In this document: one piece after another, positions 1 to 64,000 of the stretch
Position numbering within the stretch: position 1 is the stretch's first letter
Layout: the number at the start of each line of letters is the position of its first letter
NCBI RefSeq assembly: GCF_000143415.4
Contig: NW_003314284.1
Span: forward strand, 1,869,715-1,933,714
Source: Selaginella moellendorffii
Taxonomy: Eukaryota > Plantae > Lycopodiophyta
Reading direction: 5' to 3'
Length of the DNA stretch: 64,000 bases
Translations under genes and position numbers: made by a program
Notes under the pieces: model-generated
Seen by the model: only the letters and a program-made list of their open reading frames with translations
The model's database searches: none
Told to the model about the DNA's origin: nothing

Positions 1-266
1 CCTACTGCTGCATCAGCTTTTCAAGCATGTAGCTTGCACAGCTTTTGTGATGACACTCGAAGGTACGTATACAAATACACATTCCCTCCCTCCATCCACC
101 ACCACCCCAGAATGGGCCTGCAAATCTCCAAAGCTGAAACCAAGTGGCAGCAAGTGTGATTTTGTGTGTGCAACAAGGTGAAAAGCTTGTTCAAAACTCA
201 GGCGGAGAAATCAGTCAAAAAAGACTTCCATGTTGGTGTTGTTGTTGCAGGCAGGCAAGCCCCGCC

Positions 267-305
267 GCCACGTGGCGCAGGCCGGCTGTACGAACGCACT
301 ATAAA
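267..305 (+). promoter_or_regulatory. Putative Pol II promoter of pri-miR319: perfect G-box GCCACGTGGC plus TATAAA
   Basis: GCCACGTGGC at 267-276 and TATAAA at 300-305, followed by a non-coding CT/GA-rich leader that runs toward the MIR319 hairpin. The TSS assignment is inference. Confidence 0.5.
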
Positions 306-629
306 GCTCCCCCGAGAGAGAGAGAGTGTTGTCCCGTCAACCACAGCTCTCATTTTTCCATGAGCTAATCCAAAGTATCACCTCAGATCTTTTCCTTTCT
401 CTCTTATCATCGTGGGGGTTGTGTGGCTAATCTGGCTCTGGCGGCTCTCTGGCCGTTCGTGTTTTTGCGGTGCTGCACTTTTGCGCGACCTTTTGCTTTG
501 CCTGTTTCAGAGATTCGCACGGCTTTTTAATTTTGTGCTGGCGGGTTTTCCTTGTCTCTTGCCTGGCTCGCTCTTGCCGCTGCTGCCGCTGCTCGCTTTT
601 CACTTCACATCGAGCCCAGCAGCCAGCGA

Positions 630-692
630 GAAAAGAGAGAGAGAGTGAGCAAGAAAGGAGAGTGAGGGAGAGTGAGAGAGAGAGAGAGAGTG
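630..692 (+). repeat. Imperfect (GA)n microsatellite
   Basis: GA/GAGT tract seen directly in the sequence. Confidence 0.8.
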
Positions 693-1064
693 AATGGGAT
701 TTTGACATATTGGGTCTTCTCATTCCAGAGGGATGGGTTCTCACCGACGCCGACGCGGACACCGACGACGACGACGCGCGGGCGAGCCAGAGAGGAGATT
801 GTTAGCGTGTGATAGACAATGTTGGTGCTGCTGCTGCCTGCAATCCATCTACAATCTATCCAATTCTCTCTTCGTCCTTGAGGTACGTTCCTCCTTTCAT
901 GCTCCTGACTGCTTTCAATGCTTGCATTCCAGAAATCTAGGCAGAAATCTGGGCAGGAGGGAGGAATGAATGATCCAAAAACCTGCGCTCTTTTCAGCGA
1001 TGGCGTGGGGCCTGGAAACAAATACGTTTAGATTTTTTCTCGTTGTGTGTGTGTTTTTGTTCGC

Positions 1065-1262
1065 GGGAGCTTCCTTTAGTTCAACTCAGGTGGAGCTGGA
1101 GATGGTCCTGCTGCCGACTCATGCATCCGCGTACCTTGGAAAGTTACAATGCCAGTTTCAGAAAGAGAGCTTCTTTTGTCCAGTGGTAGACGCTTGCATG
1201 ATGCGGGAGCTGGTTCTCTCTCGAGCTTTGATCGACCTGCCTTGGACTGAAGGGAGCTCCCT
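1065..1262 (+). ncRNA. MIR319: MIR319 precursor hairpin (mature miR319 on the 3' arm)
   Basis: TTGGACTGAAGGGAGCTCCC at 1242-1261 is the canonical miR319 sequence. The star arm GGGAGCTTCCTTTAGTTCAA is at 1065-1084. A loop-proximal duplex typical of MIR159/319 is present: CTGCCGACTCATGCA (about 1111-1125) pairs with TGCATGATGCGGGAG (about 1195-1209). Confidence 0.95.
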
Positions 1263-1603
1263 TGTTCCCACAAAACACTCCACTCGCGCGAAAATGACTT
1301 GGACACCCAAAGCAGCCTCTGCTGATCTCCTTCCGCTTGAGTGTTCCTCAGGATTTTGCGAGAGATGATAATATCTTAGGCTATATATCTTCAGAGAGAA
1401 ATAATAAATATGTTACACCAGTACTTGCAAACTGAGAATCCCCGCAAGTCCAACACGGAACAACAGTTTTCTTTCCTCTCTTTTTCCGATTTTATTTTTA
1501 AATTTTAAATTTCTTTTCTCTAGATTTGACTCGTTAAGAAAATCCACTTCCCAGTCGTGCAGCTGCAACTGCTGCTGCTGCCGCTGTTGCACACAACAAC
1601 ATC

Positions 1604-1687
1604 CTTTTCAAAACTAGAGTATAATTTTCCAAGCACACATCACCAGAAGTCGAGTCACACTTTTCAAAACTAGAGTATAATTTTCCA
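1604..1687. repeat. 28-bp perfect direct repeat
   Basis: CTTTTCAAAACTAGAGTATAATTTTCCA at 1604-1631 and 1660-1687. Confidence 0.9.
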
Positions 1688-2161
1688 TGAATTTCTGGCT
1701 TTGTTTTTTTGCATTAGAAGAATCAGAGAGTGAGAGCTACTACAGCGGCAGCATCAGTGTTTGGAAATATATGTTACAAAGAACCTCCGCTCTTGACCGG
1801 GACGTAAAAACAGCACCAAAACAAATAAGAAAACGAAGGGAAAAAAAAAAAAAAAAAACAAAAGAAGGAAAGAATCGAAGGAAAAAAACAACCAGAAGAC
1901 GGACAAATGGTGGTGGTGATGAAGTGGAGAAGATGAAGAAGATAGAATACAACCCTTTGGTCTTGTAGAAATACACCCCGAAACTGTAAGCTGAAGGAAT
2001 GCAAAACCCACGAACGTCAGCAAGGCAACAAAACCAGCACTCAACTTTTCTTTTCCCAAGTGTTCTTCTGCTCCTCTCTGTTTGTGTGTGTGTGTGTTCG
2101 ACTGTTTGTGTTTGTGTAGGCCTATGTGTTCTTCGTCTCGTCTCGTCTCGTCTCGTGGAAC

Positions 2162-5100
2162 TCACGACGAGATTGGCTCGTAAGGATACGAGAGCCACGG
2201 ATGCTTGAGTGCCTCGGCCGCGCTGGGACGGTTCTTGGGATTAATCTGGAGAAGGAACGCCACAAACTCGAGGAACCCCTGGTCACCCATGGGCAGACGA
2301 TGTGCCAGCGTCGTTTTCTTGGGAATTAAGTACTCCATGCGGCTAGTCTCCTGTTTTGTCTCGTTAACCAAAACCACAAAGCTGGACACTGCACTTTACC
2401 TGGTTGCGCTCATACAGCTTGCCGTTCTTCGTCAAGAATTTGTAAGATTCGCGTCCTCTGGCCACCATCTCAGGATCTAGAGGGCCAATAATGCCGACAA
2501 CGCGGGCGAGCAGCGTTGCCAGGGAGTCATTCTGGAATAGTACCTGTAAACACACGAGAACGAACGTTAGCATGGCATGGTTTCAGCATCACAAATACTC
2601 ACATTTCCTGAGCAAAGCTCCGCTAGAATACACCCCAGGGACCAAATGTCAATCTTCTGGTCGTAGGGAAGGCCCAGTATAACTTCTGGCGCTCGATAAG
2701 ATCGGGATTGCACGTAAGAGCACAGGTGGTCGCTTTGAAAGCAGCTGCTCCCGAGATCAATCACCTTCACTTCGCACCGGCTGTAGCTCTTTACTAGTAT
2801 GTTCTCCGGCTTCAAATCGCAATGTATCAATCCAAGGCCATGCAAGAACTCCAGTGCCTCCAAACACTGGCGAGTAATAGACTGCAAAGTTTCGAGTGTT
2901 AAGAATAAAATCCACCTGTGAGCTAGAACACTTCCTACCTGCAATCTAGGCATCGTGAAATAGACCTCCCCTCCCGAATCTCGGTTGTACTTGTGAAACT
3001 CATACAGATTAGCTCGTAGTAGCTCACATACGATAAATAGGTGTTCCTGAAAAGTTTGGTTTCAGTACCGACAGTGAGAATTGCACAAAACGTCTTACCC
3101 GATGATAGAAGTAATCATATAACCGTAGAATATGGTACTTGTCCGCCGGATCGTGTTTGTTGATGTACTTCAGCAGCTTGATCTCGTCAAGGCTTTGATC
3201 AAAGAAATCCTTGTTATTCTTGATGATCTTCATACAAACATCCATGCCAGTGAAGAGGTCATGCGCCTGGATGGCCTTGCTGAAAGCTGCGGCTCCAAGG
3301 AACTCCGTAACATGATAGCGACCAGCGATTACCGAGTTGATCAGAACCTGGAAATCCTTATCTTCCTCGAATCCAGTTCTAAAAACCAAACGAAAGAAGC
3401 AGCGTCAGTGGCGTGAATGAAAGCACAAACCGTGCAGTACCTGTTTTTCCTGTGAATAATTTTCAAGTCAAAGGTCTCAAACTCCTCCTCTTCAGCTTGC
3501 AAGCGATGAAAATGCTCATGAACAGCTATTGCTTCTTCGTCATACGCGGCTGCAGCCTCAGTCTCGTCCCTCTGTGCATCCACATCCTCGTCATCAACTC
3601 GCTCTTCTTCAACACTGAGGGAGTCCTCGGTAGAGCCAGGTGACACAGTTGAGTGTGTCGACAAAGCCAGACGGAGCTCGTGATCCTCCCCGCCGCTAAT
3701 AATCGGAGATGACTCGTTGCTTTTGCGTTTCCAAGAGGCTAGCGTGTCATCTGGACCAACGAAGCCGTTAGCAAATTGATCTACCTCCTCACCCCGAGAC
3801 GATATTTCTCTTGTTGACCACAAGGACCTCCCGGACTCTGCTCTAGAACCATCAACATCGCCAGCACTTGATGGAGACGGAAAAGAAAAGCCGCCGAACT
3901 GAAAGGCACCGAGCTGCTCTTCCGCGAGCTGCGTCTCAACGCTGCCGTTTCTGTCTACCTCCTCACATCCATTTGCCTGTGCTTTGTGACCCCACGGCCT
4001 GTTGTAATACTGGAGAACAATGTCATGTTCTTCTTCCGCGGAGCTTGGTCCTCCCTGTTTGAAACATTGCTGGCGGCGTTTCTCCACGTCCAAGAAACCG
4101 TTGCGTCCTTGAAAGTCACAATCCTGTAGACTTCCGACTTCCCCGTCACTACTTTCGGCAAGGTACGTTTCTCGAATTTCCCGGCTAAAGTCATCCTGGT
4201 CATTGGCAGTTGTAGCAGCCTGATCCTTCCTTATCGCATTCCCTTGAACAACAAAACCTTGCCAAGCTGGCTCGGACCGAATCTGCTTCAGCTCTTCTGA
4301 ATCTAGCAGCTGACCATCGTAGTCGTTGGCATGCGGCCTAAAAGAAAGCTCATCAGCTGCACCGCATAAGGCGTCGACATCTGCGTCACCGTTGTTATCT
4401 CTGGCGTCTCTTCCTCTGTAGTATTCCTCTCCAGAAAAGTAAGACTCCACATAAGAACGGTCATCGTCATCATATTTCCCATAAGTTGTACCTTGCTGGG
4501 CAGGGTTATGTTCTATTCGTGCTCTTTCCTCTTCACTGGGATAATTGATCTCACTTGCCAGAAATTCTTTCTCGTCGTCAATGGGCCGTCGTGTGTACCC
4601 AGGATCGTCATCGTCTTCGTAGGCGTCAGAATCCCAATACTCATCCGGATACTCAGCAGCCGACCCGTCACCTGCGTTTGCAAACGATGCTGATGGATCT
4701 TCCACAATGCCATGGCTAACAGATGGTCTGTTAATAGCAGCACAGCGTTTGGTACCTGCATGTCGTGGTGTTAGAGCTAGATCGTGTGTGGAAATAACTG
4801 CGAGCTTACCCGACGACAAAATGTCTTGGCCAACAGGAACGTCAAGAAAAGATCCAAGTGCAAAAGAAGATGCGTCCAGCGGGTCCATCTCTACGTCAGC
4901 GTCAGACCCTACTCGACAGTGTGCAACCCATTCGTCTGGTATCTTCTCCACGGATTTCAGCCTCACCGGAGGAAGCCTAGGAAACCCGCTTGATCTCTCA
5001 GAACCATCACCAGAACCTCTTGCTTTATCTTGTCCTCCTTTCTGGTTTGAAGAGTTTGCTGATGATGTCGGCCGCGACGCAAGACAACTTTCTTCCGGTT

Positions 5101-5794
5101 TACCGTCTTCTGCTGCTTCTTTTCTAGTGGATCGGATGTTAGACACCTGTGGTTCATCGGTACTCTCCGGACCACTCCGTTCGCTCCTGGCCTCCATCGA
5201 CTTATGACGAGCAGCTCCCTTGTGCTTCTGATCGTTGTGCGTCTGCGAGCTCTTCCTTCCCTGCGAAAACCCCAGCTCGTCTAGCGGATGAACCTTTCCC
5301 AGCTGCGGACCCTGCTTTGTCCCGGGCACCCAAAGCAGCTCATCTTTCTGTTCCCAGAATCCCTCGTTCGACGACTCCAAGCTCGACTCTCCCACCACCT
5401 TGACCTTTGCAGCATTCTCAGTGCCGGCACTGCCGGTAGCACGACGCTTGTCCTCTGCTACCTCAAGTTCCGGACCAGCTTGCACAGAAGCACTCGTGGT
5501 CTGCTCAGTCGACTTTGGCACGCCCATGTAGTACTTAACCAGCGTAGAGTTCCTTTGGCAGTCCGCAACCTCGGAAACCAGCAGCTTTTCATTCTGGACG
5601 TCGCTTGGCACGGAAGCATCCTCGGCAAGCTCTTTGGCGGGCACCTTGTTACTCTGGACGCCAAGATCAACGTCGATGGAGAAGAGGCCATTCGAGACTT
5701 CACGGCCGGCGAGCTCCGCCTTAAGAGCAGCTTCCGCCTGTAAGAAGTGGTGCTGCCGGAGATAGTCCAAGATGGAGCCGACCGTGTCGGCCAT
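2162..5794 (-). CDS. Plant DYRKP-type (DYRK-like CMGC) Ser/Thr protein kinase, multi-exon
   Basis: Kinase motifs HCDLKPEN, DLGSS, YVQSRSYRAPEVILG and AAFSKAIQAHD; long acidic N-terminus; C-terminus HPWLSYPYEPISS*. An in-frame 54-bp intron lies at 4756-4809, with further short introns. Confidence 0.92.
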
Positions 5795-6315
5795 TGCAGC
5801 TCCTTCCCACTCAACTAGACCAATGCCCTATAATCAACAGCCTCATAGCCACGCTACTTCTTGAAAGGAGCTCCCCTAACTGGATCGTTTACCCTACCCA
5901 GCCGGCTCTTCTTCCCGATCACTCCCCCTCAATCCCAGCCCAGGCGATACTACTCCCGGCAGCAAGCTCTCGCTCCTCCTGGCAGCTGCATTCCTCTTTC
6001 ACGGCCTTACCTCCGCCGCATTTCCCTGTTCCATTGCCGCCGGAAGATCAAGCCAACCTCGAATCCAGCCCTAGCTCTCCGGAAACTCCCACCACGCCTC
6101 TAACCCTAGCGCTCCCTTGCCACGCCGCAAGACGCCATAGCCCGCTCCTCTCTGGTCCTAGGTATTGGGGGGAAACGAAAATAAAAGAATAAAAGGGAAG
6201 AAAACGCAAAGATTAAAAAAACTTTTGCTCGTCCCCGGATTCGAACACCCGCCCTAAATAAACTTTTGGTCGCCCGGAATCGAACCCCCACCCTTTGAAG
6301 ACGTTCGCCTTAGAA

Positions 6316-7370
6316 CTAAAACGATGGTCTTCTCGCGATGGCGTCGAGGTCGCGCTGCGTTGGAAAATCCTTGTAGGGGTAGTAGACCTCTTGCGGATCA
6401 TCGTAGAGCACCACGAAACTCATGAGCTTGTAGTTGATCTCGACGTGGAAGCACTTGCGGGGCTTGATCGCTACGCGCTGCGCAGTGCCTCGCTTCTTAA
6501 CGTTGCCGCCACCGCGACCCCGGCCTCTACCTCGGCCCCCGCCTCTCATCCCACCTCGGATCCCCCCGGCACCTCGGCCTCTACCTCGGCCCTGCGTGTC
6601 ACCCGCGGCTCCGCCTTGCCTGGGCTGCCCGAGCACCCAGCTGAGAGCGCTGTCCGCCGCGCTCTTCTCGGCCTCGTCCTGTGTCTCGCACGGCGAGCTC
6701 GCGAAGCGCTTGCCCCGGATCACCACCGTCCCCACGAACTTGTTCTTGTAGCCGGCCGAGACGCTGTAGCGAGGAGCCTGGTAGCCGGCTTTCAAGTACA
6801 TTGCTCCCAGCAGCGTCTTGGGATCTAGCTCGCGAACTTTGCTGTACAAGTAGAGTGCTACATCGTCTTGTATGCTCTGTCAATCCACAAACAAGGTAAG
6901 CCACTGGTTCCAGAAAATTTGAGAAGTACCACACCATATCTTTCTCGATCAGATCCAGAATCACGTCCCTCTCATCTCTTCCTCCTCCCGTTCCAGCCTA
7001 GAAACGAGGCGGGCATAAGTTGACGTGAGAAGTGAGAAAAGAAAGACCTTACTCCTTCATCGTCGCCACCGGGAGGCTCGTCGGCATAGCCTCGGTATTG
7101 CGTCCTCGCCCAGCCACCCCGACCCCAATTCTCACGCCTAGACGAAGAATGCCACCCATTCTCCGACGCAAATCCACAGATCCCACGCTCCTGCTGCTGC
7201 CTGATTAGCGGCGCACTGCCGATATCATCGCTCCATCCATAGCGCTCCTCCAATCCACAACAGCTGCCGGGCGAATTCGTGCTCGCATTTCCACTCGCAT
7301 TCCACCAATCTAGCCCGGCGCGAGCTCCAAGAACACACCGGCGTCCGCGAAATCGAGAGAGCCTCAGCAT
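6316..7370 (-). CDS. Double-stranded RNA-binding domain protein with RGG tract and organellar transit-like N-terminus (3 exons)
   Basis: Model 7370-7053, 6997-6935, 6876-6316 (both introns GT-AG, phase 0). dsRBD-like segment DPKTLLGAMYLKAGYQAPRY...EAEKSAADSAL, followed by RGRGRGAGGIRGGMRGGGRGRGRG. Confidence 0.7.
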
Positions 7371-7548
7371 TGCATTGCCTACGCTACCTGGCCTCACCTA
7401 GGCGATCTCCATCCTCGCCACAAACCCTAATATCTCCCAGGACGCAAAAACCCCAGGTGAGAGAACCCTAGGCCATTCGATCAAGAACAGTATCAATGAC
7501 AGCCGTTGGATCAAGAACAGTTTAAACAATCCCCACTCTCTCTCTCTC

Positions 7549-8082
7549 TCACGGCCCATACCAGAACCTCGACAGTTTCCTCAACAGTCGATCGTCCTTC
7601 TTGCCGATCAATGCGTCCAATTTGGCCTCGCAGCGATTCACCGCGCTGGCGATGCTCCTCTCGTCCTCGCGCAGCGCATCGGCGATGATGCTCTTGAGGC
7701 TGGCAAGCTCCTCCGATCGCTTGCGCGCGTACCACTGCTCCATCTCCTCGCGGCACATAAGCCCAGCAATCTCCGTGGCGCCGCCCTTGGGCAGCTTTAG
7801 CAGATTGTTGAGCCCCTCCACCTCGATCCGCAAGCTTTCCTTGAGCTCCAGCAGCCGGAGCAATCGCTTGGAGGCCGCCTCCGGGTCGAATTCCTTGTTG
7901 CTCTTGTTGTGCAGGCTCTTTTTCGCGAGCTTTCCGGGCTTTCGCAAAACCTTGGCCGACGCTGGTGGAGGAGGACAAAAAGCTAAGAGTTTCACCCGCG
8001 GGCGAAGCAAATTACCGGCCTCCAGGAGCGCGCTCGAGTGGAAGCTCCGCGCGCAATGCCTGTGAAAAGCCGCCATAGCCAT
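7549..8082 (-). CDS. Hypothetical coiled-coil protein with mitochondrial-presequence-like N-terminus
   Basis: Intronless ORF MAMAAFHRHCARSFHSSALL..., GC3-rich codons and a helical C-terminal half. No family recognised. Confidence 0.55.
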   Translation of the reverse strand: MAMAAFHRHCARSFHSSALLEAGNLLRPRVKLLAFCPPPPASAKVLRKPGKLAKKSLHNKSNKEFDPEAASKRLLRLLELKESLRIEVEGLNNLLKLPKGGATEIAGLMCREEMEQWYARKRSEELASLKSIIADALREDERSIASAVNRCEAKLDALIGKKDDRLLRKLSRFWYGP

Positions 8083-8407
8083 GAAGAACAACAAGAAAGA
8101 CGGAAGTTAGGTTAAAGTGAGCCTATTTTATGAATTAGGCTCAAAACAAATGCCCAAGAATGGCATTGTTTAAACTAGACACTAAATACCCATCATAGGC
8201 ATCTGCTGCATAGCAAGTTAATCAATCAAATACCATGACTAATAAGGAAATCTCAATCGTTATCTGCCAATGCCATTGTCAGCCGTTAAAGTGTGAGACG
8301 ATTTAGGGTAAATAGGTGCAACAGAATGTCCAAAGAAGTCATGTTTTGCAACAAACAATACTTGGAAGTAAATGCCCAACGCCGGCATTTGCTACAAAGT
8401 CACCAAA

Positions 8408-9928
8408 TCAATCAAATGCCACGACTGGGACGGGGTATCTGTCAATGCAGTCGCTCCAGGCGCCGGGTCCGCGCGGCTCCACGTCCCGGAGCGCGACCCA
8501 CACCGCGCTGTTACACTTGAATCCCGATCCAAACGCGATCTGCCACACGCGGTGGCCGCGCCGTACCCGCCCCTTGGCCTCGGCGTACCCGAGCTCGTAC
8601 CACAGCGAGCTGCTGGACGTGTTCCCGAACCGATGCAGCGTTATGCGCGACGGCTCCAGGTGCCTGGCCGAGAGCCCGAGGTTGTGCTGGATCGCGTCCA
8701 GCACCGCGCGGCCGCCGGCGTGGATGCAAAAGTGCTCCACCGCCAGCTTGAAGTCGGGGATGTATGGCTTGATCTTGCGATTGCCCAAGAGCTTGCGCGC
8801 GACGAGGGTGGCGAAGAAGCACAGCTGCTCGGACACGGGCAGGATGAGCGGACCCAGCGTCGTGATGTTGGTCTTGAGCGCGTCGCCGGCCTGGGCCATG
8901 AGATCCTTGGAGAGGTTGACGCCGATCGTCCCGGAGGAATCCTCGTCCTGGAACACGCACTGGTAGCTCTCGTCGCTGGCGCCCTTGTGCGTTCTCACCG
9001 CGTGGACGAGCTCGTACTTGGGCTTGATCCTCCGCGAGGAGGTGGCGAGGAGGAGCGCGGCGCCGCCCATCCGGAAGATGCAATTGGGTAGGAGCTTGGC
9101 GCGATCGTTGCCGTGGTACCAGTTGAGCGTGCAGCTCTCGGTGCTCACCACCATGGCCAGCGTCTCCGGGTGGACCTGGAGGAGATCCCGCGCCAGCGCC
9201 ACCGCGATCACGCCCGCGCTGCAACCCATCCCACCCAGGTTGTAGCTCTGGATGTTGCCGCGCATCCCAAACCGGCGCACGATCGCGGCGGACAGCGATG
9301 GCGTCGGCACGAAGAGGCTGCAATTCACGATCAGGATGCCCACCTCCTTGGCCTTGATCTGCGTCTTGTCCAGCAGCTCCTCCACCGCGGAGAACATCAC
9401 CATCTCCGTCTCCTCGCGCGCCAGCGCCATGCTCCCGCGCGGCTCCGCCATGAACACCACCGGCGGGAGGTACGTCTCGTCCCCCAGCCCGGATCGATCC
9501 ACGATCTTGCGCTGGAAGTCGATGCTCTCCTGGGTGAATCGCCCCGTGCTGCGCGACGCCTGGATGAATCGATCCCTGGAGCACTTAAGCTCGTCGGGGG
9601 GCTTGTAGCAGGCGAAGTCGATGAGATAGACGGGCGTGGGGCGGGAGAAGGCGTAGAGCGTGGCGGCGAACACCATCGCCGCGGTGCACGCCAGGAGATT
9701 GGCGAGGTGGTAGTGGAGCGCCTCGCACAGCCGGTGGAGATCGTGGCGGCCCAGGCCCAGCGACGCGATGGCCACGAACAGGACTGGCAGCGCTACGAAC
9801 CACACGAAATGCCGGCTCGCGTCCCAGTAGCCGAGCTTCACGTACTTGAGCTTCACCGACGTGAGCCACGAGATCTTCTTCTTCTCGCGCTCCTCCTTGA
9901 TCTGGAGATTGAGATCGTGCTGATCCAT
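8408..9928 (-). CDS. KCS: 3-ketoacyl-CoA synthase (FAE1/KCS, VLCFA elongase condensing enzyme), intronless
   Basis: Motifs YNLGGMGCSAG, FCIHAGGRAV, RFGNTSSSSLWYEL and WQIAFGSGFKCNSAVW; two N-terminal TM helices. Confidence 0.97.
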   Translation of the reverse strand: MDQHDLNLQIKEEREKKKISWLTSVKLKYVKLGYWDASRHFVWFVALPVLFVAIASLGLGRHDLHRLCEALHYHLANLLACTAAMVFAATLYAFSRPTPVYLIDFACYKPPDELKCSRDRFIQASRSTGRFTQESIDFQRKIVDRSGLGDETYLPPVVFMAEPRGSMALAREETEMVMFSAVEELLDKTQIKAKEVGILIVNCSLFVPTPSLSAAIVRRFGMRGNIQSYNLGGMGCSAGVIAVALARDLLQVHPETLAMVVSTESCTLNWYHGNDRAKLLPNCIFRMGGAALLLATSSRRIKPKYELVHAVRTHKGASDESYQCVFQDEDSSGTIGVNLSKDLMAQAGDALKTNITTLGPLILPVSEQLCFFATLVARKLLGNRKIKPYIPDFKLAVEHFCIHAGGRAVLDAIQHNLGLSARHLEPSRITLHRFGNTSSSSLWYELGYAEAKGRVRRGHRVWQIAFGSGFKCNSAVWVALRDVEPRGPGAWSDCIDRYPVPVVAFD

Positions 9929-10185
9929 TGCCGTGCCTATCTCGATTCGCGGATCGCTCCTAAACCAGGGGAGCAACCATCATCGCCGCAATCAAACAGC
10001 CCTAAATCTCTGCAAACACGTTGAGCACGGCAATGGAATTTGTTCTTGACAAGAACATGAATGCCGGCCTCCACCAAACATTTTCTCCCATGAATGCGGA
10101 TCAGACAAGCTCGGTCCTTCATTGGTCCTTCATTAGCCCTAAATTCTAAAGAATATACTTGTTGTATTGCCACGGAAAGAATATG

Positions 10186-11939
10186 CTACACGCCGTACAA
10201 CGGCATCCCCATTTTTACGAAGAAGTACACTAGAGCTCCCGTGAACATGTAGCTATCCACACGGTCGAGAATTCCACCTGTGTAGGCATAGCGATCAGCA
10301 AAAAAAAAATAGGTCACTAGCCTATAAGATTCTTACCATGGCCTGGAATGAGCCTTCCGGAATCTTTCACGCCAGCGTCGCGTTTGATCATCGACTCTGT
10401 GAGATCACCAAAAAGAGATGCCATGAAGACGAGCACCGCCAACACTACTGCGCTGCAGACGCACACCAAAAGAAGAAGAAGAAGTTTAGAGAACTTTTAA
10501 ACGCGAAGCTTACTTGAGAATCGATGATGGCCATTGTAGCAACTTCGAGAGCAAGATGGTGATTGCAATCGCCGAAGTCAAGCCAACAGCGGCTCCCTCG
10601 AACGTCTTCTTGGGACTCACGTCACTCAGCGGAGTTCTTCCGAGAAGCTGTTCACGGAAGAATCAAGAATAAAAGCGATTCTAACGAAACTTCCAACCTT
10701 GCCACCGAGAAAGGCTCCCGTATCAGCAGCAATAACACCACAGAAGGACACGAAAGTTGCAATGAGACCAACTGTCCAGTGCGCTCGGCCACCGAGTAGA
10801 ACCGGCCAGCAAACCGCGAGCTCTGCACTAACACCGGATAGCTAAGACGAGAAAACGCAAAGAAGAAAGAAAACGTGAACTTACTTGTTTGAAGAGCAGG
10901 GACTGCCAAAGCTCGTAGCTTCACCCAGAAGGTCGGCAAGTAACCACAGTAGAAAATTCCAAAGAATCCACTGCTGAGCTGAGAGAAGCGTGGACTCCCC
11001 CGTTGGAGTAGTAGTGTGGTTGCCAGAAAGAACGCTGCGGTGGTCACGGACACTCCCATGCGTCCCCCAAAGTATCTATGAGATGCACACGGTTCCACCT
11101 GTGAATTACATATATAAAACTGATGCTTACGATCGCTCAGCTTATAGACAATCTAAATCCGTAAGAAGGATTCAAAGAACACGAAAGAAGCTTGAAAGTA
11201 AGAAAACTTACAGTGTCATCAGAGGCATTGCTGCGCAGAAGGCCGAGCACATATGGATCACGAACATTGGTGGCGGCGCTGTTCCTTGGCTTATGCCTTT
11301 GCTTCTCACGAGCTCGAAGTATTCCCTTGTCCCGAGCAGTATAGCGCATGACACCGCAGAAGCGAAGAGCCAGCCACCCGCGACAACCGGCGCGATCACT
11401 CCGAAGCCTATGGACAAGCCGAAGACGATCCGGTCTTTGAGCTGCTTGCGCTTCTCTCGTCTCTGTTCCTCGAGGTTCTAGAAACAAAGCACGTTTACTG
11501 ATCAATCAAAGTATGAACTAGAGAATGAAAATGTTCCTGATACTTCGAATGCGGTAAGAAAGAGGCGAGAAAAAATCACGCAACAATCAGTGGCGATGAA
11601 TCCACTATGCCAACTTATCGAGAATTCTCACACTATCAACATCTCATAGTCCTTGATTCTCTGATGCATAAAAAACGAGAGAAAAATAAAAGGAATTCTC
11701 ACCTCGGAGGGAACTTCACCCTCGCGAGCGTCCGTCTTGAAAGCTCTGAACGCCACAGCCACGGCCAAATTCCTCCTGGAGTGCCGAGAAGATGGACAAG
11801 ACCACAAGTGGCCATACCGCGGATTGGAGGAGCTCAAAGGGAAGGAATGCAAGGGAGCAAGAGCAAGAGCAAGAGGAGGAGGCGCCAATGGGGCGGAATA
11901 GTGCAGCCATGGCGCCGTAGCGATCAAACAGCTACTCAT
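10186..11939 (-). CDS. Plastid phosphatidate cytidylyltransferase (CDP-DAG synthase, CDS4/5-like), multi-exon
   Basis: Transit-like N-terminus; [60 protein letters not shown] signature. Confidence 0.92.
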
Positions 11940-12064
11940 TCTCAAGAATCCTGCCACGAGCCCAACACCATCTCCTTACTTTTAGGGTTCATAGGTCTCG
12001 CGTAAGATTATAAAAGAAAGAGCTCGTGTTCTATACAGGATCACCTATAAGTTTGATAGGATTT

Positions 12065-12687
12065 CTACAAGGAATCGTCCAGCGGGAAGCGTTTCCGGAT
12101 GGGCCGCGACGGTGGAAGCAATCCTCGCCGAGCCTGGCGCTTGAGATAGTGCCGTCGCGCAGCGATCATCTCCTTGTGGGTTGGCCCCTGCGCAAGTAGC
12201 AAAGAATCGATCATCCAAGGACGAAGAAGAAGAAGAAAGAAATTGGAGGAATTTACCTTTGGAAGATCCATGATCTCCTCTGGGACGTGAGGCGTTCCTC
12301 CCTCCTGTCCTTCCTGCGTAGAACAAACCATCCAATCCAATCCAATCCAGCAAGGGAGTGAAAACTCCATAGCTATACCTCCTGGGTGTCAATGGGGCCG
12401 CCGGGGAAGAGCTCGTATCGCTTGGCGAATCCCCGGCGCGCCACTCTGGAGAATGTGGGCACGAACCTGGGCGCGTTGGGATCGGTGGTGAGGTCGGACA
12501 GGTCGGAGAGGCCGCTGATATCATTGAAATCGGGCTCCGGAGATGGAGTCGGATTGGAATTGGAATACGTGCACCTCACCGCCACCGCGCTCGACGATGA
12601 TCTCGATCGATCCGCTCGAATGCCAATGCCTGGGCGCGCTGGGATCTGGGTGAGAATCCCCGCTAGACAGGGGAGGAGGCTCACCAT
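12065..12687 (-). CDS. Hypothetical small protein with plastid transit-like peptide (3 exons)
   Basis: MVSLLPCLAG...SSSSAVAVRC is transit-like; two short GT-AG introns join the frames; basic C-terminus RRHYLKRQARRG. Confidence 0.55.
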
Positions 12688-12849
12688 AGCCAAAAACCCT
12701 GGGAAAATATCTGTGCTCTAAATTTTAGGGTTCTAAAAAATTAAAGGTAGCAACTAGAATTTACAAAGTAAAAACGAACTCTTCCGGCAAAAAATTCACA
12801 AGAAAAGAAAACGTATACGACCTCTCTACGGTTCCATTGTCACGCGACT

Positions 12850-14928
12850 CTAGCTTCTGTGCGATTTTTTGCCGATCTTCTTCTTTTTCTCTCCATTCAC
12901 GCTGGACGCGGTGAGCTTGTTCTTGTTGCCCACGACGAGCCTCTCCACTGACGATCTCCTGAGCTCGCGAGCGGCTCGAAAGTTCTCGGATTCCTGTGCC
13001 TTGAATCTCCGGATGTAATCGTCGTTGGCCGGAGGCATCGAGCAGGGAGAAGTTTGCGAGTTCGACGTTTCCGTGCGCTTGAGAAACTCGAGCTGCTCGG
13101 CCTCGGCGATGCAAGTCACGGCACTCTTGCACAGGAGCTGCGCTCCCTCTGGAACTCTCGGCTTAAATCTCTGCAGCTTCGCGTACTCTCGCAAGAGATG
13201 GAGCATGTACTCGTACACCCGATCCATGCTCAAGTCCTTCCTCAGAAACTCCTGTGCGTGGCTCCCAATCGCCTCGGCCTGTATATCAAATCGATCAAAC
13301 TCTAGAAACTCTCAACCGGATTTTTCGAAGTGGAGAGACTGACCTCCTTGGGATGACTGTTTCCCCACTTGACTGCGTGATCGATCGACGAGCACATGTC
13401 CTGACGATCAATCGGCCAGTAGTGGTGGAGTGGAAGCAGCCCTCGCATGAAAAAGTCGTGGTAATCGGGCTGGACGATCAGGGTGGTGGATCCGCAAGCC
13501 ATGATGTACTTGAAGCTCACGGACCACGCGTGACCCTCTGCGTAGAGCTTGTACCTGGGACCACAGAGAAAAGAACCCCACTCAGTACTTCCACTAGAAG
13601 AAATCACTTCTTCCATAACTCTCGACAAAGCAAACTTCAAAGGAAGAGCTTCTTCCATAGCCATAACTGTGGAGAAAGCTCTCTAGAAAACTTCGAAAGC
13701 AAGAGCTTCCTCCATAGCCATAGCTTCGGAGAACGCCCGAAAATCTATGCAGTACCTGTGACGGCATTGATCCGAGAGCTTGGAGTTCTTGAATCCCTGC
13801 TGCGACTCGGCGATCCAATTCTACCAGGGTGAATGAATGAAGAACATTTGAGACCAAGCGCAATTGATGCAAACCTGGACGTATATGTCAGCGCCAAAGT
13901 CTCGCTTGTCGGTTTTGTTGCAGGCCAGCAGATCTGTCCTAACCTGCGCGCCAACGTGTGGATTCCCCTTCCAATGCGCGCGCGGCCGCCGATTCTCCCA
14001 GCGCGTCTCCTCCGAGCCATGGAAGATGGACGAAGCTTCCTCCCCCCACGCCCCAATGCGCACCTCCGCCCTAGAAAACCAAGCGAGAGATAAAGCTCGA
14101 GAGCTCGACAGATCGATGGAAGAAATCTTCGAGAGAGAAACTTACCACCCCCAAAAGGACCAATCTGGGAATGCGATGTCGACGGTGTCGCGCGAGCCAC
14201 AGTAGGCGAGGAGTGGCGGCGGCGCGCGGGATTTGTAGCGGCTGCGGCGGAAGTGTGGGCGATCCATGCAGTTAAACATGAACTCCACGTCGGGGACGGC
14301 GCCGGCGGGGAATCGCTCGAGCAGCAGCAGCAGACCCCAGAGCGTGAACATCGCGCGGCTCTGGACGCATTGGTAGTAGAGCTCGGCGTAGAGCTGGCCG
14401 CCGATGATCGCCACGCGGAAGGCGGCGAACTCGCGGGCCTCCTCCAGCGCCGCCCTGGAGATCCCGCCGCTCGCCCTCCACGGCGCCAGGTCGTGGTGGA
14501 TCCACTGGAAGAAGTCCGGGCACGACTGCTGCGACGAGGAGTTTGCCGCGGCGGGATTGGCGATCGCGGTCCATGGCGGCGCCGCGCACGAGAGGTAGGA
14601 GCATTCGAAGATCTTGTGCGCTCGGCTCCAGGAGATTTGGTTCTTCCGGGCGAGGGGGAAATGGTGCCATGGCGTCGGGAGGAGATTGTCGCCCGCGAGA
14701 GTCCTGGTGTAGAAGATCACGGACTACGACGAGAGAGAGCACCATGAATCATTTCAGCAAAAGGAAGAGAGAAGAGAAAATTCCACCACTTACGCTGTAG
14801 CTTGAAATGAGATACAAGGTGGGAACGAGGCAGAGCAGCAGAGAGAGTGGAATCACGGCACTGATCAAGTGCCTACCTGTGAATTTCTTTGCTCCTCTTG
14901 ATTTCATGGTTACTCTCTGGTAGGGCAT
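12850..14928 (-). CDS. Glycosyltransferase family 90 (DUF821, O-glucosyltransferase rumi-like), multi-exon
   Basis: N-terminal TM anchor; motifs CPDFFQWIHHDLAPW, VPDVEFMFNCMDRP, DIAFPDWSFWGW, RYKLYAEGHAWSVSFKYI and VYEYMLHLLREYAKL. The start could alternatively be ATG 14907. Confidence 0.92.
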
Positions 14929-14959
14929 TTGGAATTCCCTGTCCAAAAAAGGTCTTGGA

Positions 14960-17880
14960 TTTAAAGTTCAAGTTAAGATTAAAGTTAAAGTAAACTTAAA
15001 CAGAAAACGTAACCATAAACTTTAGTATTTACGAAAATTCTACCATAAAAAATAAAACAGAAAATCTACTGATATTTAAATTAGACATGTGAGGGCCAAG
15101 TGGATATACTATGCATTATAATTATAATATTCTATTATAATTTATCCAAATCTCCTAAAATATATAATTTATCATTCTTATATAAATTACATAAAAATTA
15201 ATATTTTAGACGTAAAAAATAACCATAAAATTTAATATTTAAAAAAATCCTACCATAAAAAATAAAACAGAAAATCTAATGATATTTAAATTAGACATAC
15301 TATGCATTATAATTATAATATTCTATTATAATTTACATAAATCTCTTAAAATATATAATTTATTATTCTTTTATAAATTACATAAAAAAATTTAATATTT
15401 TATGTTACATTTTAGACTAGTATTTGTTTCTATAGTTATTAGTTTTTTCTGACTTAGTGCAAATGAGGAAAATTACATTAAATATTGTGCATAAAGGTGA
15501 CATTTTTGATGAAAGTTCTAAGACAATTATTTGTATAAATTTAAAAATAATTTATAATTTAAATAAAAATATTTTCATTATTTATAATTATTCAAGGATT
15601 ATAATATTCTCTTATATTCAATAGCACATATTCTTTCAATCGAATATAAATGCACTTGAATAGTTCATTTTAGTCATTAGAAAATCATTAAAATTATTTT
15701 TCAATTCTATTGATTATATGATTTCATAAAAAATAGTAACTTTTAAGTAACACTTTCAGTTATTTAATTTATGGAAATACTATAGATTTAGTTATGCATT
15801 TTTTATATTCACAATAGTATTGTAAATCATTTTTTAGAATGACATTCAAATCCTTCAAAAAATTTAAATTTAATGCCTATTTTATTGATGCATTTTACAT
15901 TTTTTACATATAGCTAGATTAAGGTTTTTAACATTTTTAATATTTCATTTTTTTATTTCCTTCTATATTATAATCATTTTCATTCAATTAATAGTGAATT
16001 CTTGATATTTATCATATACAAAAAGATTATGAAACATGAAATATTACAAAAAAATTAATTTTATTCCTATAACAAAATAATTCAAATATTGTTGTAATTT
16101 TTTTATATAAAACATATTTAAAATAATGATGGGGACAATATGTGCATGTTACTTACTTACTAACTAAAAGTTATAATTTGGGGTTAACTTATTGGAGTTA
16201 TAAATTTTGTTATTTATTGTAATTTCTTTTAACTTGTCATAGTTGTTATTAATATAATAGAATCATAAAATAAATGAAATAATATTTCATTTATAAAAAA
16301 TTATAAATCTATAATCTATAATTTTAATAAAATATTATGCCCACTATTAGAATTTATATTTTGATCTTTTAAAATTTAGTTAACAAAGGAGTTAAAGATT
16401 GATTAGTGATATGTATAAACTTAAAATTATAAAATTTAAAACTTATAAAATCTTGAAATCTTATATTTTATTTTGAACAATTCAATGAAATTTCTTTCTC
16501 ATTTATTAATAATAACACTAAAAATATGATAAATAAAATTTTGTGTAAAAGCCTTTGAATTAGTATTTATTTTGTCTTTGAATATTTTTATTGATATTTT
16601 TTATATAACTGAAAGTTTTTAAATCAAGTATAAACTAATGTGACATTTTAGTTATACCTATATATAATTCTAACTAATGATAATATTATTACGATTGTTT
16701 TTATATAGAAAAAACTATCACTCTACAGTTTATGCCAGTTTTTTCAAGTTCACGCAGTACAGGATGAATGCTCTAATTTTTAACATAGATAACTAATATT
16801 TACATATTCTCTATTTTTATAAACTTAATTTAATAACTCATAAGTAAGTTTTGTAAAATAATGATTTTACTGTGAACATGATAATTAATGAAAATAACTT
16901 TTAATTTATTACAAATAATAATTTAGTTTGTGTTCACTTTGGCTACCTTATATTTTATTTTAATTTTAATTAAAATTGATTATGTTTCTTATTCAGCACA
17001 TTACCTTCTTATTTTTAAAATTAAGGTTTTAAATATTTTATACTGTTGACTCTACTCAATTTTGGAATTGCTAATTTGTAAACATATTTTGACAATGTAA
17101 TGATGTTGGATTTGCATTGTCATCACATGATTATCCATAAAGAATTTCCATTTATTTATTATTTCCAGTTTTTTCAATTGAAACTAATTATTTATAGTTT
17201 AAAATTTGATGAGTTAAAGTCTATATTTTAACTGAATTTTAAGAAATTTCAAAAAAAAACATCAAAGTACCATAATGCCTAGAGCTCCAAGCTTGGATGG
17301 AGCTGGGATTGGAGCATTGATGGAGTGTGGGGCATAAAACATGGCCAAGCGTAGGGAAGATGCGAAGAAAGTAGAGCTATGTCCCAATTGGTGATCGAGA
17401 TGATATTAAAGCTAGGAGAGGTGAAGCAGTCACCAACTTCTTATTAAAAAAAAAAAACGAGCAGATTAATGGACAACAATGCCCAGAGGGAAAGGATCAA
17501 ATTAGGAGTGTGATACACCCAAAACCAATGCTAAACACGAAGCCCCTTACGCCCTATGGCAAATGGGCAGTTCATGGAGCACCAAGCTAAATCATGGCAT
17601 TTTTCCCTTCTGCCAGAGAAGCATAGAATCCAAGGGTTTTGGGGAAGGCAAAAGAAGCTTGCAAACACTGAAGTGGGTTCATATCTCAAGGTTGAATTTT
17701 ATCAAACACCTGGAACAAGTTGGAGCAAGGAGCAAGGCCTGGAGTAAGGAGCAAGGAGCTTGAATGGAGCTAGGATCATGAAAGCTTGCATGGATGGAGG
17801 CGTGGAGTGTAGAAGATGAAAAGTGACCTGAAGATGATGACCATCCTTCATCTAACATTATTTCTATTGAATTACATGTT
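14960..17880. mobile_element. AT-rich, CpG-depleted island; probable decayed transposon of unassigned class
   Basis: Abrupt composition shift, no ORFs over about 2.3 kb, and an internal duplication. No transposon domain recognised. Confidence 0.45.
15011..15402. repeat. About 190-bp diverged tandem duplication
   Basis: 15011-15208 versus 15221-15402 share TACCATAAAAAATAAAACAGAAAATCTA and ATGCATTATAATTATAATATTCTATTATAATTTA. Copy 1 has about 20 extra bp (GTGAGGGCCAAGTGGATAT). Confidence 0.9.
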
Positions 17881-17909
17881 ACCCTAAAATATTTAGGAAA
17901 GAGTTTGCA

Positions 17910-20900
17910 ATGCTGAATTTCCAAGAAGAAATTGTGAGCGAGCTGGTCCAGGAGAACGCCCTAGCTGTCGTCGCCGCGGGCCTCGGTCTCCCATCCATCC
18001 TCGCCGCTCTCGTTCGCTTGCATTCCTCCTCCAGTGGCGTCCTCTTCCTCCTGTCGGTGCCGGATGACCTACGCAGAGGTCTGCGCGACGAGCTCCAGGT
18101 GAGAAAATCCTCCCTTGCTCTTCTCGAGCCCCGGCAATAATCTCGCCGCAGGCGCAAGACATTGGAGCGGAGCAGCCTGTGGAGATCAACACGCAGTTCA
18201 CGGCGGCGGAGAGGGCGGAGATGTATTCCAAGGGCGGCGCCTTCCTGGTCACGTCTAGGATCCTTGTGGTGGACATGCTCAACGAGAGAGTCCCCTTCCA
18301 CAAGGTAGCGGGGATTATTGTGAATAATTCGCACAGAATGACCGAGACGTGTGCAGAGGCTTTCATCGTCAGGCTCTACCGATCCAAGAACAAGGCAGGC
18401 TACGTGAGAGGCATCTCGGACCAAGCTCGAGGCCTCACTTCCGGATTCATGAAGATGGAGAGGGTGATGAAGAGTTTGCTGGTTAAGAAGCTCAATCTCT
18501 GGCCTCGATTCCACCTCTCCATCGCCACCGCGCTGGAGGAGAGCCCTCCCGACGTGGTGGACATTCGAGTTCCTCTCACCCCCAGCATGCTCGCTATACA
18601 AAACGCCATCCTCGAAGTGATGGACGCCTGCTTGAAGGAGCTGAGGAAGACCAACAAGGTGGACGTGGAGGATCTCACCGTCGAGAATGGCCTCTTCAAG
18701 TCGTTCGACGAGATCGTTCGCATGCAGCTGGATCCCATTTGGCATACCATTGGAAGAAAGACGAAGCGGCTCGTTGCCGACCTGAAGACGCTGAGGAAGC
18801 TTGCGGAGTATCTCATACGCTACGATGCGGTCACCTTTCTCAAGTACTTGGACACGGTGCGAGCCTCGGAGGGTGTCAAGTCGGTCTGGGTTTTTGCGGG
18901 GCCTGCTCACCGGATCTTTGAGCTGGCGAAACGGAGAGTTTATCAGATTGTGAGGACGGATGGAGAACAGGTGGAATCTGTAGTCAAGCAAGCAAGCCGA
19001 GCTGTGAGCAAAGGAAAAGCTCAGAGCAAGAACAAGGGGAGAAGAGAACAAGAGGAAGAGGAGGCAGACGCCAAAGTTTCTGGAAAGGGAGTGGAATTGG
19101 AAGTTGTTGCAGAAGAAATGCCCAAGTGGAAAGTCTATAAGGTCAGTTTTTACATTTTACGGGTAATGTCTCGTAACACCTCGCTTGCATGCAGGAAATT
19201 TTAGAGGAAATACAGCAAGAGATACAGAGCCGCCCTGCAGACTTGCCAGAAGATTCCTGGAAAAGTGAAGCTCGTGTTCTGGTGGCTTGCAAGGATGAGC
19301 GCACTGCCTGGCAGCTTCAACGTTTTATTTTGAAAGGACCGGAAGAGGTATAGAGCCAGCAGTGCTTTAAAGCCACTGACTTTTAGCTCGCTTGCAGCTT
19401 ATGCGAGAGGAGTGGAATAATTATTTACTGGCTAAGGCGGAACTTCACGGTATGACCCTGCGAGACAAAAAGAAAAGCCGCTCAAAACCTCAAGCTCAAC
19501 CTCAGAGTGCTCATGGCCTCGTCGAACAGACTGCTCTTCTTGCTGCATGCGCTGAAGTCGTAGCGCTTAATAAAATGGAGGAGTCCAGCGAGGCTGGTAC
19601 TTCGGGCAAACGTTGCAAAGGAAAGGGGAAAAGAAAGAAAAGGCCCGACAACACAGAGCAGCAAGTTTCGGAAGAGCCTGTGATTCCTTTGCAAAACACT
19701 GGAGCAACAGACATGTCTTTGGAAGACGTCGGTGCATCATCGCTTGTTCCCCCAGTTCAGTATTATGCTTTGGAAAGTGACCAGTACCGGATACTGGACA
19801 CTACAGGGCCTTCTTACGTGATTGTCTACGATCCAGACATGAAGTTTGTCAGGGAAATGGAGGTTTTCAAGGCCAAACATCCACAGAGACGTCTGAAAGT
19901 ATATTTTCTGTTCTACGAGGAGTCCACTGAAGGAAAGAAGTTTGAGGCAAGCATCCAACGTGAAACAACGGCCTTTGAAACGTTAATCAGGCAGAAGGCA
20001 TCGATGATCATTCCTGTTGATCAGGTGAGTATTCAGATTATTGGCTATGCCTTCGTTTACTCATGGGTGGGTGTTCTTCAGACATTGGATGTGCCAAGTC
20101 CTCAAGCACCTAATTCAGTCTCTTCCAGGAAAGCCGGAGGAAGGAAAAATATGGAAAAGCATATGCAGGTCCCTTATATTTTTAATTTTTACCACTTATC
20201 TCATAAAAGCTGTTACATCAGATTGTGGTCGACATGCGTGAATTTTCTAGCAGTCTTCCTTGTGTGCTGCATCAACAAGGCATGCGGATTTTGCCAGTGA
20301 CACTAGAAGTTGGGGACTACGTTCTGTCGCCAGAAATTTGCGTAGAACGCAAAAGTATTGCGGACTTGTACGCGAGCTTTTCCTCTGGCAGACTGTATCA
20401 TCAAGCCGAGACGATGACACGTTATTACAGACTCCCCGTCCTTCTCATAGAGTTCTCACAAGACAAAAGCTTCTCCTTACAGGTGACAAACTCCCTTGAT
20501 TCTTTCTGAAAAATTTTACCGGTATTTTTTTTCGTTTCCAGTCTGCAAACGAAGTTGGAGATGATATTGTGCCTGCAAATATCGTGTCCAAGATGTCTTT
20601 GCTGGTTTTGCACTTTCCTCGTCTTCGGATAGTATGGTCCCGCAGTTTACATGCGACGGCGGAGCTGTTTGCGACCTTGAAATCAAACCAAGATGAACCC
20701 GACGCTGAACGGGCGATGCGTGTTGGCGTTCCAACGGAAGATGGGCTTATCGAAGGCGATGTCCGGTAAGAACTTGTATTCTCGTTATCTAAATCTCTGG
20801 CTCATGTGCATGTCGTCTTAGAGCCGAGAATTACAACACGACCGCAGTGGAGATGCTACGTCGTCTGCCTGGAGTCACAGATGCCAATTACAGAACAATC

Positions 20901-21029
20901 ATGGACGGCTGTAAGAGCCTGGCGGAGCTCAGCATTATGCCTTTTGAGCAGCTGGCTGAGCTGATGGGTGGCCAAAGGCCTGCTCGTATGCTCCGGGATT
21001 TTCTCGACGCAAAGTTCCCAACGCTGTAA
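17910..21029 (+). CDS. UVH1: DNA repair endonuclease XPF/ERCC4 (UVH1/RAD1 ortholog), multi-exon
   Basis: Helicase-like N-terminus ([19 protein letters not shown]); nuclease motifs VDMREF and [15 protein letters not shown]; C-terminal HhH2 segment [12 protein letters not shown]. Confidence 0.96.
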
Positions 21030-24000
21030 AGCAAGGGAAGGAGAAATGCTTGCCAAGTTGGTCCTTTTATTCCTACTTTCTCTCCTTCCCAGTTTCATCA
21101 GGTAAGTTGCTATAAGTACAAAGGCTTTGGGCTAACTTCCGGTTCTCTTGCAGGGACTCCTTACAAGCTACAAACCTCCGGCCGCCTCGATCCTAGAGAA
21201 CCGATCTCCCCCCATAATTCACAAAGGTTAGGCGCTTGAGAAAGCTTTTAGCTCCACGGCTCTCTTACTGTCGCTCTCTCGCGCAGGGAAGATTACGAAG
21301 AATCTCCCGCTAGAAAAGGCAGTACGGTACGTCGATCTCGCGCTAAGTTGACTCCAAACGCTCGGAAAACAAGGCTTTGTTTTGTTCGTAGAGGGCTCAG
21401 CAGCTTTTCTTCCACAGGCACTGTCAATGCGGCCAAGATTCCTACGGATCCCGTCCGTACGTACGCTCCCCATGCATGATGGGTATGACCATATGGCGCA
21501 CGCATGGATGGGATGTATGGTGATGATGACGCGTGTCCCTTTAACTTAAATGAAGTTAAAAAGTTAGGTGGGGGGATGGAATATTCTCCGCCCTCTTTAC
21601 ACTTGGGCTTTGTTTTTCCGGACAGTATCTTGACCAAAACAAGGATGTTCTTTCGATGTTATGACTTTAGCTGGAAAGGTATGGAGAGCTTGTTCCATTC
21701 CACTTCGTTTTTTTAGGGTAGCTAGCCACGTAGAGGGTTTACAAAGCAACCAGCAAAGTGCGGTGGAGTTATAGAGAGAATAATCCACGGAAACCAGTCC
21801 CAAATCGTACGTAGTTTAAAAAGACCTCATGAGATTCGTGAGATTCCCCATACGGACGATACGGGCATTAGCTAGAGACGCTAAGAGCTACAAACATAAC
21901 TTAAGTTTTGCCGGATTGAGATAGATCGCTGCCTTGTAAGTGGGTTTTTCTTATTCGGCATTGTAGTTTTGTATGGTTCTATCCCCTTCCTTGGGCAGAA
22001 GCTTGCAGCTTGACTGTGGAAGAGTCTACGAAGAAATGTGGCAGAGGTGAAGAGGAGAGAGATCAGGAAGCAGCAGCAGATGCCAGGGATGGGCATTTAG
22101 AGCTGCCGACGGCTCGGTCTCGCTGCGGTGACGAGCTGTACTTGTGTGTAGTGACAAATATGCCCGAAACTTTTGTTCTTCTGGGCCTTTGTGGATGATT
22201 GAGACACCCCCGCCCTTCTTTAAAACTCGCGCAGAGAGAATGGATTGTCAACAAAGGGTGACGTATTTGACGGCCGCTTGACCGTTTTTGACTTCCAGAG
22301 ATTTGCTTACGATGCTAAGTGTGAATTTAGTTTGTAAACGCTCAAGAGTATAGTAGTGTTTATAGAAGAACATATGTTTATCGAGGAAACAGCTAGAACA
22401 GAAGGAGACAAAGAGACAGAGCTTCTGGAACAGGATGGTGGTGGTGGAATCAAAAGCATCACACAAAAGCAATAGAGAAAAGAGAAACTAGCCAACGTCG
22501 TCTGGCACAGCGCTCAAGTTGCAGGGACCTTTTGGATCGTCACGTTTGAGAAGCCCGACTTAAACATTGGTTGGGATTATATTCAACATCAGGCATCGCA
22601 ATGCCGTGCACAGGACAGCTCTCTTGAGCTGATAAGAAAACGAAAGGAAAGAAGAAGAAGAAGAAGAAGAGGAAGAACCCTTCTGAAAACGCCACCCAAC
22701 ACACAAACACTCTTGGATGATGCAAGCCACCATTGCGGAAAATAGACCTATTCTCCATACCGTCATTGTCCGTGAACAGGCCAGTGGCATTGACCCCTGT
22801 TGCCCAACAGTTGGATTTGAAATGCAAACACCAAGCTTGTCTTTAAGCTGGCTGGCCTGGGAAAGTTTATATAAGTATGCATACTGACACAGACGACCCG
22901 GCCCAGAGTTTTTTCTTTCTCTCTGTTTCATATAGCTATACGAGAAAACAACCCAATGAGCCAAGGATGTTGACGATCCATCATGATCGATCTCTTGGGG
23001 TGTTTCTTTGCAGAGGTCTTGCAGGAGCTCTGGCAGTCGCAGCTCCCAGTGCAAGCGCAGTGCAGTGCAGTGTCCAGCCAGAAGAAAGCCCACCGCGGAA
23101 TTGATGAGGGGTTTCTTTGCTGCTGTCTCTCTCTTCTAGACCTCCTCTTTGGAGAGGAGTCAAAATCTGGGTTTAACAAGCACTACATCCAATCGTCATG
23201 GATGTTTATCGGGTTTAGCTTAGGCTAAGTGTAGGTGCCGGTTGATCCATGTATAGGCAAACAGTTTGGAGACAAACTGAAGCTTGTGAAGGTAATAAAG
23301 TATTTGCCTGTGTAGGGCAAATGTGGGGGCAGTTCAGACCAGCTAGACACAAAGCATATGAATCGTTTCCTTATCTGCTTCGGGAAAAGTTGTTTTTGTT
23401 GTAGTTTTATTTTCTTGAAGGGATAGAAAATGCAGAGTTTTACAGGAGTTTCATAGTGCAAATGCCTCAACTGGGCCAGCATCTCCACATCTTTGGAGCG
23501 TTCATAGATTTCTCGGCATTGAATCGAGCAGAAGAAACCAAAAAGGTGTGCAAAAATTTACTGCTGCTCCTTCTGGGGCCTAGAATGGCAGAGCAGAGAA
23601 GGTAAGCTAAATCTACCAAACGAAACAAAATACCTGCCATCCTCACGAAGAACAAAGCTCCAAAGGCTTCACCACCATTGGTGGCGTCAATACCCAAATT
23701 GCCCAATTAAAGGCTGCGCATCAAAATGCCCCAAAACGGAGTTGGGTGGTCATCCGTCGCACATCCAAACCCAGTTATGCTCGACCAAAAGTTTTCTGTC
23801 TTGGGTTCCAGGGGAAAGGCGGCGAAGACTTTTTTCTCTTTAGTTCGCTTGCTCGCTCTGGCTCTTCGTGTCCATTTGGGTTTTTCTAGCTGATAGGCCT
23901 TTTTTCCCCTGGTAATCTCGGGTTAGCGATTGGCACACTACGACCACCACCACCACCACCACTACCGCGACCTTTTTGACATACATCGAGAAAAAACGAG

Positions 24001-26327
24001 CGACAGCTTTCGCCCCACTTAAGTGACCTTACGCTCATCAATGCGCATGTCATGATTTGATGTCCGACCAACAACACCACAAACAGAGCCAGATTTTTTG
24101 TCACGAGCTCTTAAAACTAGGATCATCCGGATGATCTCCATCCAAATCTAGCAGAATCTGCCCGTGGTTTCCCGAAACCTTTGTTCCGGTTCTGGGCCGG
24201 GCCGGGTGGGATCTACGTGCAGAATCTCGCAAGGTTTGCAGTTCTTGTGATTATCATGGAGAAGATTCTGTCTGTACATGAACTCGGGTGTTGAAAGGAA
24301 CCAAAGGCAAAGGTGGTGAAATCGAAATCAGGTTGTACGTAGTAGGCTATTGCTGCATGATAAGATCATGGCGATGATGATTGAGGAATGCCTGAATAGA
24401 AACGATGGCGATCGGCTACGTTTCGTATGATTTCGCCTCTTTGATCAGCCGGCCTAAATTCGTAGTCGATATAAGATAGGCTAACTTGATCTTGCTGGTG
24501 CTGTTCTTGTTGTGTGTCCTCGTGTACGCTGTCAAGCGAGCCTTTAAAACACCGGCAAGATTGCTGTTCTCGACGATTGCTGCTGGCACAGCCCAAATTG
24601 ATTGAGGGGACTCGAGTCACACGTAGAAAACGCCCCCTCCACCCAGGTTGTTGCTCGTAAGGAAAATATCACTGGCAAAAAGAAACCCTATAAACTCTCG
24701 GCTGCTCTGAGCGCTCATCAGAGATGATTTGTTCTTGATAGCAACAGTGAGGATGTAATAACTACAAGGTGGCGGGGTGGAAAGTATATGGTTGGATTGG
24801 ATCAATTAAGTTCCTTACGAGACAAATGATTAGCTGCTCAGGCATGCTTGTTTGCATGACTGGCTGCTCTTATGAATATCTCCAATCAAATATTTATATC
24901 AATCAGATCCTCGGTGCTCCCAATTTCCCTCCTCTTTGGGAAGCGATCGAGAAAGGAGAAATCTGCAAATCCATAATGGGTTGCTCCAATTCTCCTTCAC
25001 GTATTTGTATACTCGAGAATATTACCCGAGAACATTCGCTCTCTCCGTCACCAAATTCCTTAGTTCCAGCCAGGGTTCTCTCTGAGCAAGCAGTAGTGGC
25101 TTTGTTCGATTTTCCAATTCATGGATGGGACGGAAACAGCAAAACGCAACAGAAGAGAGAAAGGACCTCGACTTAACTATTCCTCAATCCTGTTGCTGTC
25201 TTTAAATGAGACCCCTCATTCATTCATCATGTGTGAGTGTGTGTGTGTGTATGCGCGCTGCGCGAGCGAGTGTTGTGTGTATATGTGTGAGTGATGTGAG
25301 ATTCATAGACAGATAGATATACTATAGATGCTGATCATTTCACCCTATAGCTCTCTATAAACGAGATTCACAGATAGAGAGCTCTTCCCTGTCTCTTGGT
25401 CGCTGGTTCACAAACTTCCCGGTTTCGTAAGACAAACCCTTTGATCCCAGCCTATAGGTCGTGGAGCGCATTGGGGAACCCAAACAAAATGGAAGTGTAT
25501 GCATACGAGATCTATCAAACCTTCTCGTTCTAGTGTCCGCCTCCTTACCAGCAGCACGAAGAACTGGGTCGATGCTCCCAACATTGGAGCCTGTGTGCTT
25601 TCAATCACGCACTCTAGAGAGTTTTTTCTCCATAAAAAACCTCGGTGCTCGATTTCATAATGAGGTCAAAGAGGAAAGCTCAATCCACAGATCAATCGAT
25701 AGATATGTTTAGTATAGATATATGTCCTGAGGAATGATCAAGGAGTTTGGTCTAGGGCTCCTCGCAAGTTCGAGAAGTCAAAAGAGGAGCCTACGTTGGT
25801 TTTTGTTGGCCACCACCTCCAGCGCCTACGTAGACCACCCCCCGAGAAAAAGCGAAGCTCCACTTAGAACGTAAGCAGCCAAATTGGATTAAACAACGAG
25901 GGGAAGATTGGATCGACCTTTTTCTCCCTTGCGACGATCAAAACGACAAAAGGCAAACATGGATTCCATTTAAGAAATCCCAGCCCGGGTACTTCTTCAA
26001 ATGCATGAGAACCTAAAAACCATTGAGCTGTGTGTGACAATGGAATGAGAGAGAAATCTCACGTGATCTTCTAGATGATTTCTTTAAGGTCAGCCAACCT
26101 TTTTTGAGATTGTTTGAAGCTTCTAGCGGAGAAAGAGACTTGGCATATATATATTGTTTGACATGGTCTTTTCTTATCTTCCACTTCTTTCACCTTGCGG
26201 GGCTTGGCTTTGTGGTTGCAAAGGCGTAGTCAGAGCTCTTCGTGGAAATGTACAAAAAGAAGAAAGGCCGTTTGATCGCGAGGATTCCACCCCGACCAAA
26301 AAGAATGTTCGCTGGACGAGCTGGCGA

Positions 26328-26686
26328 TGACGTGGCGGGAGAGGGACGTGGCCGCGGGAGATTGGAGAAGACCATGCTCCTAGGCGCCAAGCCCATATTC
26401 TCCCACAAATTGCCGAGATAGGAGAGAGAAGAGAGGAGAGAGAGAGAGAGAGTAGTAGTAGTGTTTATACAAGGTGATGCTAGAGCTAGAGATAGTGTGT
26501 GTGCTTCGTCGCTCGCGCGGCCTTGTTGAGTTGATCCACCGGGGAGGGGCCAAAATTCGTGTCAAATGCTGGTGGATTTGGATCCCGTGTAGTTAGATTA
26601 ATAGCCTTTGCTTTTCTCCGAGAGCTAGCTCGCTTTCGCGGAGAAGGATCATTGCGACTCATTGTAGGAGCCTAGCTCTATATATT
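26328..26686 (+). promoter_or_regulatory. Putative SHI promoter: two ACGTGGC (ABRE/hex-type) elements and a TATA box
   Basis: TGACGTGGC 26328-26336, GACGTGGC 26345-26352, TATATATT 26679-26686, followed by a (CT)n leader tract near 26822-26846. Confidence 0.4.
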
Positions 26687-27370
26687 AGAGCGGGAGCTTG
26701 ATCGATCGAGGGGGAGGTGAAAGGAGGAAGAACAGGAAGGAATCTCGCCGTCTTCCCGGTTCTGTGGAAAAAGAGAGGAAGAGAGTTCCAAAGCAACGCA
26801 AAAGCATCTTATCTTACACTTCTTTCTCTCTCTCTCTCTCTCTCTCATTTTGCTCCAAATTCGAGCTGGCTGATGATGATGGTGTTGGATCCCGACGGCT
26901 ACTCCTCGTCTTCATTCTCTTAGGTTGTCCGTCGTAGCAAAAGCTCCACCGGGAACAGTAGATGCCACTACTGCCACTGCTCCATGACGATCGCAGCGAG
27001 GTCATCCGTGACTGTGTGAGCTAAGTACGAGCACGACCGATCGGTGGCTAGGAGGAGCATCGATCGAGGAGGAGGCGAGGAAGATCGAGGAGATCCCAGG
27101 TGTTTCTCAGCTTGATGATACCGTGACGACTAGGGAGTCTACATGATCTACCGGGTACTCGACGAGAATTCGTTTGATCTTGGACCACGATATAGGAATT
27201 GCAGTGTTGTTCTTGGAGGTCGTGAACTTCTCCCCGTGAGATCGTCGTAGCTGGGCTACATAGCAGTAGTACTACCACTGCTGCTGCGCTGCTTGACCCG
27301 AGTTCTCTGGCAGCTCTAGATCACCGCGGCGAAAAGGAGAAAAAGAATTCTTTCGTAGCTCCCGGGCTGA

Positions 27371-29678
27371 ATTCCCTGCGATGGTCCGACGAGTCTAGCC
27401 CGACAAAGGAATCGTACCGCCGGGAGAGAGGAAGCAGTGCTCGCGGAGAGGGCGAAGCTAGCTAGAGAGATTGTTTATGCATTTCGATCAGCACAGGAGA
27501 AGAATCCAGCAGCGGTGGCGCCTGCTGTGGTGGAATCACGAACCGGCAGTAGCACCACCACCCGGGACTTGATCGGCGCAAGCAGCAGCGGCGGCGGCTC
27601 CTCTACTCCACCATGGATCGTTCCTTCCTCTCGAGATTGGCTGCTGGATCCCGGCGGCCCCGGCGAGCACGATCACCACGGGGGTGTCATCCAGTCCGCG
27701 GCGTCGGGCGCTGGCGGTAGCGATGGATGGGGCCGCGCGGTCGGCTATGGCTTCGTGGGGAGTCACCCCAGCCCTGGCGACGGCGGATTGGGGCCGGGAG
27801 GAGGTGGCGGTGGCGGGGGTGGTGATAGTGGCGGTGGCGCTAGCGGCCTCGGACTCGCGCCTCACCACCACCTCCATCTCCGCGACATCCTTGGCCGCGG
27901 GCCAGCGTCGGAGGAATTCGGATACCACCAGCAGCACCAACAGCACCAGCGAGCGAGCTTGCGAGGATCCAGCGAGCATGCGCACCACCATCACCACCAC
28001 CCGGGCGAGCAAGGCGGCGATCAGGGAGGACAGGGATCGCGAGTGGCGAGCTTCGAGGCGTACGAGACGACGCGCAATGTGGGAGGGATTGGGCTGCTCC
28101 GGACGGGGCTCGAGGCGGCGGCGGCGGCGGCAGCGGGCGGTGCGCCGGATCCCAAGTCGTTGGCGGATCATCCCCACCACCACCACCACCACCACCACGC
28201 GCCGTGGGCATCAGCGCCACCACCATCCGTGCGCGAATTGTCCGGTGCGCGGGGAATCGACGTGGTGCCGCTGGCGGAGCGCTTCTCCCTGGAAGCGGCG
28301 GCGGCGGCGGCGCAGGAGAAGAATCCTCATCCCCTCCAGCTCGTCCAGATCCAGGGCGGCGCCCAGCAGCAAGCACAGCAGAATCCCATCACCAGCGTCG
28401 CGCTCATCCAATCCCAGAATCCAAGCCCCTCGCAGCAGCAGCAGCAAGGCACGGATTCTTCGTCGTCGCGGCCTCACGGGCGCGGCCACCAGCCCGGCGG
28501 CGCGACGTGCAAGGAATGCGGCAACCAGGCCAAGAAGGACTGCCAATTCCAGCGCTGCCGGACGTGCTGCAAGAGCCGCAACTACGATTGCTCCACCCAC
28601 GTCAAGAGCACCTGGGTCCCCGCCGCCAAGCGCCGCGAGAGGCAGGCGCTCGAGGCGGCCGCCATCGCCGCCGGCCAGCCCCGCCCGAGATCCAAGCGCA
28701 CGAGATCCTTGGCGCTGGGCGGAGGATCCTCGTCCGCCGCCGCCCAAGTTGGCGGTGGGATGACCGCCAATCCTTCGTCGCTGCTGGGCCTGCCCGGGCC
28801 CTCGTCTCCCCGGAGCTCCGCGGATCTTCCAGGTTGGTCTCTCTCTCCCTCTCTCTCATTCCTCCATCTCTCCACTTCAGCTTTTTCTTCCATAGCCAAG
28901 CATGGTTTTGAATGATCGTGGATTGGATCCTTTCTCTTTGTTTGTGTTCTTGCGGCTGGGTTCGCAATCGTGATGGTTGGATTGAGTGCATGCGTGGGGA
29001 ATTTGGAGGCGGTGGCTGTGATCGTGAGGTTTGATTCGCCTGATGATAGAGGCAGCGCGCCCGCGCTGTCTCTAGTTATGACTGCATTCATGGATGCATT
29101 GGAATCCAGGAAAGCCAGGATCCGGGATTGTGATTGATTGATGGCTGCCTGGGCTTGATTGGATCGATCGAGAGCTCCCGAAGATATAGCGCTCGCCCGC
29201 TCGCTCGAATCTTGGCATTGCACCATCTTTTTTCTGCGATCTTAGAATGCCCGAGCGCTCTCTCGCTTTGTCGTTAACAAGCAACGTTGGTGACACAGTA
29301 TTCCTACCTTTGTACACTGCAGCGTCCAGTTACCGCGGCGTTCTACCGCCCGAGGTCCGCGCCCAGGCCCTGTTCAAGTGCGTCAAGGTGACGGGCATCG
29401 AGGATGGCGAGAACGAGTACGCGTACCAGGCGACTGTGAAGATCGGTGGTCACGTCTTCAAAGGCGTGCTGTATGATCAAGGCGTCGAGGCTCCCTCCGC
29501 CGCGGCTGCTGCTCCCGCGGCTGCTGCTCCGGGTGGTGTTGCTCACCAGGCCGCTCCCATCGCCGGGCTCGCGGATCTTCAGCTGGGAGCCAGCCGGAGT
29601 AGCATGCCTTCGAGCTCCGGGTACCTTGACCCCTCACAGATTTACGGCTCCACTACACTTTTCGGAGGTATGGCGTAG
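27371..29678 (+). CDS. SHI: SHI/STY/SRS-family transcription factor (RING-like zinc finger plus IGGH domain); start codon unresolved
   Basis: [46 protein letters not shown] from 28508; intron 28833-29322; [18 protein letters not shown] in exon 2. The start given is the first open codon after TGA 27368-27370; no in-frame ATG occurs until 28760. Confidence 0.93.
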
Positions 29679-30713
29679 ATTCCAGTCCCAACTCTTGCTT
29701 CTTTTTGCTTTTCTTCTTCTTGCTTTTCTTCTTCTTGCGTGAGTCGTGTTTCGTTTTCGATAGTTCTTTGCTCGAGTAGGTTCTCTTTAGCAATTGGTTG
29801 TGAGAGTTTTTGGAAGTGTAATTGCGTGGAGTTCTTGCCTGCTTTGAGTTGTTTGCTTGTGTAGAGTTCTCTGATTGAGATGGCTATTGTTTTTAGTTTA
29901 AGGTGGTGGTGGATAAAATGGTGTTACGCTTCCTTAGTGCTTGGAATGTTCCACGTTTTTTTTTTCGGTTTTTGCGTAGATCTTAGAAGATCTTAGAATT
30001 GTTTCGATGTTTTGCGAGGTGTTTGACTTGAAGCGTGCGTGATGTTTTCCTGGCTTTATTTTTTTTTTTCGAGCAGAGTTAAAATGGTTTTCTGGTGTAT
30101 TAGATTTGCTGGTTTTTTCTTCTGCATCGATCTGACTAGCGAAGTCCCAGAATTTGCAGCGCGGAACTTTTGCTGTTTTTTTTTAATCATTTTCCTGTCT
30201 TTTTTCTCTTGGATTTTGATGTTCCTGACGAACTTTGTCCCCTTTTTGCAGCCCTCCGCTGACTGCTAGAGGAGAAAACTTTCATACTCTCGACAAACAA
30301 TTGACACAGACTTACACCGAAAACCAGCTGCGACATTATTTACCTCTCGTTTTTCCTCCCCGAGTTCTCTCGTTCTTCCTCCCAAGAGCTCGGGAAGATC
30401 TCTCGGATGAGTCCTCGCGTGGAAGATCCAATCCATCTCTCAACTTTCCTCCATCTCATGAAAACGCTGCTCAAAATTTTGGATACATTGAGGAGCTCTT
30501 CTTCTACTATTGTACTTAGAAACTATTTGACCCCCCATACATAATTTTTTTCTGTTGTCCAGCATGCCAGGCCAGGGATCGAACTGGCGACTTGTCCTTG
30601 TATTCTCTCTTTCCACTAGTAGAGTTGTAGGTTAGGGTTTGGGGGATTTCGGTGGATGGAAGCGACGACATCCTGGTAGATCTTGCTCCAGGAGGGAAGA
30701 TCGATAGGCGCGA

Positions 30714-33006
30714 ATGGATCCGCAGCTGCATTTCCTGCTGGGATTACTATCATTGTGCTGCTGCTGCGCGGCTTTGACTCTCGGATCTGGCCGCGCCTTG
30801 CTTGATGCAGCTCACTCGTACAATGATGGCGATAAGGTGCCCCTGTACGCGAATAAAGTCGGGCCTTTCCACAACCCGAGGTATGGCTGGCGAGAGATCT
30901 TTCTTTTCGCTGCTAGATTTGAGAGCGAAGTAGTTCTTTGCTGGGAATTCTTTTCGTTTTCTGAGACAAAAACGTGGTTTTCTTTTGTTTTTCTTGTTTA
31001 GCGAGACTTATCAGTACTATGATCTTCCATTCTGTGCTCCCGCGGAGGTGAAGCACAAGAAAGAAGCCATGGGGGAGCTTCTTGAGGGAGATCGCCTGGT
31101 GTCCACTGTGTACGAGATTAACTTCAAGGAGAAGAAGGACGTGCAAAAGCTTTGCTCGGCAACTCTCGACAGGAAGGACAAGGAGCGGTTTCGCAAAGCT
31201 GTGGAGAATGACTATTATTTCCAGGTGACGGAACTGTTTGGTGACCCTTACTGATTTTCTACTTTGGCTTGTAGATGTTCTTCGACGATCTGCCGCTCTG
31301 GGGATTTATTGGAAGGTTTGAGCTCTTTGATAAACAAAAGCACTACATGCTGTTCACTCACGTCCACTTTGAGGTTCGCTATAACGGCAAGCGAGTGATT
31401 GAGATCGCTGTTTCTACAGACCCGGCTAAAGCCATCGACATCACGAATGACGATCCAGTCCCAGTTGACTTTACATATTCCGTCACCTGGGCCGAAACTA
31501 CTGTTCCATTCGAGAGGCGAATGGAGAAATACCAGAAGTACTCGTTTCTGCCACAACATCTTGAGATTCACTGGTTCTCTATCGTCAACTCGTGTGTTAC
31601 GGTTCTTCTGTTAACGGGGTTCCTGACTACGATTTTCATGCGAGTATTGAAGAATGACTTTGTCAAGTAAGTTCATCCATTGGTTTGATTTCCAGCTGAG
31701 CCTTGATCTTTTTTCTTGTTCTTCATCTAGGTACGCCAAGGAAGATGAAGAAGATTCGGACGAGACGGGATGGAAATATATACATGGTGATGTCTTTCGA
31801 TTTCCTCCTCATCCAAAGTACGTCGCGTCTTGTACATGAACTGAAGTCTAACGTTGTTTTTACGCTTCGCAGTGTTTTTGCGGCGGTCATTGGAAGCGGC
31901 ACTCAGCTCCTGGTTCTCGTCTTTTGCGTCTTCATGCTGGCCTTAGTGGGAGTATTCTATCCATACAACCGTGGCTCCCTCAACACGGCTTGCCTCATTA
32001 TATATGCGCTTACTGCTGGCATTTCCGGCTACGTCTCCTCCAAGTTGTACAGGCAAATGGGGGGAGATAAATGGGTAAGGCAAAATTGCTGTGACTTGGA
32101 AGCTCCTTCTCATGGTTGTTCTTTTCAGGTTCGGAATTTGTTATTGACAGCATCATTGTTTTGTGGGCCGCTGTTCTTAGCCTTTTGCTTCAACAATTCT
32201 GTGGCTATCGCCTACAATGCTACTGCTGCACTTCCCATTGGTACAATTCTTGTCATCACAATCATTTGGGCTCTCGTGACGCTGCCATTAACTGTGAGCG
32301 CCATAACTTGCCGTCCTAAACGTGTATTCATGAAGTACTTCCTTAGGTTCTTGGTGGAATCGTTGGCAAGAATAGCAAGGAGGAGTTTTATGCTCCTTGC
32401 CGGACAAATAAATTTCCTCGTGAAGTTCCATCCTTGCCGTGGTTTAGGAGGACTATTCCCCAGGTAAATACCATTACTTGGAAGACTCTCGGGGTTATTT
32501 ATCCGTGATCCCTTGCAGATGTGCATGGCAGGATTTCTCCCGTTTAGTGCAATCTACATCGAGCTTTACTATATATTTGCGAGTGTGTGGGGACACAAAA
32601 TCTACACGATTTACAGCATACTTTTTGTGGTGTTCATCATACTGATAATCGTCACGGCTTTCATCACCATCTCTCTGACGTACTTTCAGCTGGCCATGGA
32701 GGACCACACTTGGTGGTGGAGGTAAGAAGCAGTACCTGTCTATGCAAGCAGTTTCATACTGATTCTGTTGGCATGCATCGTGCCAGGTCCATTTTTTGTG
32801 GTGGCTCGACCGCTTTCTTCGTCTACGGCTACTGCTTCTACTACTACTTCGCCAGGTCTGATATGACCGGCTTGATGCAGACATCGTTCTACTTTGGCTA
32901 CATGGCATGTGTCTGCTATGGCTTTTTCCTAATGCTCGGTACTGTCGGCTATCAAGCGTCTCTCCTCTTTGTTCGACACATATACAAGGCAATCAAGTGC
33001 GAGTAG
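30714..33006 (+). CDS. Transmembrane 9 superfamily member (EMP70/TMN), multi-exon
   Basis: Signal peptide; motifs [39 protein letters not shown] and [16 protein letters not shown]; C-terminal IYKAIKCE (KxD/E motif). Confidence 0.96.
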
Positions 33007-33559
33007 GGAAGTAGCAACACCACTGAGATCAACCAAAACAGAAGGCACGGTTGAAGAGGTCTCTTAGAGTGTAAGCAAGTTCTTTTTTTTCTCATGGCAA
33101 TCTCAAACACAGTTCTTACTGATGGAAGCGTTGCTCCTCCTGTTGTTCTCGTGCACCTGTGGTAACTTTTTCTTTTCCGGTGCAGGAGCAGAGGAAGCAG
33201 AGCTCTGGAATTATGCGGAATTGTCGCTTATGGTAGTGACAGGAATCCCGTGAAGGTGAACATAGTTCAGAGATTAACCATTGGTCGAGTACGAGGTGGA
33301 TGGGTCTTTGTGTTGTTCCACTACCGCTTACTAGAGTCGTTTTCTTTAAACGTTTTGCTAAACGTTACACCACTCGGCTGCTCGTCTACCTGCTTTGATT
33401 CAACAGGTGAAGGAGATTGTGATGGTCATCAAGTCGAGTGACTGTCAATCTTGAATGGATCTCTTTTAGTGCTCCATTGAATGATACGTAAGTGCGTATT
33501 GATTTTTAGCTGTCTTGGTCTTCTCACTCTCACCTGTTTTAAGCAGATGAAGCGAAGCG

Positions 33560-34873
33560 ATGAAGAACGAAATCCCTTTTCCTAAGAGGACCGTCGTCAA
33601 CATGCGAAGAGATCTCCGACAAGAAGAGCTACTCGTTCTACTGTTTGTGATTGTGATCATCGTATTCAACGAGTTAGTTTATGCCTGGCCTTCCCTTGCT
33701 CTCAATGATCTCTCCCCTCCTCCAGGGAACAGGTACATCAAAGTTACAAGAGTAACTTTTTTCCTTCTGCTTGTAATCGTGTAACCAGAGCGTTTGCTTG
33801 GCAGCTTGCAGCTAAAGCTCTTGACTTGCAATGGCAAGCAGACGTACGGTTGCTTTGCAGGGCAATGGAAGTTACTCAACGCCACCGCCGAGCTGGTGAA
33901 TGCCGAGAAGAATACCACGATCAAAGTTGGATCTTACTACTATAGCCACCGTTCTCATTCTGGGGGCACTTGGTCTTTAATCAACAGTCCGGCAGTGTAT
34001 GCAGAGTCTGGCTTCCAGACGAGCGTCGTCTCAGGTGAATCTCTTTTTTCTTTCCCTCGACGGTTTGCTCACAAACTTCCGATCAGGGACAGAGATAGCA
34101 AGCGAGGAAGCGGGAGATGGATGCTCCAGCGCGTTGGCGGAAGCATCCGACCACAAGCACGCTGGAATAGCTTCCACAATCTCCTACATTCAGAGGTTTC
34201 CAGGCAAGACGACGGGTTTACTGTCCGGGAAGAAATGCAAGCGAGGCTCCAGAGCAAGAGAGGTCCCATATGAAGCGGAATACTGGCTGTGGTCACAAGA
34301 CAAAGTTCCACCGGCGGACACCCCCGCGGAAGTTCGAGTGTCTGGCGAGAAGCTGGTGGAAGGATTCTTCTCCAAAGGCGTCGTGTGTCACGTCTACAAT
34401 GGGACAGCCTGGGAAGTGCGAGAGTGGAAAGCAAAGTTATACGACGTTCCCGGTGGCAGCGTCGTCGGCCAGCACTCCATGAAGAACAGCAGCACCAGCT
34501 TGGTGTGGGAGCTTTTCAATCCCAATGGCTTTGGAATTCGCGGATCAAGCAGTGGTGGATCCGTGCAAGTCGCCGAGAACTGCATGCCATGGACGTTGAA
34601 TCACGTCACACACACCTGGGGAAATGCGTGAGTTTTCGAGCTTTCTCGTTTTCTAGCTTTGTAGTAACTTGTGATTCTTTGCCGCACAGATCGCTGCTGG
34701 GACCGTTAAGCCATGTCCAGATGGTGTCAACGAGGGGTGGAATGCCGCCATCGTCGAGCGAAAGCAAGGTTTCAACCTCGGCATCTCCGCTGGAGCCATT
34801 GACTCCTCGCCCAGCGACCGGCCAAGTTTCCAACACCACGTTTTCGGCGGTGTTTTGGCTCTATGCTAGATAG
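33560..34873 (+). CDS. Secreted or membrane-anchored protein with two tandem DUF3455-like domains (4 exons)
   Basis: Introns 33733-33804, 34035-34086 and 34628-34689 keep frame; hydrophobic N-terminal segment. Repeat 1: CNGKQTYGC..W..A.L..VGSYY..GTW..ISYIQR..EVPYEAEYWLW. Repeat 2: KLYDVPGGSVVGQH..W..MPW..LSHVQMVSTRGGMPP..FSAVFWLY. Family recognised by motif recall only. Confidence 0.7.
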
Positions 34874-35044
34874 AAGATAGACGAGCGACCTCAACTTGTT
34901 CACGTTATTATCATTCTCGAAGAATCTTGTTGGACATCTTGAATGCCTTCCAAGCGTTCTTCAAGCACGAAGATGGTCGAGGATCTATGTCTTGGAAGCT
35001 AAGCTGTCAATGGAAGCCTCAAAGATGTGTGAGCTTTGAAAGAT

Positions 35045-35561
35045 CTATCTACTTTCGTCTGGAGGCGACGAGGCCATGGCGTTTGATCGCTCCCCCGTGA
35101 TGACTGGCATCCACAGCTTAGAAGTCTCTCTCAAGAGGCTCTCGGCCTCTTCGTCCTGGGCCAATTCCGCGACTTTGGCTTCTAAGAGTTCCATCCTCTC
35201 GCTCAAATCGCTAAGCTGGTTCTCGATCTAAAACACACACACAGTGAACAAGAAGAAGGTAAGAAAAAAAAAAACTCTTACATCCTCCGCAGGCGCAGGA
35301 ACTTTGCTCGTTTCGGCGAAGAGATCACTGAGCTTGTCCCGGAGCTCCAAATCCGCAGCCCCTTCAGCCTCCTCGAACTGCCAATTCAAAGGAGGTAGCA
35401 CCAATCAATTCCACAGACTTGAAGGCTAGCTCTACCTGATTCAAGATGGCGTGAAGGCAACTAAACAGATCAGCAGTGGTGGCCGCCTGCTGGGGTGGCG
35501 CTACATTCGCCACGGGGGCCTCTTCTTCTTCTTCTTCGGGCGCCAAGCTCGTTATAGCCAT
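35045..35561 (-). CDS. Small acidic coiled-coil hypothetical protein (3 exons)
   Basis: Spliced reading MAITSLAPEEE...LNQ|FEEAEG...PAED|IENQLSDLSERMELLE...SKLWMPVITG...*, with canonical short introns (e.g. 35378-35435). Confidence 0.6.
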
Positions 35562-35669
35562 GAACCCTAAATTTGACAAAATTAAATCATATGATCTTAA
35601 ACATATTCAAAAAATTTCTGAACCCTAAATTTGAAAAAATTAAATCATATCATCTTAAACATATTCAAA
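35561..35669. repeat. 51-bp tandem duplication (58-bp period) containing a telo-box-like AACCCTAA
   Basis: TGAACCCTAAATTTGA(C/A)AAAATTAAATCATAT(G/C)ATCTTAAACATATTCAAA at 35561-35611 and 35619-35669. Confidence 0.9.
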
Positions 35670-35902
35670 GTTAAAGATCAATACCTAATTCACTCCATGT
35701 GTTGTTCATGCTCCAATCCAACCAACTTCCCTTCTCTCTCTCAGATCGGGTTGGTGCATTCAAAATACAAGAATACAATTCGTGTTGAACTGAAAGTTTA
35801 ATACAGAATTGAGTGCCATTCCAGAATGGCTCCTCTTTTTTTGTCCTTTTACTGTACAAAATGGCCTACCTTGCGACGAACAGGGCTTTGTTAGTTTCCT
35901 TG

Positions 35903-37111
35903 TTACGCATCGGGCGAAGGAGACGACTGAGTCGAGATCGATGGCGATGATGCCTCGAGTAGAGATTGTGGAACCGGAATGAGGGAGTTTCTGGAGCAGC
36001 AAGTGCAGGGACCCGTGCAGCTGTGCCATGGTTTCTCGATCTCTTTGATGGCTTCCTGGATTGCCTGTTTGGCAGCCTCTGATCCAGTCTGTGATGAGAA
36101 AAAGAGAACTCGTTTAGGAAGACTGAGTTCTAACGGAAGTTTGTGGTTGAATACCTTTGCAGCGTTGCGAAGAGGTCCCCAGCACTCGACTTTGTTGTAT
36201 TCACTCACGTTGGAATGGAAGTAGACCCAAACCATCGCTCCCTCCAGCTCTAAAGTTCACAAAAATTTTAAAAAAACTTTGCTTTCCAGTGGAAAAGGCT
36301 GTGGCTACAGTACCTGGATGATTCCGGAAGAGAGGTTCATCCCCATGCCGAAATGCTTCCAGAACCTGGTAAAAAGGAAGGAATTCTTTAGTCGTTTCGA
36401 AGTTTGTGGAAGAACACTTGAAGAACTTACGACTGGGAGCTCCTTGCGAAAGATGTAGAATCGAAGAGGAGCGATGGCGTCGAGCATCCAGTGGCCACCA
36501 CTGATATGGCAATGCACATGTAGCGACATCTCGCCCTTGGTTTGCTTCCACTCGGCCAAAACTTCGTCTCTTTGGAGCCTGCTATACCACCCCATGATCT
36601 GCGCAGGCACAATCAATCAATCATTCATGAGCTTCCATTCCATGTTCACCAAAATCGAGAACAAAAGAACTATGATCTCCAGTCACTCACCTGTGCTTTG
36701 TTGATTTCTCGCGAGATCGCCAGCGTGAGCTTGGCGGTGATGTCGCTGTGCGTGAGCGTGTACGTCCTGGGAGACTTTGAGGGGTGCTTGTCATGATCTT
36801 CTCCCAGAAACAAGACTTTGAGCTTGGACGCCTCGAAGATCGCCGGCCCAAACAATCGAGCCTCCTGCGACGCACAAGATGAATCTATAGATGCTCTATG
36901 ACTTGAAGACAAAGAAACTTACCACCACCGGTGAGATCCTTCTAGACGCGTTCCTGATCTGCCGAGAAGTGAGCAGCAGTCTCTGGCAGCTCCTCGAGCT
37001 CAAGAACTGCGACACCTTCGCCGTCTTGGATCTATGGAGCCCTGTTCTTGAGTCGGTGCCACCGGAGGTAGAGAAAAGACTCATTGCTACTTCCAAGGAG
37101 GCCACCGCCAT
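35903..37111 (-). CDS. SGR: STAY-GREEN Mg-dechelatase, multi-exon
   Basis: Motifs ARLFGPAIFEASKLKVLFLG, PRTYTLTHSDITAKLTLAIS, LHVHCHISGGH, VWVYFHSN and ECWGPL; Cys-rich tail CTGPCTCC. Confidence 0.96.
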
Positions 37112-38072
37112 GACGAACAAATTAAACAAATCTAGTCTACTACTTGTTTAAGCTCGCGCTAGATTCGTGGAGAATCCCTGTCGGAACAAAACAACGATTT
37201 CTCTGCTCGTTACAAGCCTTGCATTGCCACCGATTTGCCGCGAATCCTCCCTGGAATGCGCTAGCTCTAGCTCTTGGAGAAAACAAGAACGCAGAAGATT
37301 TCTCGCGCCGCCTATAAAAATCTAGAATGCGAAACTCTCACACGCCTCCTCTCTCCTCCCGCAGTGTTTGGAGCTCTTGTTTGCGCGCTATACCTTCGCT
37401 TCTCTCCTCTTGTTTGAAGCAAGGAAGAGATTGGACGCCGTCAGCACCCACACAGAATATCCGCACCACTGACGGCAAATCAACGGCCGAATGGCGGGAC
37501 GCGTCACAAAAGCCGGGGAGATCTATCTGACGGTGGCGGAAGGTGCTACGTGGGGCCCCGGTGGACTACACGTAGCCACTCTTGGCTAGCAATGCAAGCA
37601 AAAGGCCCATGCGCTTTGCCAAAGCCTCACGAAATCTTGGCTTGTCTTGTGTGTTTCTCGCGTTAAAATGGCGTGTAGAAGTTGGTTTAGAGCCGCAAAC
37701 TTGGATCTCCTCTCTCTTTCTCTTTCTCTCTCGAGTGAGAGAAGTTTTTTCTTGACAGCGCCTGGTGTTACGTGCCTCGCTGGGAAGCGGCGGTGACTTT
37801 GGGATCAACTCGGAGTTCTAAACACTTTGGCGATGATCTTCGCACTGTGACGTGCTAATGCGCCGGGTGTTCACGTGACCGGGATCGAGACGACACGTCA
37901 AGAAGCTGCTGGAATTCTCTGGACGTTGATTCAATCCTTCCAGGATCAAACACGCACCAAGTAAGAAAGAGAGACGAGGAGAACATACGTACAAGTGTGA
38001 GCAAGTAATTCGTGTCCCGTTTTTATGTGTGTATTCTCGAAACCAAAAAATTGAAATCGGAGGAGAGGAAAG

Positions 38073-39366
38073 TTATGTTGCTCGTGTCTTTCTCTTGGTG
38101 CCCCTGGCTACCTGGACAGAGGATGTTTTAGAAAGTGGCTCTCAACCGGAAAACCAAATGGAACAGTGCAAGAGGGACACACGTACCTTGGGTGATGAGT
38201 TTTGGCACGGCACCAGATCATCCTGTTGTTGTTGGTGCTGTTGGTGTTGCAGTGGCTGCTGTGGTGTCTTTTGTTCCCGAACTTGCGAGCTTTTCAGGAC
38301 ACCCTGCAATAAACGTTCACGGAATTTATGTTTTTGCTTTCGTTCCAAACGCCAAAACACGTACCTTATTTGCCCACATAAGACCGCAGGCATTACACAG
38401 CGTCTTTGGTCCGGCTGGACCTTTTCGCATCATCGGTGTTGTTCCAGATGCACATCCACAGCCCTGGCAACTGCGGTAAACAAGGAAGAAAAAGATCCAT
38501 AGCTTTGAGTAACCAGAGTGAAGGAAAAAATAAAACCAACTTACACAGTCTCTACTGCCGGAGTCGAAGTTGCCGGCTTCTCCTCGGACTCTTCCTCTTT
38601 GACCTTGAAGGGAGCAAACTGGCCTTTGTGCCGGTTCATCTTCACGGCTACATTGCTTCTCACCGAGTAGAGAATTCTCTTCCCCCATATCCGCCTCTCT
38701 CGCTTCTCACGGTACCTGCGGATGTATTCTTCTCTGTCCCTCGGATTTAATCGCTGCCCAGGCCCGGGTGGTTCCAGCAAGCTTTGATTCTGGAAAAAGC
38801 GAAGAACAGAAGAATAAGTTACAACACTGGAAAAAAAAAAGGGAGTGATCGATCCAAACACCTTAGGATATGAGAGATAACTAGGTACATTGGTGAAGGA
38901 TTGGATCTCCTGTCCACCCAGAACCGTCAAAACGTCATGGACCTGGAAACCAACAAAAATATGAGAGCAAACAAAGGAGAAAGAAAAATTTCCCCAAGAA
39001 CGTAGAAGAAACACCAAGAAATCCTTCCTGGGAGGGAGTAGGGCGACAGAAATCTCGTACCTTTTCCACGGGGACGTTCTCGAAGAGATAGACCTCGCCC
39101 TGGTACGAGAGAGTAAGCTGGCTCCCTCCTGCATGCTCCTCATCCACGACGGGCTCCTCCTCCTCGAGATCCACCATGGCGCCATCGCCATCGCCAGCGC
39201 CATCGCCAGCGCCATCGTCTTCCTCCTCCTGGAATCCATGCGCGCCCTCGCCGCCCTCTCCCGCGCCCTTGGCGCCCGCCTCCTCTTCCTCTTCTACAAA
39301 TCCCTGGTTTTCAAATTCATGGTGACGATCGATTGTGGAGCGTTGATGCTCATGCAGATGATCCAT
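38073..39366 (-). CDS. ZML: ZIM-like GATA transcription factor (TIFY + CCT + GATA zinc finger), multi-exon
   Basis: [16 protein letters not shown] (TIFY); RYREKRERR...[20 protein letters not shown] (CCT); CQGC-x20[11 protein letters not shown] (GATA). Confidence 0.92.
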
Positions 39367-39600
39367 CGCGCCCCTCACAGATCTTCACCGTTCACTCCAC
39401 ACCCTGCCCTAAAAACAGGCTCCCATTGGCCTTTCTTGCTTAGCCACAAAACCGGTACTGCTTAGCCCTTAATCACGATTAGTCGATAATTAAGCCAAAA
39501 CCTTTGTGTTCTTTACAAGCTTTGTTTCTCGAGCGAGCGAGACATGGTTTTCCTTTCCTTCTTTCATTCTTGCTTTTCGCCTCGCCCCACCCTTCTCGAC

Positions 39601-40649
39601 TTAATGGACAGCTCCAGCGACCGCGGGAGGCCTGTGGACGACCACAATCTCTTCCGGGAACAACGCTTTGATCAAACCGGGAGTTTTGAGCACTCTCCGG
39701 CCCGTCATTTGAGGATAGACGTCCTCGAGGAAGTAGTAGACATGACCAGCGGCCATTCCCTGTGAAAAGAGATTAAAAGGATTGAAGTTTTTTGGCAGAG
39801 AAAAGCTTACGAGGAGATCGACCCAGGGGCTGCTTCCCACCATTACAGAGAAGCCAAGGAGAACCTGGAACCATTGCGTGATTTGAAATGAACGCTGGAA
39901 GAGAAACTAGTTTACCCAAGGCAAGTAAGGAGCGGTGAAGCTGAAGAGGCCCAAAAAGCTCATGTGTACGTAAGGATTCCTTCTGCTCCAGACGTACACC
40001 TGGAAAACGAAGCACACAAAGTCAGCACGGAACAACGACAATGCGCTCACAAGAATTAACATGTTTGGCGTACCATCATAAACGTGAGGGAGTTACTCAG
40101 GAAGAGAATCTCGGCAAACGGCAAAGGGAAAGAAACCATGCCGCCGAGAACCACGATCAGCGTCAGCAGGCTCCCACCGAAGAGCAGCATGAAGAAGAAG
40201 TCGGCCGTTCTTCCCCGGAACGAAGTCTCTTCCAGAAGCTTGCAGTACCGAGCGAGGAAGAACATGTGAAAGAGAAAGTCGAGATCTACAAACAAAGATC
40301 AAGAAAAAAGAGATAAAAGAGAGTTGAGAACCACTCGCCAAAACAAAAGTTTGAGAAGCCACTCACCAAGTCGACCAAAGTAGAAGAAGTTTGTGACCAA
40401 GCGCCACACTTCGTAGTGCTTGACAACGCGCATTGGGTTCAGGTATACATTGAGAGGTGAGATCACCTACACGCACCAGAAAAAAGAACAAAGAGAAAAA
40501 AAAATTAGAGAAAACACTCCAAACACTCCAAACAAGAGAAGAGATTTTACCTCTAGCGCGCAACCAGCAGTAGTGAGCACAGACAATGTGAGGTAGGAGC
40601 GCGTGATGATAGGTATTTGCCTGTACCACTCCTCTACCAATTGCGCCAT
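39601..40649 (-). CDS. DER2: Derlin-2 (ERAD rhomboid pseudoprotease), 6 exons
   Basis: [19 protein letters not shown]; [18 protein letters not shown]; [16 protein letters not shown]. Confidence 0.96.
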
Positions 40650-40910
40650 TCTCTCTAGACACTTAGCGATTCTAGTTCCTAGCGCTACGATCCACCTCTG
40701 GCGATTCTAGTTCCTGCGACTCTACCTCTGGCGAGCATTTAGCTCATGACGATCTTTCCAGCGCCAAGCCCAAGCAGCGTCACGGCTCGATTAGGGTATA
40801 TGAGACCACGTGGAGAAAATACCACCGTGGATGCTGTGTACTGGCCAATCGCGTGCTGCCAAGTCAGCACTGCCACATAAACGGTGAGGATTGACCGAAT
40901 GGTTTAGCGG

Positions 40911-43459
40911 TCACGATATGAACCTCCCGAGCAAGTTCGCGATTTTCGTCTCCAGGCGCTTCTGGATTTGCGCTAAGTGTTCTTTCAACACTCGAGATGG
41001 CTCCTCGTCTTTGGATGGAGCCATGAAACTGGAGATGGATTGTATCGCCGAGAGCTTGTTTCCCGAGGCTTGGACTTCGTGTTGGAGCTCAAGAGCTCTT
41101 GGAAGTAACGAAGATGGCGAGATCGAGCCAGTCTTGACGGCCTTTTCGGCCTGTGTCTGTGGTCAAAGATTAGAAAACTTTGGCACAGGAAGTTGCAATC
41201 ACATACCGAAAGATCGTTGATTTTTTGGAAGAGGACATGGTACTCATGAAGTTGCTTCTCGAGAATGCTGGCTAGACCCGTCCTGTTCATCACACCGTGA
41301 TTTTACGACAAAAAGAATGGACGAAGCGACTTACTCCGGATTTGAATTGGTAGCGATTCCAAGATTGTTCTTCTCAGTTTCCTGTGAGTATCAGTGTCTG
41401 AGAACGAGAAACTAAAAACCAAGCGTACCATCATTGAAGAAGTCGAAGCTTCTGATCTGTTTGTTTCTGAAGCTTCCTGCATCCTGGGACGAGGTGTTAA
41501 TTGTTGACTCTCAGTCTGCTGTGTCGACCTCTCCGTTCTTACGGATGGTTGATCCTTCTCTTTGAATACCTCCTCGTGCCGCATTTGCGGCTGGACTATC
41601 TTTGCCTCAACGAATGCAAGCTGTAAATCCTTTCTGTGGAGCCCAGCTTCGTCGTGCTCCAGAATTCCTTCCACGTTCAACTCTGGCTCCTTGTTTGATC
41701 TTCTGTTAGAACGACTCGTTGGTTTGTTCAAGTACGTTTGCAACTGCTGCCGTGTTTCCTGTATCAGGGACTCTGTTTCCTTTCGCATGGCGGCTTCAGC
41801 ATCTAAAAGACTGGCCATGTGTTTGAGCTGCGAGTCCCTTGCCTTAATTTGTTGCTCCAGTGAGAGTAAATGCATTCGCAAACCTTCCATCCTCTCATCC
41901 TTAGCCTTCATATGCCGCTCGAACGACTCGATCTCGTGGCAGTGTCTGCCTGTTAGTTCTGCTGTATGCTGAGCTTTAGCGGCTTCGATGTACTGCTTGA
42001 TGTTTGAATCGTTGGGAGCCACTTCTGTTAAAAACAAAGGTTCGTTTCAGTGTCACGTAAACGAACTCATCAAACGTGTACCTTGATACGAGTTTGTTGT
42101 TTGCACCATATTCATAGCCATCTTCGCTGCGGAATAGAGTTTTCTCCACCGGCTAAGTTCAAGGTCCCTTGCGCGTTCCGCATCTATGTACAGCGCCAGT
42201 AAATGCTTCGCAGCGTTGAGATTAAAGACTTCAACAATTGTTCCTGCTGGACTGATGGAAAGAGTGTTGTCTAAACATTCCTCGTCACCATCTTTCCGAA
42301 TGTCAAACTGATCCAAGCGCAGTAGAGCACACTCTTCAAGCTGTTGTACTCGCTGCTGATAGTAATTAACTTGCTTTTCCAGTTCTGCCACCTGTTCCGC
42401 GTACGAGTGGAGCTCTCTTTGTTGTGCTGCCTGCACGTCAAATCGCCGCAGCCTGGGGAAGACCCCTGAAATCTTGTTGTCCTTTGCTGCTGAGTCCAGC
42501 TTCTCTAACAGCTCGGTTTTCTCTGTCTTTAGAGTGTTTATCCTTGCTAACACTGTTGCCAAAACGTCTTCCTGAACTCTGAGTTCTTCTTTGAGCTTGT
42601 CACATTCTGCACCACGAGTCTCAGCCTCAGCAGATATCTTTTGCTTCAGATCGTCGGCAGCAGCTTCGTGAACTTCAAACTCAGCAGCCATTTTTGCTCT
42701 TAAGTTTTCCACCATACTTTCGGCGGCTTTACGAGCTTTGGCCTCAGCAACAAGAGTTTCTTGGCATCTGTCGACCATTTTCTCAGCAGTAGCCAGCTTC
42801 TGAACGAGCTCGCACTTTTCACTGCGTTCCATATCTCCATCTTCTTTAGCGGCAGCCATCAAGAAATCTTTTTCCTTTAGCTGGCCCTTGAGATCGCTGA
42901 TCATAAGATCTTTTTCCTTGCATTGCAAGCAGCTGGTGTCAATCCCAACTTGAAGACGTCTAATGCACTCGGTCAGCTCTTTCCTCAGCGTCTCGATCAC
43001 TCCCTTCAATCTTTTCTGCTCGTTCTTCCAGCGCTGCTCTTGTGTTGAAAACATCGCCATGACTTTTTCGTTGGCTTTTGCATCCTCAGTTCTCCTGACC
43101 CTGGCTTCATCGAGCTGGCGTTGAAGCTCATCTGGGTCAGCAGTTGTGGAGATCCTTTTCTCCAGCATGCTTGCTCTAGCGGCTATATCTCGTAGTCTTT
43201 CCATTGCTCTGTTTACCAGGAACTTTACTGTTGCTTTCTGGCGCTTCCGGTTGAAAACGGTCAATTTCCTTCTGCCGTGATATCGTCTTATCAACGCCCC
43301 GAGAGTGATGAAAGACAATGCAACCGCGGAGTATTCTGCTACAATCGGGAATGCTTCTTCAGCTGGGTTAATCGAAAGGTACCTGGATATGAATTTCAGA
43401 CTTTTCCGAGCTCGCTTGCTCCTCTTGTTTCCGAATTTTTTGAAGCAACTTCCAGCCAT
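40911..43459 (-). CDS. Long coiled-coil plant protein with N-terminal hydrophobic segment and RRTEDAKANEKV motif
   Basis: 478-aa and 244-aa heptad-rich ORFs joined by short introns, ending ...LETKIANLLGRFIS*. Probable 5' UTR exons extend to about 44470. Function unknown. Confidence 0.75.
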
Positions 43460-44612
43460 TGCAATAACTTGGACCGGAAAATCAATCACAACACCTGTGA
43501 TCGAGTCAGAGACGGGAAAGTAACGGCAAAATCAGCTCGAGAACATACCAAAAATCCTGGCAGCGGCATTGTCGTGGGCGACTCAAGAACCGGTCCCAGA
43601 ATCAAAAACTCGCGCTTGGAAAGCCCTAGAGCCCGATTGCCAGAAAATTTTGAATGTAGTATATCTGCGAAATCTCCGTGGATAGTGCACGAGATCTGGA
43701 ACGGATTTTGATGGCTCGGATTTACGTCCATAAGTTTCTTCGTCACTGTTCATCTGAATTACGAATTTCCAGCAGCAAAAAAGAGCGCCATTCGTTATTC
43801 CGGCACGAGAATGAAAAACGAAAAACGTGTACCTTGGGTCGCTGTAATACGAAACTTAAAGCTAGCAGAAGAAATGCTCACACTTACTGTAGGATTAGAT
43901 GCTTCTCGTCCTCACGCAGGTTGAGATGAAAGAAAAAGAGCCGCAAAAGAGAATAGTCTCCATCTTCGATGACCAGCTCCTTGCTGATCCTGCAAAACCT
44001 CACGGCGGTCGTCAAAGCCTAAGAAAAAGTGAAACAAAAAGTAGCCATGTCCAACATCCGCAAGGAACTCATGGCATACGAAATAACGGCGTAGAGAAAT
44101 AGAAAAGAGAACAACACCTTTGAGTTTCGTCTCCATTCACAGCGAACACGTTAGATAGAACAGGACGAGTGCCAAAAGATTCCACTCCAGAACAATGTTA
44201 AGTGCCTGCACAGAAACAATAAAATTTCTTACCGCCGTTTGTTCGAGTGGCAACAAAGAAAATGCTTGTGATGCCTTCATGAGCAGTGAGAGCACTAGAA
44301 ATCTCGCGATCGGATTGAAATCAATTCGATCGCCTGTCAATCTAACACCCAACAGGCGAGATTCGCATCGCAGCTAAAAAATATCCGTGACAACGAATAA
44401 AGCGATCGAGGAGCCGATTCATTCGTACCTGGGAGACGATCCGCGCGGCTGGAGAGCGCCAGAGCGCGGCCGCCATCGTCCCTAAAACCCTAGCGAGCAA
44501 GCGGCCACAAAATTTCAAACATGGCATGGGTACGTGATCATTCCGCGAATATACCCTGCATTGGGGGTTTAGGGTTGTCGCAAGGACGAAGAGGAGAAAG
44601 CAATCCAACGAA

Positions 44613-45528
44613 ATGGACGATGGCGAAGTGGATTTCTCCGACCACGATATCTTCTGCGGCGCCTCCAATCTGGTATGTGACGACGACCACAGCGCCAGCG
44701 CCATGGAGAGCTTCCTGGACGAGATCCTCAAGAGCACACACACTTGCACGCACACTCACACTTGCAATCCTCCCGGCCCGGACAAGACGCACACGCACAC
44801 TTGCTTCCACACGCACACGCAGCTCTTCGCATCGCCGGAGGAGGGCTCCTCGCACCAAAAGGAGGAAGAAGACCATCATCGCCCAAGCTCTGAAGCTCTA
44901 GGTCCCGGCAGCATTGCCACCGCCGCTACCACCACCGCCACCACCGCCGCCGCAGCGCCGCAATCCAGCAAGAAGCGGCCGCTGGGGAACCGTGAGGCCG
45001 TGCGAAAGTACCGTGAGAAGAAGAAGGCTCACGCTGCCTATCTCGAAGAACAGGTTGCGCAGCTCAAAGCGCTCAACCAGCAGCTTGTCAAGAGGCTCCA
45101 GGGGCAGGCGGCGCTCGAGGCGGAGGTGGCGAGGCTGCGAGCTCTCCTGTCCGAGTTCCGGGGGAGGATCGACGCGGAGCTCGGGTGCTTCCCGTTCAAG
45201 CGGCCATGCAGCACGAATGGCCGCGGTGGCGGCGGTGGCGACGGCGCCGCTGCGAACGGTGACGAGTGTTCTCCGCAGCTCCAGGCGCTCTCCGGCGGAT
45301 TCTACCTCAACACCGTGTCCGTCCCGTGCGACGCCGACGTCCCGTGCTTCCATGGCGACTCTACGAGCTCGCAGCCGCAACTTCATGGAGGAAAAGGCGC
45401 CATAGCTTGCGACTACGTCTCGGAGAGCTGCCAGGGAACTTTGGGAGACTCGGAGGGTAAGATCCTCTTTTCTTTCGCGATTGAATTGCTGATAGAATGT
45501 TTTTTTTCTTGCAGGTGGAATACAATGA
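44613..45528 (+). CDS. bZIP23: Group F bZIP (bZIP19/23-like zinc-deficiency sensor)
   Basis: Cys/His-rich motifs THTCTHTHTCNPPGPDKTHTHTCFHTHT; basic region GNREAVRKYREKKKAH plus leucine zipper. Intron 45457-45514 gives a C-terminus ...GGIQ*. Confidence 0.93.
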
Positions 45529-45950
45529 TCACTGAATTGATTCTCACCCCGGCCGATGGTTTGTGAGGAAAATTACGCCGAGAAAAGGTGGTGGCATATT
45601 CTACTATGGGAGAATATTCACGAGAGGATGTTTCTATAGGGTGCATTTCATCGCCGGTCAAGCTTTGGCATCGGCACACTCGGCAGCACACTATCGAAGA
45701 AAAGTAGGAGCAGGAAAAGCAGGGAAAGCACGGAAAAGCACGAAAGCTTTTTTGGTTATCCTAGGAGGCTTTTGTGACAGCTTCTGGGTCGTCAGCGGCT
45801 ACGCGAAGAAACGAATTTAAAAAGGAGGTGGAGCTCGCAGGAACAAGTAGCTGATAGATTTGAGTCGGCAGCGGGCAGGGTAGCGAGCAAGTCGGTGAGT
45901 GGAGTGGAAGTCACAGCGCCGAGGTTTTTGAGATCTGGGAAGGAGGAGAG

Positions 45951-47173
45951 ATGGCGGAGATTCGGGAGAAGTTCGCGGCTCTTGGTGGCAGGATGAGCCA
46001 GAGGATGAACAGCCTCGGGGACAAGATGAAGGAGGTGTTTCAGGGGTCGAGCCAGGCTGACAAGTTCGTGGAGGAGGCGACCTCGGAAAAGAACGGCTTT
46101 TCTCCGGATTGGGGCAAGAACTTGCAGATTTGTGACATGGTGAATGCCGAGGGTCTCACCGGACAGGATGTTGTGAGGGGCGTGAAGAAGCGGCTGAGCT
46201 CCAAGAGTCCTGCGGTGCAGCTCCTGGCTTTGGTACTTTTGGAGACTTGCGTGAAGAACTGCGAGAAGATGTTCGCCGAGGTGGCCTCCGAGAAGGTGCT
46301 GGACGAGATGGTGAAGCTTGTGGACGATCCCCAGACGAGCTCGCAGAACCGGGATAAGATTCTAAGGATGATCGAGTCGTGGGGCGAGGCCACGGAGGAG
46401 TTACGGTACTTACCCGTGTTTGAAGAAACTTACAAGGTATGTGGCAGTTTTTCTAGTCTGTATCAATGATTTTTTATTTGTGGGTTTTTCTTTTCTACAG
46501 AGCTTGCGGTCGAGAGGCATAAGATTCCCTGGAAGAGACGAGGAGAGCCTCGCTCCGATTTTCACCCCGCCACAGTCGGCTCCAATCCAGTCCTCATCGT
46601 TGGCTCGCGCTCAAAGCGACCCCAAGGCGGATCCAAAGGAAGTTTTTGATGTTGCTCGCAACAGTAGCGAGCTTTTGTCAACCGTGTTGTCGTCATCACC
46701 GCAGAAAGAGGCTCTCGAGGTGAGAAAAATTCTCTTCTTATTGTGGAGATTTGTTTTCTCATACTCCTTGCTCGTCGTTTTAGGATGATCTCACCACAGC
46801 GCTAGTCGAGCAGTGCCGGCAGTCCCAGCTGAGCGTGCACAGACTGCTGGAGGGGTCGCCGGAGAACGAAAGCTTGATGTTCGAGGGCCTCCAAGTTAAC
46901 GACGAGCTCCAGCGAGTGTTGCAAAAGTTCGAGGACCTGTTCGTCGGCCGAGCTCCATCGGAGGCAGCGCAGCCAGCCCTTCCAACTTTCGCGGCCGCCG
47001 CCGAAGAAGAGGGTCCATCGGAGGAATCCCTGGTACGCACTCGCCAGAAGCAAAACGCCACAGAAGAAGGATCGGCATCGATCGACAAGCTGGACGAGCT
47101 GGTTTTCGGCGGCAAGAGCTCCAGTTCCAGCAAGAAGAACACCAAGAACAGCGACGATCTCATTACCTTCTGA
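45951..47173 (+). CDS. TOL1: TOM1-like VHS-GAT protein (3 exons)
   Basis: VHS domain (DWGKNLQICD..LETCVKNC..WGEAT); LRSRGIRFPGRDEESLAPIFTPP; GAT domain (EGLQVNDELQRVL); C-terminal DDLITF. Confidence 0.93.
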
Positions 47174-47572
47174 GCTCTCCACAGTCCTCGTATCGTTCGT
47201 GTATAGATTTTTTTTCTATCTTCTACAGATTTGCTGTCTCTCTCTCGTTCTCAATCTTTCTCCAAAGATTGTGTGTCATCGCAGGAATTTGTTTTCTTAA
47301 TCACGCTTCGATTTCTCTTTTTTTTTTGTTGCAACGAAAGTCTTTGGCGTGCTTGATTGCATTGAGTTACTTCTACGTGAGAGCGTCCACATGGCGTCGT
47401 GTGAGTGAGCCACGGCAGCTCGCGTCCAAGTGGCGCCGCCACCTCACATTTTTACTCGAGGACTCTGGGAAAGCGCCTCTTCAAGAAAGTTTGAGAATGG
47501 GATAGAGATAGAAGTGGATTTTAGGGCGCTGCGATGACGCACGCCCCACGTCTAGGGCTTTGATTTCTTGGG

Positions 47573-50500
47573 ATGGCTGCCATGAGCACGCAGCGGCAGC
47601 GCGCGCTGGGCGTAGCGCTGCTCTGCGGCGGCTCGATCGTCGCCGGCAGCAAGCTGCTCCAGTTGCGGATCAAGGCGTTCCAGAAGGAGCAATGGGAGTT
47701 GTGCGAGAGCGCCACTTCCAGGCAGAATATGCAGCTCCTGTCCCGGCGCCCCAAGGTGAATCGATCGCGTAGGTTTTGAGCTGATCCAGGAGCTCATTCG
47801 CTCGAATTATTGCTCGTTTGTGATCCAGGTATCGGTCGATGGCCTCTTTGCCAAGCGGCTTGTCGAGATTTTGAGAATTTGCATCCCGTCGATCAAGTCC
47901 AGGGAGGTGCTCTTCATTGTGATCCAGACGTTGCTTCTATACAGCAGAACACGTTTAACAGGTGTGCTTGAGATTAAAATCTTGCGAATTTGACTTTCCT
48001 GGTTCTTCGTGCTTGGTCAGAGCAAATGGCAAGCATCGAAGGCGTGACGGGCCAATCTGTAATTTCCAAGGTAAAGTTTTCTTGCTTCGAGAACACCATT
48101 TAAAAAAAAAATTCCGTGGTTTTGTTTCTTTCCCAGGATTGGTCATTGTTCAGCACTAACTTGATGGGATTCGCTCGAGTAGCGATTCCAGCAGCAATTG
48201 TCAACAGTGGCCTAAAGTACATGCAGGTAAAGCGCAAACTTTGTGAGTTTAGTAAGAAAAATGGTTTCTTATTGGATGTACGACAGACAATCATCAGTCT
48301 TGCGTTTCAACAACGTCTTGCAGAGCATTTGCACCAGTGCTACTTGACAAATCGCGTGTATTATGTAGCTTCGACACTGAGGGGTTTATCTAACGCTGAC
48401 CAGGTGAATTAGCTCATGGATTTTGCATTGTTTTGCTCACAAGCTTCTCCTCTTGATTTGCAGCGCATCACGGAAGATGTTGCAAAGTTTTCCGTGGCTA
48501 TTAGTGAGCTTTACTCGTATACGTTCAAACCTGTGTTGGATATCATCGTCTTTACGCGTTCCCTTGCGAAGACCATTGGGTAAGTGAAGCTACGATGTTT
48601 TCTTTGATTAATCCGGTAGGTTTGTTCAGGTACAAGGGGCAATTTCTACTTTATGCGTACTTTCTGTTTTGCTCAACCTTCTTGCGGAGTGTAAGTCCTC
48701 CTCTTGCTCTTATGACAGCACAAGAGGCTGCTTTGAGCGGAAACTTTAGGAACGCGCATCAAAGGTCCGTCGCTTTTTCGTTTTCGAAATATTGGTTTAA
48801 GTGTACTGATCTTTTAGGATAGTTGCGAATGCCGAAGCTATAGCTTTCAATGACCCTCCTGGTGGAGATACGGAGCGCATGATTTTGAATGACCATCTTT
48901 ACCGGCTGATACGTCACTCTCGATTGTCAGCATTTCAAAGATTTATTCAGCAGGTAAATCCTGACCCGTCGGAATCGATTCGAGGACTACCCTGGTCTTT
49001 GCCTTCTGTTTTTTGTTAATCCTTCTATTATTTCTAACAGGCTGGTTCACCATACTAGGTTGCTGATGGTTATCTCATCAAATATGCTGCATCTATTGTG
49101 GGAATTTGCGTATATGCTGCTCCTTTCTATTACAGCAAGCAGGTGTGTTCATCTGTTTCGATACCCGGTTCTTATATCCATCACTGGTTTTCTCGCAGAG
49201 ACATGATGCGACAATAGCAAGTGGCGATTACATAAGGTCATTGCGTTTGATGGTGGTATGTAATGCTTAAGTTCCCACTTTTATGCTCCTTCAATCTCCC
49301 TTTTACAGAGCACATCAAATGCAATAGGCCAGCTGGTCCTAGTTTATAAGAGAGTCACGGCACTTGCTGGACATTCCTCCCGTGTCTCTGAGCTCCTGGA
49401 ATCGGTATGTTTGTTCATTAAAATTCACTACAACCGCGCTATTCTTACAGGTAAAACAACTGAGTACAAGAGAAGGCCGACTTCGTGCAAGCCACATAAG
49501 GCGATTGTCATGGCATTTTGAGCAAGAATCATCTGTTCAAAATCCACCCCGCCTTCTTTATGGAGATAGCATAAAGTAATTGAGCATTTTCGTTTGGAAA
49601 TGCTAATGCTTGCGGTTTCAGGTTCAGGAACGTCACCATCTCAGCACCTGATGCCACTCCATTGGTTCGGGATTTGAGCTTTGAGCTGCTACCAGGTCAC
49701 TCTATCATAATTATGGGTCCAAATGGAAGGTTAGCACTTAGGAAACCGTTTCATTTTGATAATCTCGTGTCGGCAGTGGAAAGTCATCAATTTTTCGCGT
49801 GCTGGCTGAGCTTTGGCCTCTCCAAAATGGCACAATAACGAGACCGCCACGAGGTGGAGGCGTTTTTTACCTTTCACAAGTATGTGCACATTTTTAAAAT
49901 CTCATGTGTATCGTACTAAAAAAATTGGAGTTTTGCAGAGGCCATACCTCGTGCGTGGTACACTGAGAGATCAAGTTCGATATCCAGCATTACCCCTGAC
50001 GCTGACACGTAAATCCGACAAGAAGTCTTGGTCCCAAGGCTGCCGCTCCGTCAAGAATGACAGGCATCCAGACGATGCTCGTGTTTTGGAGGCACTAAAT
50101 GCAACGGAGGTTGGCTACTTGGTTCACCGTGGAGATGGCTTGGACCAGAACCAGGTTCGTCTTTGTTATTTTAGAAGCAGCCGTTTGGAAGAACTAAAAC
50201 TTGTATATGTCACTTAGAACTGGGAGGAGACACTGTCTGGAGGAGAAAAGCAACGCCTTGCAGTTGCCCGGCTTCTTTTCCACAATCCCAAGTAAGCAGC
50301 TCTCTATAAATTAGCCCTTCCAATTGAAATTCATGCAGGTTTGCTGTATTGGACGAGTGCACGTCCGCCGTGAGCGCCGATGGTGAAGAGAAGCTCTACA
50401 GGCAATTACACGAGAGAGGCATAACAATGCTCTCAATCGCCCATCGACCCGCATTGATGAAGTAAGTCCCCACACACGTCAAGTTCATCAAGTTCTCTTT

Positions 50501-50627
50501 TTGAGTTTAAGAATCACAATGCCTGTTCTCCAGGTACCACACCGCAGTCCTCTACTTAGATGGCAGCCAATCGGGCTATGGCTGGAGATACGAGGTCCTG
50601 AAAGCTAAAGCTGCCGAAGATAGCTGA
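47573..50627 (+). CDS. Half-size ABC transporter subfamily D (peroxisomal ABCD-like), about 20 short introns
   Basis: SNADQRITED, EAA-like SGNFRNAHQR, LAGHSSRVSELL, Walker A GPNGSGKSS, QRPY, LSGGEKQRLAVARLLFHNP, Walker B LDECTSAVS, SIAHR. One TMD plus one NBD. Confidence 0.92.
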
Positions 50628-50660
50628 GCTTTCGCCTCACTCACAAATAAAAGCGACGAG

Positions 50661-51889
50661 TCAAAACCCAAACACCAGATCCACCACCTTAGACAATAGC
50701 GATTTCGTGGGCGATGCGATGGTCGACGCTGGTCGAGCAAGCGACGAGTCCGAGTGGAGGTAATACGGTCGAGCAGCTGTTTGAGCGGACGCCATTCCTT
50801 TGGCCGAGGCCTTTGGGTGTGGCACCGAAAGCCCCGAGCTCCTCTGGGCCTTGTCCATCAACGCTTGCCTTTGCAACGGATCAACGGGCTTGACACCGAT
50901 TATCAGCGCTCCATAGAGCTGCATTCCATTCTTCGCCAGCGCCTTTTGTGCGTCCTGCCGAGACTGGAAGGAAGAACAGGAAAAAAATAAAATCATCACG
51001 AGAAGAAGAAAGAGCGTCTAGAGTTGAATCGACAGACCTGGTACTGGATATGGAGCCAGTTGGAAGTCGCGGGGCCGGCAACTTGCTTGATAATTGGACC
51101 GCATTTCTCAAACTCTCGAAGAACTAAGTTGGTGTCCTCTCCGGGAAAACTACAATGAGATAGCAGTAAGAACAAGAACAAAGCCAAAGAGATGGAAGTG
51201 TTCTATACGTACCCATAGATTGTCACCCATTCGTCTCCTTCTTCCCCAGCGTCGGGCAACGCAGCGCTTCTCTGGATATCCGGACGAATGATCTGGCGAG
51301 GTGCCGGGAGCGTGAGGAGCCCGGACTGTGGCTCGGCCTGGTGATGGAGATGGTGGTGATGGATCCCAGTGGTGCCAGTATGTAAGTTCTCTCGCTCGCC
51401 ATCGCTATGGCCGCTCCAATCCCTCATAGCCGCCGAAGAAGACCACCACGCCGAGGGCGGCGAGGAGGATGGAGGAGCGAACCCGGGGGACTGGAAATCT
51501 CCAAACAATCCGCCGCTTCTTCTCGACGCCCCGGATTGCGGAGTCTTGAGAGGCGATTTGCTGTCCGAGAATCTGGAAGCCAATCCATCCGGGGAGCGAT
51601 ACTCGCCGGCGGCGGGAGGGGGCAGCAGTGTCTCCGACGGGGTGCGATCGATGCGGTCCTCGAGCGTGAAGCAGGGCGGAGGCGGTGGATCCGCGCCGCC
51701 GCCTACATTGTCGCGCCAGGAGGAAGATCCCGCCGCCGCCGCTGCTCCAGACGAGGAGGATTGCGCCCCGGAAGCGCGAGTGCCGGCGGCGGCGAGATTC
51801 AAGTCTCTGTAGAAGAGAGATTGGTACCTGCCCGCCCCGCCACGCCGCTGCTGCATCGTTCCTCCTCCGCCATAGCCAGCTGCTGCCAT
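50661..51889 (-). CDS. NUP35: Nuclear pore complex protein NUP35 (MPPN/RRM), 3 exons
   Basis: PPPPCFTLEDR; EWVTIYG|FPGEDTNLVLREFEKCG; NWLHIQYQ; IIGVKPVDP; C-terminal amphipathic KVVDLVFGF. Confidence 0.94.
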
Positions 51890-52012
51890 GGAATTTTTCA
51901 AGAAAACCCAAAGCCCTAAAGACCAACGGCCAGGATCTCGTGGTGTTGGCGTGGTTTTGAATTAACGGCTGCGATTGGTTCCGAGATTTAGGGTTCTTGA
52001 GGGGTAGTCGCA

Positions 52013-53014
52013 ATGGAAGCGCAGGAGCGCGCGGCTGGCGCTGCCAGGATGCTCGGCGGCAATGGCGGTAAGAGGATGAGTACAGGAACTATATTTTTCA
52101 AGACGAAGCTGTGCTCTAGATTCCGGGCGGGGACTTGCCCCTACATCACGAATTGCAACTTCGCGCATGGAATGGAGGAGCTCCGGAAGCCGCCGCCCGG
52201 ATGGGAGGATTTCGTCAATCCTCCCGTGGTCGCGGACGGCGGCGGCAATGCGGCGAAGCTCCGGCCGTGCAAGAGATTTTTCGCGGAGGGAGTTTGTCCT
52301 TACGGTGAGAGGTGAGGTATTCTCTCAAAGTTTTCGTTTGCTCTTTCGTCTCGATTGATTGATCACTTAGATCTATGCTTGGTTTCTCTGTAGGTGCATC
52401 TTTAGCCACGAGGATCCGGCTGTGAAACCCGCCGCTACCACTGCGATCAGCAACGCGAGCACTGCAAAGCCGCTGAACTGGAAAACGCGGCTTTGCAACA
52501 AGTGGGAGACGACGGGATCGTGTCCGTTTGGAGACAAGTGCCATTTCGCCCATGGAATCGCTGGTAAGAAGAAGCTGGCTTTTTTTGTCTCCGCTGGAGC
52601 AAAGTTTTGGTTTTTCGGTTCTTCGCAGAACTTCAGAAGTATGGTGGTGGAGGAGAGTCTCTTCCAGCGCAAATGGACTCCAAGGCCCAGACTTCCTCAT
52701 ACTCGGACACCTCGGAAGCCAATCCTTCGCTGACGAGCAATCTTTTCCAGCAGCAGCTGCAACATCAAACACAGCAAAATCAAAGCCAGAGCCAGCAGCA
52801 GCAAAGCCGGATCCAGCAGCAAAAGCCTCCGCTAGTCGCAACTCAAGCACCACCGAGCTCGAAAGTCTGGAGGGGTCCTAGCGGCGACGCCATCTCCACG
52901 GTTTATGGAGACTGGCTCGAAGAGGAGGACGAAGAACAAGAACAAGAAGAGCAAGAGGACGAGGGCAATCATCCCATGGAACTATTTTACGAAGAGCTCC
53001 AAAGTTTCCACTAA
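52013..53014 (+). CDS. Triple CCCH zinc-finger protein
   Basis: FKTKLC-x8-C-x6-C-x3-[23 protein letters not shown] and [26 protein letters not shown]; C-terminal ISTVYGDW motif. Confidence 0.9.
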
Positions 53015-53171
53015 GGTCGAATCTCAGGGAATATCCGCATCTTGTACGGCAGTGTGATGTACGTAAACGGCGCCGTTACCACCGCCGTTACCCTGGTGTG
53101 TTGTGGAGGAGCTTAAAGGTCGCCGCCGCTTCTAGCGCCATTTGTTCTTTGTTTCTTTAGGGTTCTTGGGC

Positions 53172-54689
53172 ATGCCCAGCCAGGAGGAGGATGCGATGAT
53201 CGAGGCGGAGGAGGACAAGCCCGCCAAGGGCTTGCCGCCGCCGATGGAGCTCGACTGCGGCAGCAATGGCCATCACCAGGTAGAGGATTTCTTGTCCGAG
53301 GGAGAGGCGGCGTCCTCGCCCGGCAGCGCGAGCAATGTAGCATCGTCACCCCGTGATGGCGGCGGCGATGAGAAGGAGGCGAGCATCGCGAGGCTGGCTC
53401 GCGAGAACGAGGAGCTGTCCGGGGAGATTGCGGCGCTCAAGCGGGAGAACGAGGCCGTGGCGCGGAGCGTGAGGAAGCTGGAGGAACAGGTGAGGGACGA
53501 CGCCGCGAAGCTGGATTCGATCGCCCGGGAGACCGATGAGAAGAGGAGGGAGGTGCTGGAGGAGATTGAGGCTGCGAGGAGGCAGGTCTCGGCCCTGGAG
53601 CTGGACAAGGCGGGGCTGAGCCAGGAGAGGGTTGCTATGGCGGCGGAGAAGGAGAGATTGGAGGATGCTCTCGCGGTGGCCGCCAGCAACGTCTCGGAGC
53701 TCTCGAAGAAGGTGGACGACGCCGAGTCGGCGGCGGCAGCGGCCAAGGAGAAAGTTGCGCTGCTCGACGCCGAGGTTAGAAAGTTGGCAGGCGACTGTGA
53801 GTTTCTCCGGGACTCCAACGCCGGGCTCTTGGCAATCAAGGCGGGGCTGGACGACGACTTAAAGGCGATAGCTTCGTCCAGGGAGGCGCTGCTCCAGGAG
53901 CGGGAGAAGCTACTGCTGGAGATCAAAGGCTTGGAAGCGGAGGCGAGCGGCGCAAAGGAGCTAGCGGAAGCTATGCGAGCTCAAGATCAGGCTTTCAAGA
54001 CCAGCCTCCTGTCGCTGGAAGAGAAGCTGGCGGCGGCGTCCCGACGCGAGGTCGAGCTGGAGACGAAGAACCACGCGCTGGCCTCGAGCATCCGGCAGCT
54101 CGAGGCGCAGGTATGCGGGCTCCAAAAGTGCTCGTCGGAGCACGAGTCCCTGGCCGCGGAGCTCCAGAGGGAGAGGGAGCTCCGGGTGGCTCTCCAGGAA
54201 CAGGTGGTCGGGCTCAACACCCGGAAGCTCTCGCTCGAGGAGGAGGTGAAGCAGGCGTTGTCGACGATCCAGAAGATGCAAGACATCACACAGAAGGAGC
54301 AGGGGCAGCGGAGGATGCTCGAGGATCAAGTGTCGTCGATCATGAGGGAGAAGGTCCGGGTGGAGGAGGCCAAGACGGGCGTGGAGGCGGAGCTCAGGCA
54401 GCTGAGCTCGTTGTCCGCCAAGGCCGAGGTGACGGCCAAGGCGGAGGTGCTGAGCCTCAAGCAGAAGATCGAGGGGCTGGAGAGCTCGCTGGGCAAAGTC
54501 AAGGAGGAGGCTCTGTCGAGCGAGAAGAAGGTGTGGCAGCTGCGATCGGAGCTTAGCAAGGCCAGGGAATTGCTGGAGTGCCGGTCGAGCGTGGCGAGGT
54601 TTGCTCTTCCCGCGGCGCTAGTCTCGACCGGAGCGCTTGTGGCTGCTGGAGTTCTGGGATATTTTCGTGTCAGGCAGTTAGGCCAATGA
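53172..54689 (+). CDS. Tail-anchored long coiled-coil protein, PMD1/2-like (peroxisomal and mitochondrial division factor)
   Basis: Intronless heptad-rich ORF ending in a single TM helix FALPAALVSTGALVAAGVLGYF and a short basic tail RVRQLGQ. The PMD assignment rests on architecture only. Confidence 0.7.
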   Translation: MPSQEEDAMIEAEEDKPAKGLPPPMELDCGSNGHHQVEDFLSEGEAASSPGSASNVASSPRDGGGDEKEASIARLARENEELSGEIAALKRENEAVARSVRKLEEQVRDDAAKLDSIARETDEKRREVLEEIEAARRQVSALELDKAGLSQERVAMAAEKERLEDALAVAASNVSELSKKVDDAESAAAAAKEKVALLDAEVRKLAGDCEFLRDSNAGLLAIKAGLDDDLKAIASSREALLQEREKLLLEIKGLEAEASGAKELAEAMRAQDQAFKTSLLSLEEKLAAASRREVELETKNHALASSIRQLEAQVCGLQKCSSEHESLAAELQRERELRVALQEQVVGLNTRKLSLEEEVKQALSTIQKMQDITQKEQGQRRMLEDQVSSIMREKVRVEEAKTGVEAELRQLSSLSAKAEVTAKAEVLSLKQKIEGLESSLGKVKEEALSSEKKVWQLRSELSKARELLECRSSVARFALPAALVSTGALVAAGVLGYFRVRQLGQ

Positions 54690-57600
54690 AAGTTTTTGTA
54701 AAGAATATACTTAGAATATTAAGTATGTTCTGGAATATTTCTTAACTTAAACGGATATTTTCTTGCCTACTATAATTTAGTAGTATCTTGTTTTAATCTG
54801 GTGGGCGTGGCCTCTTGAAACTGTTACCATCTATTAGGTTTAGAATGTTGTCTTGATTTGTCTCCACCTCTAGCACATATATTTTTGCTACTTGAATACA
54901 TCCATGTTTCTAAAGCAAACCAAAAACCTTACCCCTACCGATTTGTTGTACCACTCTAATTACACATGATTTTGCCCTAAGTCCTCCTTTTATCACAACA
55001 TTCCAACTTGAAAACTATACTCACAAAATAGAACTCTTCACATTGGAGCATTCTTACTATTATCAGAAGCAAGTAGAAATTTAATATATCTTATTTTGTC
55101 TTTAAGAAAGTTTATAATTATAAGCATAAAACTTATCTACATCCATGAGATAGTAGAATATGCAAGAATGTACATAAAGGTGTTTATGAAAGTTTATAAT
55201 TTATAAACATGAAACTAATCTAAATCTATATTAACCTTTAGCAGAATTAATCTATAACTGTTAGATGGTGGAATATCCTAGAATATCTGATTCTAGGTAT
55301 GTCTTTAAGTATTGAAACTAAACTAATGTATAATTAGTTGATAAAAAGACCATTTTTAAGTATTGTTTATTTTTTACAACCATAATAGTTATTTATATTT
55401 TTTTTGCACCACATTTTATTTGAAATTTTTCTTTACTAAATTATGATCATTTTTTAAAGTGAGAAATGTAAAAAATATACAATTTGAACAATATTTACTA
55501 ATAGATTACATAGGTTTTTTTTTATCAGTATATAGAACAAGATTACCATCATATTGAACTATAATATGGATGAAGGTATCCACCATAGAACTTCAGTATA
55601 AGTGGATGATTAGTTGCTTCACATAGAATAATTAATCTATACAATAGAAATATTGATAAATTCGATATATCTTTCAATGGGGGTAAGTGTAGCCCATGTG
55701 GATATATTGTAACAATACCTTTTAGCAATTGTATCATTTTTATTAGGACCGTCTCAATTAATTATGCAATTTAATATTCACTTCTAGTGGAACTAAATAT
55801 GTTGGAATGGTTTAAGTTGGGTATATTATGATTAACATATCATCAAGATATTATTAGGATTTATACATGCATTTGCCCAAAACACCCTTAATAACACTCT
55901 TGATCTTTAGTCTTGACACTAAAATTCTTTTAAGAACAAGGAGTCACATAAGTAATAAAGGGATATTACATAAATAATTTAACAACCCCTTTATCTTTTT
56001 CTTGGGAATACTATCAAGGAGTTTATTTGGCATTAATTCATATAGTGTTAATTTTCTAAGATTGTTTTAATAATTTTTATAACAAAAAGTCCATCATTAT
56101 CTTTTCTATATTAGTGGATATGTATTTAAATTTATCTTTTATTACTCAACTTGTTGTCACATGTTGTAGTCTACATTTAAATTGTATAGTAGAGCTAATC
56201 TTTATTCTCTATAACAATGGCTATACATATACATTGGGTAAGGCAAACTTAGTTAGATTTTAAAGATTTTTCCCCTTGTCTTATACTAATTTATATCTTT
56301 TGTATTCTTTTCACTATTATTTCACTTTATCTTTTTGTTTTTACTTTATTACTTCCTACTATATTTCCTTCTTATTCTTTTATTCCCTCTTCAGATCTCT
56401 TAAATAGACTTTATATTGTAATAAATCGCTGGCTCAAGTAAGAATATATTGATCTCTTTGATTTTGACATATCATTGAGAGTTAAGATTACAATATCTCA
56501 TCCTTTATCTATATTCCTATATATTGTATCTAGAGTATTACCTTTTCATTGGACAAATATATGATTTGATGATATATGAGTTTCATGTTAGGTCTTATAA
56601 AGATAAGTTGAAGAAAGATTGTATAAACAATAAAAAAGAATGACTTGAGAGACGATTTATAAGAGTTCAAATATAAAGAGAAAGAGCTCATAAATAAGAG
56701 TGCATAATTTTTTTTTCAATTAGTTATAAGTTTTTTAATACATAAAGCTAAAAATCTTTGAGTTTGAAGAATACTAAACTTATTGATCTCCTAGAAAGTC
56801 TAAATTCAAGAGTTTACAGATTATTGGTTGTTTTGTGACTACTAATTGTTTTACAAGTACTAATAACTTATAAACTTTATCAAGGACTTTTGATACTTTA
56901 TTTAGTTTTAAAATGATTTAGTAATAATGGGTGGTATTGCGAAGAATTGTATTATTAAGCTTGCATGGTTTTTCCATATGTATATCAATTTCATTTCTCT
57001 TAATATTGTTTAGCTACATTTAATCCTTAGTTTTAAATTTCATTAACCTTTAGATGTGATGATTCACTCTATCATAATGTGTTATCTGTAATTTAAATAT
57101 TATTAAGAAAGATTGATTTATATATTAAATAAAGTATTTTTCACTTTAGTTAACTTATTTGCTAAAGAGTGTTAAGTAGTGATTCATTCATGGTTTTTTC
57201 TAACTTTGTTCTAATGCTGGTAGTATTGAAGTGATACTTTGACATTGACATTATTATAATTGAAATTGAAATGAGATGAAGTGTTTTTCTATAGGCATAT
57301 TGAAAAATTTGGATTTTCCTTCTATGATGATTCAGATTATTGGTGATCAATTAAGCTCATTGAGGATTAATATTTTGTTTCAATAGTTTTGATAAAGATG
57401 GTATTGACAATTTAGCCATTATGTCATTAAAATTTGTATATTTTAGACAAGATTGTTTAGTAGAGATTTGGATTTGGATTTTCTTTAAAAATTGCATAAA
57501 TTATATTACCTTTGCAATAGAGAAAGTTATTAATTGATATTGGAGTTGTTGAATTTAATCATTAATGGTTCTTATAGCACTTTGTTATGAAAGAATTGCA

Positions 57601-58334
57601 TTTTAATATGGAAGATAGATTCATGGAGGATTAATTTAATAATCATTAGTTGAGCATAGCTTTATCATGTTTAGCTTTTATGCAAATATATTCTTTATTA
57701 ATTGTTGCATTATAAATTTTGGTTAATGGATATATTAGTGAAGATATTGTGGGTTCTATCATGATTTCTTCTTTAGCATTGAAGTTCATTGATATAAAAC
57801 TTATGATTGTTGTTATATAAAATTTGGATTTAACCTTTTTTAAACTTTTGATTCTTTAAATTTTTATACTCATTATTCCATTTGTTTATCAGAGAAAGCA
57901 TATTAACTTATTACTTTTGATATTTAAGTTGGTGTTTGTATTTGACAATCATTGGTGATATTTGATCATAATTATCCGATTCGTGGCATGGGTATACACA
58001 TGTGTCTACATGTATCTCGCTGAGGTGCTGATTCAGCAGCTTGATATCATTTATCCATACATAACCTCGATAATATGACCAATCGTTTAGATAACTTGGG
58101 AAATAACCTGATATTCCTTCTAATTCCGGATTCTAATTCATAATAATTTAGGATAATGGATTATCATTATTATCATTATTAGTTGTTTTGTTTAATTATT
58201 GTTAATGATGGATGATTTATCATTTTTAGGTAGAGATGGTGGTGTTCTTTATAATGATTATACATCTTTATAAATGAGATGATTAATGAACTTTTATGTT
58301 GATTAGTCATTTTCTTTTATGGCCTTCGTTGTTC

Positions 58335-59117
58335 GCATTACTATATCTTCTTTATAGCTTTTTTGGATTGATCTCTTGGATTTGAGATTTTGGTAGGATA
58401 TTATTGATAATTTTTTTAAGCAACTTTAATTCTTTAATATTGTTGATTGAGATTTATTCAAATTGGCTAATGTGATGACTACTATAAATGAGTGGTATGT
58501 GTTGATTATTACTAAGCTTAATTCTGATATATTGAGATGTTATTTCTTTAAATTATATATTTGTGAATATTTTTCTTTTATAATTAATGATTTATTATGT
58601 TTTTTAGCTGTTTTTTATAAATTATTTAGCATGCTATTTATAATATATAGTCGTTATGTTTTATCGTTGAGTTTCTTGATGATACACTTGTTATGTCAAT
58701 TGGTCACATAATTTGGCTTTTGGTGTTTGCATTACTATATCTTCTTTATAATTTTTTTTCGATTGATCTTTTAGATTTGAGATTTTAGTAGGATATTATT
58801 GATAATTGTTTTAAGCAACTTTAATTCTTTAGTATTGTTGATTGAGATTTATTCAAATTGGCTAGTGTGATGACTAGTATAAATGAGTGGCATTTATTCG
58901 GATGTGTTGATTATTACTAAGGTTAGTTCTAATATTTTGAGATGTTATTTCTTTAAATAATATATTTATGAACATTTTTCTTGTATAATTGATGATGCAT
59001 TGTGTTTTTTGAGCTGTTTTTAATAAATTATTTAGCATGCTATCTATAATATATAGTAGTTATGTTTTATCATTGAGTTTCTTGATGATACACTTGCTAT
59101 GTCAATTGGTCACATAA
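58335..59117. repeat. About 380-bp diverged tandem duplication
   Basis: 58335-58711 versus 58729-59117; both run GCATTACTATATCTTCTTTATA...ATGTCAATTGGTCACATAA. Confidence 0.92.
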
Positions 59118-60004
59118 CTTGCCTCTTTTTTGATATTTCTAATTCTGTTAAAAGATATAACTGTGTAAAAAACTTTAATTGTTTATTATAATAAATCTAA
59201 ACCTCACAAATGTGTTTGGTTTCTCTTGCTATATTACCCCTAAGAAAAGGCATATCATCAAGTGACACAAAAGGTATTTGAGTATTATCATATTTTGGGT
59301 AAACAAAGAGGTCATCCTATAATTCATTTAAAATTGGTGCATTTTTCATAAAGTGTGAACTTTTTTATTGTTATTTCCTTGGAAATGGTCTAGCCTAGAG
59401 AATGCATCGATGAGGACATTGATCTTCTAAATAGGAGAAAGGGGATTGAAAGTGTTTTACAAATATCATTATGGGTGCTGAAAGTTATCTATTAGTAAGT
59501 CTTTTTAAATATTCTTCTTTTACTACCGTAATAGTAAAATGTCAATATTATTAGTTCTCTTTAATAGTACTTCTTATTCAACTATTAGTAAACTTGACTT
59601 AAGATCTATATTTGACTGGATAAGCATAAAGAAGGAATTCCTAAATATCTATTTAGATAAGCATACTTAGCCTGATTTGTTAATTCTTTTTTACTTCATC
59701 TTACACTAGCTTATCAAGAACCTTGGTGTATTAAGTATTAGTACCTCAATATAGCAATGTGATATCTTACTGTGTCTGCCAAACACTTTTTTTATCATAC
59801 CTTATATTTTAATCCCATTTCAATCCTATTACTATTTATGGAAAATATTTAGATCTGTTAGTGAGGCATATCTACAAAATGTAGAGATGGTTCTAAATAC
59901 AATGATATTATTTTCACATTTAGATTTGCAATCTAACATCATTCCATATTTAGTAAGTTTTTAGATTGTCCCAAAAGCTAATTTCTTGGACAGTTAGTAT
60001 CTTA

Positions 60005-61379
60005 TTTTATTCATTGCTAGCATATGATATAAACACCATCAACTTGTCTTTTATCCAACCTGAATTTGATTTGCAATTTGATCTATGTGAGTTTTAAGTT
60101 TAAAGCCAGATAGGAAAAAGCACTTATTGTTTTCAATATATGCTAGTGCACATTTGTGGGAGTGGATAGGTATAAAATCGGGAACAATGCTAATGCATAT
60201 TGTAGCACTTTGGCAAGTCTTTTTACTGAGATGTTTTATGTCTTATCACCAGTAAAGGTTATTACAAATGTTTGTATTCGTTTTACATGTTCATGTTCAA
60301 CATTGTCCTCAGTATAGATGGTGTTTATATTTGTGGAGGTGGAGGCATATTAGTTTCTTCATCATGGTCAAGATTAATACTTATATTAGTATTAGTTTCA
60401 TGTCTAGGAGTCTCATATATATGTATGTTATTACTGCAAGTGGTCACAGACAGTTGACAATAAATGCCTCTCAATAGCTCACAAAGTTAAAGCATGTAAA
60501 CTTGTAATGCATAACTAATAATAAAATCTAGAAGAAAAGGTATATATTATAATTGTTTGAACAAAGTATTTGTCAATTAAGACTTGCTAAATTGTTCTTC
60601 AATTTGATCTAGGTGAGTGATGAAAGGTTGACAAGAATTGATGACTCCCTTCTCAGTGCTAACATAACATTTTTATGACCTCTTCATCCTCATATAAAGG
60701 TCCATCCATGGACCACTATTGCCACTAGCCCTTACCAGTTGAGCCATTAGTAAGATTTAGCATATTGCTGTGAAGGGACAGAAGCATAAGATAACTTCTA
60801 AATGTACAGGCAAGGAATGAAGAAACAAAAGCATAGAGTAATTTCTAAATGTTCAACCATTGAGTGAAGAAACAAAAACACAAAGTGATATTATAATAGT
60901 CTTGGAGCTTCTAACATTTTATCACTAAGATTAACATGCAAAATGGAGCTAAATAAATTTGGCATATATTGGTGATATAAGTATTACATCAGTTAGCATG
61001 GTATGGAGTTTAGGCTTAAACCTAAGCTAAATGTAAAATAAAAATAGATACACTCAATGAAAAATTAAACAATATCTCAAGTTTGTTAGTCATGCCCAAT
61101 CTACCCACTATCCTTACCATACATTTGGACATGAACATGTTAAAACTAATACAAATATAAATATTTCTTGCCCTAAGTACTACAACCTCCACCATCATTT
61201 TTCCAAGTTTTATACCTGTCCACATGCACTAGCATATATTGCAACACTAAATGCTTCTTCCTTACCTAAACTTAAAACTCACTTTGATCAGATTGCAAAT
61301 CATATTCAAGTTGGATAAAGAGACAAGCTGATGGAGACAAGCTGATGGCATTGATATCAGATACTAATAATGAATAAAA
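60005..61379. repeat. Diverged inverted repeat, arms about 60005-60300 and 61125-61379
   Basis: Plus-strand TTTATCCAACCTGAATTTGATTTGCAATTTGATC...GTGAGTTTTAAGTTTA, CAATATATGCTAGTGCA and ACATGTTCATGT recur in order in the reverse complement of 61125-61379. Confidence 0.85.
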
Positions 61380-62004
61380 CAGGAAGTTGACAAAGTCCAA
61401 AAGTCTATGTTCAAATTGCATTTGTACTGCATATCTGTAGTGTGGTTTAGAGTTCAATTTCTATTTCTAAAAGTTATTTTACCAGTCTCCATAACCTTTC
61501 ATTCCATTTCTACTAATTGTCTCAATAGCACATGTTTCTTCCAGTGGTGTTGTAGTAGCTCTTTGACAACAGCTTGATTTATCCATAGGCACTTCATCTG
61601 ACCTTTGTGTCTAAATACTTCCTACTCACAAGCAGGGTTTCCATGACAAATAGTCTATAGTGAAATTCTGAAGTAGCTTGCCACGGGATTGTTACCATTG
61701 ATTGTCCAAATGACAGTGACCTATTGCCCAGCCCATTGGATGATGTCTGCTTCATTTCATAACAGGACATATCAACTCGTTCAGTGTCATGCAATATTCT
61801 TGGGTGTTAAGCATTCACAGTTTAAATGTCCATTGGAAATTACTGTATATTCTTATTAAATTCATTGCGAAGTCCTTCAGGTAAAGAGTTCGATTCCGTT
61901 CCAGTCCCTGGCTTGAAATAGAATGTCTGCAGGAGTTTTCATATATCATTGCGTGGGGTTCTGTTGCGCTTGCCGGAATCGCTAGATCGATCGATACATA
62001 GATC

Positions 62005-64000
62005 ATGGAGCGCGGTTCTAATGGCAGGGCTCAGCGCAGAATTGCGAGGATTGGCAAACAGCTGGAGGCATCAGAAGAAAAGAATGCCGACCAAGGTATG
62101 GGAAGTTTTCGCTTGCCCGATTGACGCTTGGCGCGCAGGATTGATGATCGCGGAGACCATGAGCGTTGGATTGCCTGCGCTGGATTTATCGCGGGCATTC
62201 CCCCAGGCCACTCCAGCATCCAGCTTCCCTCCTTTAGGTCTGTGAGTAGATTTTTTCGTTCTTTCTTTTGTGCATTGGAGCAGCTAAAATTCTTTCCAGT
62301 CTCTGATTACTTCCAGCTCCATGACCTCCTCTCCAAGGAGGATCAAGATCTGCGGATGAGGGTGAGAACCGTCATGGAGAAAGAAGTCGCACCGATCATG
62401 GCCGAGGTTACTTCTTTCCTTGAAAACTGGAGCTTTTGTTCATCGTTTCTTTGTGTTTCTTGTGTTACTTTCAGTACTGGGAGAAAGCGGAGTTTCCTTT
62501 CGAAATCGTTCCCAAGATGGCGAGTCTCAAAATCGCTGGAGGTACAATCCAGGTTCGCGATGCTTAAAAAAAAAAAAGACACAAGAGATAATCAACGATA
62601 GACAAATCTCGAACGCAGGGATATGGCTGTCCGGGATTGTCTATACTGGGAAGTGCTATCGCTGCTGCCGAAGTTGCAAGGGTCGATGCAAGCTGCTCTA
62701 CATTTATTCTTGTTCATTCCTCATTGGCAATGCTAACTATCGGTACGGTGTTCTTCTTCTTTGTGCTTATGCAAACTTTATATTTTTGGTTTTCGTAGCA
62801 ATGTGTGGAAGCGAGCAACAAAAGCAAAAGTATCTCCCCCAGCTCGCCAAGCTCGACACCATCGCTTGCTGGGTAATAGCACTGCGTCTTTGATTGAATT
62901 TGGCGTGAGAGTTTTTTACAAATGGTGCAGGCATTGACAGAGCCCGATTACGGTAGTGATGCGAGCTCTCTGAGCACTACCGCAACAAAGGTTCACGACA
63001 TAATGTTTGTTTTAAGAATTAATATTGGTGTATGTTATCTCAGGCTAAGGGAGGCTGGGTACTAAATGGTCAGAAGAGATGGATTGGAAACAGTACATTT
63101 GCAGATGTTGCTGTCATTTTTGCACGGAATACGGAGACGAATCAGATCAACGGGTACAAAAATCGCTCTTGTTTTTTAGCACCATAACACGTTGTTTATA
63201 CAGTTTCATTGTAAGAAAGGGAACCCCAGGCTATCGTGCAACAAAGATCGAGAACAAAATCGGGCTGAGGATCGTCCAAAACGGGGACATTGTTCTCAAG
63301 GACGCGTTCATCCCGGACGACGATCGTCTCCCCGGCATAAACTCGTTCGCGGACACAAATAAGGTGACACAGAATTTCTCGAAAGACAAAGATGTTTTTA
63401 ATGCTGATCGTTCCACTCAAAAGGTTCTTGCAATCTCCCGGATCATGGTAGCATGGCAACCAATCGGCGTGACAATGGGAGTCTACGATATGTGCCACAG
63501 GTATTCTTCGTTTTCGCTTATTTGGAGTAGAGTTTTTGGCTTGTTTTTCGCCATCCAGTGATCTAACGCATTGTTCCTTATGATTCGCTTGTGCTGTGTT
63601 TTGCACTTAAAAAAGGTACTTGCTAGAGAGGAAGCAATTCGGAGCTCCACTGGCTTCTCTCCAGATAAACCAGGAGAAGCTTGTCCAGATGCTCGGGAAC
63701 ATCCAGGCCATGGCGCTTGTGGGATGGCGGCTGTGCAAGCTCTACGATAGCGGCAAGATGACGCCAGGCCAAGCCAGTCTTGCCAAGGTACGCGCACGTC
63801 TTTGCCTTTGAAACGTTCCTTCTTTCTGACGTTATAATGCCTTAAACAGTGTTGGAACACGAAGAGGGCGCGTGAGACTGTGGCGCTTGGACGAGAACTT
63901 CTGGGGGGCAATGGAATCTTGGTGGATTTCCTCGTTGCCAAGGTGTTCCCTCTCTCTTTTTTCTCGGCTTTACAAATTCTCTTTTGGTTGTACAGGCATT
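62005..64000 (+). CDS. ACX4: Short-chain acyl-CoA oxidase 4 (ACAD-fold, peroxisomal), multi-exon; truncated by the window end
   Basis: [76 protein letters not shown]. Confidence 0.95.

Follow-up and report, generated by a model that had tools for sequence, protein, structure and literature searches.

The main reading frame of a three-exon transcription-factor gene of the SHI/STY/LRP1 family (DUF702) in Selaginella moellendorffii probably starts at a near-cognate codon, the GUG at position 27515 of the window (the stretch of 64,000 nucleotides that we analyzed). Both protein homology and frame constraint start at this codon. The comparison across species points, with greater confidence than we place in the Selaginella start itself, to family-wide conservation of the GTG in vascular plants.

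Reading frame and layout of the gene

Translation of the window shows that the frame is open for 463 codons from 27371, directly after an in-frame TGA, and contains no ATG over that length. The first in-frame ATG, at 28760-28762, lies 3′ of the zinc finger (28508-28642) and 415 codons downstream of GTG 27515. A first-pass annotation had described this ATG-less frame and the position of its first ATG past the zinc finger, and we confirmed its coordinates. In the unspliced frame, the first in-frame stop is found at 28913. The G+C content of the region is 68%, compared to 47% for the window; by our rough estimate an ATG-less stretch this long is unusual, yet possible from composition alone (~2%). 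We regard it as more than chance because the orthologues have the same feature.

Both exon 1 and exon 2 match DUF702 in Pfam. Exon 1 carries a C3HC3H zinc finger (CxxCGNxAKKDC...RCRTCCKSR...C.TH) whose columns are invariant in alignment A1, with its CxxC...C core at the zinc-finger coordinates given above, and the IGGH domain (..KIGGHVFKG..) follows downstream on exon 2. The NCBI model ends in ..FGALR, an ending shared by the relatives P0007, P0012, and P0006. Exon 1 is 100% identical to the S. moellendorffii protein XP_024534506.1, which NCBI flags as 'partial'. Reading the sequence, we also noticed a second in-frame acceptor for intron 1, 24 nt further on (29322/29323), so that exon 2 starts at 29299 or, with this acceptor, at 29323. 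The GUG-initiated protein is most likely ~565 amino acids long, or 557 with the alternative acceptor, and the N-terminal domain that it would carry ahead of the zinc finger is conserved among land plants. The exons were searched one by one and the spliced product was never joined; the searches and folds reported here exclude the joined protein. The features of the locus are collected in Table 1.

Table 1 Features of the SHI/STY/LRP1-family locus in window coordinates.
Feature	Position	Strand	Basis
Hypothetical AUG-bearing 5′ exon	27143-27235	+	Other-haplotype models P0121 (NCBI) and P0122 (JGI), both starting MIYRVLDE..
Hypothetical 5′ intron, GTGAGA...CACAG	27236-27496	+	Deduced from P0122 (JGI); NCBI P0121 has the alternative 27219-27399
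In-frame TGA closing the frame upstream	27368-27370	+	Translation
Putative untranslated leader, 48 open codons 5′ of the GTG	27371-27514	+	No homology to the matching stretches in relatives
Out-of-frame uORF, 31 codons, weak context ttgtttATGc, overlaps the GTG	27477-27572	+	ORF reading
14-nt repeat CAGGAGAAGAATCC, copy 1	27494-27507	+	Copy 2 at 28313-28326
Putative GUG initiation codon, context gcagcgGTGgcg (G at -3, G at +4)	27515-27517	+	Cross-species conservation
Conserved N-terminal domain: V-APAV, SRDWLLD (27629-27649), 10-residue motif (27725-27754)	27515-27754	+	Alignments A1, A2, A5
Coding exon 1 as proposed, GTG to donor CAG/GTTGGT	27515-28832	+	Sequence; NCBI models
First AUG after the GTG, strong context ccaccATGg, out of frame, 35-codon ORF	27613-27720	+	ORF reading
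RING-like zinc finger, N-terminal part of Pfam DUF702 (PF05142)	28499-28672	+	E 7.9e-29; residues 377-434 of the translation from 27371
Intron 1	28833-29298	+	Acceptor 29298/29299 used by NCBI models P0001 and P0121
Exon 2 with IGGH domain (DUF702 C-terminal part, about 29340-29489)	29299-29667	+	Pfam E 1e-22
Exon 3, conserved C-terminal ..G-ALR, stop TGA 30260-30262	30252-30262	+	Sequence; NCBI model

The S. moellendorffii assembly contains both haplotypes, and we aligned the second (L008, GL377576.1) to the window. Within 27371-28832 we counted about a dozen SNPs between the haplotypes, along with a single 3-nt and a single 6-nt indel. The indels in the flanking non-coding sequence measure 7, 12, 10, 2, 2, 11, 5, 2, 13, and 1 nt, of which only 12 is divisible by three. 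An in-frame ATG is absent from both haplotypes. The out-of-frame ATGs at 27477, 27613, and 27723 are all present, and the first-pass annotation had raised the prospect of an assembly frameshift that brings one of them into frame. We rejected this candidate, given that the haplotypes agree and carry only the 3- and 6-nt indels. The 346-codon frame that runs from ATG 27723 encodes Arg/Ser/Thr-rich filler with no homology.

These comparisons also bear on the broader idea that the missing ATG reflects artefact or decay, be it a hidden frameshift, a pseudogene, or a gene yielding only a short product from ATG 28760. The length of the open frame from ATG 27723 might be taken as a hint of this, but a frame of that length is expected at 68% G+C, and the conserved N-terminal motifs, the zinc finger, and the IGGH domain all lie in the main frame and not in that of ATG 27723. 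Two independently assembled haplotypes share the main frame, and the same ATG-less layout recurs in orthologues of ten other lineages. We consider artefact or decay scarcely credible.

Conservation of the GTG and the onset of coding constraint

We compared 11 sequences, the window plus ten other land-plant lineages. The genomic sequences are those of the window, Diphasiastrum complanatum (L014), and the liverworts Marchantia polymorpha (L009), Riccia fluitans (L016), and Calypogeia fissa (L015). The mRNA assemblies (Logan) comprise two vascular-plant sequences (L001-L006; L007), a fern-like sequence (L013, 63% identical to Adiantum), and a conifer-like sequence (L011/L012, 68% identical to Cryptomeria); angiosperm LRP1-type mRNAs are represented by one eudicot and one monocot-like sequence (L017, L018). 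L001-L006 are six independent assemblies of one species that agree from -300 to +150 relative to the GTG, except for two mismatches in one of them.

All 11 sequences have the GTG with a purine at -3 and G at +4, and in none does an in-frame ATG intervene between the GTG and the closest in-frame stop on its 5′ side. In the nine non-angiosperm sequences, window included, the codon opens the block GTG GCG CCN GCN GTG (9/9), where the wobble position varies in the Pro (CCN) and Ala (GCN) codons and never in the first GTG. The second GTG of this block, four codons downstream, is just as invariant among the non-angiosperm sequences, and therefore codon invariance alone is not decisive. In the eudicot and monocot-like LRP1 mRNAs, GTG GCT heads the same collinear motifs. 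The similarity of the angiosperm N-terminal domain to its non-seed counterpart consists of these short collinear motifs and is statistically weak by profile comparison (hhalign E 0.003, probability 11%); the case for a GTG start in angiosperms stands independently of it, on the angiosperm sequences' own evidence.

The six mature-mRNA lineages (L001, L007, L011/L012, L013, L017, L018) bracket the site from both sides: the GTG follows an in-frame stop by 12-63 codons and precedes the first in-frame ATG by 67-284 codons. A comparison of L001 and L007 locates the onset of frame constraint more closely. On the 5′ side of the GTG these two mRNAs differ by indels of 11, 8, 1, 4, and 2 nt, the nearest at -17, whereas on the 3′ side all nine indels (9/9) are multiples of 3. 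Within the remaining 15 nt, the GTG is the only in-frame start-like codon common to both.

Over the codons that separate the GTG from the first ATG, three pairs of sequences differ mostly at third codon positions (17/14/41, 27/25/91, and 23/14/43). For the two of these pairs in which dS is not saturated, we obtained dN/dS values of 0.20 and 0.12. This pattern indicates that the stretch from the GTG to the first ATG is translated and under purifying selection. Peptides encoded 5′ of the Val are unrelated between lineages, and homology begins at V-A-P-A-V. The two S. moellendorffii haplotypes are identical in 27371-27514, which makes this interval uninformative on constraint.

The first-pass annotation had proposed non-AUG initiation here, and that remains the best-supported reading; the codons it listed are unconserved, and the conserved GTG 27515 was absent from its list. 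Those codons, ACG 27389, GTG 27437, ATT 27470, and ATT 28088, are present and in frame as described. Initiation at one of the three that lie 5′ of 27515 (ATT 27470, GTG 27437, or ACG 27389) would be consistent with the open frame from 27371, with the good context of ATT 27470 (A at -3, G at +4), and with the coding-like conservation that reaches upstream of the GTG in liverworts. Against this, no relative conserves either these codons or the peptide that would be added, the upstream stops close the frame in the six mRNAs, and the frame is broken at -17 between L001 and L007. A start at one of these upstream codons is thus highly unlikely.

The peptide AQEKNP is indeed encoded twice, as the same annotation pointed out. 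A 14-mer, CAGGAGAAGAATCC, occurs at both sites, with 0 matches expected by chance. The suggestion that this doubling hints at translation of the far N-terminus is unsupported because the first copy (27491-27508) lies upstream of GTG 27515, where relatives show no coding constraint.

The liverworts differ upstream of the GTG. Their frame is open for 89-164 codons 5′ of the codon and looks coding-like, with in-frame indels and a third-position bias (27/21/42), and Marchantia and Riccia share 90% nucleotide identity from about -170 to -50. The GTG may therefore be internal in liverworts, with a start further upstream that is still without an AUG in the open frame.

We also compared protein models at the site. 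Relatives known from RNA-seq display 'M-APAVAG' where the window has 'V-APAVVE'; the DNA codon is GTG, and the apparent Met stems from bacterial-style ORF calling. Among 38 motif-bearing proteins that we fetched, 27 annotated models have an internal Val at the site, following arbitrary and mutually unrelated N-termini, and no annotated model has an internal Met there. Where Met does appear at the site, it is residue 1 of a bacterial-style ORF call; in the four such calls that we checked, the codon is GTG.

The N-terminal domain itself is recognizable among the non-seed sequences compared: the window N-terminus matches a profile of seven other non-seed sequences with an hhalign E of 3.7e-6 over SRDWLLD..GYGF. 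It corresponds to no Pfam family, the Pfam matches being to DUF702 downstream only. A search of the domain profile against 1.84 billion representatives returned five matches, four of them already in our set and none a moss or hornwort member, and a search of the N-terminal region with P0007 returned three. Searching the protein sequence of 27371-27904 against transcript-derived ORF fragments of S. moellendorffii gave none, a result that is uninformative for shorter or longer sequences.

We also looked for RNA structure that might accompany the codon. Around and after the GTG, RNAalifold gave only a 7-pair stem of -3.7 kcal/mol without covariation. Single-sequence folds of +1 to +60 had z-scores from -2.1 to +0.9 relative to shuffles, showing no initiation-boosting hairpin beyond what base composition provides. 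An Rfam scan of 26400-28000 yielded miRNA-like matches only, all under threshold.

A hypothetical spliced upstream AUG

The start could instead be an upstream AUG joined to the frame by removal of a 5′ intron, which would place a short, species-specific extension before V-APAV. Three versions of this arrangement have been put forward: ATG 27143 joined through 27235/27497 (JGI), ATG 27143 joined through 27218/27400 (NCBI), and ATG 26962 joined through 27015/27497 (the first-pass annotation). With 27236-27496 removed, ATG 27143 would be joined to the main frame 18 nt before the GTG. This ATG is the start of both models published for the other haplotype (P0121, P0122). The window preserves it together with the GT donors and AG acceptors, and the splice sites of the JGI intron read GTGAG (donor) and CAG (acceptor). 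The S. moellendorffii frame is open for the 48 codons 5′ of the GTG. In addition, an AG stands equally far (-19) from the GTG in the genomic sequence of Diphasiastrum; the close upstream stop in that species could be intronic.

Several observations argue against this arrangement. NCBI and JGI picked different introns, and NCBI left the window haplotype 'partial', so that neither pipeline's choice of intron looks evidence-driven; the annotated 5′ introns look like devices for obtaining an AUG rather than evidence of one. In the putative exon region the haplotypes differ at one site, and that change is non-synonymous (27234 C/G, which gives Pro/Arg in the JGI frame). Six other ATGs precede ATG 27143, whose context is poor (T at -3, A at +4). 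The predicted extension has no homologue, and an in-frame upstream AUG occurs in 0/6 of the mature mRNAs from other lineages. We therefore consider a spliced AUG start unlikely and favor initiation at GUG 27515.

Proposed mechanism and comparison with known systems

If the GUG is the start, it would be decoded as methionine by the initiator tRNA. A scanning 43S complex would initiate at GUG 27515 with low efficiency, and ribosomes passing it would meet the out-of-frame AUG at 27613, a likely sink, followed by more AUGs that are out of frame. The yield of full-length factor would be kept low and may depend on start-codon stringency factors; papers exist on the restriction of non-AUG starts by 5MP proteins. 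In Selaginella a DNA-binding protein would be obtainable only from the GUG start, because the next in-frame AUG (28760) follows the zinc finger. On balance, we lean toward the view that the LRP1-type branch of the SHI/STY family has kept the GUG, never turning it to AUG, since before the split of liverworts and vascular plants, and that it serves as a translational throttle on an auxin-biosynthesis-linked regulator, or as an isoform switch where an in-frame AUG follows.

The Selaginella gene resembles known SHI/STY/LRP1 (SRS) genes, including Arabidopsis LRP1, Marchantia MpSHI, and moss PpSHI1/2, in the order of its zinc finger and IGGH domain and in the intron that splits them. In angiosperm LRP1-like genes, DW, D-x-SLGF, and YG motifs lie upstream of the annotated start and are collinear with the N-terminal motifs of the window. 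In contrast to the published and annotated proteins of this family, which start at AUG, the window gene has no in-frame AUG before its zinc finger. Judging from these alignments, many of the published SHI/LRP1 models probably have an N-terminus that is truncated or carries a false extension. MpSHI (276 aa) is annotated from the earliest AUG in its frame, which stays open for another 361 codons on the 5′ side, and this start omits 197 conserved codons that follow the GTG. In the Cryptomeria and Taxus models, the start falls on a Met that is internal in the conifer mRNA ('MAVGGML'), and the Calypogeia model has gained a two-residue upstream exon that supplies a Met. In angiosperm LRP1-type mRNAs, 67-69 conserved codons follow the GTG before the usual start, 'MGMVGLRD', is reached.

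If the GUG start is real, then MpSHI in its 276-residue form, conifer SHI, and Arabidopsis-type LRP1 (MGMVGLRD) are missing a conserved N-terminal domain, 67 to about 200 residues long, and any construct made from the annotated AUGs tests a truncated protein. It would correct the protein models of this much-studied developmental family in Marchantia, Selaginella, conifers, and probably angiosperm LRP1, reveal an uncharacterized conserved N-terminal domain, and account for the 'partial', truncated, or arbitrarily extended N-termini that annotation pipelines have produced. It would also offer a clean system in which to ask why a GUG, one transition away from AUG, persists for hundreds of millions of years.

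Non-AUG initiation of main reading frames is known in plants, and to our knowledge few cases are documented and few are conserved so deeply. Our literature search found no paper linking SHI/STY/LRP1 genes to non-AUG initiation; the start codon goes undiscussed in a Marchantia paper that uses the MpSHI promoter.

Among plant nuclear genes, Arabidopsis AGAMOUS (ACG) and FCA (CUG) have a main start other than AUG. Like the gene described here, both are developmental regulators with conserved N-terminal coding sequence that has no in-frame AUG, and with a near-cognate start proposed in good context. The present case differs from them in that the candidate start codon is GUG and its conservation extends from liverworts to angiosperms.

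Among animal genes, eIF4G2/DAP5 has a GUG-only start and c-MYC has a CUG-initiated long isoform. These gene families are unrelated to SHI/STY, and the product of the downstream AUG in Selaginella would be without the zinc finger. In angiosperm LRP1 and in Marchantia, where an in-frame AUG follows the GUG, long and short isoforms would both be possible, as for c-MYC. In common with eIF4G2/DAP5 and c-MYC, the SHI/STY gene has a near-cognate start that is conserved and has stayed unconverted to AUG through a long evolutionary history; such long retention suggests selection for inefficient or regulated initiation.

Protein records and the probable GTG start

We read the GTG at window position 27515 as the likely non-AUG start codon of the Selaginella SHI/LRP1 gene, and we followed the codon aligned with it in relatives. 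In the eudicot mRNA L017 and the monocot-like mRNA L018, both LRP1-type, GTG GCT is first in a stretch of 67-69 conserved codons that lies ahead of the usual annotated start, MGMVGLRD, and carries the motifs ATTRR..PSD.GAFADW, DLSLGFN, and NYG. Many NCBI models from legumes, Malvaceae, Lamiales, and Lonicera reach a Met through an unrelated upstream extension. Proteins derived from the Logan RNA-seq assemblies (P0007, P0012, P0016, P0023, P0048, and P0052) were called by applying bacterial start rules to eukaryotic contigs, so that a GTG start was printed as M; the site therefore passed for an ordinary Met start before the DNA itself was read.

The liverwort loci

The annotated Marchantia SHI protein (P0017, 276 aa) starts at the first in-frame ATG, 5' of which the frame stays open over 361 codons. 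The reference protein lacks the conserved N-terminal domain (AV-APAVAGGGG.., DW, LKERDLSLGF, SFVAYVGGE). In Riccia fluitans, the frame is broken within a G-run (L016:4121-4408) soon 3' of the conserved N-terminal motifs, probably through a homopolymer assembly error; splicing in the published model, P0024, bypasses the break.

In liverworts, the leader or frame 5' of the GTG also shows strong conservation. Marchantia and Riccia are about 90% identical in nucleotide sequence there, and the block CGACAAGAA.C.TT.TTC..GGGTTC.CA is common to both and to Calypogeia. Indels in this stretch are in frame, ATG is absent, and Marchantia has a second APAVA-like motif 66 codons 5' of the GTG. The stretch could be coding sequence translated from a further non-AUG start, or it could be a conserved RNA element.

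Coordinates of features at the Selaginella SHI locus and in relatives
Feature	Location	Remark
GTG GCT, angiosperm LRP1-type mRNAs	L017:363; L018:744	
SHI locus, Marchantia polymorpha	L009:3918-5486	GTG at 4410
Conserved leader/frame 5' of GTG, liverworts (Marchantia, Riccia, Calypogeia fissa)	L009:4190-4409; L016:3890-4120; L015:4200-4413	
TATATATT box	window 26679-26690	about 830 nt upstream of GTG
(CT)n tract	window 26826-26846	about 680 nt upstream of GTG
CAGGAGAAGAATCC, exact 14-nt direct repeat	window 27494-27507, 28313-28326	
Intron 1, two in-frame acceptors	window 29298/29299, 29322/29323	24 nt apart

The Selaginella locus and its leader

For intron 1, the NCBI model chooses the upstream acceptor, adding VFLPLYTA. 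The window has 21 GGATCC sites by count, 8 of them within 26580-29118, a 2.5-kb stretch of the SHI locus that makes up 4% of the window. The neighbouring gene on the 3' side, at about 30700-33000 and in the same orientation, belongs to the EMP70 family (PF02990), as placed by a gene call on the other haplotype (L008:6545-8837).

The first copy of CAGGAGAAGAATCC lies 8-21 nt 5' of the inferred GTG start; chance would predict no such repeat. A related motif, RAAATCC, precedes the GTG by 19-36 nt in the vascular-plant mRNAs L001 and L007 and the conifer-like mRNA L011, in differing frames. If transcription begins near the TATATATT box or the (CT)n tract, the Selaginella leader would be about 700-800 nt long with about nine upstream ATGs; such a leader would resemble those of L001 and L007, which are 690-1160 nt long and rich in ATGs.
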